Positions 1 to 64,000 of a stretch of DNA of 64,000 bases are shown one piece after another. Positions within the stretch are counted from its first letter, which is position 1; every line of letters starts with the position of its first letter. The stretch is taken from the NCBI GenBank assembly GCA_951406725.2, contig OX597815.1:39494001-39558000 (forward strand), read 5' to 3'. Both the position numbers and the translations under genes were made by a program. The DNA is from Octopus vulgaris (Eukaryota). The notes under the pieces were generated by a model. It was not told the DNA's origin. It saw only the letters and a list, made by a program, of their open reading frames with translations, and did not search any database.

Positions 1-61
1 ATTAAAAAAAAGGGGTTAAAATTGTAAGTAATAAATGCTATAATGTTAGAGAACATTACTT

Positions 62-498
62 GGATCTTTTCGGTTTGAACGGCAGTTTTTTTTAGCGGTG
101 TCATATGAAATTGTCACCCATAATTATGACCCTAGAATCAATCTATTACATTTCAATCTGTTTTAGGGTTAGGGTTAGTTAGGGTTAGGGTTAGTTAGGG
201 TTAGGGAGGGGAGAGTGTATTTTTTTCTTCATAAACGTAAATAAACCCAATCTGTTTCTTAAACGAGGGACATATTCATATGGCACGGAATGCTTTTTAA
301 CTCAATAGACGTCACTGATTGGTTGAAATTGCAGAAATTGAAGAAAAAACAACAAATATCTTACAAACTATAGAATTTTCTCAATAGAGCCAAGAGAAAA
401 AGATGTTTTATAAACACATTCTACCAGTATACGAAGTTAAAAATTTTTTAGTTACCTAGAAATTATGTTAAAAACTGCCGTTCAAACCGAAAAGATAC
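62..498. mobile_element. MITE with GG-starting TIRs and 8-bp TSD (Merlin-like), internal TTAGGG tract
   Basis: TIR GGATCTTTTCGGTTTGAACGGCAGTTTTT / AAAAACTGCCGTTCAAACCGAAAAGATAC; TSD CATTACTT at 54-61 and 499-506; interrupted TTAGGG repeats at ~163-206. Confidence 0.85.
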
Positions 499-1064
499 CA
501 TTACTTTGATTTCAGTCGCGGATATTGCTCACTAAATAAGTGTACATCAACCGAATGGTTGAAGTGGCATCAACTGAATGGTTGAATAAAGTGTGTTAAA
601 TCTTCTTAAAGTAATAAAATGTAAGTTGTCATCATAGCAGAAATACGTTAAATGTATATCAAATGGAGATGATGATATCGTATGAAACATTGAAACAGAA
701 AAATAACTCATAGGATATCCACTGGATTTTTACCAAGCATCTATTGCTATCCGAGCGACCAGGTTACCGATTACACTGCAAAGCACATCTGCTTCCCTAT
801 CTTTTGTTTTCAAACGCCGTAGTATCTCTCTCTCCCACCTCTCTTCTTTTTTTTTATTTTACTGTTAAAATTCCACTAGTATCGCAAATATTTCACAGTT
901 GCTTTATCAGATACTTAGCGCGAGCGGGTTGGCTATTCTACTAATGTAAAACATAGCAAGTGCCCAATCATAACCCGATGTTTACAAGGAAGAATTAATA
1001 AATATATCTGATGACGTTTGCATTAAAGTTTTGTCTGTTAATTTATAATCAAATAAATTTTACT

Positions 1065-2066
1065 TTGGTTCCTGGTTCAGTCCCACTTGGGTAAATGTAT
1101 TCTACTATAGCCTGGAGTCGACCAAAGGGATCTTTTCAATTCTGAAGCCAGGACCACAGATCTTTCTACTTAACTAAATATTCTGAAACTTCGTATGCTG
1201 ATAGAGTCTAGCAAAACAAGACACAGGTTGGAACTAGTTTATTTGAGAAAAATCTATTTTATGACTTTAATCGTAGATTAAAACTGCGAATTTTAACCAA
1301 TCAGATTGTTTGTTTTCATGTGTAAAACTTGACTGCATTCTATTAGTGTGACGTAGAAAGCGCTTTTGTGACGTACTAACGTTCGGAAAACTGTAAACAA
1401 ACACAGAACGTAACGGCAGACGAAATACGGCTACGCATTTCGCCCGGCGTGCTAACGTTTCTGCCAGCTCTTTGCTTTTTTAATATTAAATTTCTTGCCT
1501 TTTGCACAAATAAATACAATAAGTGAAATGAAACGCATTAGCTTAGAAACGAAATCTTGTTAGAAGCCTCGTCACTGAGATGCCACTTCTTAATAGCAAA
1601 CGAAAGCAAGTACTAACAGAATGGAAACATTTTCAATTTAATACATGTGGCTTATTAACTAGTTTTAAATATTGTTATTAGAAGGTGGCTGACTATAGGA
1701 TCCTGGAAACATGAGTACGTTAAATAATTAGAAGGAGATTTCACGGAGACATGCGGCTTGTTTACATTTAAGATGTTTAATACGTCACCAAATTGGTGGT
1801 CGAGACGGAGTAAATAAAATAAAGCCGAATGACGGAATATCATTGGTTAAAATTCTAATTATTAAACAACGTTAAACTTAGAAGTTACAATTCCGTTTTC
1901 ATTCTGGTTTACAATTAAGTTTACTTTTGACACATTCTACCAGTATACGAAGTTTCAAATTGTTTGGTTCAGTAGGAAAAATTTGAAAAAACTGGCTTCA
2001 GAATAGAAAAGATCCGACCAAAGTCTTGTAAGTGGATTTGGTGAACGGAAACTGAAAGAAGCCCGT
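1065..2066 (+). mobile_element. Family A tRNA-derived SINE fragment, split by a MITE
   Basis: GGTTCAGTCCCAC...CTACTATAGCC..GACCAAAG resumes after the MITE as GACCAAAGTCTTGTAAGTGGATTTGG..GGAAACTGAAAGAAGCCCGT, matching other copies in the window. Confidence 0.75.
1128..2015. mobile_element. Related Merlin-like non-autonomous DNA transposon
   Basis: TIR GGATCTTTTCAATTCTGAAGCCAG / CTGGCTTCAGAATAGAAAAGATCC; TSD GACCAAAG at 1120-1127 and 2016-2023; shares ACACATTCTACCAGTATACGAAGTT with 62-498. Confidence 0.85.
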
Positions 2067-2821
2067 TTTGTGTATGTGTCTGTGTGCGCGCGTGTGTGTG
2101 AGCGTGTGCGCGTATACATATGTATATATTTGCAAATTCCTCTTACTCACCACATCCAACCTCCCTCGCAGCTTCCCTATTTTCACGTGTGGTATTCTTT
2201 CCCCATTCTATCATTTCTCCTCTTCAACCAAAAACGCTTATAACTACCCCACTCAGTTAGCTACTCACCTTTCCCTCCTTCTCTATTCACCTCCCTCAAT
2301 TCAATTTCATCCACCATCAACCCACCTTCATTATAGTACTAACTACTGCTACCTTGACCACCGACTTTCATCCCCACTCTGTTCACCTCCCTCTATCTTC
2401 TCTCAAACCTTAGTAATCCCCCTCCGCCGCCGAATTAGACACTTTCCCTCCCTCAGATAATTTCCATCCCTTTTCTCACTATCTCAGCTTCCAGTAATTC
2501 TATAGTTATCCATAAACTTTGACACCTATACACATACCCAACAACAGATGACTGCCCTTCAGTTAGTATCTAGCCCACCCTCCTACTCATCGCCCTACTC
2601 TCCAGCTCTACTACCACCTCCCTTAATTATTAACCCTCTCCCACTTCTTGAACTAGCTCTCTTATCTCTTCTCACCATTCCCTTTCTTAACACTCCCCAT
2701 AACCCTAGCAACCCTAGCGACCCGCCTACGTGCTCCTTCTAATACGGCCAGCTCTTCAAATTTAATCATTCCATCTTTGAACTTCTCTGCGTTACGACCT
2801 GAAATGTAAAAAGCTTTTCTA

Positions 2822-2964
2822 CCCTGATGATGGCGGCTCTATTTATTCAATGTTGATTTATCGATTTATCCAATGTTGATTGCTTCCATTACGGTCGCAT
2901 ATTGTGATGAACTATTTCTACCAACATTATGCTACATCTCCAAGCTTCCAGAAACAGCTGTTGG
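2822..2964 (+). ncRNA. Hammerhead-like motif with a long stem II insert
   Basis: CC-CTGATGA-TGG-[~115 nt]-CCA-GAAAC-AGCT-GTT-GG; palindromic stem III; stem I only 2 bp. Confidence 0.4.
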
Positions 2965-4268
2965 ACTTATAACACCTTTCTTCCTCACCTTTAATTTTCT
3001 CTGTCGTTTGTACTCCGTGTAAGTTGGATCTATTAATATAAATATCTATATATTTATACTTAAATAACGATCGTCTGAAGGTCTCCCTTTTTCGTTTTCT
3101 CTCGTTTTGCATGTATACATATATACATATTTTGCCTGTCACTTATAACCCAGTATAATCTACCCGAGGCTTTGTTTTCGTCTACGTGGCTTCACTTACG
3201 TTATGGGTCAACCTGAGGTTATCTTACTCAAGATGCTTTCAGAAAAATTGAACGAAGTGATTGCGAACTGAACTTCTACACCACATTGCCTTGCCAGTGA
3301 GAGAAATAAATAGCGAAATATATTTTCAGTTTCGTTGTGAGCTCAATTTATAGACATTTAATCTTACAGTGGCTGAGTGCTGATTGGATACAGTACCCAA
3401 GAGCGAGCAGTTTGTATTCTGTCATAAGGACTGACTGCATTGTGTTCATAATAAAGGGTTCTGATCCTCAACGGCTTCTCAGTTCACCAGGTTGTAAATA
3501 GATATTATGGTGGGGCTGTAAACAAATACCAGGCTGTAAATAGATACCATAGCTCATTGCTGCAAGCAGCGGGATCATAGTGATCAACAGGAACACAATA
3601 AAATTTATGAGTGTTTCGTTAACTTTCAGTGCTGCGTTCAATTCTTCCCGTGGGTATAAGTTGAAGGGGAATGGGTTCCAACAGGATGATTTGCCTAGAT
3701 ATGAAGATAACCCGCTGGGTTATGAGACTCATCACCAAATATTCTCTTACTCTCATACCTTCTTCCCCACTTCTTTCTCTTTCTCTCTTCCTCACACACA
3801 TACATTCTTTTTACGCATGTACTTACATAGACACACACATATCGAGTGACCTATTATATTTAGCTTTGTGACGAGAGGAACGCCTCAGTGACTACAGAGA
3901 ATTGATGTACTATCTGAAGAGAAAGTTGTTATGGCAGCGAGTAAGACAGTAATATTAGGATCTTGTCAGGAAAACGAAGTCCATATGGACCATTAAACGA
4001 TAGGCTGTATTTGGATTTGAATTGTCTTCAATTGGTGCAGACTGTCACTGGGTTTTCACACTGATAGCTCTGAATCGTTAAGTACTTTTACAGACTTAGA
4101 ATACTTTCTGTTTATTTATATTTTTTGTTACAGAAATACATTCTAGGTTTGTATTGAGAAATTTAGGAGTTGGAGAGCGAGAACATGAGGTTTATAGTGG
4201 AGCCAGTTCCCTCAGGTATATTGTAATATCTCGTTCTTTACACACACACACACAAAGCACATACATAT

Positions 4269-4341
<73 letters not shown>

Positions 4342-4869
4342 CATACATGTGTTTGTGTATGTGTGTGTGTGTGTGTGCTTGTATGTAACTAGTATTTTAA
4401 GTGTATTGCTGAAGGCTTTATATAACCGACTTTTAGAGAAGAGTGACAGCAGTCATAAAGGTTTGTCAGATAATTAATAATACCAGAAAGGTGAAATACA
4501 AAAGAACAAAAAAATCCTAACAAGATTGTATGGAAAAGAAACGTGGTTGAACTGCATGTTATATGTTTAAAGAATTATACTTGAACTGGTGAAATGTATT
4601 AAATACTGGACTTGAAATCAATCGGATTTTAAATTAACTTTCAAGATTATAATATGCGTGATATTAGACATGATAATCCTTCATATGAGGCAGAAAAGAG
4701 AAATAGGCCTACAAAATTGTTGGCGGAGTTACCGCGTTGCCCGACGGAACACTTACCAGTGCATCTCTTCAAGTAAGAGACTAACATTTGTTCCTGCTTG
4801 GTTAACAGAATTTAAGAAGATAAATTCTGTTAATTCTGTTAACAAGCTAATTAGTCAATTAACTAGTTC

Positions 4870-5408
4870 GTATTTCTTTATCGCCCACAAGGGGCTAAAC
4901 ATTGAGGGGACAAACAAGGGCAGACAAACGGATTAAGTCGATTAGATCGACCCCAGTGCGTAACTGGTACTTATTTAATCGACCCCGAGAAGATGATTGG
5001 CAAAGTCGACCTCGGTGGAATTTGAACTCAGAACGTAACGGCAGACGAAATACTTATTTCTTTACTACCCACAAGGGGCTAAACACAGAAGGGACAAACA
5101 AGGACAGACAAACGGATTAAGTCAATTATATCGACCCCAGTGCGTAACTGATGCTTATTTAATCGACCCCGAAAGGATGAAAGCAAAGTCGACCTCGGCG
5201 GAATTTGAACTCGTCTTCCGCTACGTTCTGAGTTCAAATTCCTCCGAGGTCGATTTTGCCTTTCATCCTTTTGGGGTCAATTAAATAAGTACTAGTTACG
5301 CAGTGGGGTCGATATAATCGACTTAATCCGTTTGTCTGTCCTTGTTTGTCCCTTATACCGCTAAGCATTTCGCCCGGCGTGCTACCGTTTCTGTCAGCTC
5401 GCCGCCTT
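4870..5408 (-). mobile_element. Composite family B SINE (MetaSINE-like core), duplicated and partly inverted
   Basis: Two minus-strand bodies (4870-5052, 5053-5212), a plus-strand piece (5213-5353) and the head (5355-5408); TSD TCAATTAACTAGTTC at 4855-4869 and 5409-5423. Confidence 0.8.
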
Positions 5409-7217
5409 TCAATTAACTAGTTCTAGCAAGATAAGTGAATATGAAGTTTAACATAATGAATCAGATGCTTTATTTATTTCTAAAACATTAAAAACGAAGT
5501 GAATTCAATGTTTTGCCTCGTTTTATACATGATACAAAAACTAGATAGAAAGCTTAAGGCTACACATGATAAAAAGTTTTAAAAGTATAATTTAGAAACT
5601 GTATCGAATAATCAATGGAAAAAGTATTTTATCTGTATTTTAACAAAGGACAACAATCAAGCCAATTTAGTACTAGATCTTTAAGGGACTCTATCCACTA
5701 TAAACACCCAGTGGTATAAACATTCTACATAATACTACTGCAATTACAAAGTACATAAAACTGCAAACTACGCATTATCTGTCACATGTTGTACATGAAA
5801 TACTATTCGTTTACACAACAAAACAAAAGATACTTGAAATGGACGACCACTTGTTCATACAATACCGGAGCAATGTTGTTCCGACTCAACCCAGACAAAT
5901 ATAAAGTACACACATATGTTGAAATAGCTGCAATATCGGGAGCAACAGTTGTTTAAAACAATGTGTTGGAATGATGTCCACCTCTGACGTAATGCAGCCT
6001 GCCAACACCGGAGTCCCTGATGTAATGCAGTGGCCAACACCGGAGTCTCTAGATACATAAATGGACTGCGCAGTGGAGTGGGCGCAACATACCCAGACTG
6101 ACACACTGTAAAGGATCCTCTTACATGGTTCCTCATCATACTAGAAATAGCAAATACTCCCTCACATAACACGCTCTATCTTAAATAAAGAAAAATACAT
6201 TAGTTAATGTAGTCATTGCTATACGAAAAACGAGTTGGCCATTGCAAGAGTGCTTTTGATCATAGGTATGTTTGGTAACTTCTGAACCGAGACTAAACAG
6301 AATCAGCCGTACCGGAATAGACTGGGCAGTAGGGTAAGTACTACGAGTCTGGACTGTCACACTACATGATTCATCACTGTATGTCTAAGTGTACTGTGCT
6401 GTCATCTTCAAGGTTCATCTGAGACAATGATCTGTGGGACCACCTAGTCGTTCAACTATTGATCATCAACTCAAAAAATTGTGCGTTAAAAATCAGACTG
6501 AAAATTAACTTTAAATATTATCAGTTTTCTATTCTTTATTTCTAACTTTAGTATCGTGTGTCACCTTTTGGGAAATGGTATAATCACTTGAATGGACACA
6601 AGTTCTTTACTTGTACATATTTTATAGATTTTTGTAAGAATGAAAAATAAATCGAGTTTAGCAAGATTTGAACTAAATACCACAAAGTGCTTAGTTCAGC
6701 TTCCCACCGTGTCTACCATTCATCGCCTTTAATGGAAAGTATAAGAAATATTGATGAATTAACAGCAATATTCTCCGGGGAATGGTGGAGACTATGAGTT
6801 ATGTTCAATATTTCAAGCTCGGACAGTATTATATATCGAACATCCTTTGTGTTGTGTTATTTATAATTAATTTGATAAATTCCCTTTGATGAATACTCAA
6901 GTGTGATAACCTTGATGAAAATTTATGACACCAATATCTTAAACCATTCGAAAGTTCTCATATCAAATTACACATACTTAACTGTTACGATAAAATGTTT
7001 GGTGTATTATGATAGAAGTTTTTTTTTTAGCGCTCATCTCCGTCTTCATTTAACTATAGCTATCAAAATGTAGTCAGTGTTTTAGCGAAATTTATAACGC
7101 TGTAAATTTTGTTTGCTGTAATGAGAAAAGAAGTAGTTTTTTACTATATGACAAGAATAAGTTTTCTTATAAGTGCTCAATTTCTCATTGGTTATATATA
7201 ATTTACAGATTTTATCT

Positions 7218-7367
7218 TTTACTTGTTTCAATCACTGAATTGCGGCCACGCTGGAGCACTGAATTGAAGAGTTTAGTCGGACAAATGGACCCCGGTACTG
7301 ATCTAGAAAAAACAAATCCGGTAATTTTTATTAGTCCTTTTGTTGAACCGATAACTTATGGGGACAT

Positions 7368-7375
<8 letters not shown>
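7218..7375 (-). mobile_element. Family A SINE 3' fragment
   Basis: TTTACTTGTTTCAATCA..TGCGGCCACGCTGGAGCAC..GGGGACATAAACACAC matches the other copies. Confidence 0.65.
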
Positions 7376-7447
<72 letters not shown>

Positions 7448-7458
7448 GTATATATATA

Positions 7459-8345
7459 CTCAGTCTGATCAATAAGTATCGAGACTGTTACCATAGTAAC
7501 GAAGCTAAACGACGCAGAGTAAAGCCGCTTGACAAAAATTGACCTTGAACTCTGTTGTGCATGCACACAAAGTGTTAACGTTCTAGCTCACTTCCGCTGT
7601 TTACAGCAGTGCTTGGGAGGAAGGTGTAGTATGTGATCGTCACATTGACCATGACAGAGAAAGTTGCCATGGCGATACCTGCCCAGAGGCCTACGCAAAG
7701 TTGCAGAAAGTGTATGGAGGGGAGTGTCTAAGTCGCACACAATGGTACGAGTGGTTCAGACGTTTCCCAGATGGCCCCAAAAAATGTCGATATTGACCAA
7801 CATTCTGAGAGACCCGCAACCAGCAGAGCTGAGAAAAATATTGCAGTTGTGCGTGCAGCTGTGGGGGAAAACCGTCGAATCACCACCCGTGAGTTAGAGG
7901 ATGTGCAGATTAATTACAGTTCCCTTCAGTCCATTATCACTGAACATTTGGATATGAGACACGTGTCTACCAAGTTTGTGCCAAAACTGCTTTTAGCTGA
8001 CCAAAATTCACTCGAGTTTCAGTTGCACAAGATCTCTTTGATTGTGACAAGAACGATGAAAGCTTTTTGAAATCTTTGCTAGGCCTCTGAGCAGGTATCG
8101 TCAAGCTTTTGGCAAAATTTGTTGCAGATTCTCTGATCAACTTTCTGTCATGGTCAAGATGGCGATCATACGTTACACACGTTCCTTCCAAGAGCTGTTG
8201 TAAACAGCGACAGTGAGCTAGATCGTTAAAACTTAGTGCACCTGTACGGCAGAGTTTAAGGTCAATCTGTGTTAAGCGGCTTCAACCTTCGTGCATCAGC
8301 TTCGTTACTATGGCAACAATCTGGATACTTATTGATCAGAACACG
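7459..8345 (+). mobile_element. Internally deleted mariner element with long TIRs
   Basis: TA-flanked imperfect inverted ends of ~185 bp (TCTGATCAATAAGTATC.. / ..GATACTTATTGATCAGA); ORF 7771-8070 RPATSR..ENRRITTREL..HLDMRHVSTKFVPKLL is a mariner HTH/linker region. Confidence 0.85.
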
Positions 8346-8527
8346 TATATATATATATATATATATATTAATAAATGAAATAAAACATATGCATATATAT
8401 AAACATATATGTACGTACCTACCTCTACATGTACATATACACGCATATATGAGTACAGGACACCAAAGGGACGTCGAACACAAAGAGAAACGAAAACATA
8501 GACACAAACCAAAGGAACTGGACATTT

Positions 8528-8564
<37 letters not shown>

Positions 8565-8574
8565 ATGTATGTAT

Positions 8575-8575
8575 G

Positions 8576-8670
<95 letters not shown>

Positions 8671-8677
8671 ATAGATA
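8575..8677. repeat. (GATA)n microsatellite
   Basis: Direct reading. Confidence 0.95.
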
Positions 8678-9281
8678 AAACTTACTTGGAAAAGGATGCG
8701 TGGCTTTTGATCACAATATATAAATATATGCATATATACTTACATATATGTACATACCTACATATATATGTATATATACATGCATATATGGGACAGGGCA
8801 TCAAAAAGACGTTGAACAATTAGAAACGAAAGCATAAAAACAAAAACATAGAAACGAACTTTTTTTCAAACAACGAAAAAAAAACAGAGTACAAGACATA
8901 CAACACAAGGAATATTTCCCTTCTTCAGTTGTCCCTGTTTCATCTACACCACGTTTCAAGGGTAAGTAGTAGATGAAACAGGGGCAACTTTTGTGTTGTA
9001 TGTCTTGTACTCTGTTTTGAGTCTTTAATATAAAAAAAGAAAAGAAACAGGTAATCGTAGTTGGAACATACATTTGCCATGGAGTTTAAACATTAATAAA
9101 CTGTCCACAAAGTGAGTTCTAATTTTCAATTCATACTGAAACCAATTCGAGTTATTTACGCCGGAGAAAGGCATGAACTTAATAAAATCACATAGCAAAG
9201 GACTTTTAATCGAAAGCCAGATTGTTAAATTAAATGTATATATTTTATCATTTGGGCAATCAACTCACTCCAAACAACAAT

Positions 9282-9673
9282 TACTCTTACTCTTTTACTC
9301 TTTTACTTGTTTCAGTCATGGAGCACCGCCTTTAGTCAAGCAAATCGACCCCGGGACTTATTCTTTGTAAGCCTAGTACTTATTCTATCGGTCTCTATTG
9401 CCGAACCGCTAAGTTACGGAGACGTAAACACACCAGCATCGGTTGTCAAGCGATGTTGGGGGACAAACACAGACACACAAACACACACATACATATATAT
9501 ATATACATATATACGACAGGCTTCTTTCAGTTTCCGTCTACCAAATCCACTCACAAGGCTTTGGTCGGCCCGGGGCTATAGCAGAAGACACTTGCCCAAG
9601 GTGTCACGCAGTGGGACTGAACCCGGAACCATGTGGTTGGTTAGCAAGCTACTTACCACACAGCCACTCCTGC
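9282..9673 (-). mobile_element. Family A tRNA-derived SINE, near full length
   Basis: Reverse complement has head GCAGGAGTGGCTGTGTGGTAAG..GGTTCAGTCCC (A/B boxes), an internal microsatellite and an (AAAAGAGT)-type tail. Confidence 0.85.
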
Positions 9674-9682
9674 CGTGATACA

Positions 9683-9771
<89 letters not shown>

Positions 9772-9772
9772 T

Positions 9773-10793
9773 GTTTCTTTATTAGCCACACAGGGCTGCA
9801 CACAAATAGAACAAATTACAAGGTAAAGCTTTTCTTTTGAAGGTTTAAAAAAAAAAAAAAAAGGAAGGGGGAGTTTCGATCAAAAGGGATCGTAAAAGGA
9901 GAGAAAGAGGACAAAAAAAAGGGGGTTAAAAAAAGGGGGAGAGGAAAAAAAAAAGAAAAAAAAATTTGATCAATAGGGATCGTTATCACAGAAATGTCAA
10001 TATGGAGTGTAAAGGGGAGGACAGGTGAGGTTTACCCGTGGAAAGAAAAGCCTACGGAAAAGACCACGGTAACCTCGGTCAATGGAGTCACATGTTATAT
10101 TTCTTTTTTTTTTTTTTTTGCAAATAAGCAACTCTCTGTTTTCAATTTCTGGGTTCATAGGATCATGCTCAAGGTGGCTTCGTCATTCATACGTGCCATT
10201 CTTGCTACATTCACCCATCTTTTTTTAAAACATTCGCTAGACAAAACTTGCCTCTCTACTCTCACTTTCCTTTTCAAGTGGTACTTGAAGAAGTTGATGA
10301 GAGATTGACCAGAGAGGAAAGTGTTTGTCTCCAATCCTTTCAGACGCGTCCACCAGATACATTCTTTCGCCATAGCCACAAGGATGATGAAAATAGCTCT
10401 TCCTTCCCGTTTGAAGGAGGGAGGCGTGACAATATTAACGATAGACTCAGCTGATAAACCGACTCGTCCCACACGTGACAGCAGTTGTTCGACACAAGCC
10501 CACAGGTCGGAAATTGTTGGACACTGCATGAGTGCGTGCAGAACGGTTTCGTCGCTCTGACCGCATCTCGGGCAGGTCGGCCCCGTGTTTCTCGAGCCGT
10601 GTCTGTAGAGCTTATCCCGAACGGGTAGCGCTTCTCGGTAGCACTGCCAGGCCAGGGATCTCTGGAAGTTGTCCATGGGCCCTGGCCCGAAAGTCGTCCT
10701 GAACAGGCGGGTCAGGTACTCCTCGTCGACGTCCAGGTTCGCCCCGAGCTCGTCGTCGTACCTCCCCTCCACTAAACCCCTATAGAATGCTTT

Positions 10794-10794
<1 letters not shown>
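9773..10794 (-). mobile_element. 5'-truncated Tx1/L1-clade LINE (ORF2 C-terminus and 3' UTR) inside (GATA)n
   Basis: ORF 10155-10772 has the zf-RVT motif TCPRCGQSDETVLHALMQC; AATAAA at the 3' end; GATA arrays on both sides (9715-9770, 10794-10881). Confidence 0.85.
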
Positions 10795-10881
<87 letters not shown>

Positions 10882-11279
10882 CAATATATGAAGAAAATTT
10901 AACTTGTCTGAATCAGATGTGTTTATATTGAGTCCCTTTTATGTTTTAACTTAACAGTTCGTCAAATAGATTGATAAACTTCAACCAAACTGAAATAACT
11001 ACTGGATTCATATGATCAATTAAATCCTCAAAAGCAGTGCTCCAGTATGGTTGCAGTCTAATAACGAAAATCAGTAAACGAATGGAAAAGATACATTGTT
11101 AATATATCATTCTTGAGCAAGAAACAAACTTAGACTGAGTGAGTCAAGTGAACAATAAAAAAAAAAGTGCAATCGACAGAGGCAAGTTGTTACGTGTGTA
11201 TGTGTGTGTGTGTGTGCGTGTCAGTGAGAGAGAGAGAGAGAGAGATCTACGAATGCTACAAATTTGTTCCCTCCTATAG

Positions 11280-11603
11280 GAGGTTGTCAAACTATTAATT
11301 GTTCTTATATGATGGTAGTCACTCGTAATCCAAAAAAGACGGTTCTGCAATTTCTTGCTGAAGAGCCTGCCCAAATTATTTGTTTATAGTGATCAAACGT
11401 ATCTGTTGTACATTAGCTCACTCCTTCCATCAAATTGACGTTGCCTGAACGAGTGCATGGTCCACCACACGCCGAAGTGATTGCAGATCAACGTGAGATG
11501 AAGTGTTTTGTTCAAGGACACAACGTATTACTTAGTTGAAAAATTAGAACCACGATTTCGTGATCGTGAGTGCAACACTCTAACCAGCAGGCCATGCACC
11601 CTC
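11280..11603 (-). mobile_element. Degenerate tRNA-derived SINE
   Basis: Reverse complement GGGTGCATGGCCTGCTGGTTAGAGTGTTGCACTCACGATCACGAAATCGTGGTTC resembles the family C head. Confidence 0.55.
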
Positions 11604-12139
11604 GACATTTATTTTCTACACACTTAATATAACTGATAGTGTTTGCTTAAAAGAAAGACGTAGTGAACGTATGTATGAGTGAGGAATTATTTATGTAAAA
11701 AAAAAAGTACAATCTTATGAACTAACCATTGAAGATTAGACTTTTTACAAAGTACCTCGAGGGTTTATTTTGTTGTACTGCTAAAATTTCCTCAGTTTGT
11801 AAATTACGTATATATTCCATCCTTTTTGCGTTTTAGGGTTTAATGCCAAAAATTCGGCCTAAAATATTTCTAGCATAGAAAAGATATAATATGGAAATTA
11901 AAAATAAGTACAAGTAGTCAGAAGCGTGAATATGGAAGGAATGATAATACGTTTTGAGTGAGGAATTATTTAAATGACAAGGAAAGACTGATATGCAGAA
12001 TCTTGGCAGTCAAGCTTCAAGACTTCTTAATTTATTCAGGTGTTCTATAGAAAATGTATTGTGGGTTCTCTTTCAAGATGTTTTAAATAAATCACTTCAG
12101 TTTTTAAATTATATTCTTAACAACAACAACAATCTTTTC

Positions 12140-12270
12140 TATTTTAGGTACAAGAGCTCAAAAGTTTTTGTGGGAGGGGGCTCATCGATTACATCGACTC
12201 TAGTACTCAGCTGGTACCTATTTTATGGTAAATATGGAAACCAAAATCGACTTTGGTGGAATTTGAACTC
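12140..12270 (-). mobile_element. Family B SINE fragment
   Basis: ..AAAATCGACTTTGGTGGAATTTGAACTC matches the other B copies. Confidence 0.55.
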
Positions 12271-12323
<53 letters not shown>

Positions 12324-12327
<4 letters not shown>

Positions 12328-13022
12328 GTAACTAGAATGTGGAATCTAAAAACAGAAACAATTCCTTTCATAGTAGGTGCATTAGGCATGATAAAAAAAT
12401 ATTCAGACAAATACATAACAAAAACACCAGGACTTACAAATATATATAACATACAGAAAATTGCACTACTAGGCACTGCACACATCCTACGCAGAACACT
12501 TTCAATACAGTAACCATCAGAGCATCACAACAAATCACAGTACATACTCAAGGCACACAGAGCTGCGCTCGGTAGTGAAGTGAAAGCACGCTATAAACAT
12601 AAAACTACTGAATGATTATAATAATAATAACAACAGCAACAACAACAACAACACACTTAGATTGATCAAAAAAGGAATTGAAAATTATTCGCTTGAAATG
12701 ATCAAAAAAGGAACTGAAAATTATTTAAGAATGATCCCTGGCTTACCATCTATGCAGGAAGTGCAAAAGATTGTCTTAACTGGTATATCATATGTACTGA
12801 GAAGAGCATTGTCGTTGTGAATTTTCTTTCCTTTTTCCCTTTTATTTTCTTTCTTTATTTTTTATTTTTTCCTTTTTCTCTCTGTCTTTCTTCCCCTCTT
12901 CCTCTATCACATGACTATGTAAATGCACAATCTGGTGTGCTTACTTTAATGGTATACAGTGCGTTTCTCTGCTCTAGGTGTCAGGAAGACACTCGGCAAG
13001 AAATGGAAACAGAATTGAAATA
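12324..13022 (+). mobile_element. Two tandem 3' ends of R4/Dong-like non-LTR elements within (AAT)n
   Basis: EVTRMWNLKTETIPFIVGALG..IQKIALLGTAHILRRTL (12324-12513); second piece ..IPGLPSMQEVQKIVLTGISYVLRRAL (~12735-12815); (AAT)n at 12271-12323, ~12615-12650 and 13028-13100. Confidence 0.8.
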
Positions 13023-13041
13023 AGGTGATAATAATAATAAC

Positions 13042-13100
<59 letters not shown>

Positions 13101-14019
13101 TGCGGGAATAGAAAGATAGAAAATAATTAATATGACGTCTTTATAACTAATTATTATTCGTTGATTTTAGTTACAGCTGGATACTTTGAATTAAAATAAA
13201 AAGAATTTACTAAACTTTTGGGGGGAGGGGGAGACGGAGGCTTGAATATATATTTTAGCTCACCTACACCAATATTTCACATATTCTGTACTACCAAGAT
13301 TCATTCTGTTTAAATTTATTTCCTCAGACTTTTGAAAAACCAGTCTGCTCCACAAATTATTAACTCAACTCATATTTTAGTTAAAATAAGACAAACACCT
13401 ATTTATCGACTTTGCTTTATTCCGACTGAATTACAGAATTTACTTCTCAGAACGCGTGGTTTCGCAATTATGATGATGACAACGTGACTATGCCAATACA
13501 ATCAAAATTTGGTAGTACTATCATAACAATTACCTAATGTTAATCTATTTAAGCCGACGTTAATAGTTTTCTTTTTCTTACAATTAAATCAAATACTATC
13601 AGTACAAAATAAAGCCAGGGAAAAGTATCTAGATGAAGGTTAACAGAATTTAAATCGCTTCAAGGCCAAACGACTTCAACAACATGCGTTTCTCTTTGCT
13701 CGGAAAATAGTTGTCACAGAAAGCAATTGTTGTTTAACTCCTGTGATGTCAGCTGATTTCCTGAAGATGTCCAAAATCAATCAAAACCTGTCATAAGAAA
13801 GTGTTAAACATGTAAACAAACCTTCACTGGTATCCCAGCATAGCCGCAGTTTTATGACCGAAACAAAGAAAAATAAAAGGTAAAAAGTTAAATAAATAAA
13901 ATAAAAGATAATTTTTTACGCCCTAGGAAGCATCAACGCTTCCTGTCGGCCTTGACACTTTCCTGTGTCCTTATGTTTACAAGGGGGAGACAAGCACCTT
14001 CACCCAGCTAAGCCTGCAT

Positions 14020-14059
14020 CTAGAGACTAGTTTCTGAGTCTTGTTCGTCATCAGTCTGG
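14020..14059 (-). ncRNA. Minimal type I hammerhead ribozyme motif
   Basis: Reverse complement CCAGA-CTGATGA-CGAacaagacTCA-GAAAC-TA-GTC-TCTAG; one mismatch each in stems I and II. Confidence 0.6.
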
Positions 14060-14277
14060 AGTAGTATGGCCTGCTAGCTGGAGATGGTTGTCTAGGTCGT
14101 GTAAATATATAAGAATTCTAGTGAAATAAATCCACTTCTAGTGAATAATCCTCTTATGGTAAGAGTTACTGGCGATATCACTAGAGAACATATGAAAATA
14201 TAAGAATACGTGGTGGACGATCAGTATTTGTATTAATAGAAATATTCAATGTCCTTGGTAATGAAATACCTCGAATT

Positions 14278-14494
14278 CTTTTCTTCTCAAGGCACAAGGC
14301 CCGAAGTTTTTGGGGAGGGGGCCAGTCGATCACATTGACCCCAGTACGCAACTGGTACTTAATTTATCGACCCCGAAAGGATGAAAGGCAAAATCGATCC
14401 CGGCGGAATTTGAACTCAGAACATGAAGACAGACGAAATACCGCTAAGTATTTTGTCTGGCGTGCTAATGTTTCTGCCAGCTCGCCACATTTTC
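14278..14494 (-). mobile_element. Family B SINE, full length
   Basis: Core CGACCCCGAAAGGATGAAAGGCAAAATCGA; near-TSD AATACCTC(G/A)AATT at 14265-14277 and 14495-14507. Confidence 0.8.
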
Positions 14495-15115
14495 AATACC
14501 TCAAATTAAGCAACCAAGGTAGATAACAAAACTAGAAGAAAATACCAATAGTCTATATCACAGAATAAGGTGTATAACGAATAATAAATTCGCAGCACAC
14601 CAATTATATCTTATAAGAAATTTACAAAAATGTACGCTACACTCTTGAGGGGAAATTAACAGCTTTAAGACATACTGAGTGAAAAACGTCATTAGCTAGG
14701 AAAATGTATTAAAAGCCATCCTTATCTAAAAAGTTTGCTGCTAATTCACAAACTGTATAGTAGAGGATTTAAAAAATCATCTTTATAAAAGAAACCCTAT
14801 TTTTAATTAATAATTTTGGCTTAAGACTTGGAATTAAAGAGAGATTACTGTGCCAACAATCAACTTCGTAACTTTTACAAAGTTGTGAAACAACTGCATT
14901 ATGGGAAGAGACGATATATTTAGATATTGATACACGATAACAACATTCTACAAAAAGTCAATAATATGCATATCTAAAAGGCACGGGAAAGATCAGATTG
15001 GGAGACAAAATTAGATTACTATAACATGTCAAATCTAACTAAGAACGAAAACATTGACTTAGTCGAAAATTATGGGTATAAACAATGCATACCTATAACA
15101 ACAACAACAACAACA

Positions 15116-15150
<35 letters not shown>

Positions 15151-15164
15151 AATAACTATAATAT

Positions 15165-15897
15165 CGATAATAAGCAGCCCAAGGTCAAGCGATAAAAACA
15201 AACAACTTGAGAAAAAATACATATGGAGAGACTGAGTCAGAAAAATGTAGAGCCTGTGGAACTTGGAACGAGAATGCACCAAGTTGGCACAGGAAGAAGA
15301 TAAATAGAGACACGACCAGGTTATGAAAGTTTTACACTGGAAACTGTGTCAGGAATGGAGATTTAAAGCTGAAAACACATGGTACAATCATCGAGTCGAA
15401 TGAGTACTAGAGTCAGAGAAATGTAAGATTTTGTGGGACTTACCTCTTCAAACGGAAAAGAAGTCAGAAAGTAATAGGCCAGATATTACAATCATAAATA
15501 AGGAAAAGCGAAGTTGTTTACTTATCGACTCATCATTCCCGTTTGATTCCAGGATCGTAAAGAAAGAGGAAGAATAACAAAAAGTATAAATACAATCCCT
15601 TACAGTTTGAAATAGGAAGAATTTGAAGCATGAGATCAGTAAAGGTGGTGCCTATAATAATTGGTGCGTTGGGAACAGTGAGTCAAGATATAGACAAATG
15701 GCTGAAGGAGACTGAAATAGAATGCCCGATAGAGCTCCCTCAGAAAGTTTGTCTCTTAGGGTCAGTAAGGATTATCAGGAGGATTCTAAGCACCCGAAAG
15801 ACTGCCGAAAACTTCTGATCACCTAAGGTTACAGGTAGTAACCTGCTACTCACATATATCCTACCAGGAATAAGACCAAACCTGAGCTTTGTTTCTA
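15165..15897 (+). mobile_element. Decayed R4/Dong-like LINE 3' part (CCHC and restriction-like endonuclease)
   Basis: RHDQVMKVLHWKLC..KILWDLPLQT..NRPDITII..VVPIIIGALG..QKVCLLGSVRIIRRIL; (AAT)n upstream and (GAT)n downstream. Confidence 0.8.
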
Positions 15898-16329
15898 TAA
15901 TGATGATGATGAAGAGGAGGAGGAGGAGGAGGATGGGGAGGAGGAAGAAATTCAGGCGCACTGCAACAAGTCGAAAGCTTATGCATAAATTCTATTCAAG
16001 GTGCTTCAATCGATTCATTTAAGACCTTTACTTACACAAGACGGTCACTAATGAACAGGCAGGTAAAAAGTAGAGTATGGGGAATAAAATACAAAAACAA
16101 TAGAAGTAAAGCAATAAATAAAAGATCATCGTGGATTTGGAAATAACATAAAACACCGGAAGACTATCAGAATTGTAGTAGTACTGTAGCGGTGAATCGA
16201 AACCACATCGCTTAAGAAATAAGTATTCTGGTATTTTGTATATCGGGCAGGTAAAACATAGGTGGTTTTTTTTTACAAAAAATATAATTGTTTGACCAGA
16301 AGAAAAGATTGTAAAGTAACAAAATAAAT

Positions 16330-16465
16330 AATTGTTTCAAATTTTGGCAAAAGGTCAATAATTTTGGGGAGAGGGACTTAGTTGATATTACATCAACTAC
16401 AGAATTCAACTGGTACTTATTTTATCGAACCCGAAAGAATGAATGGCAAAGTCGACTTGGGCCGA
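16330..16465 (-). mobile_element. Family B SINE fragment
   Basis: AACTGGTACTTATTTTATCGAACCCGAAAGAATGAATGGCAAAGTCGAC. Confidence 0.65.
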
Positions 16466-16880
16466 TGTATCATAACTTTAGCGACACAAGCAGTCAGCGC
16501 CATATTGGATGAGATCTCGCGGCAGCCATTGCCATCTCCGAGACCTCACTTGCATCCGTTTGCCATGCGTGAGATCACAATGAAGTTCACGATGGCAAAC
16601 TGTATATAAGGGCAAAGACAAACAGATTCAGTTTTTTTTCTTGCCGCCTCTTAGCAGCAGCGCTTGCTGATCGTGCTCCATTGGCTGGGCCTGTCTGTAT
16701 GTTGTACCTCCAGAGGCAATGTCCCCGCACTAATGGAGCTACTACACAACGCACACAGCTAAAAATGGTTGCTGAGAACAGCACACTTCACCTATCCTGT
16801 GAAACCTGTAAATAAACCAGTTGTAAATTGCATTTTGCACTTGAAGTCTTCTCTCTTCACCTGCCGGAGCCTGAACTACA
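16466..16880 (+). mobile_element. Possible solo LTR
   Basis: TGTA...TACA termini, TATATAAGGG at ~16603, AATAAA at ~16811; begins where the SINE breaks off; no convincing TSD. Confidence 0.35.
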
Positions 16881-17318
16881 CGAAGAACAAAAAGAGATAA
16901 TGGAGGGAGGCAATATTCTCTTGATATCGTAAACCTTGCCATCCATTATAAAATGGTGACCTCTGACGTAGAAAAGGTTGCCATCCATTATATAACTACC
17001 AAATAGTAATTAAAAACAATACTTGAGAAAGAGAGATTATCTCATTAATTCAGGAATTCTCCAAATTTCACATAATTTTAAGGATAAGGAGAGAATTATT
17101 CTCTGGAAATAAGAGGGCAGTCGTGGACACGTGTTCTTGGCTCAGCCCAAAAAATGTCACCAGCACAACAATTGTCCGATTTTATTCCAAGAGCACAAAG
17201 GACGTAAAGTTATACGAAAACGCGTAGAACATATTTATAGCCTAGGTAATTTGCATAATTTAAGCAAGTGTGAAATAAGAAAAATTTCACGAAGACGAAT
17301 AGATTTATATATGTGTTC

Positions 17319-17419
<101 letters not shown>

Positions 17420-17443
17420 TATATATATGTGTGTGTGTGTGTA

Positions 17444-18336
17444 CGAAGGGGGTGCTAAAGAGAAACCGGAATTTTACAATATTATTTTATTCACTTACTT
17501 TTACATGTTTACACTTTTATCACCTTCAAAGTATTTTCAATTTGAAGAAATACATCGGTCCAGGCGCGTTTTCCAATGCTCGAAGCAGTCCTGGAACTCT
17601 GGCGAAGTGATACCTTTAAACACCACCGTCATTTTTTTTTCTTCTTCACCTCTTCCACATCTGAAAACAATTTTCCTTTAAGGACTTTTTTCATTTAGGG
17701 GAACAAAAAGAAGTTGCAGGAGGCAAGGTCGGGTGAATAGGGAGTGTGGGTAAGCGGAGTCATGCTATTTTTGGTCAAAAACTATCTTACACCCAAGGCG
17801 GTGTGCGCAGGCGCATTGTCGTGATGAAACTACAGCTCTCCACTTTGCCACAGGTTGGGGCATTTTCGTCTCACCGCATCTTGCAAACGCTTCAGAACTG
17901 CCAAGTAAAATGTCTGGTTAGCAGTTTGACCAAGAGGAACAAATTCTGCGAGGACAATTTCTTTCACATCGATGAAACAAATCAACATCATCTTGACACT
18001 GGACTTCACTTGACGTGGTGACATTGAATGCTTTCCATTAATTTGTTTGCTGCTTCGTTTCCAGGTTGTAGCCGTAGTACCAGCTTTCGTCACTAGGGAT
18101 GACCTTCAAAAAAAAAGATCAGCTCCCAGCTGTTCAAATTAACTTCCAGCTGTTCGATACTCATTCAGTCCTGACTGCTTTCGATCTTCCGTGAGCAAGC
18201 GAGGCACAAATTTTGCTGCAACTCTTTTCATTCGCAATTCCTCGCTCAAAATTCGTTGGCAGGAGCTCCAGGATACACTAGTCATATCAACAAGTTCGTC
18301 AATTGTTCGTGGACGGTCCTCCAAGTTCAGTTTATT
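17444..18336 (-). pseudogene. Decayed mariner (DD34D-type) transposase with one TIR
   Basis: MEDRPRTIDEL..ELRMKRVAAKFVPRLLT (18139-18324); KMMLICFID..EFVPLGQTANQTFYLAVLKRLQDAVRRK (17830-18093); TA-CGAAGGGG terminus. Confidence 0.85.
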
Positions 18337-18928
18337 GCTAAGCCAATCCTGTTTCTTCTCCCCTCATTAATTCCTTCCTTCTCTCTCTCTCCCCCTTGGT
18401 GCCTTCGTCCCTTTCTTTCTCTCTCTCTCTTTGATTCCTTGCCCCCTGCTTTTCTTTCTCTCTCTTCCGTCCTCTCGCGTGACTGCCTTCAAACTGGTCT
18501 TTTCGACTTGACCGCTGCCATGTTAACACTGTTGTCTTCGTTTGCCGCAAAGGCATTTTTTCAAAATACGCCAGCCAAGATAAGTTAAAAATTGTCTGAA
18601 GTCGTAAGGCAACCGCTGTTTTGTCCTGTTATTACTATTCTTGTTTTTTATTTCTATTTTTTGTTTCTTGTATTTATACTCGTGTGGCATCCTGTCCTTG
18701 TTTCGTATACATTCGATCCTCTTTCCAAGAAATCTAATGCCCGTAGGTTAGTTTTTCTTTGGGGCTGGCCGTATCGGAGCGATATCAGGATTAATCAGCC
18801 GAAATTGCTAAGATGATCCGGTTCCCGACTGAAGATTAGAGGCTTCGAATGACCCGTCTGTTTTTTGGTGTCGTCTCTCTGTGTGTTTTTGCGTTCTTGT
18901 CCCATTTTGTAATTTATATTTAATTTCT

Positions 18929-18930
<2 letters not shown>
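18337..18930. repeat. Unclassified dispersed repeat (second copy near 46850-46985)
   Basis: Shared TTTTTCTTTGGGGCTGGCC..GGAGC.AT..GCCGAAATTGC..GACTGA.GAT..CGAATGA.CCGTC. Confidence 0.55.
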
Positions 18931-18974
<44 letters not shown>

Positions 18975-19350
18975 AATGATGGCGCAGAACTGAGTTGGGT
19001 GTGAAACCAAAACTCAACAAACGAGGTTTATGTGCATTTTCAAAATCATGCTATTTTGCGGCCAAATTCGAGTTCTTCGCTTTCTTCTGCCTCCTTTTTT
19101 GTCCGACTAATGGCATGTGCACGGTCCCGCTAATTTTCCATGATTATACCGTTCCAGGTCTGAAAACCAAAGTCCAATGAATATTAATTACTCTCATAAA
19201 AACTCCAACTAGCTCATAAACAACAAAACTGGCCCGGGCTGAAATGTGATAAGGAACTTAGCTCTTGATTTAGTGAGAAATTTTACTGCGACCCGACAAC
19301 GAACAGCAAGCACTAACACTAGACCCGGCAACACCGGATCATAATGCTAG
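18975..19350 (+). mobile_element. Non-autonomous Helitron-like 3' end
   Basis: GACCCGGCAACACCGGATC hairpin followed by CTAG|T at 19347-19351; start approximate. Confidence 0.55.
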
Positions 19351-19352
19351 TC

Positions 19353-19438
<86 letters not shown>

Positions 19439-19489
19439 TATGTGAAGATGTATATACACACATATACATGCATATATATATATACATAC

Positions 19490-19544
<55 letters not shown>

Positions 19545-19640
19545 ATCCAAACAGGAAAGCACAAAAAAACACAACAACGCGGGGACGTGGAACAAATATA
19601 GTATTATTGGACGCTCAGGAAAGAAGGAAAGAAGAAGTGT

Positions 19641-19672
19641 TTAACGTTTCGAGCAGAGCTCTTCGTCGGAAA
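19641..19672 (-). ncRNA. Hammerhead-like variant (CCGACGA core)
   Basis: Reverse complement TTT-CCGACGA-A-GAGC-tct-GCTC-GAAACGTTA-AA; homologous copy at ~47897-47929. Confidence 0.35.
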
Positions 19673-19808
19673 CATAGGAGAAGGAATATATATATTTATA
19701 TATATATACATAAAGATATATGTGAAGATGTATATACACACATATACATGCATATATATATACATACATACATATATATATACATACATACATGCATACA
19801 TACATACA

Positions 19809-19842
<34 letters not shown>

Positions 19843-19852
19843 CATACATAGA

Positions 19853-19975
<123 letters not shown>

Positions 19976-20081
19976 GTATAAATTTATATAAATTTTTACA
20001 TATATGTATGTATACGTTCGTATATGTAAGTATTAGTATTTTATATATATATATGTGTATTTATGTTACTATCTGAGTATG

Positions 20082-20137
20082 TTCCACTGATGAGGCAAAG
20101 CATTTCTTATGCAAAGCCAGAAATCAGGGATCTGGAA
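20082..20137 (+). ncRNA. Type I hammerhead ribozyme motif
   Basis: TTCCA-CTGATGA-GGC..GCAT-ttctt-ATGC..GCC-a-GAAATC-agg-GATC-TGGAA; one extra nt before GAAA. Confidence 0.65.
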
Positions 20138-20929
20138 TTATCCAGTAATCTTTTTGCTAGTTCATCTTGTCATTTTTGTCTTCTCTCCTGATGCTATATG
20201 AACATTTAGTGCGGTATGCACACATACCGACAGACAGACACACATGCTCAGTTTATATATATATATATATAAATATAAATATAAATATAACTTTTTTTGA
20301 TAAGGTTCATTTCAGGAACTGAAACATGTTATAATGTATATATAAAAATTAAAAATTGTATAATACAGCAGCATTTTCGAACTTCATTTTTTACAAATAT
20401 ATACCTACTCGTATACGAGCTAATCCTATTATAAATATATATATATATATATACATACATATACATATATATATATATATATATACATGCACATATATAT
20501 ATACATACAAATATTTACAAATACATATATATACATATGCATATACATACATGCATGCATACATACATACATACATACATACATACATACATACATGCAT
20601 GCATACATACATACATACATACATACATACATACATACATACATACATACATACATACATACATACATACATACATACATACATACATACATGCATGTAT
20701 AATTTTGAGTTATTGTAGAAACGGACGGCAGATCATGGATTTGATTTCAGGCAGACCACTTTGCTAACTGACCTGTATAAAATATGAAGACCAAAGAAGC
20801 ACTTCTTGGGATTTCATAATCTTTCTTTTATTCTACTTGCTTTGGTAAATATACAGCTAAAGGTAATATATCATTCAAATAAATACAGTCTTTAAAGGTA
20901 CTGAAAAACAAAATTGAAAAATATATTTC

Positions 20930-21285
20930 TTTTCCTTGTTTCAGACAGTAGGTTACTGTCATGCTGAAGCACGGCTTTGAAGAATTTTAGTCGAACGGAT
21001 CGACCCCAGTACTGTTAGTTTACGGGGACGTAAACACACCAACACCGGTTATCTAGCTATGGTGGGAGACAAACACAGACACAAAGATAAGCGCGCACAC
21101 ACACGCACTCACACATAGACACACACATACACACACCTATACGGCAGACTTCTTTTAGTTTTCATCTACCAAATTCACAGACAAAACTATGGTCGGCCCG
21201 CGGTTGTAGTAGAAGTCCAAGGTGTCACGCAGTATATGTATATGTCCAAGGTGTCACGCAGTGGGACTGAACCCAGAACCATATG
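20930..21285 (-). mobile_element. Degenerate family A SINE
   Basis: GGGGACGTAAACACACC..GTCACGCAGTGGGACTGAACCC. Confidence 0.7.
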
Positions 21286-21815
21286 ACGCTTTTGCTTATA
21301 CAGTGATTTTTTTTTTTACATATATATTTTAATAGATTAATCTGTAGCGGGGAAAGGCAGTACCAATTACAATTTTCGGGAGATAGGCTTGCAGTAATCC
21401 TCAGATTAATGACCTGCCAAGAGTACATACAGCAGATTGTACTCCGCTAAACGTACTCAAGTTCTACTGGGCAACAGATTGTTCAAGAGACACATCAACT
21501 CCATAGTTTCCTTTTCTTAAATGTCATTCACAAGGCTTTGTTCGACTTGGAGGTTTGGTAATTAATGCTTGCTTGGGGGTGCTGTGCTCGAAACCATGAA
21601 GTAGCTAAATAAATTTCTTAATCTCAGAGATTTGCTTTCATCCTTGAAGAGAGTGATAACAAGAGAGAGGCATACAGATACTGCCGTAGTGTCTGTTGTA
21701 ATAGAAATAAACTGATAAAAACAAAGAAGAATGTGGATAAAGAAAAATAAAGCCACCTGTTCATCTATCCTTCACCTCAAAATTTGTAACAAATTGTACT
21801 CTTAGGTTGTGTATA

Positions 21816-21859
21816 TACTTTACCTCCTATGGGTAAATTTACCCATAGGAGGTAAAGTA
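21816..21859. repeat. Perfect 44-bp palindrome
   Basis: TACTTTACCTCCTATGGGTAAA|TTTACCCATAGGAGGTAAAGTA. Confidence 0.95.
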
Positions 21860-22262
21860 ATGAAAAAACATTGCTTTATACAATCATTCCACCTGTATAT
21901 AACATCTACATACATATTCCAGTCTCAAAGAACCCTCAAAGGCTACGTGCACAGCTCTGAGTTCTAGACCAAACGGAAGAAAATGTGCGTGTGTGTGTGT
22001 GTGTGCGCGCGTGCGTTGTGCACGTGCGCATACATACAGACACCCAAACACACACACATACAGACACCCAAACACACACACATACATACACGCGCACGCA
22101 CACGCACATATATTAGTCCTAGGTATATTATATGCGCACAAATATAAACAGCGTCTCTTAAACTTTAAGCATTGTTTCTTTGCCAATAACCCAAATTTAT
22201 ATATATAGATATATATAGATATATATATATATATATACATATATATAATCATATATATATAC

Positions 22263-22372
<110 letters not shown>

Positions 22373-22797
22373 CTGGAAAACATAAAGAAAAGTAGAGAGC
22401 AATAATTATCGTAAAAGAAAGTACCAAGGGACTGACATTTTGAATTATTATCATTAATAACAATAATAAAAGGTACGAGTTAATTCCCTACCCACTCATA
22501 CATAATTGATACACAACCTGTAAGTACAGCTTTTTCCTGGACACAAGCTTGTATCAAAATACACAAACGCACGCACACTAATATGCAAATACATACATAC
22601 ATGCATACGCTGTTTTTATACCACCTTTTTTTTTTTTTTCACATTTCTGCTCTGACTACTTTGTGTATGTATGTGAGCGGTTTTGTAGTTGTGTGCATGT
22701 TTTTCCCGTGCAAAGCGGTGTTGTACTCATAATGTCAAAGCATAATTTAACGAATCGGTAAATATAGACCGATGAAATAAGTGTTAGTATCGATATA

Positions 22798-22928
22798 GGC
22801 GTAGGAGTGGCTGGTTCCGGGTTCAGTCCCACTGCGTGGCGCCTTGGGCAAATGTCTTCTACTCTAGCCTCGGGCCGACCAAAGCCTTGTGAGTTGATTT
22901 GGTAGACGGGAACTGAAAGAAGCCCTTC

Positions 22929-22992
<64 letters not shown>

Positions 22993-23193
22993 TTGTGTGT
23001 CTGTGTTTGTCGCCCCAACATCGCTTGACAACCGATGCTAGTGTGTTCACGCCCCCGTAAACTAGGGGTTCGAGAAAAGAGACCGATAGAATAAGTACTA
23101 GGCTTACAAAGAATAAGTTCTGGGGGTCGATTTCCTCGACTAAAGGCGGTGCTCCAGCATGGCCACAGTCAAATGACTGCAACAAGTAAAAGA
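22798..23193 (+). mobile_element. Family A SINE with a deletion in the head
   Basis: GGCGTAGGAGTGGCT|GGTTCCGGGTTCAGTCCC..(GT)n..GGCGGTGCTCCAGCATGGCC..CAAGTAAAAG. Confidence 0.85.
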
Positions 23194-23384
23194 AATATGA
23201 CTGGCTAAACCCTTCGGAAGTGCTGCTCTAGCTTGACTACTTTCCAGTAACTAAATGCCAGTAAAAGAACATTAATCTAGTCGAACTAACGATTCTTCAT
23301 GGTGATAACATGGACACCACTCGGGATCGAAAGATTGACAATTATGTAAACGTTCGCGAGAAATGGCTGGAAAGCGGAGTATTC

Positions 23385-23738
<354 letters not shown>

Positions 23739-23965
23739 GTTCCCATTGGTTAAAATTACTGCCCATATTCGTCAAAGAGAAATCTTTCACGAAATACCGT
23801 TCTTAGAATTCAGGTATGAGCAGTTATAAAAACTCTGATTTTGGGAGATTAATCAGTGTTCGTTGGTTGTCATTCGATTCCACGACACTCTCTCTCAATG
23901 ATCGTTGGTTGTCACTCATTTCCACGACACTCACTCTCTTGAGATATAGGTTATTGTTATGCCAT

Positions 23966-24359
23966 GTGTGGAGGCGCAATGGCCCAGTGGTTAGGGCAGC
24001 GGACTCGCGGTCATAGGATCGCGGTTTCGATTCCCAGACCGGGCGTTGTGAGTGTTTATTGAGTGAAAACACCTAAAAGCTCCACGAGGCTCCGGCAGGG
24101 GATGGTGGTGATCCCTGCTGTACTCTTTCACCACAACTTTCTCTCACTCTTACTTCCTGTTTCTGTTGTACCTGTATTTCAAGAGGCCGGCCTTGTCACT
24201 CTCTGTGTCACGCTGAATATCCCCGAGAACTACGTTAAGGGTACACGTGTCTGTGGAGTGCTCAGCCACTTACACGTTAATTTCACGAGCAGGCTGTTCC
24301 GTTGATTCGGATCAACTGGAACCCTCATCGTTGTAACCGACGGAGTGCTTCCATATATA
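23966..24359 (+). mobile_element. Family C tRNA(Arg)-like SINE, full length
   Basis: Head TGGCCCAGTGGTTAGGGCAGCGGACTCGCGGTC..GGTTTCGATTCCC; TSD TGTTATGCCAT at 23955-23965 and 24360-24370. Confidence 0.85.
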
Positions 24360-24629
24360 TGTTATGCCATATAAGTAACTGGTTTATCACCATAGATTTC
24401 TACTCAATAAACATATATATTTATTATCTTTTCCAAGTTTGAACACGTTATAAATTGAGGACCAACCGACGTTGATTACGAAGTCTACTCAGGAAAATAA
24501 TCACCACATAAGTTAGATAATTCACCATTATAAAAACAAAAATTAGTAGAAATGTTTGGCCGAAATTATATAAGTTAGTCTAAAAGCTGAAAGGGATTTC
24601 GTTGTTTGGTTGAGTGTAGGTCTAATCAG

Positions 24630-25043
24630 GGATCTTTTCGGTTTGAACAGCAGTTTTTAACATAATTTCTAGGTAACTAAAAAATTTTAAACTTCGTATA
24701 CTAGTAGATTGTGTTTATAAAACATCTTTTTCTCTTAGCTTTATTGAGACAATTCTATAGTTTTTAAGATTTTTTTTCTTCAATTTCTGCAATTTCAACC
24801 AATCACTGAGGTAAAAAACATTCTGTGCCGTATGAATATGTCCCTCGTTTAAGAAACAGATTGGATTTATTTACATTTGTGAAGAAAAAAAGATACCCTT
24901 CCTCCCACCCCTAACCCTAACCCTAACTAACCCTAACCCTAAAATAGATTGAAATACAATAGATCGATAATAGGGTCAAAATTATGGGTGACAATTTCAT
25001 ATGACACCGCTAGAAAAAACTGCCGTTCAAACCGAAAAGATCC
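24630..25043. mobile_element. Second, inverted copy of the TTAGGG-carrying Merlin-like MITE
   Basis: GGATCTTTTCGGTTTGAAC..GTTCAAACCGAAAAGATCC; TSD CTAATCAG at 24622-24629 and 25044-25051; CCCTAA tract at ~24909-24942. Confidence 0.9.
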
Positions 25044-25283
25044 CTAATCAGTTGTCACTACATATAGTAGGACGGGTGAAATATTTAAGGTTATCTTTTA
25101 AAACATTCTATATTTAACAGTGTTGACTCTCTCTATCTGTCTCTCTCTCCCTCTCCCTTTCTCTGTGTCTTTCTGTCTTTGTGTGTGTACGTAAAAGACA
25201 TTTTCCCTTTCCCGTGCGTCAAACTAATACACCTGCTTGTTGCTCATACACCTGTCTTCGTCTTTTGTTTTTCTGTAAATTTC

Positions 25284-25316
<33 letters not shown>

Positions 25317-25319
<3 letters not shown>

Positions 25320-26340
25320 TATTATAAAAGGCAGATTTTATCTGCCTCCCTTTGTCTCTTATAGAAATCTACAATATAGGATTTCTTCAATTACAATTTA
25401 CCTAGCATTTTTAAGAGTAGAATAAATCGGGTCGTGCCAGGTCCAGTTTTTAAAATTTCAACCCCAATTAAGCAAAATTTAGAGAAAACTCACATTGTGG
25501 TGTGTAAGTCAAGTGCTTTTCTTAGTGTGGGCTACAGCACACGCACACACACACACACAAAAACGGAGCGATCTGCTTCACTCACGCTATCACCCTAATT
25601 TCTACTCCTTTCTCTTTGCAAGTGTGCAACGATTAAAGTGAAACTATTTCTATAAAACAAGAGAAGTGTACCTTAAACCACTACTCAAAAAAAAAACAGC
25701 AAACAGAAACAAATAAATACATAACGATTTACTCCTCACACAATTTCTTCAATTAGAGTTTACCTATGATTTTTCAAAGTACCTCCTTTCGGTCATGCCA
25801 TACAAAATTTCTTTCCATTTCACCCCCAATTAAGACAGAATTCGAGAAAACTCAATATTTTAACATTTCACTCCGAAAGCATTGATGTACATGTGTGCGT
25901 GCGTGCGTGAGTGTGTGTGTGTGTGTTTGATGGGATGTGCGACACAGAAAGTGTGGTGTGTAAGTGAAGTGCTTTTGTTAGTGTGTGTAAAGAGACAGAG
26001 AGAGTACACATACCTACGTACACCTAAAGCACGCACACACACACACACACAAGCGGAGCGCGAACTTCAAAAGAAATTCGCGCGCTATCTATCTGGTTTG
26101 CCATTCCTCACACACACGCATACACATACATATATGACAGTGACAAACACAAACGTTTCAAACAACTACATACAAACACGTGTGTGTTTGTTATTAGTAA
26201 AAAAGGCGCCAAACACAACTCACTTCTCATTCGAACACATTTGCAAAAACACACCGACGGTCGGATTGCCATAACAATACAGAAAAGGTAAATTGGTTTT
26301 TAATTTACTTTCTGTCGTTAAATTTTGGTAGTATTAATTG
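25317..26340 (+). mobile_element. Helitron-like 5' portion
   Basis: A|TCTTATTATAAAAGGCAGA start; internal imperfect duplication CCCCAATTAAG..GAGAAAACTCA (~25460, ~25823); right end approximate. Confidence 0.4.
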
Positions 26341-26634
26341 GCGAGCCGAGCTTCTTTCAGTATATATTTATACATACATAAATATATACACATATTCTGT
26401 ATATATTTTATTATATAATATTATATATAGATATATGTATATATAATTGCAGTATGAAACAGTGTTTATGTATAAACAGACGACACTTATATATAGTTAT
26501 TAATAAATGTATGCATCCGTTTAAAAGAAAAACCAAAAAATATTTTATTCTTTATAAATGTTGTGTTCAAAATAACATTTTCTTTTAAGAATGTGTATAT
26601 AACAAAGTATGTGTATATAACTACGTGGCTTATA

Positions 26635-27028
26635 TCTTTATATATAAAAGTGAAGTTGTGTGTCTGTCTCCTACGATTTAGATTCGTAACTACTCCTACA
26701 TTTTGCGGTGCAGTTTAACCAAAAGCGGGTATCTTATAGTCGTGATTCATATCGAGCCCTTCTGGGTATTAGCGCGCGTCTACGATGAGTCTACGATTTT
26801 AAAAAATTTAGCATCCTATTTTTCCATTTTAATGCATTTTTTTCGCTATTATATAAGGGAAGTAACTCTCTAAAAATATCTACGATGTGTCAACGATTTA
26901 AAAAAAAATTACCTTAATTTATTTTCCATTTTTAATGCATTTTTTGCTATTTTTTGGCTATAACTCTCTAAAAATGCTTATATAGTTATTTCCCTTACAA
27001 ACCCGAGCAACGCCGGGCGATACTGCTA

Positions 27029-27029
<1 letters not shown>
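26635..27029 (+). mobile_element. Non-autonomous Helitron
   Basis: A|TCTTTATATATAAAAG start; CCCGAGCAACGCCGGG hairpin then CTAG|T. Confidence 0.8.
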
Positions 27030-27071
<42 letters not shown>

Positions 27072-27254
27072 TAACAATAATCGAAGATTGTTTGATTTCA
27101 TTATTTTTCTTCTTTTTTGCCATGTGTGAGTTACAATATTGTTGTCTGTGGATACATATTTTTGTAGAAAAAGAAATAGTAGTCTTTTGGCTGCTATTTC
27201 TAAAATTTTCGGCATGTGGTCAAGCAACTTGTTGCAAAACCCTTATTGCTATAA

Positions 27255-27618
27255 CTAGCACTATGACCCAGCAACGCCGGGTCATAGTGCTAGTGCTTGC
27301 ATATACAGCTGTGTGCATGTGCACATACACGCGAGTACTGTCCAGATCTCCGACTAATCACATACAGCTAGCTGGCATTCAATTGGCGTATCAAGTTTCG
27401 GGCATTTTGATTGGGTTTTGGATAGAAAATTCACAAAAAAGTCACTTCTATTGATTTTTTAATGGCTTTGCGGGGGGACTGGGGAAATGTAAAGATGTGC
27501 ACGACCACCATTGGACGGCTCTGAATGACCATAGAAAGTGCGAGCCCTCTAACTGAAAAATTGTGGATTTGTATAAAGGACACGCACACAGACATTTTGC
27601 CGTTTATATATAGAGAGA
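27255..27618 (-). mobile_element. Non-autonomous Helitron
   Basis: Reverse complement begins A|TCTCTCTATATATAAACGGC and ends in a hairpin plus CTAG|T. Confidence 0.75.
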
Positions 27619-27769
27619 TTATAAATAAAAAAAAAAACTTTTTGTATAAGTTTTTACCGAATATGGTTCTTTTCCATACCGAAAAACTACTAGGTGAAAT
27701 TTGTTGATTTTTATTAAATTAATTATCTTTCACCCTATATCTGTAATGTATATATATATATACTTTGTT

Positions 27770-27915
27770 AAAAAACAGCAAAAATATCACAAAAACTGTT
27801 ACTCGGAGTTTCACGTTTCCATTCGTCGGACAGTTTAGATTCTAAACAAAACTGTCCGACGAACGGAAATGTGAAATTCTGAGTAACAGTTTTTGTGATA
27901 CTTTGCTGCTTTTTA
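27770..27915. ncRNA. Inverted pair of hammerhead-like motifs (CCGACGA core)
   Basis: Plus 27848-27893: AAAACTGT-CCGACGA-ACggaaatGT-GAAATTC-t-GAGTA-ACAGTTTT; an inverted near-copy at 27792-27836. Confidence 0.5.
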
Positions 27916-28034
27916 ATAAAGGATATTACTCTACATCTGGTATGCAACTACTATTTTTTCCACCTTGTTTCGCATTTATGTGCTTACTCTGGTACATATA
28001 AATATATAAATATATATATATATATATACACACA

Positions 28035-28250
28035 TGGTTATTCAAAAAGAATGAACCGATTTCATTACGCAATATTTTTATAAAGGAAAGCAATAGAAAA
28101 CTCCAGCTAAGTCACAAGTATTTACTCACAATCAACTTTTATTTCCTGTCTTACAAGTGTTCAGTGTAGTGACCACCTGCAACACGAGCAACATCAATGT
28201 GATAATTGTATTCCTTCCAGACGCGTATCAATATATCACGATCAACAGTA
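28035..28250 (-). mobile_element. Tc1/mariner-superfamily transposase C-terminal fragment
   Basis: Reverse translation TVDRDILIRVWKEYNYHIDVARVAGGHYTEHL*, a typical GxHxEHL ending. Confidence 0.65.
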
Positions 28251-28409
28251 CTTCTTTGGCTGTCTGGTTGAATGCTTTATTGGAGTTTTTCTTTTTCCCT
28301 TCTATGTCAATATCTTCTGGAATCGCCTCAAGCAAAGTAAATTTATTCTTTAGTTCCATAATGAATTTGCTTTTGATTGTCAACTTCTTCATTCTTTGTT
28401 GTTAATATT

Positions 28410-31215
28410 ACTCGTGATGATAACTATTGGGCGTTGTTAAAATTAACCTCTAAATCTTCATAGACATGCTTGATCAAATCCCTTTGCTGTTGACTTGAAA
28501 TTGCTGAGGCATCTCTATTAACCTCTAAATCTTCATAGACATGCTTGATCAAATCCCTTTGCTGTTGACTTGAAATTGCTGAGGCATCTCTATTACATCA
28601 TCATATAATTGTCTTTGAACATTGGGGATTCTTCCATTTCCAACTTACAATAACCAAACAGAATGATATGCCAGTCGAGCTTGAGACGTGGTTTCATTAT
28701 TGCTGAGAAAGTTTGGCACTCTCATATTAGTGGTGAGATGAAGTACTTCGCATTCGTGCCAAATTACGGATTTTTTTCAAACATGCTCCAATTAGAGAAG
28801 ACTTTTGTGCTCTTCGAACCACTAGAAGAATTTGACGGAAATCACCACCTAAATTTATCAATTTGCCGCCAAAGATCAAGTCGTTGTTCATTACATCCTT
28901 CAGTGTTCGTTTCAGCGCTTCAAATAGATAACGATGACACACTAGTGCCTCGTCCCAAACAATCAAGCGTGCATCATGAAGCAAACGGCCAGTGACATTA
29001 AGAGGAGATATTTTGCATGCTGAATAACTGTTCACCGGTATGGGCTGCTTTAATCGAGAGTGAGCAGTGCGACCTGGCTTCAATAGTGTCGCAGCAATGC
29101 CTGATGATGCTGTAGTAGCTAGTTGGTTGTTTTTACGCACATAAGACAGTAATATATTAAGAAGAAAGGTTTTACCAGTACCCCCGGGTGCATCAATAAA
29201 TATCAAATCACCTTCGTTTCTATCAATTCTCTGTTGAATATTTTCAAAAATGATTCTCTGGTCATTATTTAGCATATGGATGTTAGCATTGAAACATTCT
29301 TCTGTATTTGGATCCATCTCATCTTCATGAAGTAGAACATTATTCATTCGGAGATCATGAATAGCAGCAGGCAATCCAAAAAATATTGTACTACGGTCAG
29401 CTGACCCATGCGATGATCCAGTTCACACAGCATTTCTTTCAGGGTAATATCCAAAGCTGCTTCATGAGAAAAATTCTGTTGTCTCATTTGATGGAACTAA
29501 TCCTGGCAAAGATCTTCGCGAAACGTGTTGTATAATTCTAGTGGATGGTGAGCAAAACTGAAGAATACTGACAAACAAATTTCGTAAATCATTCACTGGA
29601 CATATAGTTCTTGCCTCATTTAGACAAAGTTCCCATTCTTGATCATTTTCTAATAGATTCATCATTTGACATGCGTGCTTAAAATTTTTGCAAGCAACAC
29701 TGTTAATTGTGATTAAATTTTCAAAGCTTGCCGCTCCTGCTTTCTGTTGAAGTAATAGTCTAAGATAAAATAGCTCCCCTTGCGATGGATGTACTGCATA
29801 CATTCTACCAATAGCTTCTGGAATATCGTCACTTTGTCTAACTCTTCTCCTCCAACTTTTATTATTGTTATACCAAGTATAATGTTATGGAAAGTCACAA
29901 CAGAGGATATCTTTTGCTAGAGGATCTTCTTCATTCATCTTGAAATATGCTGTCAATTTGATCGATCTATTTTTTGCTAAAGCTTCTTGTTCATGATTCA
30001 GATTAAACACAATCATCTGTTGATATGGCTAGTGTATCGGCAAGCATTCAACAGCAGGCTACCTTTGCTGAACTGGAAACTCAAATAATCTACAGCAAGC
30101 CTCTGACGCTCCAATATAGCGGCAATTTTCGTAATTCGAATTTTCATCCATTTGATTTTCGTTGCCAACATTAAGAGCCACGCCATCTTGTCTGTGTAAA
30201 GAAACTGTCGCATGGTCAACACCTTTTAAAACGTACTTGTAAAGATATTTCACAGCCTTAATAGATGCACAGTATTCAAGATTAATATGCGCCTCGTACT
30301 TCTGCAACAACCAAGCATTATAAGGAAATGCATAACGATTATCAACAACAATTTCTCTATTTCCAGTATGAATTGAAGCTGTGAAGCCACCATCTCGAGG
30401 GTTTCGGTGATGATATTGTAGATAAAAATCATTTCCAATTAAGGTGTGTGATATGTAATCCCTTTGATATCTTTTACTACAAACACCATTATCTTTTTCC
30501 GCAGGATCCATGTATCATGTGTTTCTTCACCAAGGAATAAAGATGTGACATTAATGGGTTTTGGGGATTAGGAAGTTCAGCCGGAAGAATTTTATCAATT
30601 TTATCAATTTCTTGCCATGTGTTGTGATGATTTTGTATTATGAATAAGAAATGGCAGTGAGGTAATCCTCTTTTTTGAAATGCCACTGTGTTCACATGGA
30701 CTCCTGATTTGATATCGTGCAATAGTAGTTGTTGCTTTAATTTAAATACTCCTGAAGTGATATCTGGTCGGTCAACCGCCGTCTGGCCCACAGAAAGCTC
30801 GTTAACTATTTCATGTCATTTCGGGTTGCATGTAAAAGTCAAAAATAAAGTAGATTTGCCAAACTTTCTATGGTCATTGTATCCTGGTAGTGTTTTTGCT
30901 ATGCATCGCGGACTTCCTGTAAATGAACTTGGCAATATATATCTACGACCTGTACGATCAATATCACCTGCAAGTATAGCATCTTGTAAGTCATTATATA
31001 AATCAGCTCTTAAGTTTGCTTGATTGTTACGAACATATCGTAGACGCATAGATTGTACTTTGGCAAATTGATCTACACAGCATTGCTGAAACACACGCTG
31101 ACCTAATTGCAATATTTTTGTATATCCTGTTCTTTTCATGATGCGATAACAATAAAATTGAACTACTGAAATTTGACGGTTGTCATTTTCATTCATTAAT
31201 CCAAATGCCACTCAT
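28410..31215 (-). pseudogene. Decayed Helitron Rep/PIF1-helicase gene
   Basis: FTGSPR, FLTFTCNPK, HUH motif FQKRGLPHCH, KYLYKYVLKG, GELFYLRLLL, Walker A FIDAPGGTGKTFL, IVWDEA, GGDFRQIL across frameshifted ORFs. Confidence 0.95.
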
Positions 31216-31399
31216 CTAGGCCAGAAGGAAAAAAAATACGGGTGCAACATCGGGTCGTATGATCGATGCGAGTCACATAATATTTATAAAGATTTTTGGT
31301 TATTCTCTACTCTGAATTTTGTTACGGCCATTCGTTCTGAACAATTCGTTTCCTCATACACCAAATCTGCGATTGTTCATTGTTCCTCCTGTACGTGGA

Positions 31400-31951
31400 C
31401 AGAACTATTCCTTTCTTTCTTTCACTTTCTCTCCTTAACACCAGCAGCTTAAGAATCTACAGCATCTTGTCTTTCTATATGTCTATCTTCCCTTTCTCTC
31501 TCTCCCCTTTCTTCCTCAATATCTCTTTCCTTCTTTTTTTCTTTCTTTCTTTCACTTTCTATTTAATTCACCTCTTTTCCTCTATCTAATTACTGAAGGC
31601 TTCGGACAAACGGAACAAAACGGACGTACATAGCTGTCATTATTGTAAGGATTGAACAATTTGGTGTGTGACTTATTAATGTACACAATCAGTTTATTTG
31701 CTGTAGGTGCTGGGAAGGTACTGGAAGGAAGGGGTCGATTAAATATTATATTTTTCTTTTCTTCTATGCGTGATATTTTCTCCTTTTATCATTATCAAAG
31801 TAAATATTTCATTCAAAACGATGGATTATGTTTCAGTTACAATTTATGATATGAAATATAATTTCAAAATAGTAAAAGAAGAAGGAAAAAAATTCAGTTT
31901 CCTTTTGACGACAAACGCTGTTTCATACATACAAACATTCATATACTTCCC

Positions 31952-31997
<46 letters not shown>

Positions 31998-32404
31998 CAG
32001 CGTTCAGTATTCTCTTACACTTCCACAGTACACACTCACATGCAAACAATCAAATACGTTCCTTTTACATGCGCATATGTTCTCTCCCTTTGTCTTTGTG
32101 TTTCTCTTTCTGTCTCTCTTTTTCTCCATCCCCTTCTCAACTCCACTTCTCAACCTCCCTCTCTCTTTCTCCAACTCTAACTATAGTTTTCCCCCCTCTC
32201 TTTTATCACCCCTTCCTTCGTTATTGATATGTTGTGACGGACTGACGCTCTTCCTCAATATCTCTTTCTTTCTTCCATTCATTCTTCCTTCCTTTCTTTC
32301 TTTCACTCTCTTTCTATTTCATTCACCTTCTCTTTTCCTCCATCTGATTACTGATGACTTCGGACAGACGAACGGACGGACGAAGCTTTCGTTATATTAA
32401 AGGA
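31400..32404 (-). mobile_element. Two tandem Helitron-like 5' terminal regions
   Basis: Reverse complements A|TCCTTACAATAA (31651) and A|TCCTTTAATATAA (32404), each followed by homologous sequence (31510-31610 vs 32250-32365). Confidence 0.5.
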
Positions 32405-32780
32405 TTGGGAATCACGTCAAAGAAGAACGACAGAATTCACATATTTAAATGTTTTCTGATTACGAAGTTCTTACAATTTCTAGTTGGAGGTAATCATGTA
32501 CAGCGCTCTTTCATTCTTTTTGAAAATCGTATAGAACTACCGAATGATCGTTCACCATCTCCAGTGGTTCTGTTCCACGTATTTCGTTGTTATACGACCG
32601 CTGACCTCATGCTGAGTTCGGGTGTCTTTACACAAGTATTGTACTTTTGCTGCTAAGCTTCAAGCAGATCCTCTTCACAAGGCATTTCTTTTGTGTAAAC
32701 GGATTTAATTGCTGACGGACCAACCCCAGTAATTACAAGTTCATTAGATTGCATGTTACCAACTTCACACACACACACGA

Positions 32781-32859
<79 letters not shown>

Positions 32860-33087
32860 TATATATATATATATATATATTTCATTATGCTGTCTCTTGT
32901 GTGTATGTGTGTATGTGTGTGTGTGTGTTTTTTTGTTTGTGTATATGTGTGTATGTGATATTTTCTTTCATTAATATCAAAGTAAATATTTCATTCAAAC
33001 GATAGATTATGTTTCAGTTACAATTTATGATATGAAATAAAATTTCAAAATAGTGAAAGAAGGAGAAAAAATCAGTTGCATTTTGAC

Positions 33088-33141
<54 letters not shown>

Positions 33142-33357
33142 CATACACACATTCAAACCATTTGCGTATCAGAGCGGTGTGATGACCAATTTCTGTTAAC
33201 CTAACAAAAATCGAAGTGAACCAAAACCGGTGAGTGTGTTTACTGGCAGTATATCTCTCCCAAAGGGTAACAGTATCGGTTTCAGCACACAGTTTCAGAT
33301 AAAGTTTCTAAAAGAAATTGAAAAATGATATATATATATGGATTGATGGATGGATGG

Positions 33358-33414
<57 letters not shown>

Positions 33415-33436
33415 TGTGTGCGTGTGTGAGTATGTA

Positions 33437-33503
<67 letters not shown>

Positions 33504-33789
33504 ATATGTATATATGCATGTATGTACATATAGATGTATGTATATATAGATATGTATGTATATATGTACATGTATGTAAATATATGTGTATGTATATATG
33601 TATATGTATGTATATATATGTATATGTATATATATATGAATATGTATAGATATATATGTGTGTGTATTTATATATGAAGGGTAGATGCCCAAGGGCTGGT
33701 GGAGGGGCGAATAAGGCCAAGCTGGAGCATATAGATAGGTGGCCCAGTGGTGGTAATATAGTGGAGGGTCGAGTGAGTAGGTTTGCCGT

Positions 33790-34150
33790 TTGGAATAGCT
33801 GATCCACACGGCGAAGATTACTGTCAACATTTCATGAAATTTGACCATAAGTCGCAATAGAAGACCAAATGACCGCATGCAAGGTGATCTCTGAACGCTT
33901 TGGTTTGTCTGTAGCGAGAGGCAAAGGCCAAATAGAGCAATTAGAACTCGTGTCAACCATAAACGCCTCGTTAGATACGCGGTTTTCCTCACAAAAATGC
34001 ACGATTTGAGGATAATTGGGCGGAAGTGCCTGGCGTGGTACCAACGAAGAACGGAACTAGATGAAGAGGATTCGGTCGAACGTGAACGGGACTGGCTTCG
34101 ACTGCGACGGCGCGAAGACTTGGAGCGCCTTCCCCAAAGCGCGTCCATTT
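33790..34150 (-). pseudogene. Gypsy-type LTR retrotransposon gag end and protease fragment
   Basis: [17 protein letters not shown] (gag CWYH-like) followed by [25 protein letters not shown] (aspartic protease-like). Confidence 0.6.
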
Positions 34151-34174
34151 GTGTATATATACGTATGTATATAC

Positions 34175-34241
<67 letters not shown>

Positions 34242-34283
34242 TATATATTTATTCATATGTATATATATATATGTATATATATG

Positions 34284-34387
<104 letters not shown>

Positions 34388-34965
34388 CAGGAGTTAGATG
34401 GTGAATGTTTTATTTTTCATTCCATCGATATTTTATCTCTAATAGTGGTTCGGAATTTAACTGTCCTCTCTAGCGTGCAGTTAGTCCTATGATGGTTACC
34501 TCTTATGTCTCTAAATGCATTCTGTATTAATATGAATAATATATAATCTATTGACTAAATTTTTACACGCTAGGCCACTGGTAATGGAAATTTCTAATTT
34601 TCCCGATTAACCTTTGATATTATCAATTATTGATAATTTTGGGGATAATTTTCGAAATGAAAAAGCCGGCATATTTATTTACTGCCGACAGGGAGCTGCG
34701 CTTGCGCGGTAGATTTGAAAGATTAGAATGTATATGCACGGGGCATATACTGGATTGCATCGTGTATATATATTTAATGTAAGGTGTACCTGCTGAAGAA
34801 GTCTTCGCTAAGCAAATTATTTTATTTGCTAACAAAAAGTAAGAAACCATTGGTCCAGGAGTTAGATGGTAAATGTTTTCATTTTTCATTCCCTTCGATA
34901 TTTTATCTCTAATTTAACTGAGATCTCTAGCGTGCAGGTAGTCCTATGATGGCTATCTCTTATGT
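34388..34965 (+). mobile_element. Penelope pLTR / retrozyme-like element: 468-bp unit plus partial repeat
   Basis: 34388-34508 is repeated at 34856-34965; hammerhead motif at the unit junction. Confidence 0.65.
34789..34859 (+). ncRNA. Type I hammerhead ribozyme motif
   Basis: CCTG-CTGAAGA-[AGCAAAT/ATTTGCT hairpin; base of stem II poorly paired]-GAAACC-att-GGTC-CAGG. Confidence 0.65.
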
Positions 34966-35022
34966 GTATAAATGTACACTGTATTTATAACTATATGTAT
35001 GTATATATATATATATATATAT

Positions 35023-35078
<56 letters not shown>

Positions 35079-35252
35079 CGTATATATATATATATGTATG
35101 CATATATATATATGTATGTGTGTATATATATGTATGTGTGTATATATATGTATACTTATCTATGTATATATATATATATATGTGTATGTATATATAAGCC
35201 TGTATATATATACATATATGTACGTATATATGTATGTATATATATGTATATG

Positions 35253-35317
<65 letters not shown>

Positions 35318-35319
35318 TG

Positions 35320-35374
<55 letters not shown>

Positions 35375-35376
35375 GT

Positions 35377-36030
35377 ATAATTAATGTAGGATAAAATTTT
35401 TTTTCGGGAAAAAAATTTTATTAATGGCCAGAATATCAAAAAATACCTTTAAAGGTTAAATTTATAAATATTTACAAGATAAGGGCAGAAGAAAAATTCT
35501 AATGCCAAATATGCCGAAACAAAAAATTGTCGATAACCATTATAATTTATGCGTCTCGAAACAAACCGATAGAAATCTCTAAAAAAATTCGTTATTACCG
35601 TATTGGTCCAATTTCGGGGTTAATTCATAAGAAAATGTTCCCCTCTTCAGCGGCAAATACGCGAGATATAAGTGAAATACTTACTCATACCCATGGAAAA
35701 AGCAAGCACTAAGTCCTGAGCAGACCTAAGTACCCCAAATATATCCAAAATAGAAAAATCTTCTGCACATCTCGAGACACGTGTGATTCGAACTAGAAAC
35801 TTTCACAGAGTGATAGTATCCGGAAGTGAACACTATTCAATTTATAATTAATGTAGGATAAAATTTTTTTCGGGAAAATTTTTTTATCAATGGCCAGCAT
35901 ATCAAAAAATACCTTTAAAGGTTAAATTTATAAATAATTTATAAGATAAGGGTAGAAGAAAATTTCTAATGCCAAATATGCCGAAACAAAAAATTGTCGA
36001 TAACCATTATAATTTATGCGTCTCGAAACG
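35377..36030 (-). mobile_element. Tandem ~467-bp hammerhead-containing unit (about 1.4 copies)
   Basis: 35377-35561 is repeated almost exactly at 35844-36028. Confidence 0.75.
35595..35656 (-). ncRNA. Type I hammerhead ribozyme with canonical core
   Basis: Reverse complement TTGCCG-CTGAAGA-GGGG..CCCC-GAA-ATTGG-a-CCAAT-A-CGGTAA. Confidence 0.8.
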
Positions 36031-36180
36031 TCTCGAAACGTCTCGAATATATACATGTATGTAGGAGACCACAAGTGTACGTACGCTGCTATATGTATAT
36101 GTATGTAAGTAAATATATGTGTGTGTACATATACGCATGTATATATATATATATATATATAGATAGATAGATAGATATAT

Positions 36181-36885
36181 GAAGAGAACGTTCTAATGAA
36201 TTAACTCTGAAATCGGGTCTTCGAGATGCGTGCTTATAGTGATGAATTATATGGTTATTGACGATGTGTCTGTTTTCGGCATTTTTAGCATTGGAATTTT
36301 TTTCTTTTCCCTTGTTTATAAGTGGTTTATAAATTTAACCTTTTAGGTATTTTTTAATATGCTGGCCATTGATAGAATTTTTTTCGAAAAATTTTATCCT
36401 ATATTAGATGTAAATTTAATAGTGTTCACTTCCGGACTCTCTCACTCTATGAGAGTTTTCAGTCCGATCGCCTCGTGTCTCGAGGTATGCTGGAGAATTT
36501 CTATTTTGGATAAATTTGGGGTACTTATTCTGCTCATGACTTAGTGTTTGCTTCTTTCATGAGAATGAGTAAGTATTTCATTTATTTCTTTGCCGCATTT
36601 ATCACTGACGAAGAGAAGGTTCTTATGAATTAACTCTGAAATCGGATCCGATATGATAATAACGGAATTTTTTTAGTAATTTCTGTCGGCTTTCTTCGAG
36701 ACGTGCTCTTATATTGATGAATTATATGGTTATTGACGATGTGTCTGTTTTCGGCATATTTGGCATTGAATTTTTTTTCTTTTGACCTTGTTTATAAGTT
36801 GTTTATAAATTTAACCTTTAAAGGTATTTTTTAATATGCTGGCCATTGATAGAATTTTTTTCGAAAAAGTTTATCCTATATTAGA
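36181..36885 (+). mobile_element. Diverged tandem ~475-bp unit of the same family, opposite orientation
   Basis: ~36220-36408 is repeated at ~36695-36885; homologous to the reverse complement of 35377-36030. Confidence 0.75.
36599..36659 (+). ncRNA. Type I hammerhead ribozyme with canonical core
   Basis: TTATCA-CTGACGA-AGAG..CTCT-GAA-ATCGGATCCGAT-A-TGATAA; all stems complementary. Confidence 0.82.
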
Positions 36886-37269
36886 TATATATATATATAT
36901 GTATATGTATATATGTATGTATCTCGCACCATTCCCCTTCTTCTCTCTCTTCCTCTTGCTCCTCCTCCCCCATTCCCGTCGTCCATCTGCGACGATACTT
37001 CCGTCGTAACTGCTATCCTGTCTTTTCTCGCCCGCCTGCTAAGGCTACTGGTCGACATTCTTTCTCTCTCGTCGTCCACTATAATCCAGCGTTTGCAATA
37101 CTTTTTTCGTCTGGCGTTAACAGCCCTTCTTATCTTGTTCTCCTTGTCCTGTCTCTCACTGTTATATATTTATTTTTCCACTGTTTATATATATATTTTT
37201 TACTGTTTATATGTTTGTACTGTCGTTACTGTCTTGCTTTTTTTACCCCTCTGCGAAAAGATCTCAGAA

Positions 37270-37573
37270 TTTTAATTGATTTGCTTTTCGCAGGAAGGAA
37301 GTTTTCTTCGAAGTATACGTCTCGCTTTTATCCTTCGAAACGTTTAGTAGATGAAACCTTAGCGACTGAAGAAGGGGATTTTTCGTTGTGCTTATTGTCC
37401 TGTATCTCTCTTTTTTTTGCTTGTCTTGTTCCTTGGTTTGTGTCTATGTTTTTCGTCTCTCTATGTGTTCGACGTCTTTTTGGTGTCCTGTACACATATA
37501 TGCGTGTATATGTACATGTAGAGGTAGGTACGTACATATATGTTTATATATATGCATATGTTCTATTTTATTA

Positions 37574-37575
<2 letters not shown>
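37270..37575 (+). repeat. Dispersed repeat; inverted copies at ~8365-8526 and ~8700-9030
   Basis: TTTGGTGTCCTGTAC.CATATATGCGTGTATATGTACATGTAGAGGTAGGTACG shared with 8365-8526; the GAAACG..GTAGATGAAAC..CTGAAGAAGGGG block shared with ~8915-8965. Confidence 0.7.
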
Positions 37576-37610
<35 letters not shown>

Positions 37611-37642
37611 ATATGTGTGTGTGTATTTATGTTTATATATAA

Positions 37643-37685
<43 letters not shown>

Positions 37686-37699
37686 TGTGTACATATGTC

Positions 37700-38246
37700 A
37701 GGTCACTTTCGAGTGCTACTGGTAACATGTAACCCAGTACAACCTGTTGCATAGTTGGGTCGTCGGCGACTAAACCGGCAACCCCACCAAGCTTGTTTGG
37801 TGAGAAGAGTGTTTATTGGACACCCTCCGGGATGAAAAACAAAACCCGTCAAAGGGCGGAGGAACTCTTGAGAGTCAACAGCCATCCAATAAATGTCTTA
37901 AGGCTATATCATGCGCGGGGACAGAAATAATCGGACTGAATACCCGATCGCGCGGTTAAACCATTGTGAGTGAAGGACTCCTAGCCTTTGTTAGGGCATC
38001 CTTCTAGGAGAAGGTAACTCAGGTAACTGGGATAACTCCGACATAAAACCTGCGGCTCAGTGGTTACCGATGATGTTGACTTGTTCTTCTTTCGGATTAT
38101 GACTGCTGTTGCTTAGTGAGTGGGATTGACTCAGTGCACAGCCTTTCCTCACCTTAAAAAAAATCTTCTTGCACAGGCATTGCACGATAACAACATTGAT
38201 TAAGCTTCGTGTAATGGCCATACTCGATAACGAGGGGGCAGCCACC
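37700..38246 (+). mobile_element. GC-richer non-autonomous retroelement-like insert (possibly RTE 5'-derived)
   Basis: Discrete block between TA tracts containing CTAGGAGAAGGTAACTC; no coding motif recognised. Confidence 0.35.
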
Positions 38247-38256
38247 ATATGCATGC

Positions 38257-38324
<68 letters not shown>

Positions 38325-38351
38325 GTATATGTATGTATATATATATGTATG

Positions 38352-38401
<50 letters not shown>

Positions 38402-38847
38402 GAAAAATAAGTTCAAAGAGAAACAATTCAAACTTTTTGAGGGGTCCCAAAAGCGAGAAAGAATGATTTCTAATAAAGCAACTTTTCTGTAGATCTTCAG
38501 TATGATCGTCCATACAAATATAATTTGCAGAACTACACACCAGACATCAACACGAGGTTGAATATGTATGCAGTTCTTCCTATTACACTTGTGGTTATTT
38601 TTCGAAAGTCTTCGTAAGTAAAATTACGTAATTTGTTTATAGTGAAACATTGTTTATGATTAATCTATATTTTTGTTGCTTTTCATTCGTCTTGCCCGCT
38701 TACGTTTCTGATGTTTGCTAAATTTTCTAGAGAACAATTCTTAGTGGTAAGACCATAGTGGATCTACTTCTAGCATTAGGGTTTCCACATAGTTGTAATT
38801 CCCCCTTATATGTATGTAATATATCTATCTATCTATTTATCTATCTA

Positions 38848-38911
<64 letters not shown>

Positions 38912-39194
38912 ATCAAATATTCCTTTGAAAACAGTGTGTACTGGATGTCAGATAAATGTACTTGGTATGAGATATGTCTAAAACCTTAAAAAAGTATTTA
39001 GAGATTCAATGAGAGGGATTAAATATTAGAGAGTAAAAAGTAAGAAAAGTTATATCTTAAAAATCACAGTAGAGATAAGTGCATAATATAAGCAATATTG
39101 TATTAATAAATAAATAGATAAAATACTGCTATGATCATTAAAAATAATTTTTTAAAGTTTTGAAAGTTGATCGTTTCATGGATATACTGCCTCT

Positions 39195-39509
39195 CAAAAT
39201 GAAATCTAAAGTTGATAAGCATCGTTGGGAAGTATATGCTTTCATCAGAGAAAAGGATGAATTTCAGTGGAGGAAATCGAATGAGGGAAATGCTATTTAA
39301 AATCGACTGAGAAAGGTGTTATTTAACAAAGTATCGTTATAAATCTGTGTTGGTATATATTTGAGCTACAAATTTTGAAAAAGCAAACTAAATCCATGGT
39401 AACAAAATAGCATTCCCTTCATTTGATTTCCTCCACTGAAATTTATCCTTTTCTCTGGCGAGTGGATATACTTTCCAACGGTGCTTATCAACTTTAGATT
39501 TCATTTTGA
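39195..39509. repeat. Imperfect inverted repeat, ~104-bp arms
   Basis: 39195-39298 vs the reverse complement of 39404-39509. Confidence 0.85.
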
Positions 39510-39856
39510 TATAAAAAGATTTGATAAACAGGACTATAAATTAAAACTGACTTCAAAAAACAGTGACAAGCTAGATCTCTAACAAGTCTTTCTTCCTGAT
39601 ACCTTAGTAGCTTATAAGCTGAAGCGAAGACAGCATGTTCTTTGTCTATCTCCTTACCTTCTTGGAGGTTTTAGTAAAATTATATTAATGCGTCCATCTG
39701 TTTTAATTTAATTTAATTCTATGTCTTTAGGCAGCTGAGGATTGCTCTGCATTTAAATTGATATAATGATTGCATTGTTCAATTAAATGGAGTTGCTTGA
39801 AACGATCGTACTGCATTACCTCTGGATATCCTTGTTGCTTATTTTGATAGATAGAT

Positions 39857-42034
39857 TTCTTTATTGGCCACGCAGAGCAGTATACAGAAGGGACAAAATA
39901 CAAAGTAGAGCTTTTCTTTTTGGGAAGAGGAGGGGGAAAAGCTCGAATTTCGATCAAAAGGCATCGTAAAAAAAAGTGGGGCCGATTAATAGGGATCGTG
40001 TATCACAGAAATGTCAATGTAAAAAGGGAAAACAGATTAGGCTTGTCCGTGGATAGAAAAGCCTACGGAAAAGACCATGGGAACCTTGGGCAATAGTGTC
40101 ATTTAAAAAGAAAACACATTACAGTAAGTGGCTCTCTTTTATTTATTTATTTTTTTTTTTTTTATTCATAGGATTATGCTCAAGCTGGATCCGTCATTCA
40201 CACGTGCCATCCTTGTTACATTCACCCATCTTTTTTTGAAGCATTCACTAAACAAAGCTTCCCTCTCTATTCTCACTTTCCTCTTCAAAGAAACTTGGAG
40301 AAGTTGATGAGAGATTGACCAAAGAGGAAAGAGTTTGTCTCTAGACCTTTCAGACGCGTCCACCATGCACATTCTTTCGCCATAGCCACAAGTACGATTA
40401 AAATGGCTCTTCCTTCCCGTTTCAAGGAAGGGGACACAACAATATTCACGATAGACTCGGTTGATAAACTGACTCATCCCAAACGCGATAGCAGTCGTTC
40501 GACATAGGCCCATAGGTCGGAAATGGTTTGACACTGTACAAGTGAGTGCAGGACGGTTTCGTCGCTCTGACTGCATCTCGGACAGGTCGGCCTCGTGTTT
40601 CTCGAGCCATGTCTGTAGAGCTTATCCCGAACGGGTAGCGCTTCTCGATAGCACTGCTAGGCCAGAGATCTCTGGAAGTTGTCCATAGGTCCCGGTCCGA
40701 AAGTTGTCTTGAACAGGCGGGTCAGGTATTCCTCGTCAACGCCAGGTTCGCCCCGAGATCGTCGTCGTACCTCCCCTCCACTAATCCCCTATAGAATGCT
40801 TTGGTTGTGTTGAAGTCGTTCAAGGTCGACCGGGACGGCATTGTTGCTTGAGAGCAACGCGACACTCGCGGTGCCATTCGCCCTTCCTTGGCCTCTTTTT
40901 GATCCACGGCTGCAGTTCGGTCATGGAGACGAGCTGCGGGAAAGCGTGCCTCACAAACGGCGACCACACCTGTTCAGCGTCGTCTACGTAGAGCCGGAGA
41001 TGTCGCAGTCTCAGCGTGTGTCTGCGCATCATTAACAACGGAATGTCCAGCCCTCTTTTTAACGGGTGTTGATAGCAAATGGATCGCTTGACATCCTTTC
41101 CACAAGAAGCAGAAGAGAATGGGTTCTAGTTTGGCGATGGTAGGGTCGGGACAAGGCACGACGGTCAGGTAGTAGTAGATGACGGACGCAATGTACGTGT
41201 TCGCCAACTCCGCCCGACCTTTTAGGGACAGCTTCCTCTCGGACCCTCGATCCAGCGTCCAACGACGGAGGCGCTGGTGGACGGCATGGGCTTGCTTCTC
41301 CAGGTGCCGAGCCGCAAGCCCACTGACTTTTCCCGGTTTATTTTTGCTCCTGTTACCGCTTCGTGGTCTTTCAGTGTCTCGCCGACCAGCTCGATGTGCT
41401 TTTGGCTAGACACTATGACGATGACGTCGTCAGCGTATGTAGACACGCACGTCCCGCATCTCAATTCTCGCGGGATGCCCCTCAGAGTCGCCAACTTCCG
41501 CAGTAGTGGCAGGAGAGTCAATACGTATAGAAGCAACGAGAGGGGGCATCCCTGACGGACCGAACGTGCAATGTCGAAAGGTCTTGATAGATGTCCATTT
41601 ACGCGAATTACCGAACGGATGCCTCTGTACAAAGCAGAAGACGGGACCGAAACCAGCCGCTATGGGGACAGCCTCCAAGTATCGATGGTTTACCCTATCG
41701 AAAGCTTTCGATTGATCAAAATTGATCAGGGCCCCACCTATGCCATGTTCCTTAACTATCCTGTCTATGATGTAGCGCATCAGATGGAGGTTGTCATGGA
41801 TGCTCCGGCCCTACACGGTGCATGTTTGCGCCTTGTCGACCAGTTTCTCGATGACAAGCGCCAACCTCTTGGTTAACGCCTTGGCCAAAATTTTCAAGTC
41901 TGCATTGAGCAGAGTGATGGGCCCAAAATTATCTATTACGTCTCCCTTGTTTGGATCTTTCTTCAGCAGCGTTACAGCTCCTCGGCTCACAAAACCGGGG
42001 ATGCTACCATTTTGCTGCCAGTTGCAGTACTCTG
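39857..42034 (-). mobile_element. 5'-truncated Tx1/L1-clade LINE with decayed RT, inside (GATA)n
   Basis: GPITLLNADLKILAKAL, DQSKAFDRV, SVRQGCPLS, YADD and a zf-RVT region; 3' part homologous to 9773-10794; GATA repeats on both sides. Confidence 0.92.
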
Positions 42035-42044
42035 AGAGACAGAC

Positions 42045-42117
<73 letters not shown>

Positions 42118-42119
42118 TA

Positions 42120-42285
42120 GGTGCAGGCGTAGCTGTGTGGCAAGAAGCTTGCTATCTAACCACATACTTCCGGGTTTAGTCCCACTGCGTGACACCTTAG
42201 GCAGGTGTCTTCTATTTTACCCTCGGGCCGACCAAAGCCTAGTGAGTGGATTAGGCAGGCGAAAACTAAGAGAAGCACGTCGTAT

Positions 42286-42333
<48 letters not shown>

Positions 42334-42560
42334 TGTATGTGTGTCTTTGTGTCTGTGTTTGCACCCCTCTCCTGTCATCTCTTGACAACCGGTGTTGGTG
42401 TGTTTGCGTCCCGGTAATTTACAAGCTCAGCAAAGACACCGATAGAGTAAGTACTAGGCTTAAAAATAAGTCTCGGAGCCGAATTGTTCGACAAAAAGAC
42501 TTGAAAGCGGTGCTCCAGCATGGCTGCAGTCTAATAACTGACACAAATAAATGAATAAAA
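42120..42560 (+). mobile_element. Family A SINE
   Basis: Head, internal (TA)n and GCGGTGCTCCAGCATGG tail. Confidence 0.8.
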
Positions 42561-42567
42561 GTATATA

Positions 42568-42670
<103 letters not shown>

Positions 42671-42742
42671 CATATATATATTATATATTTATATATATAC
42701 ACACACACATGCATATTTATATACACACAAACAAATGCACAC

Positions 42743-42773
<31 letters not shown>

Positions 42774-42805
42774 TACGCATATACATGCATTCATAGGCAT
42801 AGATT

Positions 42806-42879
<74 letters not shown>

Positions 42880-43002
42880 CAGACAGAATGTGTGTTTCGA
42901 CACAATTTCTAGTGTTATCAACACTTGCCCTAACTGTCACGAAGTGGGGCCGAACTCTAAACTTGTCTGACCATACAGCCATACCCACACCTATTCATAT
43001 AC

Positions 43003-43422
43003 TCTTTACTCTTTTACTCTTTTACTTGTTTCAGTCATTTGACTGCGGCAATACTGGAGCACCGCCTTTAGTCGAGCAAATCGACCCCAGGACTTATTCT
43101 TTGTAAGCCCAGTACTTATTCTATCGGTCTCTTTTGCCGAACCGCTAGGTGACGGGGACATAAACACACCAGCATCGGTTGTCAAGCAATGCTAGGGGGA
43201 CAAACACAGACACACAAACACATACACACACACACTTATATACATATATACATATATACGACGGGCTTCTTTCAGTTTCCGTCTACCAAATCCACTCACA
43301 AGGCATTGGTCGGCCCGGGGCTATAGCAGAAGACACTTGCCCAAGATGCCACGCAGTGGGACTGAACCCGGAACCATGTGGTTGGTTAGCAAGCTACTTA
43401 CCTCACAGCCACTCCTGCGCCT
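43003..43422 (-). mobile_element. Family A SINE, full length
   Basis: Complete head-to-tail match to the other copies. Confidence 0.85.
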
Positions 43423-43444
43423 ATATACTTATATTTTCCCTTTT

Positions 43445-43921
43445 TCTTGTTTCATTTATTAGATTGCAACTACGCTGGGGCACCGCCTTGAAGAATTTTT
43501 GTCGATCAAATCGACCCCTTAAATCCTTAAATCCTTTAAAATGTTTCAGCCCGAAGGTTACGGCCATGATTATTTTCTTATTTTTTTTTTTTTAGCTTGG
43601 AATTTATTCTATCCGTGTCTTTTACCGAACCGTTAATGTTACGGGGATCTAACCACACCAACACCGGTTGTCAAGTGGTGATGGGAGACAAACTCGTACA
43701 CAAAGACAAACACACACACACACACACAAACACAAACAAATCTATATCAATATATATATATATACGACGGGCTTCTCTCAGTTTCCGCCTACCAAATCCG
43801 CTTACAAAGCTTTGGTCAACCCGAGGCTATTGTAGAAAACATTTACCCAAGGTGCCACGCAGTGGGACTGAACCGGAAACTATGTGGTCGGGAAGCAAAC
43901 TTCTTGCTACATAGCCACGCC
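43445..43921 (-). mobile_element. Family A SINE, older copy
   Basis: Diverged match, e.g. CAAGGTGCCACGCAGTGGGACTGAACC. Confidence 0.75.
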
Positions 43922-43971
43922 CAAGCACAAAGTATTAAAAATGCGTAAAATTTGTATTCTATCTTTTCTTT

Positions 43972-44372
43972 CTATCTTTTACTTGTTTCAGTCATTTGAC
44001 TGCGGCCATGCTGGAGCACCGCCTTTAGTCGAGCAAATCGACCCCGGGACTTATTCTTTGTAAGCCCAGTACTTATTCTATTGTTCTCTTTTGCCGAACT
44101 GCTAAGTGACGGGGACATAAACACACCAGCATCAGTTGTCAAGCAATGCTAGGGGGACAAACACAGACACACAAACACACATACATATACATATATATAT
44201 ACATATATACGACAGGCTTCTTTCAGTTTCCGTCTACCAAATCCACTCACAAGGCATTGGTCGGCCCGGGGCTATAGCAGAAGACACTTGCCCAAGATGC
44301 CACGCAGTGGGACTGAACCCGGAACCATGTGGCTGGTTAGCAAGCTACTTACCACACAGCCACTCCTGCGCC
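43972..44372 (-). mobile_element. Family A SINE, full length
   Basis: Highly similar to 43003-43422. Confidence 0.85.
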
Positions 44373-44532
44373 TGTATTATGTGTGAAGTATTATTGTTCT
44401 TTGTGATATGTAAGTTTACCATCCGGACCAATGTTTTCTTCAATCGGCCGATTGTACTCAACAGTTTGAGTAGTAAAGGCTGACGTCTGATTTAAATGAA
44501 GGCAAAATGCTGTTGTTTGTATAACAAAATAT

Positions 44533-44591
<59 letters not shown>

Positions 44592-45067
44592 AACAAACAA
44601 ACAAGCAAAAACATGTGCATATGTACACACACTCACACACTCACTCACACACACAAACACACACACATTTATTTAAATGTAAACACGTAAACTATACTGA
44701 AGCATACACGGTAACATCGTAGCGTCAGGAAACTTCAAAAGACCATTTTGAGGACTGGTTCCATTGGCGAGCTTGCTAAAGCATACATACATACATAAAT
44801 ACATGCATACATTTATGCACACACACACACACACATTTATGTAATGTGTGTGTGAGTGCGACAAGCTGTGTATGCGCTACTAACGCTGGACCACACACAT
44901 TGGCATACATGTAACGATAATATATATGTTAAAATATATAACGACGCGAATGTTTATGCATCTGCACTAAACTGTTTTACAACCGCATTCTGGAATATAT
45001 TCATACACTAAAAGACTTCAACTGCCCTAGCCTACATGCACACATATAAGCTCCCGTCCCATCTATC

Positions 45068-45136
<69 letters not shown>

Positions 45137-45359
45137 CCTATCTACTTACTCGCTATATCCTAAATATATATGTGCGTGTGCGTGTGTGTGTGTTTGCGCA
45201 CGTGTGTGCGTGCATGTGCGTTTTTTCTTTGCATTCTTTATGTCTGTGGTGATATGCTAACCAGTTTTTCTCCCTCTTTCTCTGACACGTGCACAGTCCA
45301 CCTATCTATCTATTTATCTTCACACGTACATACACACACACGCGCGCCCTTACACGCAT

Positions 45360-45399
<40 letters not shown>

Positions 45400-45441
45400 A
45401 TATAGTGTATATTATATATATATATATGTATATATAATATA

Positions 45442-45484
<43 letters not shown>

Positions 45485-45502
45485 TGTATATATAATATAG
45501 TG

Positions 45503-45548
<46 letters not shown>

Positions 45549-46994
45549 GCACACACATAGATTGCGTACAACCAATGAATGTAAATAAATGTACAAATGG
45601 CTTTAAAATCTATGTGATACAATTCATGTGGTGTACACAGTGCTTAGTGAACTAACAAGCTGCAAACCCCATTACCCAAGCCCCCTCGATACAATTCGCC
45701 TCTCATATTATTGTCACTTGAGAAGTCGCACCCAACGGATCCCACATCAACCAACATCTACTCTGTACTCTTCAGTACTGCATCATTTTTTTTTTTTTGT
45801 AGTCAGAAAGAAAGGCAGTACCCATGACCTTCCACAGTCCCCACCCCACCCCCGTGATTTGTAGAACGAATGGATGGAGAGAAGGAAGGAGAAAGAGGGG
45901 AGAAAGGAAGAAGAGAAGTAACCCCAAATCGGAATCCTGACCCGAATGCGTGCAGCACAGCGAACTATGCTAAAAATTCCTCGAAAGTCAGGTGGTGGTG
46001 TTAAGCAGAGTGACAGATGAAGTATGCCACTCATGTAAGCCACGGCAGGATTTGAACTCAGAACGCAAAGAACCGGAACAAATGTCACAAGACGTTAAAC
46101 CTAATGTTCTTACAGTTCCGTTAACCTAACATTCTGGAATGGCTGTAGTAAAACTTCCGTATATGACCACAGGATCAATGTAGTAGAGCTCTTTAGCTTC
46201 TTAATGATTACTATTTAATTCATTTAAGACCAGTTCAAATATGTTTGAGAGATATTTGAGACCGTGAAAAGCGTTTCGCTACAGTTTATCAAAGAGGAAA
46301 AAGATTTCGCATGAGACAAAAAGGTGTCAAAACACTTTAGTCAGCTCAAAGCGCTCTCTATTGGAGTGGTGATGCATTTTGAACACTTTAGTTCTCTTCA
46401 GTTCAAGATAAAAAAAAAAGAGAGCAACTCTGAACTGACTAGAAAGCGACGCTTCTTTTATTAAAATAATCAGTCAATATTACTGACCGAAAGCGCATGA
46501 TGTGGGTTTAGCAGAGCTGACCATTTTTATCACAACGCGGAGGTTTGGCGGTATCTTTGTCTCTGTTGTTTATCAAGTATTTAGTAACTATCTCCTGTTC
46601 CTGAATAGTGAAGGGATATCATTCTATGTCGGGTGTAATATATCTATCCCAGGTACAAGAGAAGTCACTCTTCCTTTCAACGCTATTGCTGCCTTCTAGT
46701 TTACAAAATATGTACCCATGCATTGCGTTTTGTTGGTATGATGCCTGCTTCCCCTCCAATGTTCTGTTTTGGTGGACCAGTCTAGCCTCTTTGGGTTGCA
46801 CGAAACAGCTGTATTCTCAGAGTACTCGTACAGTACTTTCTACTTTCTGATTAACTTATTTTTCTTTGGGGCTGGCCAGATTGGAGCAATCTTGAGTATA
46901 AACTGCCGAAATTGCAAAAATAATCAGGAACTCGACTGAGGATAGAAAACTCCGAATGATCCGTCCTTATTTTCCTTGTATAGGCCACTCCTGC

Positions 46995-47066
<72 letters not shown>

Positions 47067-47077
47067 GCGCGCGCGCG

Positions 47078-47135
<58 letters not shown>

Positions 47136-47251
47136 CGTTTCGGGTGCCTCCGCAAAATTTCCGGATAATTAGGGTTCGGGAAAACAAAACATTACAGGGT
47201 GGATGTACGAAAGTACAAAAATACAATTTGAAAAGATTATATATATATATG

Positions 47252-47772
<521 letters not shown>

Positions 47773-48108
47773 ATACTAGAATATATATATATATATATAA
47801 GGTTAATCCAAACGGGAAAGCAGAAAAAACAACAACACGTGGAACAATTACAGTATTATTATTATTAGGCGCTCAGGAAAATGGAAGAAGGAAGGTATGA
47901 CGTTTCGAGCGGAGCTCTTCGTCGGAAACATAGGAGAAAGAAAGATCCCGAGACGGGAGGACAGAGAAAAAAAAATTGCAGGTAGTCTTCACGAGGTCAC
48001 ATATATATATACACACACACAAAGTAAGATAGGGGTTATGGGTGTAACCCACTATGGGATAGTATTTATCCAATATACTAAATTTGTTTCTCCATTTTCT
48101 TATTTGTA

Positions 48109-48178
<70 letters not shown>

Positions 48179-48238
48179 TGGATTCTCTCATCGAAGACGA
48201 TGAATGAGGGTTCAATACACACACACACACACACACAC

Positions 48239-48290
<52 letters not shown>

Positions 48291-48296
48291 TGTAAA

Positions 48297-49567
48297 TAGG
48301 GCGTGATGGGTAAACTGTTACCATTCTATGTTTTTAATTTTGCGCACGCACATTGTTTTTGATTTTGTCGACTACTCAATATAGTTGGGTACTGTCTGTG
48401 AGAAAAACACCACCACGACGCAATTCACTTTGCCAGAAATTTGGAAACGACATGCTGTACTGCCTGGTATTTGCGCCGGAAGCTCCAATACGAACATTTC
48501 ACAGTGTTTGGGTGTCAATCTAAGGACAGTGCAGAGGATTCGGAGAGATTTGGATGAGTCTAATGGGGATTGCGAAGGTACGGCAGCTTGGGAAACTCAC
48601 TCTGATCGTTCTGATAAGAAAAAGACTACTGAATTTGTTGGTGAGATCCAGGCCATGATTGACAACGATTCCTCCAAGTCAATCAAGTTATTCGCCAGGG
48701 ACATTGGAGTGCCTGAGTTTCTTATCAGGCAGGTAGTGCATGAAAACATTCGGTATTCCTCATACAAGATGAGAAACGGCTAATTTTTATCCCAAGCCAT
48801 GAAGGACAAGAGGAAAATATCGCGCTACGAAACTTTTGAACAAACACAAGCATCCCCTCCAACTGAACATGCTTTGATTTTTCTCAGAGGAGAAAAATTT
48901 CTGCCAGGATCAGATGGTGAACACACAGAACAACCGTTAGCTTGACATGTCTTCAAAACATGTACTTAGAGTGATAAAAATCAAACTTTCAGTCAACATC
49001 ATGGTGTTTAGAGTGATGCCTCCATTCACCTTCTCACACAGCCTCATACTCAACACAGAGATCTATATCAAGTGCCTGAAGGAGATAGTGCTGCTATGGG
49101 TCAAGAGGGTGACTGCTGAAAGACCCTATGTCTGGCAACAGGACTCTGCTCTATGCCGCACAAGAAGGAGAACGCTGTCATGGCTGCCAGACAATTTCTG
49201 CGACCGCATTACCCCTGGCATCCGGCCACCTAACTCCCCAGACTGCAACCTCCTTGATTATTATGTGTGGGACGCAGTTGAGCGAGAGACCAACAAAACT
49301 CCTTCTAACACCAAAGATGAACTGAAGACCAGGATTATGGCAGCATTCACCTACTTAAACAAGGAGAGCGTCCAGAAGAGCTGCAGGAGATTCCAAGGTT
49401 GTCTGAAGGCCGTGTTTGAAGCCAATAATGATTTTATTGCATAAATGTACTTTTTAGTATTTCAAAATATTTGTATGTAATTTTGCTAAATATATCTATT
49501 CAAATGAGATGTCAGTTTTATTTTCATTTTTGCGTAATTTAGACGACAATTTATTCACCGCACCCTG
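48297..49567 (+). mobile_element. Near full-length decayed DD37D (maT) Tc1/mariner transposon
   Basis: ORFs 48385-48783 (HTH) and 48947-49444 with QQD-x37-D (PPNSPDCNLLDYYVW); ends TAGGGCGTG.. / ..CGCACCCTG|TA. Confidence 0.9.
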
Positions 49568-49620
<53 letters not shown>

Positions 49621-49624
<4 letters not shown>

Positions 49625-50095
49625 AATTGCGATAAAATAAAAATAATTATAATCGATAAAACAAGCCATATATTTTCATATATCAGTAATTAAGATAACA
49701 AAGCTTGATAAATTAAGAAATGAAGATAAAAACATTTACTAAACCGAGACCTTTCTTCTTTTCAATATTTTATTTGTAAATAGAGACCCTGAAATTTATC
49801 TATACAATATGCGCAGACCCGAACGTCCCGACATTACTCGCTCATAATTTATCGAAATATGTAAACAAATCAAATTGCGATAAAATAAAAATAATTATAA
49901 TCTGGTATTACTGACACAAGCCATATATTTTTCATATATCAGTACATTAAGGCGAAATATGTGCGGAATACAGAAGCTTGATAAATTAAGTGAAATGAAG
50001 ATAAAAACATTTACTACAATTCTCACTGCATTTCTTTCTTTTCAGCAATAAAGATAATTTATTTGCTCAGGCTTCAGTGAGACCCTGTTTTTCTG
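49621..50095. repeat. Tandem duplication in which the first copy has many small deletions
   Basis: 49621-49790 vs 49869-50090. Confidence 0.75.
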
Positions 50096-50099
50096 GGAT

Positions 50100-50168
<69 letters not shown>

Positions 50169-50219
50169 ATAAAACGTAAGATAACAAAGAAAAAGGAAAT
50201 TTATCTATACAATACCGTT

Positions 50220-50941
50220 AAATAAAACTCTGAGTTTAATGCTACCAACACCATCTTCGTTACATTTGAAAACGTTATGAAAAATCGTTAAATAAAGGAA
50301 ATTACTCTGTTATAACTCTGCTTGCCTGCGTACTTATACATCGCTCGCATTTTTCGTCATAAAAATTATATAAAAATACATAAAAAATATATAAAAATAT
50401 ATAAATTCTTCTTGGGACATAACATAGAAAGCATGTTCTATCTGTTCTCTTTAGGGGACCAAAAACGTAACAGAAATTTAGTCACATGTGGGCATGATCC
50501 GAAAAGTTCTGTCCTTGTATTTAGACATGTAGTAGGGTCTAAGCTGATTTTCCAGATAAGCCATCTCTCTTATCTGGAAAAGCAGCTTAGACCCTACTAC
50601 ATGTCTAAATACAAGGACAGAGCTTTTCGGATCATGCCCACATGTGACTAAATTTCTGTTACGTTTTTAGTCCCTAAAGAGAACAGATAGAACATGCTTT
50701 CTATGTTATGTCCCAAGAAGAATTTATATATTTTTATATATTTTTATATATTTTTATATATTTTCATATAATTTTTATGTATTTTTATATAATTTTTATG
50801 ACGAAAAATGCGAGCAGAGTTATAACAGAGTAATTTCCCTTTATTTAACGGTATTTTTCATAACGTTTTCAAATAGCCAGATAACCGAAGAGATGGTGTT
50901 GTGGATTTCCACTTCGGCATCTGAAACTCAGAGTTTTATCT
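50220..50941. repeat. Long near-perfect palindrome ending in a hammerhead-like motif
   Basis: Arms ~50265-50560 and 50569-50873, loop CCATCTCT; right arm continues GATAA-CCGAAGA-GATG..CATC-t-GAAACTC-a-GAGTT-TTATC. Confidence 0.85.
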
Positions 50942-50972
50942 TGACTACCGAGTAATGTAACATATTGTATAG

Positions 50973-51015
<43 letters not shown>

Positions 51016-51042
51016 GGTGTGTGTGTGTGGGTGGGTGGGTGG

Positions 51043-51076
<34 letters not shown>

Positions 51077-51089
51077 ATATGTATATACA

Positions 51090-51680
51090 ATGCGCCCTTA
51101 AATATGGTTTCTGATTACAAATATCTTGGGTCATACATATCATCATCTGGAAAAGACTTTCTAACTAGAAAGGGTATGGCCTGGTCAGCCTGTAATGACA
51201 TGCATAAGATCTGGTCATCAAATCTAAGTAGAGACTTCAAACTTGAAATCTTCAAAGCCACAGTCGAACCAATTCTACAATATGGCTCGAAACCTGGACG
51301 TTATCAAAGAAGCTTGAGAGGCGGTTGGATGGAACCTACACTCGCCTCCTTATGAGAGCTCAAAATCTCTCGTGGAGGCGCCATCCAACCAAAATGCAAA
51401 TATATGGGAAACTACCACCTGTGTCATCTCTTGTGAAAGGTAGGAGAGTCCAGTTTGCTGGACGTTGTTGTAGAGCTGAAAAAGAGGTAATTTCTACTCT
51501 CCTCCTCTGGAAGCCATCTACTCGCAATGCCAGAGGGCGCACCCTCTCCTACCCTGATGTAATCTCCAGGAATACAGGCATCCAGCAACAGGACCTCCGT
51601 AATGCCATGATGGACCGTGAAGTCTGGCGTAGCATAGTAAATTCCATTGTCTCGACCACGGTCGAACAATGATGATGATG
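51090..51680 (+). mobile_element. RTE-like LINE 3' fragment
   Basis: DYKYLGSYI..RKGMAWSAC..FKATVEPILQYGS; frameshift to [20 protein letters not shown]; (GAT)n tail. Confidence 0.8.
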
Positions 51681-51784
51681 TATATGTGTGTGTGTGTCCT
51701 GTACACATATATATACATACCCATATATATATACATATATACATATATATGTTTTATATATATATGTATGTACATATATGTATG

Positions 51785-51854
<70 letters not shown>

Positions 51855-52283
51855 ATATATACGAGCAAAACGCCCCCCACCGTCCAATGAACGGTGCTGA
51901 GTTGTCATTTAAACCAATTTTTTTCAAAGCAACTTGTCCGACCGTCCCATAGGCCTCTCCTTTGAGAAACACTGATTTAACCTAAATTTGAGACACCAGC
52001 AAAAGAAGAAAAATAAAGATAGGCTTTTTTTCTATTCCAAAGAAAAACGATTTTATTCACACAAATATGCAACCGAAGAGTTTAAAGTACCAGTAAGTAT
52101 ATCGCAACAGCTGATGTACTTGCGCGTACAAATACACGTTCCAACGGCTTTATCGATCGCATTCTCACCTGGAATCGATTTTTTCAAGACTTATACACGC
52201 CCTGATACCGTCGGTATCTACATATCAAATTTGAGCGCGATGCCCGAGATCCTAGAAGACACATAGACAGACAGAATGGATTT

Positions 52284-52321
<38 letters not shown>

Positions 52322-52379
52322 TAATACATACACACGCACACACACACATATATATATGCATATGTATTTATATAATACT

Positions 52380-52870
52380 TAAACATATCAAAGGGAAATG
52401 GAAAATTAATTAAAATTTTCACCCTCAGTGGCCTAACGTGTAAAAATTTAGTCCCAAAAGACTATGAATTAGTCATAATATATAGTGTACATTTAAACAC
52501 ATAAGGAATCCACTCGTGGAATTCAACACGCTAGAAAGAACAGCTAGGTTCTATAACCACAAACATTAGGATATATAAACGGGAGGCATATAGTTTGATT
52601 GCCTCGTTGCTTATATATTTAACCCAAGGTGTACCTGTTGAGGACGATTTCACCTCGTGAGTAAATCTTATTTATTTGCTTGCTAAACTAAAATCAGAAA
52701 CCAATTGGTCCAGGAAACTTGATGGTAAAATGTTTTTTTTTTTTTTCCTTTCGTTCCTGTCGAATTTTATCCCTAATTTTTGTGGTTATAGAACCTAGCT
52801 GTTCTTTCTAACGTGTTGAATTCCACGAGTGGATTCCTTATATGTTTAAATGTACACTATATATTATGAA
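52380..52870. mobile_element. Element of the 34388 family with an inverted partial repeat and a mutated hammerhead (52634-52714)
   Basis: 52472-52572 is inverted at 52768-52869; CCTG-TTGAGGA-cGATTT..AAATCa-GAAACCAATTGGTC-CAGG. Confidence 0.65.
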
Positions 52871-53055
52871 TTTATATATGCATATGTGCACATATATGTT
52901 TGTGTGCATTTGCAAATATACCTTGCGCAATTCATAAGTTATGATTGTGATAAAATGTGCTCTGTCGGCGATTCATCAAAATCAATCAATTAATCACATA
53001 CAACTCAAAGTCTATTGTTTGTTATACCAGCAATGTTGTGCAAAGCAGATGAACT

Positions 53056-53442
53056 TGGAAGCACTCCGTCGGTTACGACGATGAGGGTTCAGGTTGATCC
53101 GAATCAACGGAACAGCCTGCTCGGGAAATTAACGTGTAAGTGGCTGAGCACTCCACAGACACGTGCACCCTTAACGTAGTTCTCGGGGATATTCAGCGTG
53201 ACACAGAGAGTGACAAGGCCGGCCCTTTGAAATACAGGTACAACAGAAACAGGAAGTAAGAGTGAAAGAAAGTTGTGGTGAAAGAGTACAGCAGGGATCA
53301 CCACCATCCCCTGCCGGAGCCTCGTGAAGCGTTAGGTGTTTTCTCTCAATAAACACTCACAACGCCCGGTCTGGGAATCGAAACCGCGATCCTATGACCG
53401 CGAGTCCGCTGCCCTAACCACTGGGCCATTGCGCCTCCACAA
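53056..53442 (-). mobile_element. Family C tRNA(Arg)-like SINE, full length
   Basis: Near-identical reverse complement of 23966-24352; TSD CAGATGAACT at 53046-53055 and 53443-53452. Confidence 0.88.
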
Positions 53443-53841
53443 CAGATGAACTACATTCCTTTTCGTACGCAAATCCAATGGTTCTCCTTTTCGGATGAGA
53501 ACGAAGCAAAATTTCGAATTGGTCCTGTGGAAGATAATTTTATGTCTACAGAAAGGAAAACACACCGATGACCCAGTTGTGTTTCGAAAAAGGTTTACCT
53601 TGAACTACAATGTACATGTGGCAAATAATGAGGGTTGCTTAATGTACAATAAATAAATTGAAATAATAGTGAGGTATTATGTATGCAAGTCGATCTGAGC
53701 AGTTGAGCTCGCTTACATTTATTGAATGTTGATAACTATGATACTCGATATTTCCGTGAAACGATATTATATCGCTGATGAGAACCAAACGAGATTTGAA
53801 ACCGTTCAGCAGATCCATTCGGCTGTCTGTCAAAGGAGAAA

Positions 53842-53937
<96 letters not shown>

Positions 53938-53961
53938 TCATAGCATTTTTTCCGATGGCCA

Positions 53962-54022
53962 GATAACTGAAGAGATGGTGGCATGGATTTCCACCCCGAC
54001 ATCCGAAACTCGGAGTTTTATC
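53962..54022 (+). ncRNA. Type I hammerhead ribozyme motif
   Basis: GATAA-CTGAAGA-GATG-GTGG..CCAC..CATC-c-GAAACTC-g-GAGTT-TTATC; homologue of 50880-50940. Confidence 0.65.
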
Positions 54023-54141
54023 ATGGCTACCGAATAATTGTCACATATTACATTTACAAATAAATTCCTCTAATTACATAAAATCGAGGTCTCTTTCATT
54101 CTTTTGTCGTCTTACCATTTCTATCAATATATATATATATA

Positions 54142-54187
<46 letters not shown>

Positions 54188-54299
54188 CATACATACATAC
54201 ATACATACATACATACATACATACATACATACACATATATATTTATATGAATATATATATAAGTATATATATATATATACATACATACATATATGTATG

Positions 54300-54379
<80 letters not shown>

Positions 54380-55296
54380 CACACACACACACAATTGTGA
54401 ATTTTTAAATATATGAAATAACAGCCATATATTTGAGTCGATTCTTCTTAAATAAAGTTATAATCTTTGCCGAAGTTAGAAATCAATATTAAAATCTTGA
54501 ATCCTCACTCGGGCAGAATGCCACAAATCTAGAGTGGAAGAAGTATAAAATTGTGTAGTGTTCATAAACCGCAGCCGCCATTCTAGAATATGGTGACTGG
54601 AAAATATAAACGAATCAGAAGACAATTTTGCTAAAACCAGAAACAGGGTGTTATTACAGAAAACGGCAGACATTTACGAACTGAGACGGAAAGCCGACTC
54701 TGATTCCCTTTGAAGCAAATTTCTTTAATTTAAGGCACCAATTCATTTGGTGAATGGCATAAACATCACAGAATCTCATCATAATCCTATCAAAATTATG
54801 GTTTTCAGTGTGCTTAGATGGAAATCAATTTATTAACACTATATAGGTAATGAATTTTTAGTACTTTATCTTATATTCAGCTAATTGATCAACGCCGACT
54901 ATTATGGTAAAGGGGGAGGGAAAATCACAATGGAAGATATACAAAAACATCAAAAAATTATCTCCAAAGAAAGCGAAGCAGAAGAAGATAAGCCAGTTAA
55001 AGAAAATGAATAAGATTTGAAGTCAGAAGCTATAAAAATAGGTGGTAATAAATTCGGATTGACAGTGAGTTATTTAGTATCAGTTACTAGACGAGAGCGG
55101 TGGGTAAACGAGGCAGGGGGAAATAATTGAGACGATCGCAATTATTGCTGCCATTTTATCAGTAAGTCTCATTTTCTCAACATCTCCAATGTATATATAA
55201 TGTATACACACGTACATATACGTAAGTGCGTGTATATGTGTATTCATGCGTGTTTGTGTGTGTGTGTATGTATGTACATGTATGTATATATATATT

Positions 55297-55361
<65 letters not shown>

Positions 55362-55427
55362 TATATATATATATACACACACTCAAACATACATACATCC
55401 CTACATACATATATACATACATACATG

Positions 55428-55499
<72 letters not shown>

Positions 55500-55500
55500 A

Positions 55501-55558
<58 letters not shown>

Positions 55559-55568
55559 GTATATATAT

Positions 55569-55616
<48 letters not shown>

Positions 55617-56305
55617 CAGTATCTGAAAACCGCCAGGGATTCATTCTGTGAGATATTGTTCTCAGCTCTATTTCATCCCATCACTTCATCACTTTTCAAC
55701 AAGTACACAAAGGAAACGAATCACTAAGTAGATGTGATTGATGAGAAAATTCAGTGCAGTGCAATCAATTTTCAACCAAAACTTTATAACAACTTGTATA
55801 ATTGAACAAGTTGATCGAACTAACAAACATTAAGAGATGAGGACAAAAGATTTATTTCTATGCCAGAATAAAATTTATTGTTTTTGTTTTCTTCTTCAGT
55901 TTCATGGTTCTTGATCGATTTCTTTAATCAATTGTTTTATTTCTTTTCAATTTTGCCAAAAAAATGACACCAAACTATCCTCGGCCAAGTTATATATATA
56001 GATACCACCCGGAGGCATAGTTTTAAGTAGTGAGTATATTACTTAAACCGATAAGTACAACTATATTTTTATGCTCTCAGTTCAAATCTTCTCTTTATCA
56101 TGCGAGCAGGCAGATGAAAACTTTTTCACAGTCCCCTCTCTTGAATCAAGACTGAAAATGAAGTTTTCAGAGAATATCACTACTTCTCAAATATTACATT
56201 ATTACACAATTGCTAACTCATCAAATTAAATACTGCATCGAATATAATATTGATTTATTTATAGTAATTCATCATTTAAGTAGCATTTACTTTTCAGTAT
56301 ACAAA

Positions 56306-57400
56306 CAGTGGTGGCGCCAGTGTTTTATAACAAACCTGGCAAGTTTAAGGGCGAGCAAAGTTTTATATATGATAATTTATATATATAATAAATCAAATTC
56401 AAAATTCATTTCTTAATGCAATCGTAAAGTTAAATATAAAAAATGAAGCATTAAAGATGGTAATGTCTGTTACGAATTACAATAACACAAAAAATATACA
56501 GCGATAGTTCTCCTATTTTGGTGAAACGAAAGACAATGTTTTCAATATTCAAGTTTCCATCAAGTCGCCTTTTTGTGACAATTGTATCTAGTGTGCTCCG
56601 TCTGTTGTCCATGGTGCTATTTTGTAGATAGTTCATGACTATTCACTAATGGGAAAAAAACTACGTTCACAACCCACATAGCTTACGCGCAGCGTTATAT
56701 CAATTTGAAAGAGTTGGAACAATTCAAACAAAACATCCCTGTAGTAACGAAAAAAAAAAAATGAAGCAACTTGGTCAGATAGTTCAAAGTGCGTGACTTC
56801 CACTCGATGATACGCTTTACACCATGGCAATTTGCTTTCAGGTCGTTCAGCCGTAAAATTTCTACCATAAATTTGAAACCATTAATGTTGAGAAACCGGT
56901 CGCTTTTGATATAAAGAAATGAAAAAACTTTTCATTTTAACAGCATAAACTACTGATGTGGACCGAGCAATGAACAGGCTGATTTGTTGCAGTAAGGCCA
57001 AAACTTCTTTCACAGCCTCTACATTTTTATATAATTAACCACTACCAATCTGGATCGGTGGGTGTAGCAGAGGCATCAACAATAAATGAGACAATGACAC
57101 GTAACTTTGCTTGAGTACCAGCTATTTTTCAATTCATTGCCGAGATGCCTTCTTAGCATTGAAAGACACATAACTGGTCGTCACACTGTAAAAGTGATTC
57201 AGAATTAAGTTCAGGAGTATCTCCATGTCTAATAAATTCTTAACTGCGAACATTGTCAAAAATGTAACTCAAAAAAAAGGGAAGCAGTTCATTTTTAGAA
57301 CTGTCCATTGTTTCATCCAAAATTAATCCAAATTATCCTGACTTAAATACTTAATCTATTTCTTCTTTGATCATTGACGTCATGACAGAAAGAAATTTGT
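56306..57400 (-). pseudogene. Heavily decayed hAT transposon
   Basis: FGLILDETMDSSKNELL (~57285-57335); TLRVSYVGCERSF..NYLQNSTM (hATC dimerisation domain-like); CAGTGGTGGCGCCAG terminus. Confidence 0.7.
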
Positions 57401-59149
57401 CGTGAATATTGTGTAGTAAATATTTTGCATTTAGGGGCTCCTCCGTTAGTCACTCCCTGACGATAGGGTCGTGGTTCGATATATGGTCTATTGTTTCTTC
57501 CACATTGCCATTTCTGAGACATCATGTTTATATCCTTGTTTAAGAAACCTGTTGGAGTGCCGTTACTCATAAACCAGATAGGTATTGCCTGTTTTTACAT
57601 CAACTTCGTTGGTCATGTATGATGTAATTTTTTCCCCTCTAAAGGTTTTGGTAATCTCTCCGAGCAGAAGCAAATGTGATACGGAATTGGAATCACCGGT
57701 GGACAGCGAACGCTGCCAGCAGCATATTCCAATCGAGGAGGGGTTTTTTTTTTATTAAATGCCTTGCCCAGAAAATGTCGAAAGCGAAAAACGTTGTATT
57801 CTATTCATGGACGTCATTCATAAAACTTTAAATCGAAATTCCGACAATTTGAGCCAAAAAACACTTGGGGAAATTTCTTTTGTGATTGACAGGATATTTA
57901 TATTTGTGGTTTTTTCTTGTTCTGTACATTTTACCTGTTCCCTGTGTTTAATTTGTTCTGTTTCGTTGTAACTCCACGCTGATATGTTTGCGTGACTGCA
58001 CATTTTGTCGTCAACATCCCGAAAAAATAGCATGTGTTGTCAATATTTGTAAACAACACATGTTATGTTTCCGGTAATTTTCTTTCAGGTAAATAGATGT
58101 TTATGTTAATTTAAAAGGTTTATCCAAAAAAAATCTTAGTTAGCTGTTATTTTTAGCTAACAACAGAACCACCTCAATGCTAAATGACAAAAAGAAACGA
58201 GTAAAAAAACATTTAAGCATTCAATATGCATTTAACGCAAATGCGATAAACAACACGTAACATGCGATAAAAACATTACAATTTTTAACAGAAAGATTTG
58301 GAAGAATTAGATAAAAGTTCTCCGGTAATTTTTTAACTTGTAAATAAATGTTTATATTAATTTTAAAAATTACCAGCAAAATCTTATAAGATGACAATGT
58401 TCCAAAAGATGTACATGTTTATATGTTACATATGAAAATAAGCGTGTACAAAATATACTTAAAAACGAACATTTAATCATTAAAAAAACAAACATTTAAC
58501 TTTCGGTTTTAATTTTAAAAATACCTTCTTCTGTTTTCAATGTTACCATAACAAACGAAGTTACTGGAGCTTACTGCCATAATCACACAGAACACAGAAC
58601 AATTTGTCAACACGTGCTTCCTCGCAGATAAAAGACTTTTCAAAGACTGCTTGGATTCCCTTGTTACTATGGCAACAGCCACGTTGAGAGACAAAAGAGT
58701 TCTCATATTCCGCTTCTTACTATCTAAACGGGCGTGAATGTGTCTGCGGTTTACGAATGGCTAAAATTACCAAAATTTTCAAACTTCAATTGCTAATAAC
58801 TTTTTTTATATTGATTTATAATGAAAATTACTTTCACGTCATTCATCAGCCTATAAAAGTGTATCATTACACTGAATAAGAAATCAATTGGAACAGGATT
58901 GATGCTGGCAGCCAAACCGATAAGATCCTGTCTTAGTCGGAAGAGTTAATTATTTTCCGTTCCCGTTCCGTTAAGATTTTTGCTGCATGAAGGAAGAGAA
59001 TATAACCGTTTATGTATATTACATTTTCCGATGCAGACGAACACAACTTTCTCCCGTTTAGCACTATACTATCTCAACTAGTCGAATAACAGCGCACAGA
59101 CTAGATTGAAATTCGGTCTAGTCACCTACTCTGTTGATAATTTTCTGAA

Positions 59150-59480
59150 GCTCCAGTATGTATCAAATTTTTTATTTTACCGTGTTTGGTCGTACTTCTG
59201 CTGCCGTTTACATAAATGATGAAGAGAATGGGATCGATACTAATGACTTTTTGCTGGGTGGTCACGCACTTTGAACTATCTGACCGAGTTGCTTCATATG
59301 TTGCGTTAATTTTATCAGCCAACACAACCCATTGCAAAACCTTTACACGGAATCTTATATTGGATAGTTTTCCCAACATAAGACCTTGCTGAAGACAAAG
59401 TACACGGCATGTATGTTAGAACTCTCTCCCAAAGTATTTAAAATATCATCAAAATGGTGTTCAACAGACCCTCACACTGC
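59150..59480 (-). pseudogene. CR1/L2-like reverse transcriptase fragment
   Basis: QQKVISIDPILFIIYVN resembles the PQGSVLGPxLFxIYIN motif. Confidence 0.5.
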
Positions 59481-59654
59481 AAAAACCATGCATTTCAGAT
59501 TATTTATTCAGCTCGGCGTTTATGCGCAATATCAGTGAATGTATTATACATTGTCTCCTATATCGGGATGAGAAATCTCGTCTAGGCATGTGACTGGTTG
59601 TGTGTACACGTCATTCATAAGGTTCAACAAGGCTGAAATGCAGCTAGCTTTCTT

Positions 59655-61355
<1,701 letters not shown>

Positions 61356-61395
61356 CTTGGAAATGTAAGCGTGACATTCAATCAAATAATAATAT

Positions 61396-61455
<60 letters not shown>

Positions 61456-61478
61456 TATACATACATTCATACATACAT

Positions 61479-61541
<63 letters not shown>

Positions 61542-61674
61542 ACACACACACATATATATATATATACGGAGTTTCTACCCTTGGCATGTACCTTCAACCG
61601 TGTTTTCTGACGTGAATTTGCTACCCAGGTATCGGTTAACCGAATTATCAATACTAGGATAATTCATTCACCTA

Positions 61675-61745
<71 letters not shown>

Positions 61746-61839
61746 AATTGAATAAATGACAAAGGAACTGTTATAAGATATAATACACTCAATTATGAGT
61801 GCGTTGCATCCCAAGATCACCACGGAGTAGGTCTTAATT

Positions 61840-62352
61840 GCAAATGGACTTTCTGACCAGCAGAACACCTGACCCTTCCATAAGAATCGAAAAAACAAGC
61901 GCTCCAATCTGGTCAGAATTTTATTGGAACAAGATACGACGGCCAGACGGTAGTACACAACCGAGGCGATGTATACATTCGCTACTTCTGCCTGGCCTAT
62001 CAAAGATAGCTTCCTTTCTGCCCATTTCTGGGTGCCCTTGCGTATCCTGACCATCACCTCGTCCCAGTTGTTAAATATCTAACGGTCTGGTCCAAACCAG
62101 ACTCCGAACACTTTCACCGGACCATCTGTCCAGCGACAGAAATTGCCGCTAGTCAACATTGATTTGCCGCTCCAAGAGCCTAGTTGCAAACCCACTGATT
62201 TGTCATAGTTTATGTGCGGCCCTATATACACCTGATATTCTTTCAGCATTGTGTCATTCGTTTCTAACTCCGAAGATCCCGAAACCATAACAGTGAAGTC
62301 GTCCGCGTATGCAGACACACCTCTCCTGTGGCCTAGGGCCAGCGGGATATCC
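61840..62352 (-). mobile_element. Diverged Tx1/L1-clade RT fragment
   Basis: SAYADD..KSVGLQLGSW; WAERKLSLIGQAEVANVYIAS..FLWKG. Confidence 0.8.
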
Positions 62353-62354
62353 CT

Positions 62355-62505
62355 CTACGTTCTGAGTTAAATTCCGCCGAAGTCGACTTTGCCTTTCATC
62401 CCTTTCGGGGGTCGATAAAATAAGTACCAATAGAGCACTGAGGTCGATGTAATCAACTTGACCCCTTCCCTATCATTGTTGGCCTTGTGGCAAAATTTGA
62501 AACCA
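62355..62505 (+). mobile_element. Family B SINE, 5'-truncated
   Basis: GTCGACTTTGCCTTTCATCCCTTTCGGGGGTCGATAAAATAAGTACCA. Confidence 0.75.
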
Positions 62506-62847
62506 ATATTTATAATGCTGCTAGTAGTGACTGCGAAGTTTTACCACTGGCGGCTTTTTCAAACTCAATAGTGACCACTGGCTAAATTATGCGTATGTAT
62601 ATATGTATGTCTATCTGTATGTATGTGTATGTGTGTGTGCGTACTTTCTCTCTCTCTCTCTTTCTATCTCTTCCTCCCCCTCTCTCTTTCTCTCTCTATT
62701 TCTATATCTCCTTCCTACTCTCTCATATTACACGAAAGTTCGCCAAGTTCTTTTAGAAAGGTTTGATGCTTTCCCGTCCGGTTGGCATTTGCCAACTTTT
62801 AACACGGATGCAAATTTCAGGCGTACGCTCATATATATTCACAAAGA

Positions 62848-62881
<34 letters not shown>

Positions 62882-63042
62882 TACACGCGCGCGCGCACGT
62901 ACACACACACGTACAAAACATATATTTTCTTCTCTTTCCTTTTTTCTTCTTACACACATTCACGAATTTACATTCACTGATCGCATTTCCACGCACACAT
63001 GCACAACACAAGCACGCCTCACACACTCACAAACATGCGCTC

Positions 63043-63278
63043 ATGTATGTATGTATGTATGTATGTATATATGTATGTGTGTATGTATGTATGTATATAT
63101 GTATGTATGTGTGTGTGTATTTATGTATGTATGCATGTATGTATGTATGTATGTATGTATGTATGTGTGTATTTATGTATGTATGTATGTATGTATGTGT
63201 GTATTTATGTATGTATCATGTATGTATGTATGTATGTATGTATGTATGTATGTATGTGTGTATGTATGTATGTATGTG

Positions 63279-63309
<31 letters not shown>

Positions 63310-63459
63310 GTGTATTTATGTATGTATGCATGTATGTATGTATCATGTATGTATGTATGTATGTGTGTATTTATGTATGTATGCATGTATGTATCATGTA
63401 TGTATGTATGTATGTATGTATGTATGTATGTGTGTATAACGTATATGTACGTATGTATG

Positions 63460-63493
<34 letters not shown>

Positions 63494-63745
63494 TAACGTA
63501 TGTATGTACGTATGTATGTATATATGCATGTATGTATGTATGTATGTATGCATGTGTGTATAACGTATGTATGTACGTATGTATGTATGTATATATGTAT
63601 GTATGTATATTTGTATGTATGTATGTATGTATGTATGTATGTATGTATGTATGTGTGTATTTACGAGTGTATTTGAATGTTGTATGTATATATAAATTCG
63701 TGTGTATATGTATATATGCTTGTATGTATGTATATATGATATGTA
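63043..63745. repeat. Complex (TATG)n microsatellite
   Basis: Direct reading. Confidence 0.95.
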
Positions 63746-63824
63746 CGTACTCCTAAACACACATTCATACGTACATATGTCGTACAAGCACTTACATATA
63801 TAATTGTAGACAAGACAGAACAAC

Positions 63825-63871
<47 letters not shown>

Positions 63872-64000
63872 GAAGGGCGTAAAAGAAAGTGAGTGAGAAG
63901 GAGAAAGTATGACAGAGAACTTCTCGTGTCGCATTTTGCAGTTAATTCTCTCCACATTTTTCCTTAGCTTTGTCCTTTAATAGGATTGTCACTTACAAAA

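Follow-up and report, generated by a model that had tools for sequence, protein, structure and literature searches.

A retrozyme copy in the Octopus vulgaris genome appears to begin at the very position where its own hammerhead ribozyme is predicted to cut the RNA, yet most copies of the same family read through that position, and a start at the cut site is probably not a dependable footprint of cleavage. The copy lies in a stretch of 64,000 nucleotides, referred to here as the window, and positions within the repeat are numbered from the first base after the predicted cut (unit 1) to the last base before it (unit 468). The initial annotation had taken the 5' end of the copy to be made by the ribozyme and to be a genomic footprint of cleavage. 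A marginal excess of 5' ends at unit 1 speaks for this claim and the reading-through by most sister copies against it, which leaves a ribozyme-made 5' end for the window copy possible but doubtful. On balance we lean to the view that the stop at unit 1 was an ordinary termination near the folded ribozyme, rather than run-off on cut RNA. Taken alone, the window copy is an ordinary, dead member of an already described class.

The copy occupies window positions 34388-34995 on the forward strand and amounts, by the window sequence and profile alignment, to 1.3 units of a 468-bp repeat. A full unit (unit 1-468, 34388..34855, 34% G+C, with 36 of 468 positions off the family's per-column majority) is followed by a partial second unit (unit 1 to ~151, 34856..34995, with an 11-bp deletion) that stops at a start site common in the family, site A. 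On the 5' side a (TA)n microsatellite (34154-34366) passes into (TG)11 (34366-34387), directly after which CAGGAGTTAGATGG begins at 34388 with the letters CAGGAG, just as the initial annotation had described an abrupt start after (GT)n. It had also reported the return of the start sequence 468 bp later after a GTC, and this too is what we find: TTGGTC followed by CAGGAGTTAGATGG occupies 34850-34869, with the GTC at 34853-34855 and the second unit starting at 34856, so that GGTC/CAGGAG is divided between 34855 and 34856. A direct repeat at 34385-34417 and 34853-34885 (spacing 468, 88% identity) is accompanied by two further blocks with spacings of 457 and 470, and the partial unit is 87% identical to the first over 138 aligned bases. 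Because the unit profile aligns as far as window 34995 (unit 151), the element extends past the end first assigned to it (34965), where it meets another (TA)n microsatellite (34992..35369), the usual 3' neighbour of family copies. Since the 5' flank ends in GTG and unit 466-468 is GTC, the 5' boundary carries 2-3 bases of doubt, the profile being aligned from unit 466; a start at unit 1 would be the simplest reading. The copy thus combines a partial tandem with (TA)n microsatellite on both sides, and has no inverted arm. The only open reading frames found in the window unit are frames that run through microsatellites. The copy is old, being ~8% off the family majority with its own ribozyme broken. 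The earlier description of a retrotransposed monomer plus partial repeat is backed by this unit-plus-partial structure of a hammerhead-bearing element.

The same microsatellite tract contains, 400 bp downstream, a copy of another retrozyme family (window 35380-36890, units of ~467-477 bp). Its two arms, at 35380-36040 on the reverse strand and 36180-36890 on the forward strand, adjoin (TA)n at their outer ends, and their compact hammerheads (~35601-35650, reverse; ~36605-36653, forward) pass our custom hammerhead descriptor.

The predicted type I hammerhead of the window copy spans 34789..34859 on the forward strand, with the cut placed between 34855 and 34856. Helix I would pair CCTG (34789-34792) with CAGG (34856-34859); the core CTGAAGA (34793-34799) leads into a long helix II (34800-34842), mispaired at its base in this copy, and then come GAAA (34843-34846), helix III as ACC-ATT-GGT (34846-34854) and C17 at 34855, the last base of the cleavage triplet GTC. 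CTGAAGA, GAAA and GTC, that is, the type I core and an NUH cleavage triplet, are all present. In the family, helix II is ~58 nt long, with an AGACUU/AAGUCU base and an 8-bp distal hairpin. At unit 454-455 the window copy reads AA, in contrast to the CT of 84-89% of copies, so two helix II pairs beside the core are broken in it, and the caveat first attached to the annotation, a poorly paired base of stem II, holds with AA standing in place of CT (CU in the RNA). Two natural copies, at loci L011 and L014, fold unconstrained into a three-way junction, the free-energy fold displacing helix I by three bases so that it enters the core; for the window copy this fold is not obtained.

At the family level the three helices, I open and II and III closed, are found together with compensatory change. 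In an alignment of 20 natural sequences from four sister families the core columns are invariant or nearly so (within the family, the majority base of each column has a frequency of 0.84-0.99), pairing holds in 87.3% of cells as compared with 16-51% when the partners are slid, and 0 of 500 shuffles match the observed values. One helix I pair is CG in 9 and UA in 9 sequences, and two helix II pairs are AU in 8 and GC in 7, and GC in 9 and AU in 8, respectively; these changes fall between sister families and represent few independent events. The covarying helices indicate that the ribozyme was kept by selection in source copies, and together with the canonical family motif they uphold the original placement of the predicted cleavage site at GTC/C. 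No Rfam hammerhead model matched the window at gathering score, and 34300-35000 remained without a match even at E<=10, as did three loci with intact motifs, the Rfam scans returning only microsatellite look-alikes of miRNA families; the ~58-nt helix II is the likely reason. Our custom descriptor gave 0 matches in 30 shuffles of the window and 45 matches in 40 of 234 loci.

The four sister families have unit 11-28 in common and diverge past the cut site, where they read CAGGAGTTAG, CGGCTGTAAAAC, CGGGAATTGAATTAG and CGGTAACAAAAT. More generally, at least four sister retrozyme families (loci L258-L277) carry a near-identical module made of unit 11-28 and the distal hairpin of helix II, and vary in helix I, in the helix II base and in the bases after the cut. 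Such a common module suggests that the families either exchanged modules or descend from source copies that diverged while selection maintained the ribozyme fold.

The family is large and dispersed. The 18-mer of unit 119-136 has 2953 exact matches in the genome against 1 for the reversed control, a subfamily-specific 18-mer (unit 60-77) has 352 against 1 for its control, and a whole-unit search returned 2618 first-look candidates in the 2.8-Gb genome. From 277 collected loci, mapping by a profile numbered in window-unit coordinates yielded 358 distinct elements, 257 of which score well; the samples discussed here are a few hundred copies out of thousands. The unit is non-coding, 34% G+C, dispersed and found in partial tandems, as expected of a metazoan non-LTR retrozyme, with a length of 468 bp slightly above the quoted 150-450 bp. 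No compared pair exceeds 94% identity, and the window family is therefore old.

Its 3' ends are sharp. Among the 257 well-scoring elements they gather at a first site, A (unit 151, n=39; 152, n=11; 154, n=9), and a second, B (unit 242, n=27; 243, n=18; 235, n=12), both TA-rich, and a run of (TA)>=4 lies within 24 nt downstream of 120 of 197 site-A/B ends, the corresponding counts being 5 out of 60 for ends elsewhere and 11 out of 86 for free 5' flanks. Expressed as proportions, (TA)n stands at 61% of site-A/B 3' ends and at only 13% of free 5' sides. Beside some free 5' ends there are other dinucleotide runs, (TG)n at the window copy and L172, (GA)n at L011, (CA)n at L206 and (CT)n at L213, which may be either compound microsatellites or filler from integration. 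A head-to-head (inverted) partner arm accompanies 171 of the 257 elements. Within 79 such pairs (loci L001-L234) there are 0 in which both arms end at the same start site; 46 combine unit ~151 with unit ~242, 30 combine one of these sites with some other position and 3 have neither. That the arms never end at the same site points to an ordered use of two sites on one RNA, since two independent primings would not yield such a rule.

Let us consider, in the light of this architecture, whether the copies could have arisen at the DNA level, as tandem duplications or satellite fragments, with no retrotransposition at all. The units are tandem, and animal satellites that carry hammerheads are known. 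The copies, however, are spread over at least 30 contigs and reach no more than ~2.4 units (52 of 257 are longer than one unit, a single one longer than two), and they combine fixed 3' ends at two TA-rich sites beside (TA)n with variable 5' ends and inverted partner arms. We consider an origin by DNA duplication very improbable.

The same features, namely 5' truncation, partial tandems, an adjacent inverted 5'-truncated copy and a microsatellite target, are those by which a Penelope-type insertion would be recognized, and all are seen at the family level. Penelope-like elements themselves are described in the same terms, with an insertion bias to (TA)n (Craig et al., 2021, PMC8557442), and the window family resembles them in each of these respects as well as in its hammerhead, a motif that Penelope-like elements have in their terminal repeats. 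A recent preprint goes further and derives metazoan non-LTR retrozymes from Penelope terminal repeats (Li, Clavereau and Pollet, 2026, 10.64898/2026.07.22.740005). The two arms ending at two different fixed sites are a rule of the window family that is not met in the Penelope descriptions compared from these two sources. Unlike Penelope-like elements, the window-family unit is without an ORF, and no sequence link to the Penelope elements of this genome was found in 8 loci and 30 flanking ORFs.

Penelope-type machinery is plentiful in the genome. GIY-YIG scored above cut-off in 148 of 150 scored places (of 6136 candidates in the genome), many of them with an identical 781-aa open frame, and an ORF at L241:1-1791 has RVT_1 followed by a C-terminal GIY-YIG; the 3' region of L241 contains tandem ATTGGTCAA...GATGACGTC repeats. 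The recurrence of the same 781-aa frame suggests that these Penelope-like copies are probably young and possibly active. Joined to the window-family unit, a Penelope ORF was found in 0 of 30 scanned flanking ORFs (103 in total), the only identities seen in those 30 being LINE, mariner and helicase fragments, and the 8 Penelope loci gave no credible unit-profile match. No Penelope ORF was found within the window. Other mobile-element remains are present there: an ORF with a zf-RVT domain of LINE type (10155-10898, reverse strand) and one with a PIF1-like helicase domain (28727-29422, reverse strand, E 2.9e-50), possibly from a Helitron-type element. To judge from the insertion architecture alone, then, the partner of the window family is likely a Penelope-type enzyme.

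What form of RNA such an enzyme would have copied can be approached through the junctions between units. Among 39 copies that span the 468/1 junction, 0 have inserted bases there and 4 have deletions nearby. Within one insertion, neighbouring units (48 pairs) show 0.115 differences per nt as compared with 0.138 for random pairs, and have 32% of derived variants in common versus 11% in controls; for the arms of inverted pairs (55 pairs) the corresponding values are 0.104 versus 0.142 differences per nt and 35% versus 13.5% of derived variants. These data fit one continuous template per event followed by later decay, a single molecule and a single source locus being indistinguishable as its origin. 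End-to-end jumps between separate cut monomers, also considered, are disfavoured by the clean junctions and by the extra derived variants that adjacent units have in common (0.32 vs 0.11). None of the sequence records that carry the family is listed as RNA. Contigs of four presumed-RNA runs carry diverged family members, and joints in them that go back 469-470 bases were set aside, since these joints merely reflect the tandem. Because most cDNAs pass the scissile bond, the template would usually have been uncut there, as in a circular or multimeric RNA.

The prediction that went with the original claim of a ribozyme-made end was a peak of 5' ends at GUC/CAGG, as opposed to a random scatter, over all copies of the unit. 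We measured stop rates by walking upstream from the 3'-most anchor of each element and counting stops among the copies that reach each position, the anchors being the first 100 places, in positional order, of the unit 119-136 word and likewise the first 100 of the unit 60-77 word. The best-scoring matches to the whole unit and to unit 40-158 had pointed to strong clustering of 5' ends in unit 1-50, which was dropped, as ranking by similarity favours full units and two-armed loci. In the position-sampled walks the 5' ends are diffuse along the unit, with a mean stop rate of ~0.006 per nt. Out of 71+46 = 117 walks that reach unit 1, 1+1 = 2 end there as compared with 0.69 expected (P=0.15; 1.7%, CI 0.2-6%), and so no peak dominates at the cut site. 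Nor are the ends scattered at random: in unit 1-10 there are 13 stops versus 7.1 expected (P=0.03), and the ten bases just 3' of the scissile bond are enriched 2-5 fold. The predicted peak at GUC/CAGG is not seen in the other copies, and the strongest single position is unit 8.

The surroundings of the cut are similarly uneven. From unit 463 to unit 10 there are 19 stops versus 11.1 expected (P=0.02), whereas unit 463-468 taken separately, with 6 versus 4.0, is about at the background rate, and unit 446-462 is depleted (3 versus 10.8, P=0.006). Further upstream, unit 405-445 has 23 stops versus 22.9 expected, and an apparent cluster in the helix II hairpin (unit 417-445) in a first sample was not upheld by these counts; unit 11-30 and unit 31-59 are also near expectation. 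Would a uniform 5' truncation, with the window copy ending at unit 1 by chance, suffice? The stop rate is indeed near-constant over most of the unit (11-30, 31-59 and 405-445), the measured rates give a 5' end a chance of 0.2-2% of falling on any one given position of the 468-base unit, and with thousands of copies unit-1 starts are expected somewhere. Against it stand the excess at unit 463-10, the trough at unit 446-462 and the spike at unit 8, as well as a control zone (unit 167-183, 100 of 151 matches listed) with just 4 definite and 3 probable ends across 17 nt, that is, 4-7 per 100 matches listed. Pure coincidence appears improbable to us.

Finer resolution comes from pattern listings, which show the 16-17 bases upstream of a conserved word and were classed by eye, some of the samples overlapping. 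Among units with an intact unit 1-18 (100 of 156 matches listed), 2 have their start precisely at unit 1, each of them at an inverted junction, a further 4 have ends at 459-465, and all others continue upstream past the cut. Units with an intact unit 11-28 (100 of 372 matches listed) include ~65 of the window family, ~47 of which read through; the ends among those ~65 fall at 466 (1), 467/468 (one palindromic pair), 468/1 (2), 1-3 (3), 4 (2), 8-10 (7) and 11 (1). When all sister families are taken together through an intact unit 8-25 (100 of 728 listed), ~84 read through, 7 end at unit 8 and 4 at 468/1. Mapping 15 doubtful cases by profile verified ends at 468 (L243, L248), at 1-3 (L244, L247), at 8-10 and at 459-465. 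The sharpest hotspot of 5' ends seen is unit 8 (window 34395 and 34863), the first base 3' of, and outside, helix I; the 7 ends there among the 100 matches listed represent 5 independent events, two of them perfect palindromic arm pairs. Many inverted junctions fall on self-complementary words, such as TGGTCCA, TTCCWGGAA and CAGG with CCTG.

Pooling all sources, definite unit-1 cases number 5 in the window family (L006, L058, L136, L191, L252) and 2 in a sister family, a marginal excess over the ~2-3 found per neighbouring position (P estimated at ~0.02-0.04, from overlapping samples), and except for the window copy all definite cases are at inverted junctions. Where C468 or further upstream bases are retained (L243, L248, L189, L192, L256, L257, L207), the end cannot derive from cut RNA. 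Copies with a free 5' end, the class to which the window copy belongs, end at about unit 459, 462, 464, 468, 1-3, 3, 5, 6, 8, 8, 8, 10 and 10, a flat spread over unit 459-10 within which no second definite unit-1 start was found.

How do these observations bear on cleavage and run-off? According to the reading first proposed for the window copy, hammerhead self-cleavage would have left the template with a 5'-OH end at unit 1 and the following site intact, and reverse transcriptase running off that end would have left a fossil of cleavage. The window copy indeed begins at unit 1 without upstream unit bases, the family hammerhead is canonical with helices that covary between sister families, and a half-processed dimer cut at its 5' site would give the same product. 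The marginal unit-1 excess, with 2 stops in the 117 walks, 2 starts among the 100 matches listed for unit 1-18 and the further cases above, points in the same direction, and so do the enrichment of ends just 3' of the cut and their depletion in unit 446-462. Most cDNAs, however, passed the cut site, the top single-position pile-up is at unit 8 and not unit 1, and ends that retain C468 or more (L243, L248, L189, L192, L256 and others) occur roughly as often as unit-1 ends. The free-ended copies yielded no further definite unit-1 start; the window copy would require a half-processed dimer, while the other unit-1 cases are first-pass copies of less than one unit; and the GTG flank leaves its 2-3 bases of doubt. 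We regard run-off on cut RNA as a possible but doubtful origin of the window copy. With a similarly tentative standing, the idea may be put in a broader form, in which a few percent of the insertions of the retrozyme superfamily, the window copy included, would be run-off copies of hammerhead-cut RNA, the pile-ups at unit 8 and unit 1 would bracket helix I of the cut ribozyme-product complex, and genomic 5' ends would record self-cleavage in the germ line.

Our preferred explanation, ordinary termination near the folded ribozyme, can be stated as a sequence of steps. A Penelope-type enzyme would nick the target at (TA)n, in what we take to be target-primed reverse transcription, and the DNA end would anneal to the retrozyme RNA at one of its two TA-rich sites, unit ~151 or unit ~242. 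The enzyme would then travel 0.1 to 2.4 turns along an RNA that is intact at the scissile bond, either a circle or a multimer, stopping at a near-constant rate with extra stops on meeting the folded ribozyme. The local excess of 5' ends might be caused by stalling where helix I and helix III have their 3' edges, at unit 8 and unit 468/1 respectively. The window copy would have begun at the first site (unit ~151), crossed one uncut junction and halted at unit 1. Several observations count against this explanation. The small unit-1 excess, outside the window copy, is at inverted junctions, and a jump from a template end is what cut RNA would give. In addition, the surplus of ends begins only 3' of the cut, in unit 1-10, and is not seen 5' of it, as a cut template likewise predicts. 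The absence of a joined Penelope ORF from the 30 flanking ORFs scanned, and of a credible profile match from the 8 Penelope loci, weighs on the same side.

Among known systems, the closest are the metazoan non-LTR retrozymes, described as non-coding repeats of 150-450 bp and low G+C with one type I hammerhead per unit, arranged in short tandems and present in many dispersed copies, for which a model has been put forward in which the RNA cleaves itself and is ligated into a circle, and a non-LTR or Penelope reverse transcriptase then turns this circle into tandem cDNA (Cervera and de la Peña, 2020, PMC7229834). The window family agrees with that description in being non-coding and low in G+C, in having one type I hammerhead per unit and in being without an LTR, PBS or PPT. 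It departs from it in a unit of 468 bp, just over the stated range, in a helix II of ~58 nt and in sampled copies of no more than ~2.4 units. Plant LTR retrozymes, which are non-autonomous, hammerhead-bearing and spread via circular RNA (Cervera et al., 2016, PMC4918200), are more distant: their type III hammerheads inside LTRs, 4-bp target duplications and Gypsy-type mobilisation (PMC7229834) have no counterpart in the window family. A search of literature listings returned no report that deals with retrozymes of cephalopods or maps the insertion ends of retrozymes in animals.

A different comparison is offered by elements in which a ribozyme does set the 5' end. R2 and L1Tc are long coding elements with an HDV-like ribozyme at the 5' end, and their full-length copies regularly start at the cut. 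The idea that a self-cleaving ribozyme sets the 5' end of the reverse-transcribed RNA is common to these elements and the reading first proposed for the window copy. In the window family, unlike R2 and L1Tc, most copies read through the cut site and starts there are rare.

Irrespective of how the window copy itself came to its end, insertion ends tell which form of the RNA was copied, and the family-wide picture has some value in this respect. The fine structure of the 5' ends has peaks at unit 8 and 468/1 and a trough at unit 446-462. The read-through seen in most copies argues against linear cut monomers as the main template, and, combined with the sharp starts at two TA-rich sites, it fits the published, as yet unproven model in which circular or multimeric retrozyme RNA serves as the template for a Penelope-type enzyme.

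Follow-up and report, generated by a model that had tools for sequence, protein, structure and literature searches.

We report a new family of animal non-LTR retrozyme, or non-autonomous Penelope-like element (PLE), of a class that is itself known, from a 64-kb stretch of Octopus vulgaris DNA (hereafter the window, meaning the whole 64,000 nucleotides analysed). Two of its copies, E1 and E2, are likely non-autonomous PLEs; their template was likely a monomer RNA that had cut itself and had probably been circularised, and the copying enzyme a Penelope-like RT-endonuclease supplied in trans. We assign this reading a probability of roughly 0.6. The genome comprises 2.8 Gb in about 30 large contigs, and the window is rich in TA microsatellites and transposon debris. 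The elements, together with a neighbouring one, E0, are laid out as follows.

34388..34989, plus strand: E0, a neighbouring element of a second hammerhead family with the same design, consisting of a 468-bp unit and 134 bp
34789-34859, plus strand: E0 ribozyme, motif at 34793, predicted cut after 34855
35377..36029, minus strand: E1 (subfamily S1), a 5'-truncated partial unit (36029-35844) and then one full 467-bp unit (35843-35377); 3' terminus at the 'long' 3' end, inside (TA)n
35377..35456, minus strand: E1 tail, 80 nt, spanning the 'short' (unit position ~387) to the 'long' (467) 3' end, with the motif GCTGGCCA-hairpin-TTATCCT, of which the intact version stands in the upstream repeat of E1 at 35895
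35595..35656, minus strand: E1 hammerhead, type I; stem I 35656-35651/35600-35595, CUGAAGA 35650-35644, stem II 35643-35640/35619-35616, GAAA 35615-35612, stem III, predicted cut between 35601 and 35600
36019-36047: E1 5' junction, CGTCTCGAAA repeated 2.9 times
36048..36180, no strand: spacer rich in AT/TA microsatellite, separating the 5' ends of E1 and E2
36181..36886, plus strand: E2 (subfamily S5), a 39-nt ribozyme fragment (36181-36219), a partial unit (36218-36411) and a full 475-bp unit (36412-36886); 3' terminus at the 'long' 3' end, inside (TA)n
36599..36659, plus strand: E2 hammerhead, type I; stem I 36599-36604/36654-36659, CUGACGA 36605-36611, stem II 36612-36615/36634-36637, GAAA 36638-36641, stem III, predicted cut after 36653
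36810..36886, plus strand: E2 tail, with the shared GCTGGCCA-hairpin-TTATCCT motif at 36838-36878

E1 and E2 are homologous (79% identity over 661 columns of the alignment) and lie head-to-head in opposite orientations, each with one whole ribozyme in a non-coding unit of low GC content (32%) that has no LTR. The initial annotation had described a ~470-bp unit repeated in tandem; the unit length (467 and 475 bp) and its non-coding character stand, and the full tandem does not, since each element amounts to one unit and ~190 bp of a 5'-truncated second one (1.4 units). Tandem Repeats Finder does not report these units, and a profile search of the 64-kb window gave no PLE match, whether to the RT or to a GIY-YIG reading frame. 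The pair is unlikely to be a single inverted insertion, given the different subfamilies, the 130-bp spacer and a combination of two long ends that is seen in none of 47 inverted insertions; on these same grounds we consider E1 and E2 likely to be two independent insertions. Because each holds a single whole ribozyme, neither could release a monomer or form a dimer in cis.

A descriptor scan of the whole window returned exactly two motifs, on the plus strand at 36599-36659 (score 16) and on the minus strand at 35656-35595 (score 15), the positions at which two oppositely oriented type I hammerheads had been annotated; in 100 windows treated by local dinucleotide shuffling and scanned on both strands, a score of 15 was reached once and a score of 16 never. 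The plus motif reads TTATCA CTGACGA AGAG..CTCT GAAA TCGGATCCGA TA TGATAA, with a cut predicted after 36653, and the minus motif TTGCCG CTGAAGA GGGG..CCCC GAAA TTGGACCAA TA CGGTAA, with a cut predicted after 35601. The type I core (C3 U4 G5 A6 N7 G8 A9, G12 A13 A14, A15.1-U16.1 and H17) is complete in three helices, with helix I open, and the CUGANGA, GAAA and NUH core, the three stems and the type I order are those of the Rfam hammerheads. The label 'canonical' fits this core and these stems; it does not fit helix II, where an internal loop is followed by another short helix, itself covarying, or the 10.1-11.1 pair of E2, which is A-U in place of G-C. The Rfam match that had been proposed as a check was not obtained: the hammerhead models of release 15 find nothing on the window or on 141-nt stretches, either at the gathering score or at E<=10, a miss probably caused by the long helix II arm, and a hammerhead variant with over a thousand copies goes undetected by Rfam.

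Stem III had been drawn with 5 bp and a 1-nt loop in one case and with 6 bp and no loop in the other, neither of which can form in one molecule. The predicted monomer fold has a stem III of 4 bp with a loop of 3 or 4 nt, and a longer, intermolecular duplex is possible (predicted at -19.2 kcal/mol for E2 and -8.9 for E1). The perfect stem III palindrome of E2 is a rare variant, the majority of its subfamily having a GGGT centre. In the predicted minimum-energy fold the CUGA core is paired with the 5' strand of stem III, and the active fold is predicted to lie 1.0-1.6 kcal/mol higher with a population of 1-9% (1.0-1.2 kcal/mol for the monomer of the isolated motif), or 2.4 kcal/mol higher in a circular E2 unit. 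The unit RNA as a whole is strongly self-paired in predicted folding (z -5.1 and -2.8).

When 195 distinct copies of the ribozyme were clustered, 187 of them fell into 9 clusters with at least 4 members each, and these condense to five subfamilies in series plus a single variant. None of the 11 invariant core positions changes among the 9 clusters, N7 being A, G or C, and all 12 of the 12 stem changes along the series, counted by eye from the printed majority states, keep pairing. Between the subfamilies of E1 and E2 five pairs are fully swapped, three of them with visible G-U intermediates, and such an arrangement of 11 changed positions, with 5 pairs changed in full, has a chance probability of ~0.003; more distant subfamilies keep the core and show further changes in the helix II arm. 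Among 66 copies (64 distinct), 96.7% of cells are paired and 59 are changed on both sides against 24.5 in shuffles, with 0 of 500 shuffles as high under a control that ignores relatedness. Scored by pair count or by pair types, covariation is no better than in shuffles (224/500 and 223/500), and the compensatory stem changes rest on few independent events. The claim that pairing is preserved between stems of differing sequence is borne out by the two-sided changes, which exceed all shuffles across the 64 distinct copies, and by the invariance of the core across subfamilies.

Within subfamilies, core and flank mutation rates do not differ significantly in two less biased subsets (p 0.31 and 0.21), a reduced core rate being significant only in the pooled, score-biased copy set (p 0.0009). 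Covariation is weak outside the ribozyme: of the 108 pairs predicted for the whole unit, 42 vary among six subfamily groups; 8 have changed at both partners, 7 of these lying within the ribozyme or next to it, and 18 include a broken state. Selection is visible between subfamilies and not within individual genomic copies, and the sequence comparisons point to a hammerhead under selection along the source lineage, with the source copies selected and most genomic copies decaying.

A search of the genome with a 22-nt ribozyme pattern gives 1,010 exact matches, with none for its reversed control, and 15 of 26 ribozymes chosen by their 3' end match it exactly, which therefore implies ~1,700 or more copies of these subfamilies. 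The exact tail motif has 2,201 genome matches against 0 for its control, some of which belong to related families. The family is dispersed over all large contigs, with a unit length of 467-502 bp. With at least 1,010 copies, an invariant core and PLE-type anatomy, it is rightly placed, as the initial annotation had it, as a retroelement family with a selected ribozyme motif beside Penelope pLTRs and non-LTR retrozymes. The further suggestion that it was possibly undescribed holds in part: no description of the family appears in the literature searched on hammerheads, retrozymes and Penelope in octopus or cephalopods, though Dfam, Repbase or further supplements may contain one; the class has already been described. 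Contigs of four runs, presumably of RNA, cover the unit, and such contigs are silent on strand, ends, level and circles.

Insertion anatomy was read from 80 loci among the first 100 matches listed in genome order, with 5 duplicate-insertion loci dropped; the remaining listed matches shared a locus with one already taken, fell in loci of the other sets or lay outside the sample. Score-selected sets supplied extra loci besides these 80 position-ordered ones. An inverted segment is found in 49 of the 80 loci, and 45 of 46 inverted junctions are head-to-head. Two fixed sites 80 nt apart account for 104 of 137 3' ends (52 and 52), inverted insertions have one long and one short end in 29 of 47 cases and two long ends in 0 of 47, and ends at the fixed sites run into (TA)n in 87 of 108 cases, compared with 183 of 2,400 background positions. 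The 5' ends are scattered over the unit in the manner of random 5' truncation, and the inserts measure 0.3-2.6 units; two full units are reached in 1 of the 80 loci, two or more whole ribozymes occur in one direct run in 4 (about 5%), and two cut sites are crossed in 7. Ordinary target-site duplications are nearly absent (2/167, control 1/1,000), and the unit copies carry no poly(A) or simple-repeat tail of their own. This anatomy is Penelope-like, and PLEs are described with the same pattern, down to the tail confined to one end and the existence of non-autonomous copies (PMC8557442). A pile-up of 5' ends at unit positions 150-168, such as a transcription start might give, is unsupported in the position-ordered set and in the hazard table, and the idea, drawn from E0, that 5' ends generally lie at the cut site reduces to a twofold excess.

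The template was examined by comparing repeats within loci (152 pairs from 165 loci). Such repeats differ by 5.0% (60 direct pairs) or 4.6% (89 inverted pairs), against ~10% between loci, and they share rare variants in 42 of ~229 (direct) and 66 of ~332 (inverted) cases, that is 18-20%, against 166 of 12,823 (1.3%) between loci. Because repeats within a locus are closer and share rare variants, it follows that every insertion re-copies one source unit and that the sources are many. A survival analysis of the cut site took in 274 segments, 81 of them at risk. Here 11 of the 81 stop at their 5' end within 6 nt of the cut, where 5.5 are expected (Poisson p 0.026), and ~70 run through; stops at the unit junction number 11 against 6.3 expected (p 0.057). 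Unit junctions are seamless and the cut site is passed without a scar. With stops at the cut near double their expected number, cleaved linear RNA may have served as template in some cases; since the ribozyme is selected to cut and yet the template has no hard end there, we infer that a religated circle would be the simplest account.

On the preferred reading, copying from a circularised monomer, the multi-ribozyme loci (4/80) would be the sources. Their transcripts would self-cleave to a ~470-nt monomer, which a host ligase would close; a PLE enzyme would then nick (TA)n and prime at either of two AU-rich sites flanking the conserved 80-nt tail. Reverse transcription past the cut site and the unit boundary to a random stop would account for the observed footprints of 0.3-2.6-unit inserts, and if priming occurred a second time, on the opposite strand, an inverted arm would be added head-to-head, with its end at whichever site the first had not used. 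E1, E2 and other inserts with a single ribozyme would be dead ends, decaying almost neutrally. Several points weigh against this reading. The anatomy does not require a circle, because tandems and inversions of this kind also arise in autonomous PLEs that lack canonical hammerheads (PMC8557442); the active hammerhead fold is predicted to be a minor population; only one of nine retrozyme dimers assayed by Li et al. was cleaved (bioRxiv 10.64898/2026.07.22.740005); and tandems are rare, unlike typical retrozyme arrays.

An enzyme of the expected kind is present in the genome, where young, intact PLE families were reached from a broken RT that lies next to one copy. These comprise a 753-aa frame with RT, cysteine linker and GIY-YIG (L048:643-2904), two 775-aa families (L335:2698-4893 and L348:1766-8228) and one of ~950 aa (L367, minus strand), all inserted in (TA)n and with short and long ends like those of the E1/E2 family. 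Where we call PLEs of this genome Neptune-like or Naiad-like, we go by their motifs, and L036 and L334 presumably carry a Naiad-like RT, with an open stretch of 380 aa. Neither unit nor tail motif stands in register with a reading frame in the Neptune-like (L091-L098, L247, L248, L329-L354), Naiad-like (L334) or 950-aa (L355-L386) loci, nor does unit or tail in 20 tail-variant loci (L269-L288), and the unit has no 3' similarity to any autonomous PLE family sampled, the sample being part of the families in the genome. As candidate parents, L017 has a broken Neptune-like RT whose intact family copies end differently at the 3' side, and the weak match behind a PLE at L095 is a separate, older short family with only the tail in common. 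One autonomous PLE family bears a minimal hammerhead with a U4C change and forms full-length tandems with a period of 4,271 bp; in another, complementary arms enclose no more than a CUGAAGA half core. A Naiad might be the partner as well, because octopus Naiads with a (TA)n preference are listed in supplement rows of Craig et al. (PMC8557442).

These observations bear differently on three other explanations. We think it rather unlikely that the family consists of non-autonomous PLEs made from linear RNA, the hammerhead trimming one transcript end or cutting rarely and the RT jumping back on the same RNA to give partial tandems and inversions, as has been proposed for pLTR formation. Same-template duplication is equally expected from jumps on one RNA, and the twofold excess of 5' stops near the cut, the exact start of E0 at its cut position and the same structures produced by PLEs without canonical hammerheads (PMC8557442) would all fit; the seamless unit junctions and the ~70 of 81 copies at risk that cross the cut without a scar do not, the ribozyme would have to be restored exactly by any jump from the cleaved 5' end to the 3' end, and a ribozyme merely destroying templates would not stay conserved.

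If instead the unit were the 3' pLTR of an autonomous PLE, and all copies heavily 5'-truncated autonomous elements, the hammerhead itself would be no surprise, for pLTRs harbour hammerheads (PMC4209133). The short end is 144 nt downstream of the cut, which gives the cut a position like that in one autonomous family of the genome, and only some PLE families are covered by the sample; what is found upstream of a full unit in the loci examined is, however, the same unit again and not a reading frame, and a PLE profile run on 290 loci not selected for PLEs finds PLE pieces only, none of them continuous with the unit, including the one at L017 that abuts an inverted 5' junction. The minimal hammerheads of the autonomous families are also unlike the E1/E2 type, and we hold this explanation to be improbable. 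Least credible of all is a superficial PLE likeness produced by another enzyme (a LINE such as RTE) or by DNA satellite amplification: LINE remnants lie in the window and 5' inversions are known for L1 too, but the unit has no poly(A) or simple-repeat tail, its two alternative 3' ends are used one per arm, and partial tandems, dispersal on all large contigs and the scarcity of target-site duplications (2/167 vs 1/1,000) speak against it.

The window holds at least four further hammerhead-like motifs of three other families, at 34793 (E0), near 52630, at 20087 and at 53967, with 1,500-2,900 first-look candidates per family. The E0 family (~1,500 candidates) has a helix II with an inner hairpin, a near-palindromic stem III and an anatomy like that of E1/E2, with ends ~98 nt apart; the 5' end of E0 is the cut position of its upstream unit, an exact start found in 1 of 30 E0-family loci (the window copy), and three more segments start within 11 nt of the cut. 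An older (70-76%), head-to-head inverted relative of E0 with a degenerate hammerhead occupies 52374-52815. The third family (53936-54127, plus strand, core 53967; ~2,900 candidates) has fixed 3' ends in (TA)n and inverted arms, and the shared tail motif is absent from the loci inspected. In the fourth (20000-20250, plus strand, core 20087; ~2,400 candidates) the tail motif is found in other copies (L315, L318, L324).

This motif, GCT(A)GGCCA followed by a hairpin and TTA(T/C)CCT, is common to E1/E2, E0, the 20087 family and older, ribozyme-degenerate families, the bodies of which do not align, and it is a candidate recognition signal. At L256:600-1000 an inverted E0-family arm is joined head-to-head to a different tail-sharing family, a junction which suggests that one enzyme may switch families within one insertion. 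Tentatively, we put forward a broader reading, somewhat less probable than not: that many unrelated hammerhead retrozyme families of this genome share the GCTGGCCA-hairpin-TTATCCT cis signal between two priming sites, and that a Penelope-like enzyme made their insertions by rolling reverse transcription on circular RNA, copying one template repeatedly through the cut site with twin priming into (TA)n.

Elsewhere in the window, two reading frames at 28727-30514 (minus strand) are presumably Helitron Rep/helicase pieces, and we take 10155-10898 (minus), 40166-40621 (minus) and 48941-49444 (plus) to be LINE-like C-terminal fragments and a transposase-like fragment. The stretch 37698-38250 (plus strand), which we assume to resemble the 5' part of an RTE-type element, is GC-richer and structured-looking, its best Rfam match lying far below the gathering score. 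Short interstitial TTAGGG/CCCTAA telomere-like repeats occur at 163-206 and 24909-24942.

Like E1/E2, animal non-LTR retrozymes consist of non-coding, low-GC units repeated head-to-tail, each with one type I hammerhead; their copies are dispersed and number thousands, their RNA is strongly self-paired, and autonomous PLEs occur alongside, a mollusc example being that of mussel at 350-390 bp (PMC7229834; bioRxiv 10.64898/2026.07.22.740005). The E1/E2 unit, at 467-502 bp, is longer than the 170-400 nt of the retrozymes and falls within the 51-972 bp range of Li et al.; it differs in having mostly under two units per locus, a stem III of 4 bp and a helix II lengthened beyond an internal loop, and its inversions, two 3' ends and (TA)n have no counterpart in the retrozyme descriptions compared. 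No matching pLTR was found for E1/E2, whereas Li et al. give a pLTR match for 21 of 57 Xenopus families, and their criterion for an active copy (two or more units in a row, every one with a complete hammerhead) picks out 4 of 80 family loci, neither E1 nor E2 among them. With PLE pLTRs and non-autonomous PLEs such as Chlamydomonas MRC1, E1/E2 share 5' truncation, partial tandems and an inverted 5'-truncated arm (PMC4209133; PMC8557442), together with the tail at one end, the (TA)n bias, a hammerhead near the 3' end and opposite-strand hammerhead pairs a few hundred bp apart; they differ from PLEs in lacking a reading frame, in a tail of ~80 nt where those of PLEs measure 30-40, and in a ribozyme that is not of the minimal PLE type.

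Hammerheads in pLTRs, opposite-strand pairs 100-700 bp apart near PLEs and the idea of a circular template are due to Cervera and de la Pena (2014, PMC4209133), one supplement of which was searched and holds no cephalopod match. That retrozymes derive from PLE pLTRs is stated in a 2026 preprint (Li, Clavereau and Pollet, bioRxiv 10.64898/2026.07.22.740005), and the hypothesis that they use PLE enzymes for their spread, by way of circular RNA, is already in print (PMC7229834, Cervera and de la Pena 2020; Li et al. 2026). The origin of the tandem and inverted insertions of PLEs, and the role of the hammerhead, are described as an open question by Craig et al. (2021, PMC8557442).

The E1/E2 family offers a datable series of subfamilies, a selected ribozyme, PLE-type footprints and a candidate cis signal across families, and because these occur together with young, intact PLE enzymes in the same genome, the retrozyme/PLE hypothesis becomes testable here. 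The two motifs are not in themselves what gives the finding its value; that comes from the shared tail signal and from the footprints, by which a retrozyme is tied to the PLE mechanism. Should the broader, tentative reading be true, these insertions would be direct genomic evidence for the spread of retrozymes and PLEs from circular templates, and the RNA signal read by the enzyme would be identified.
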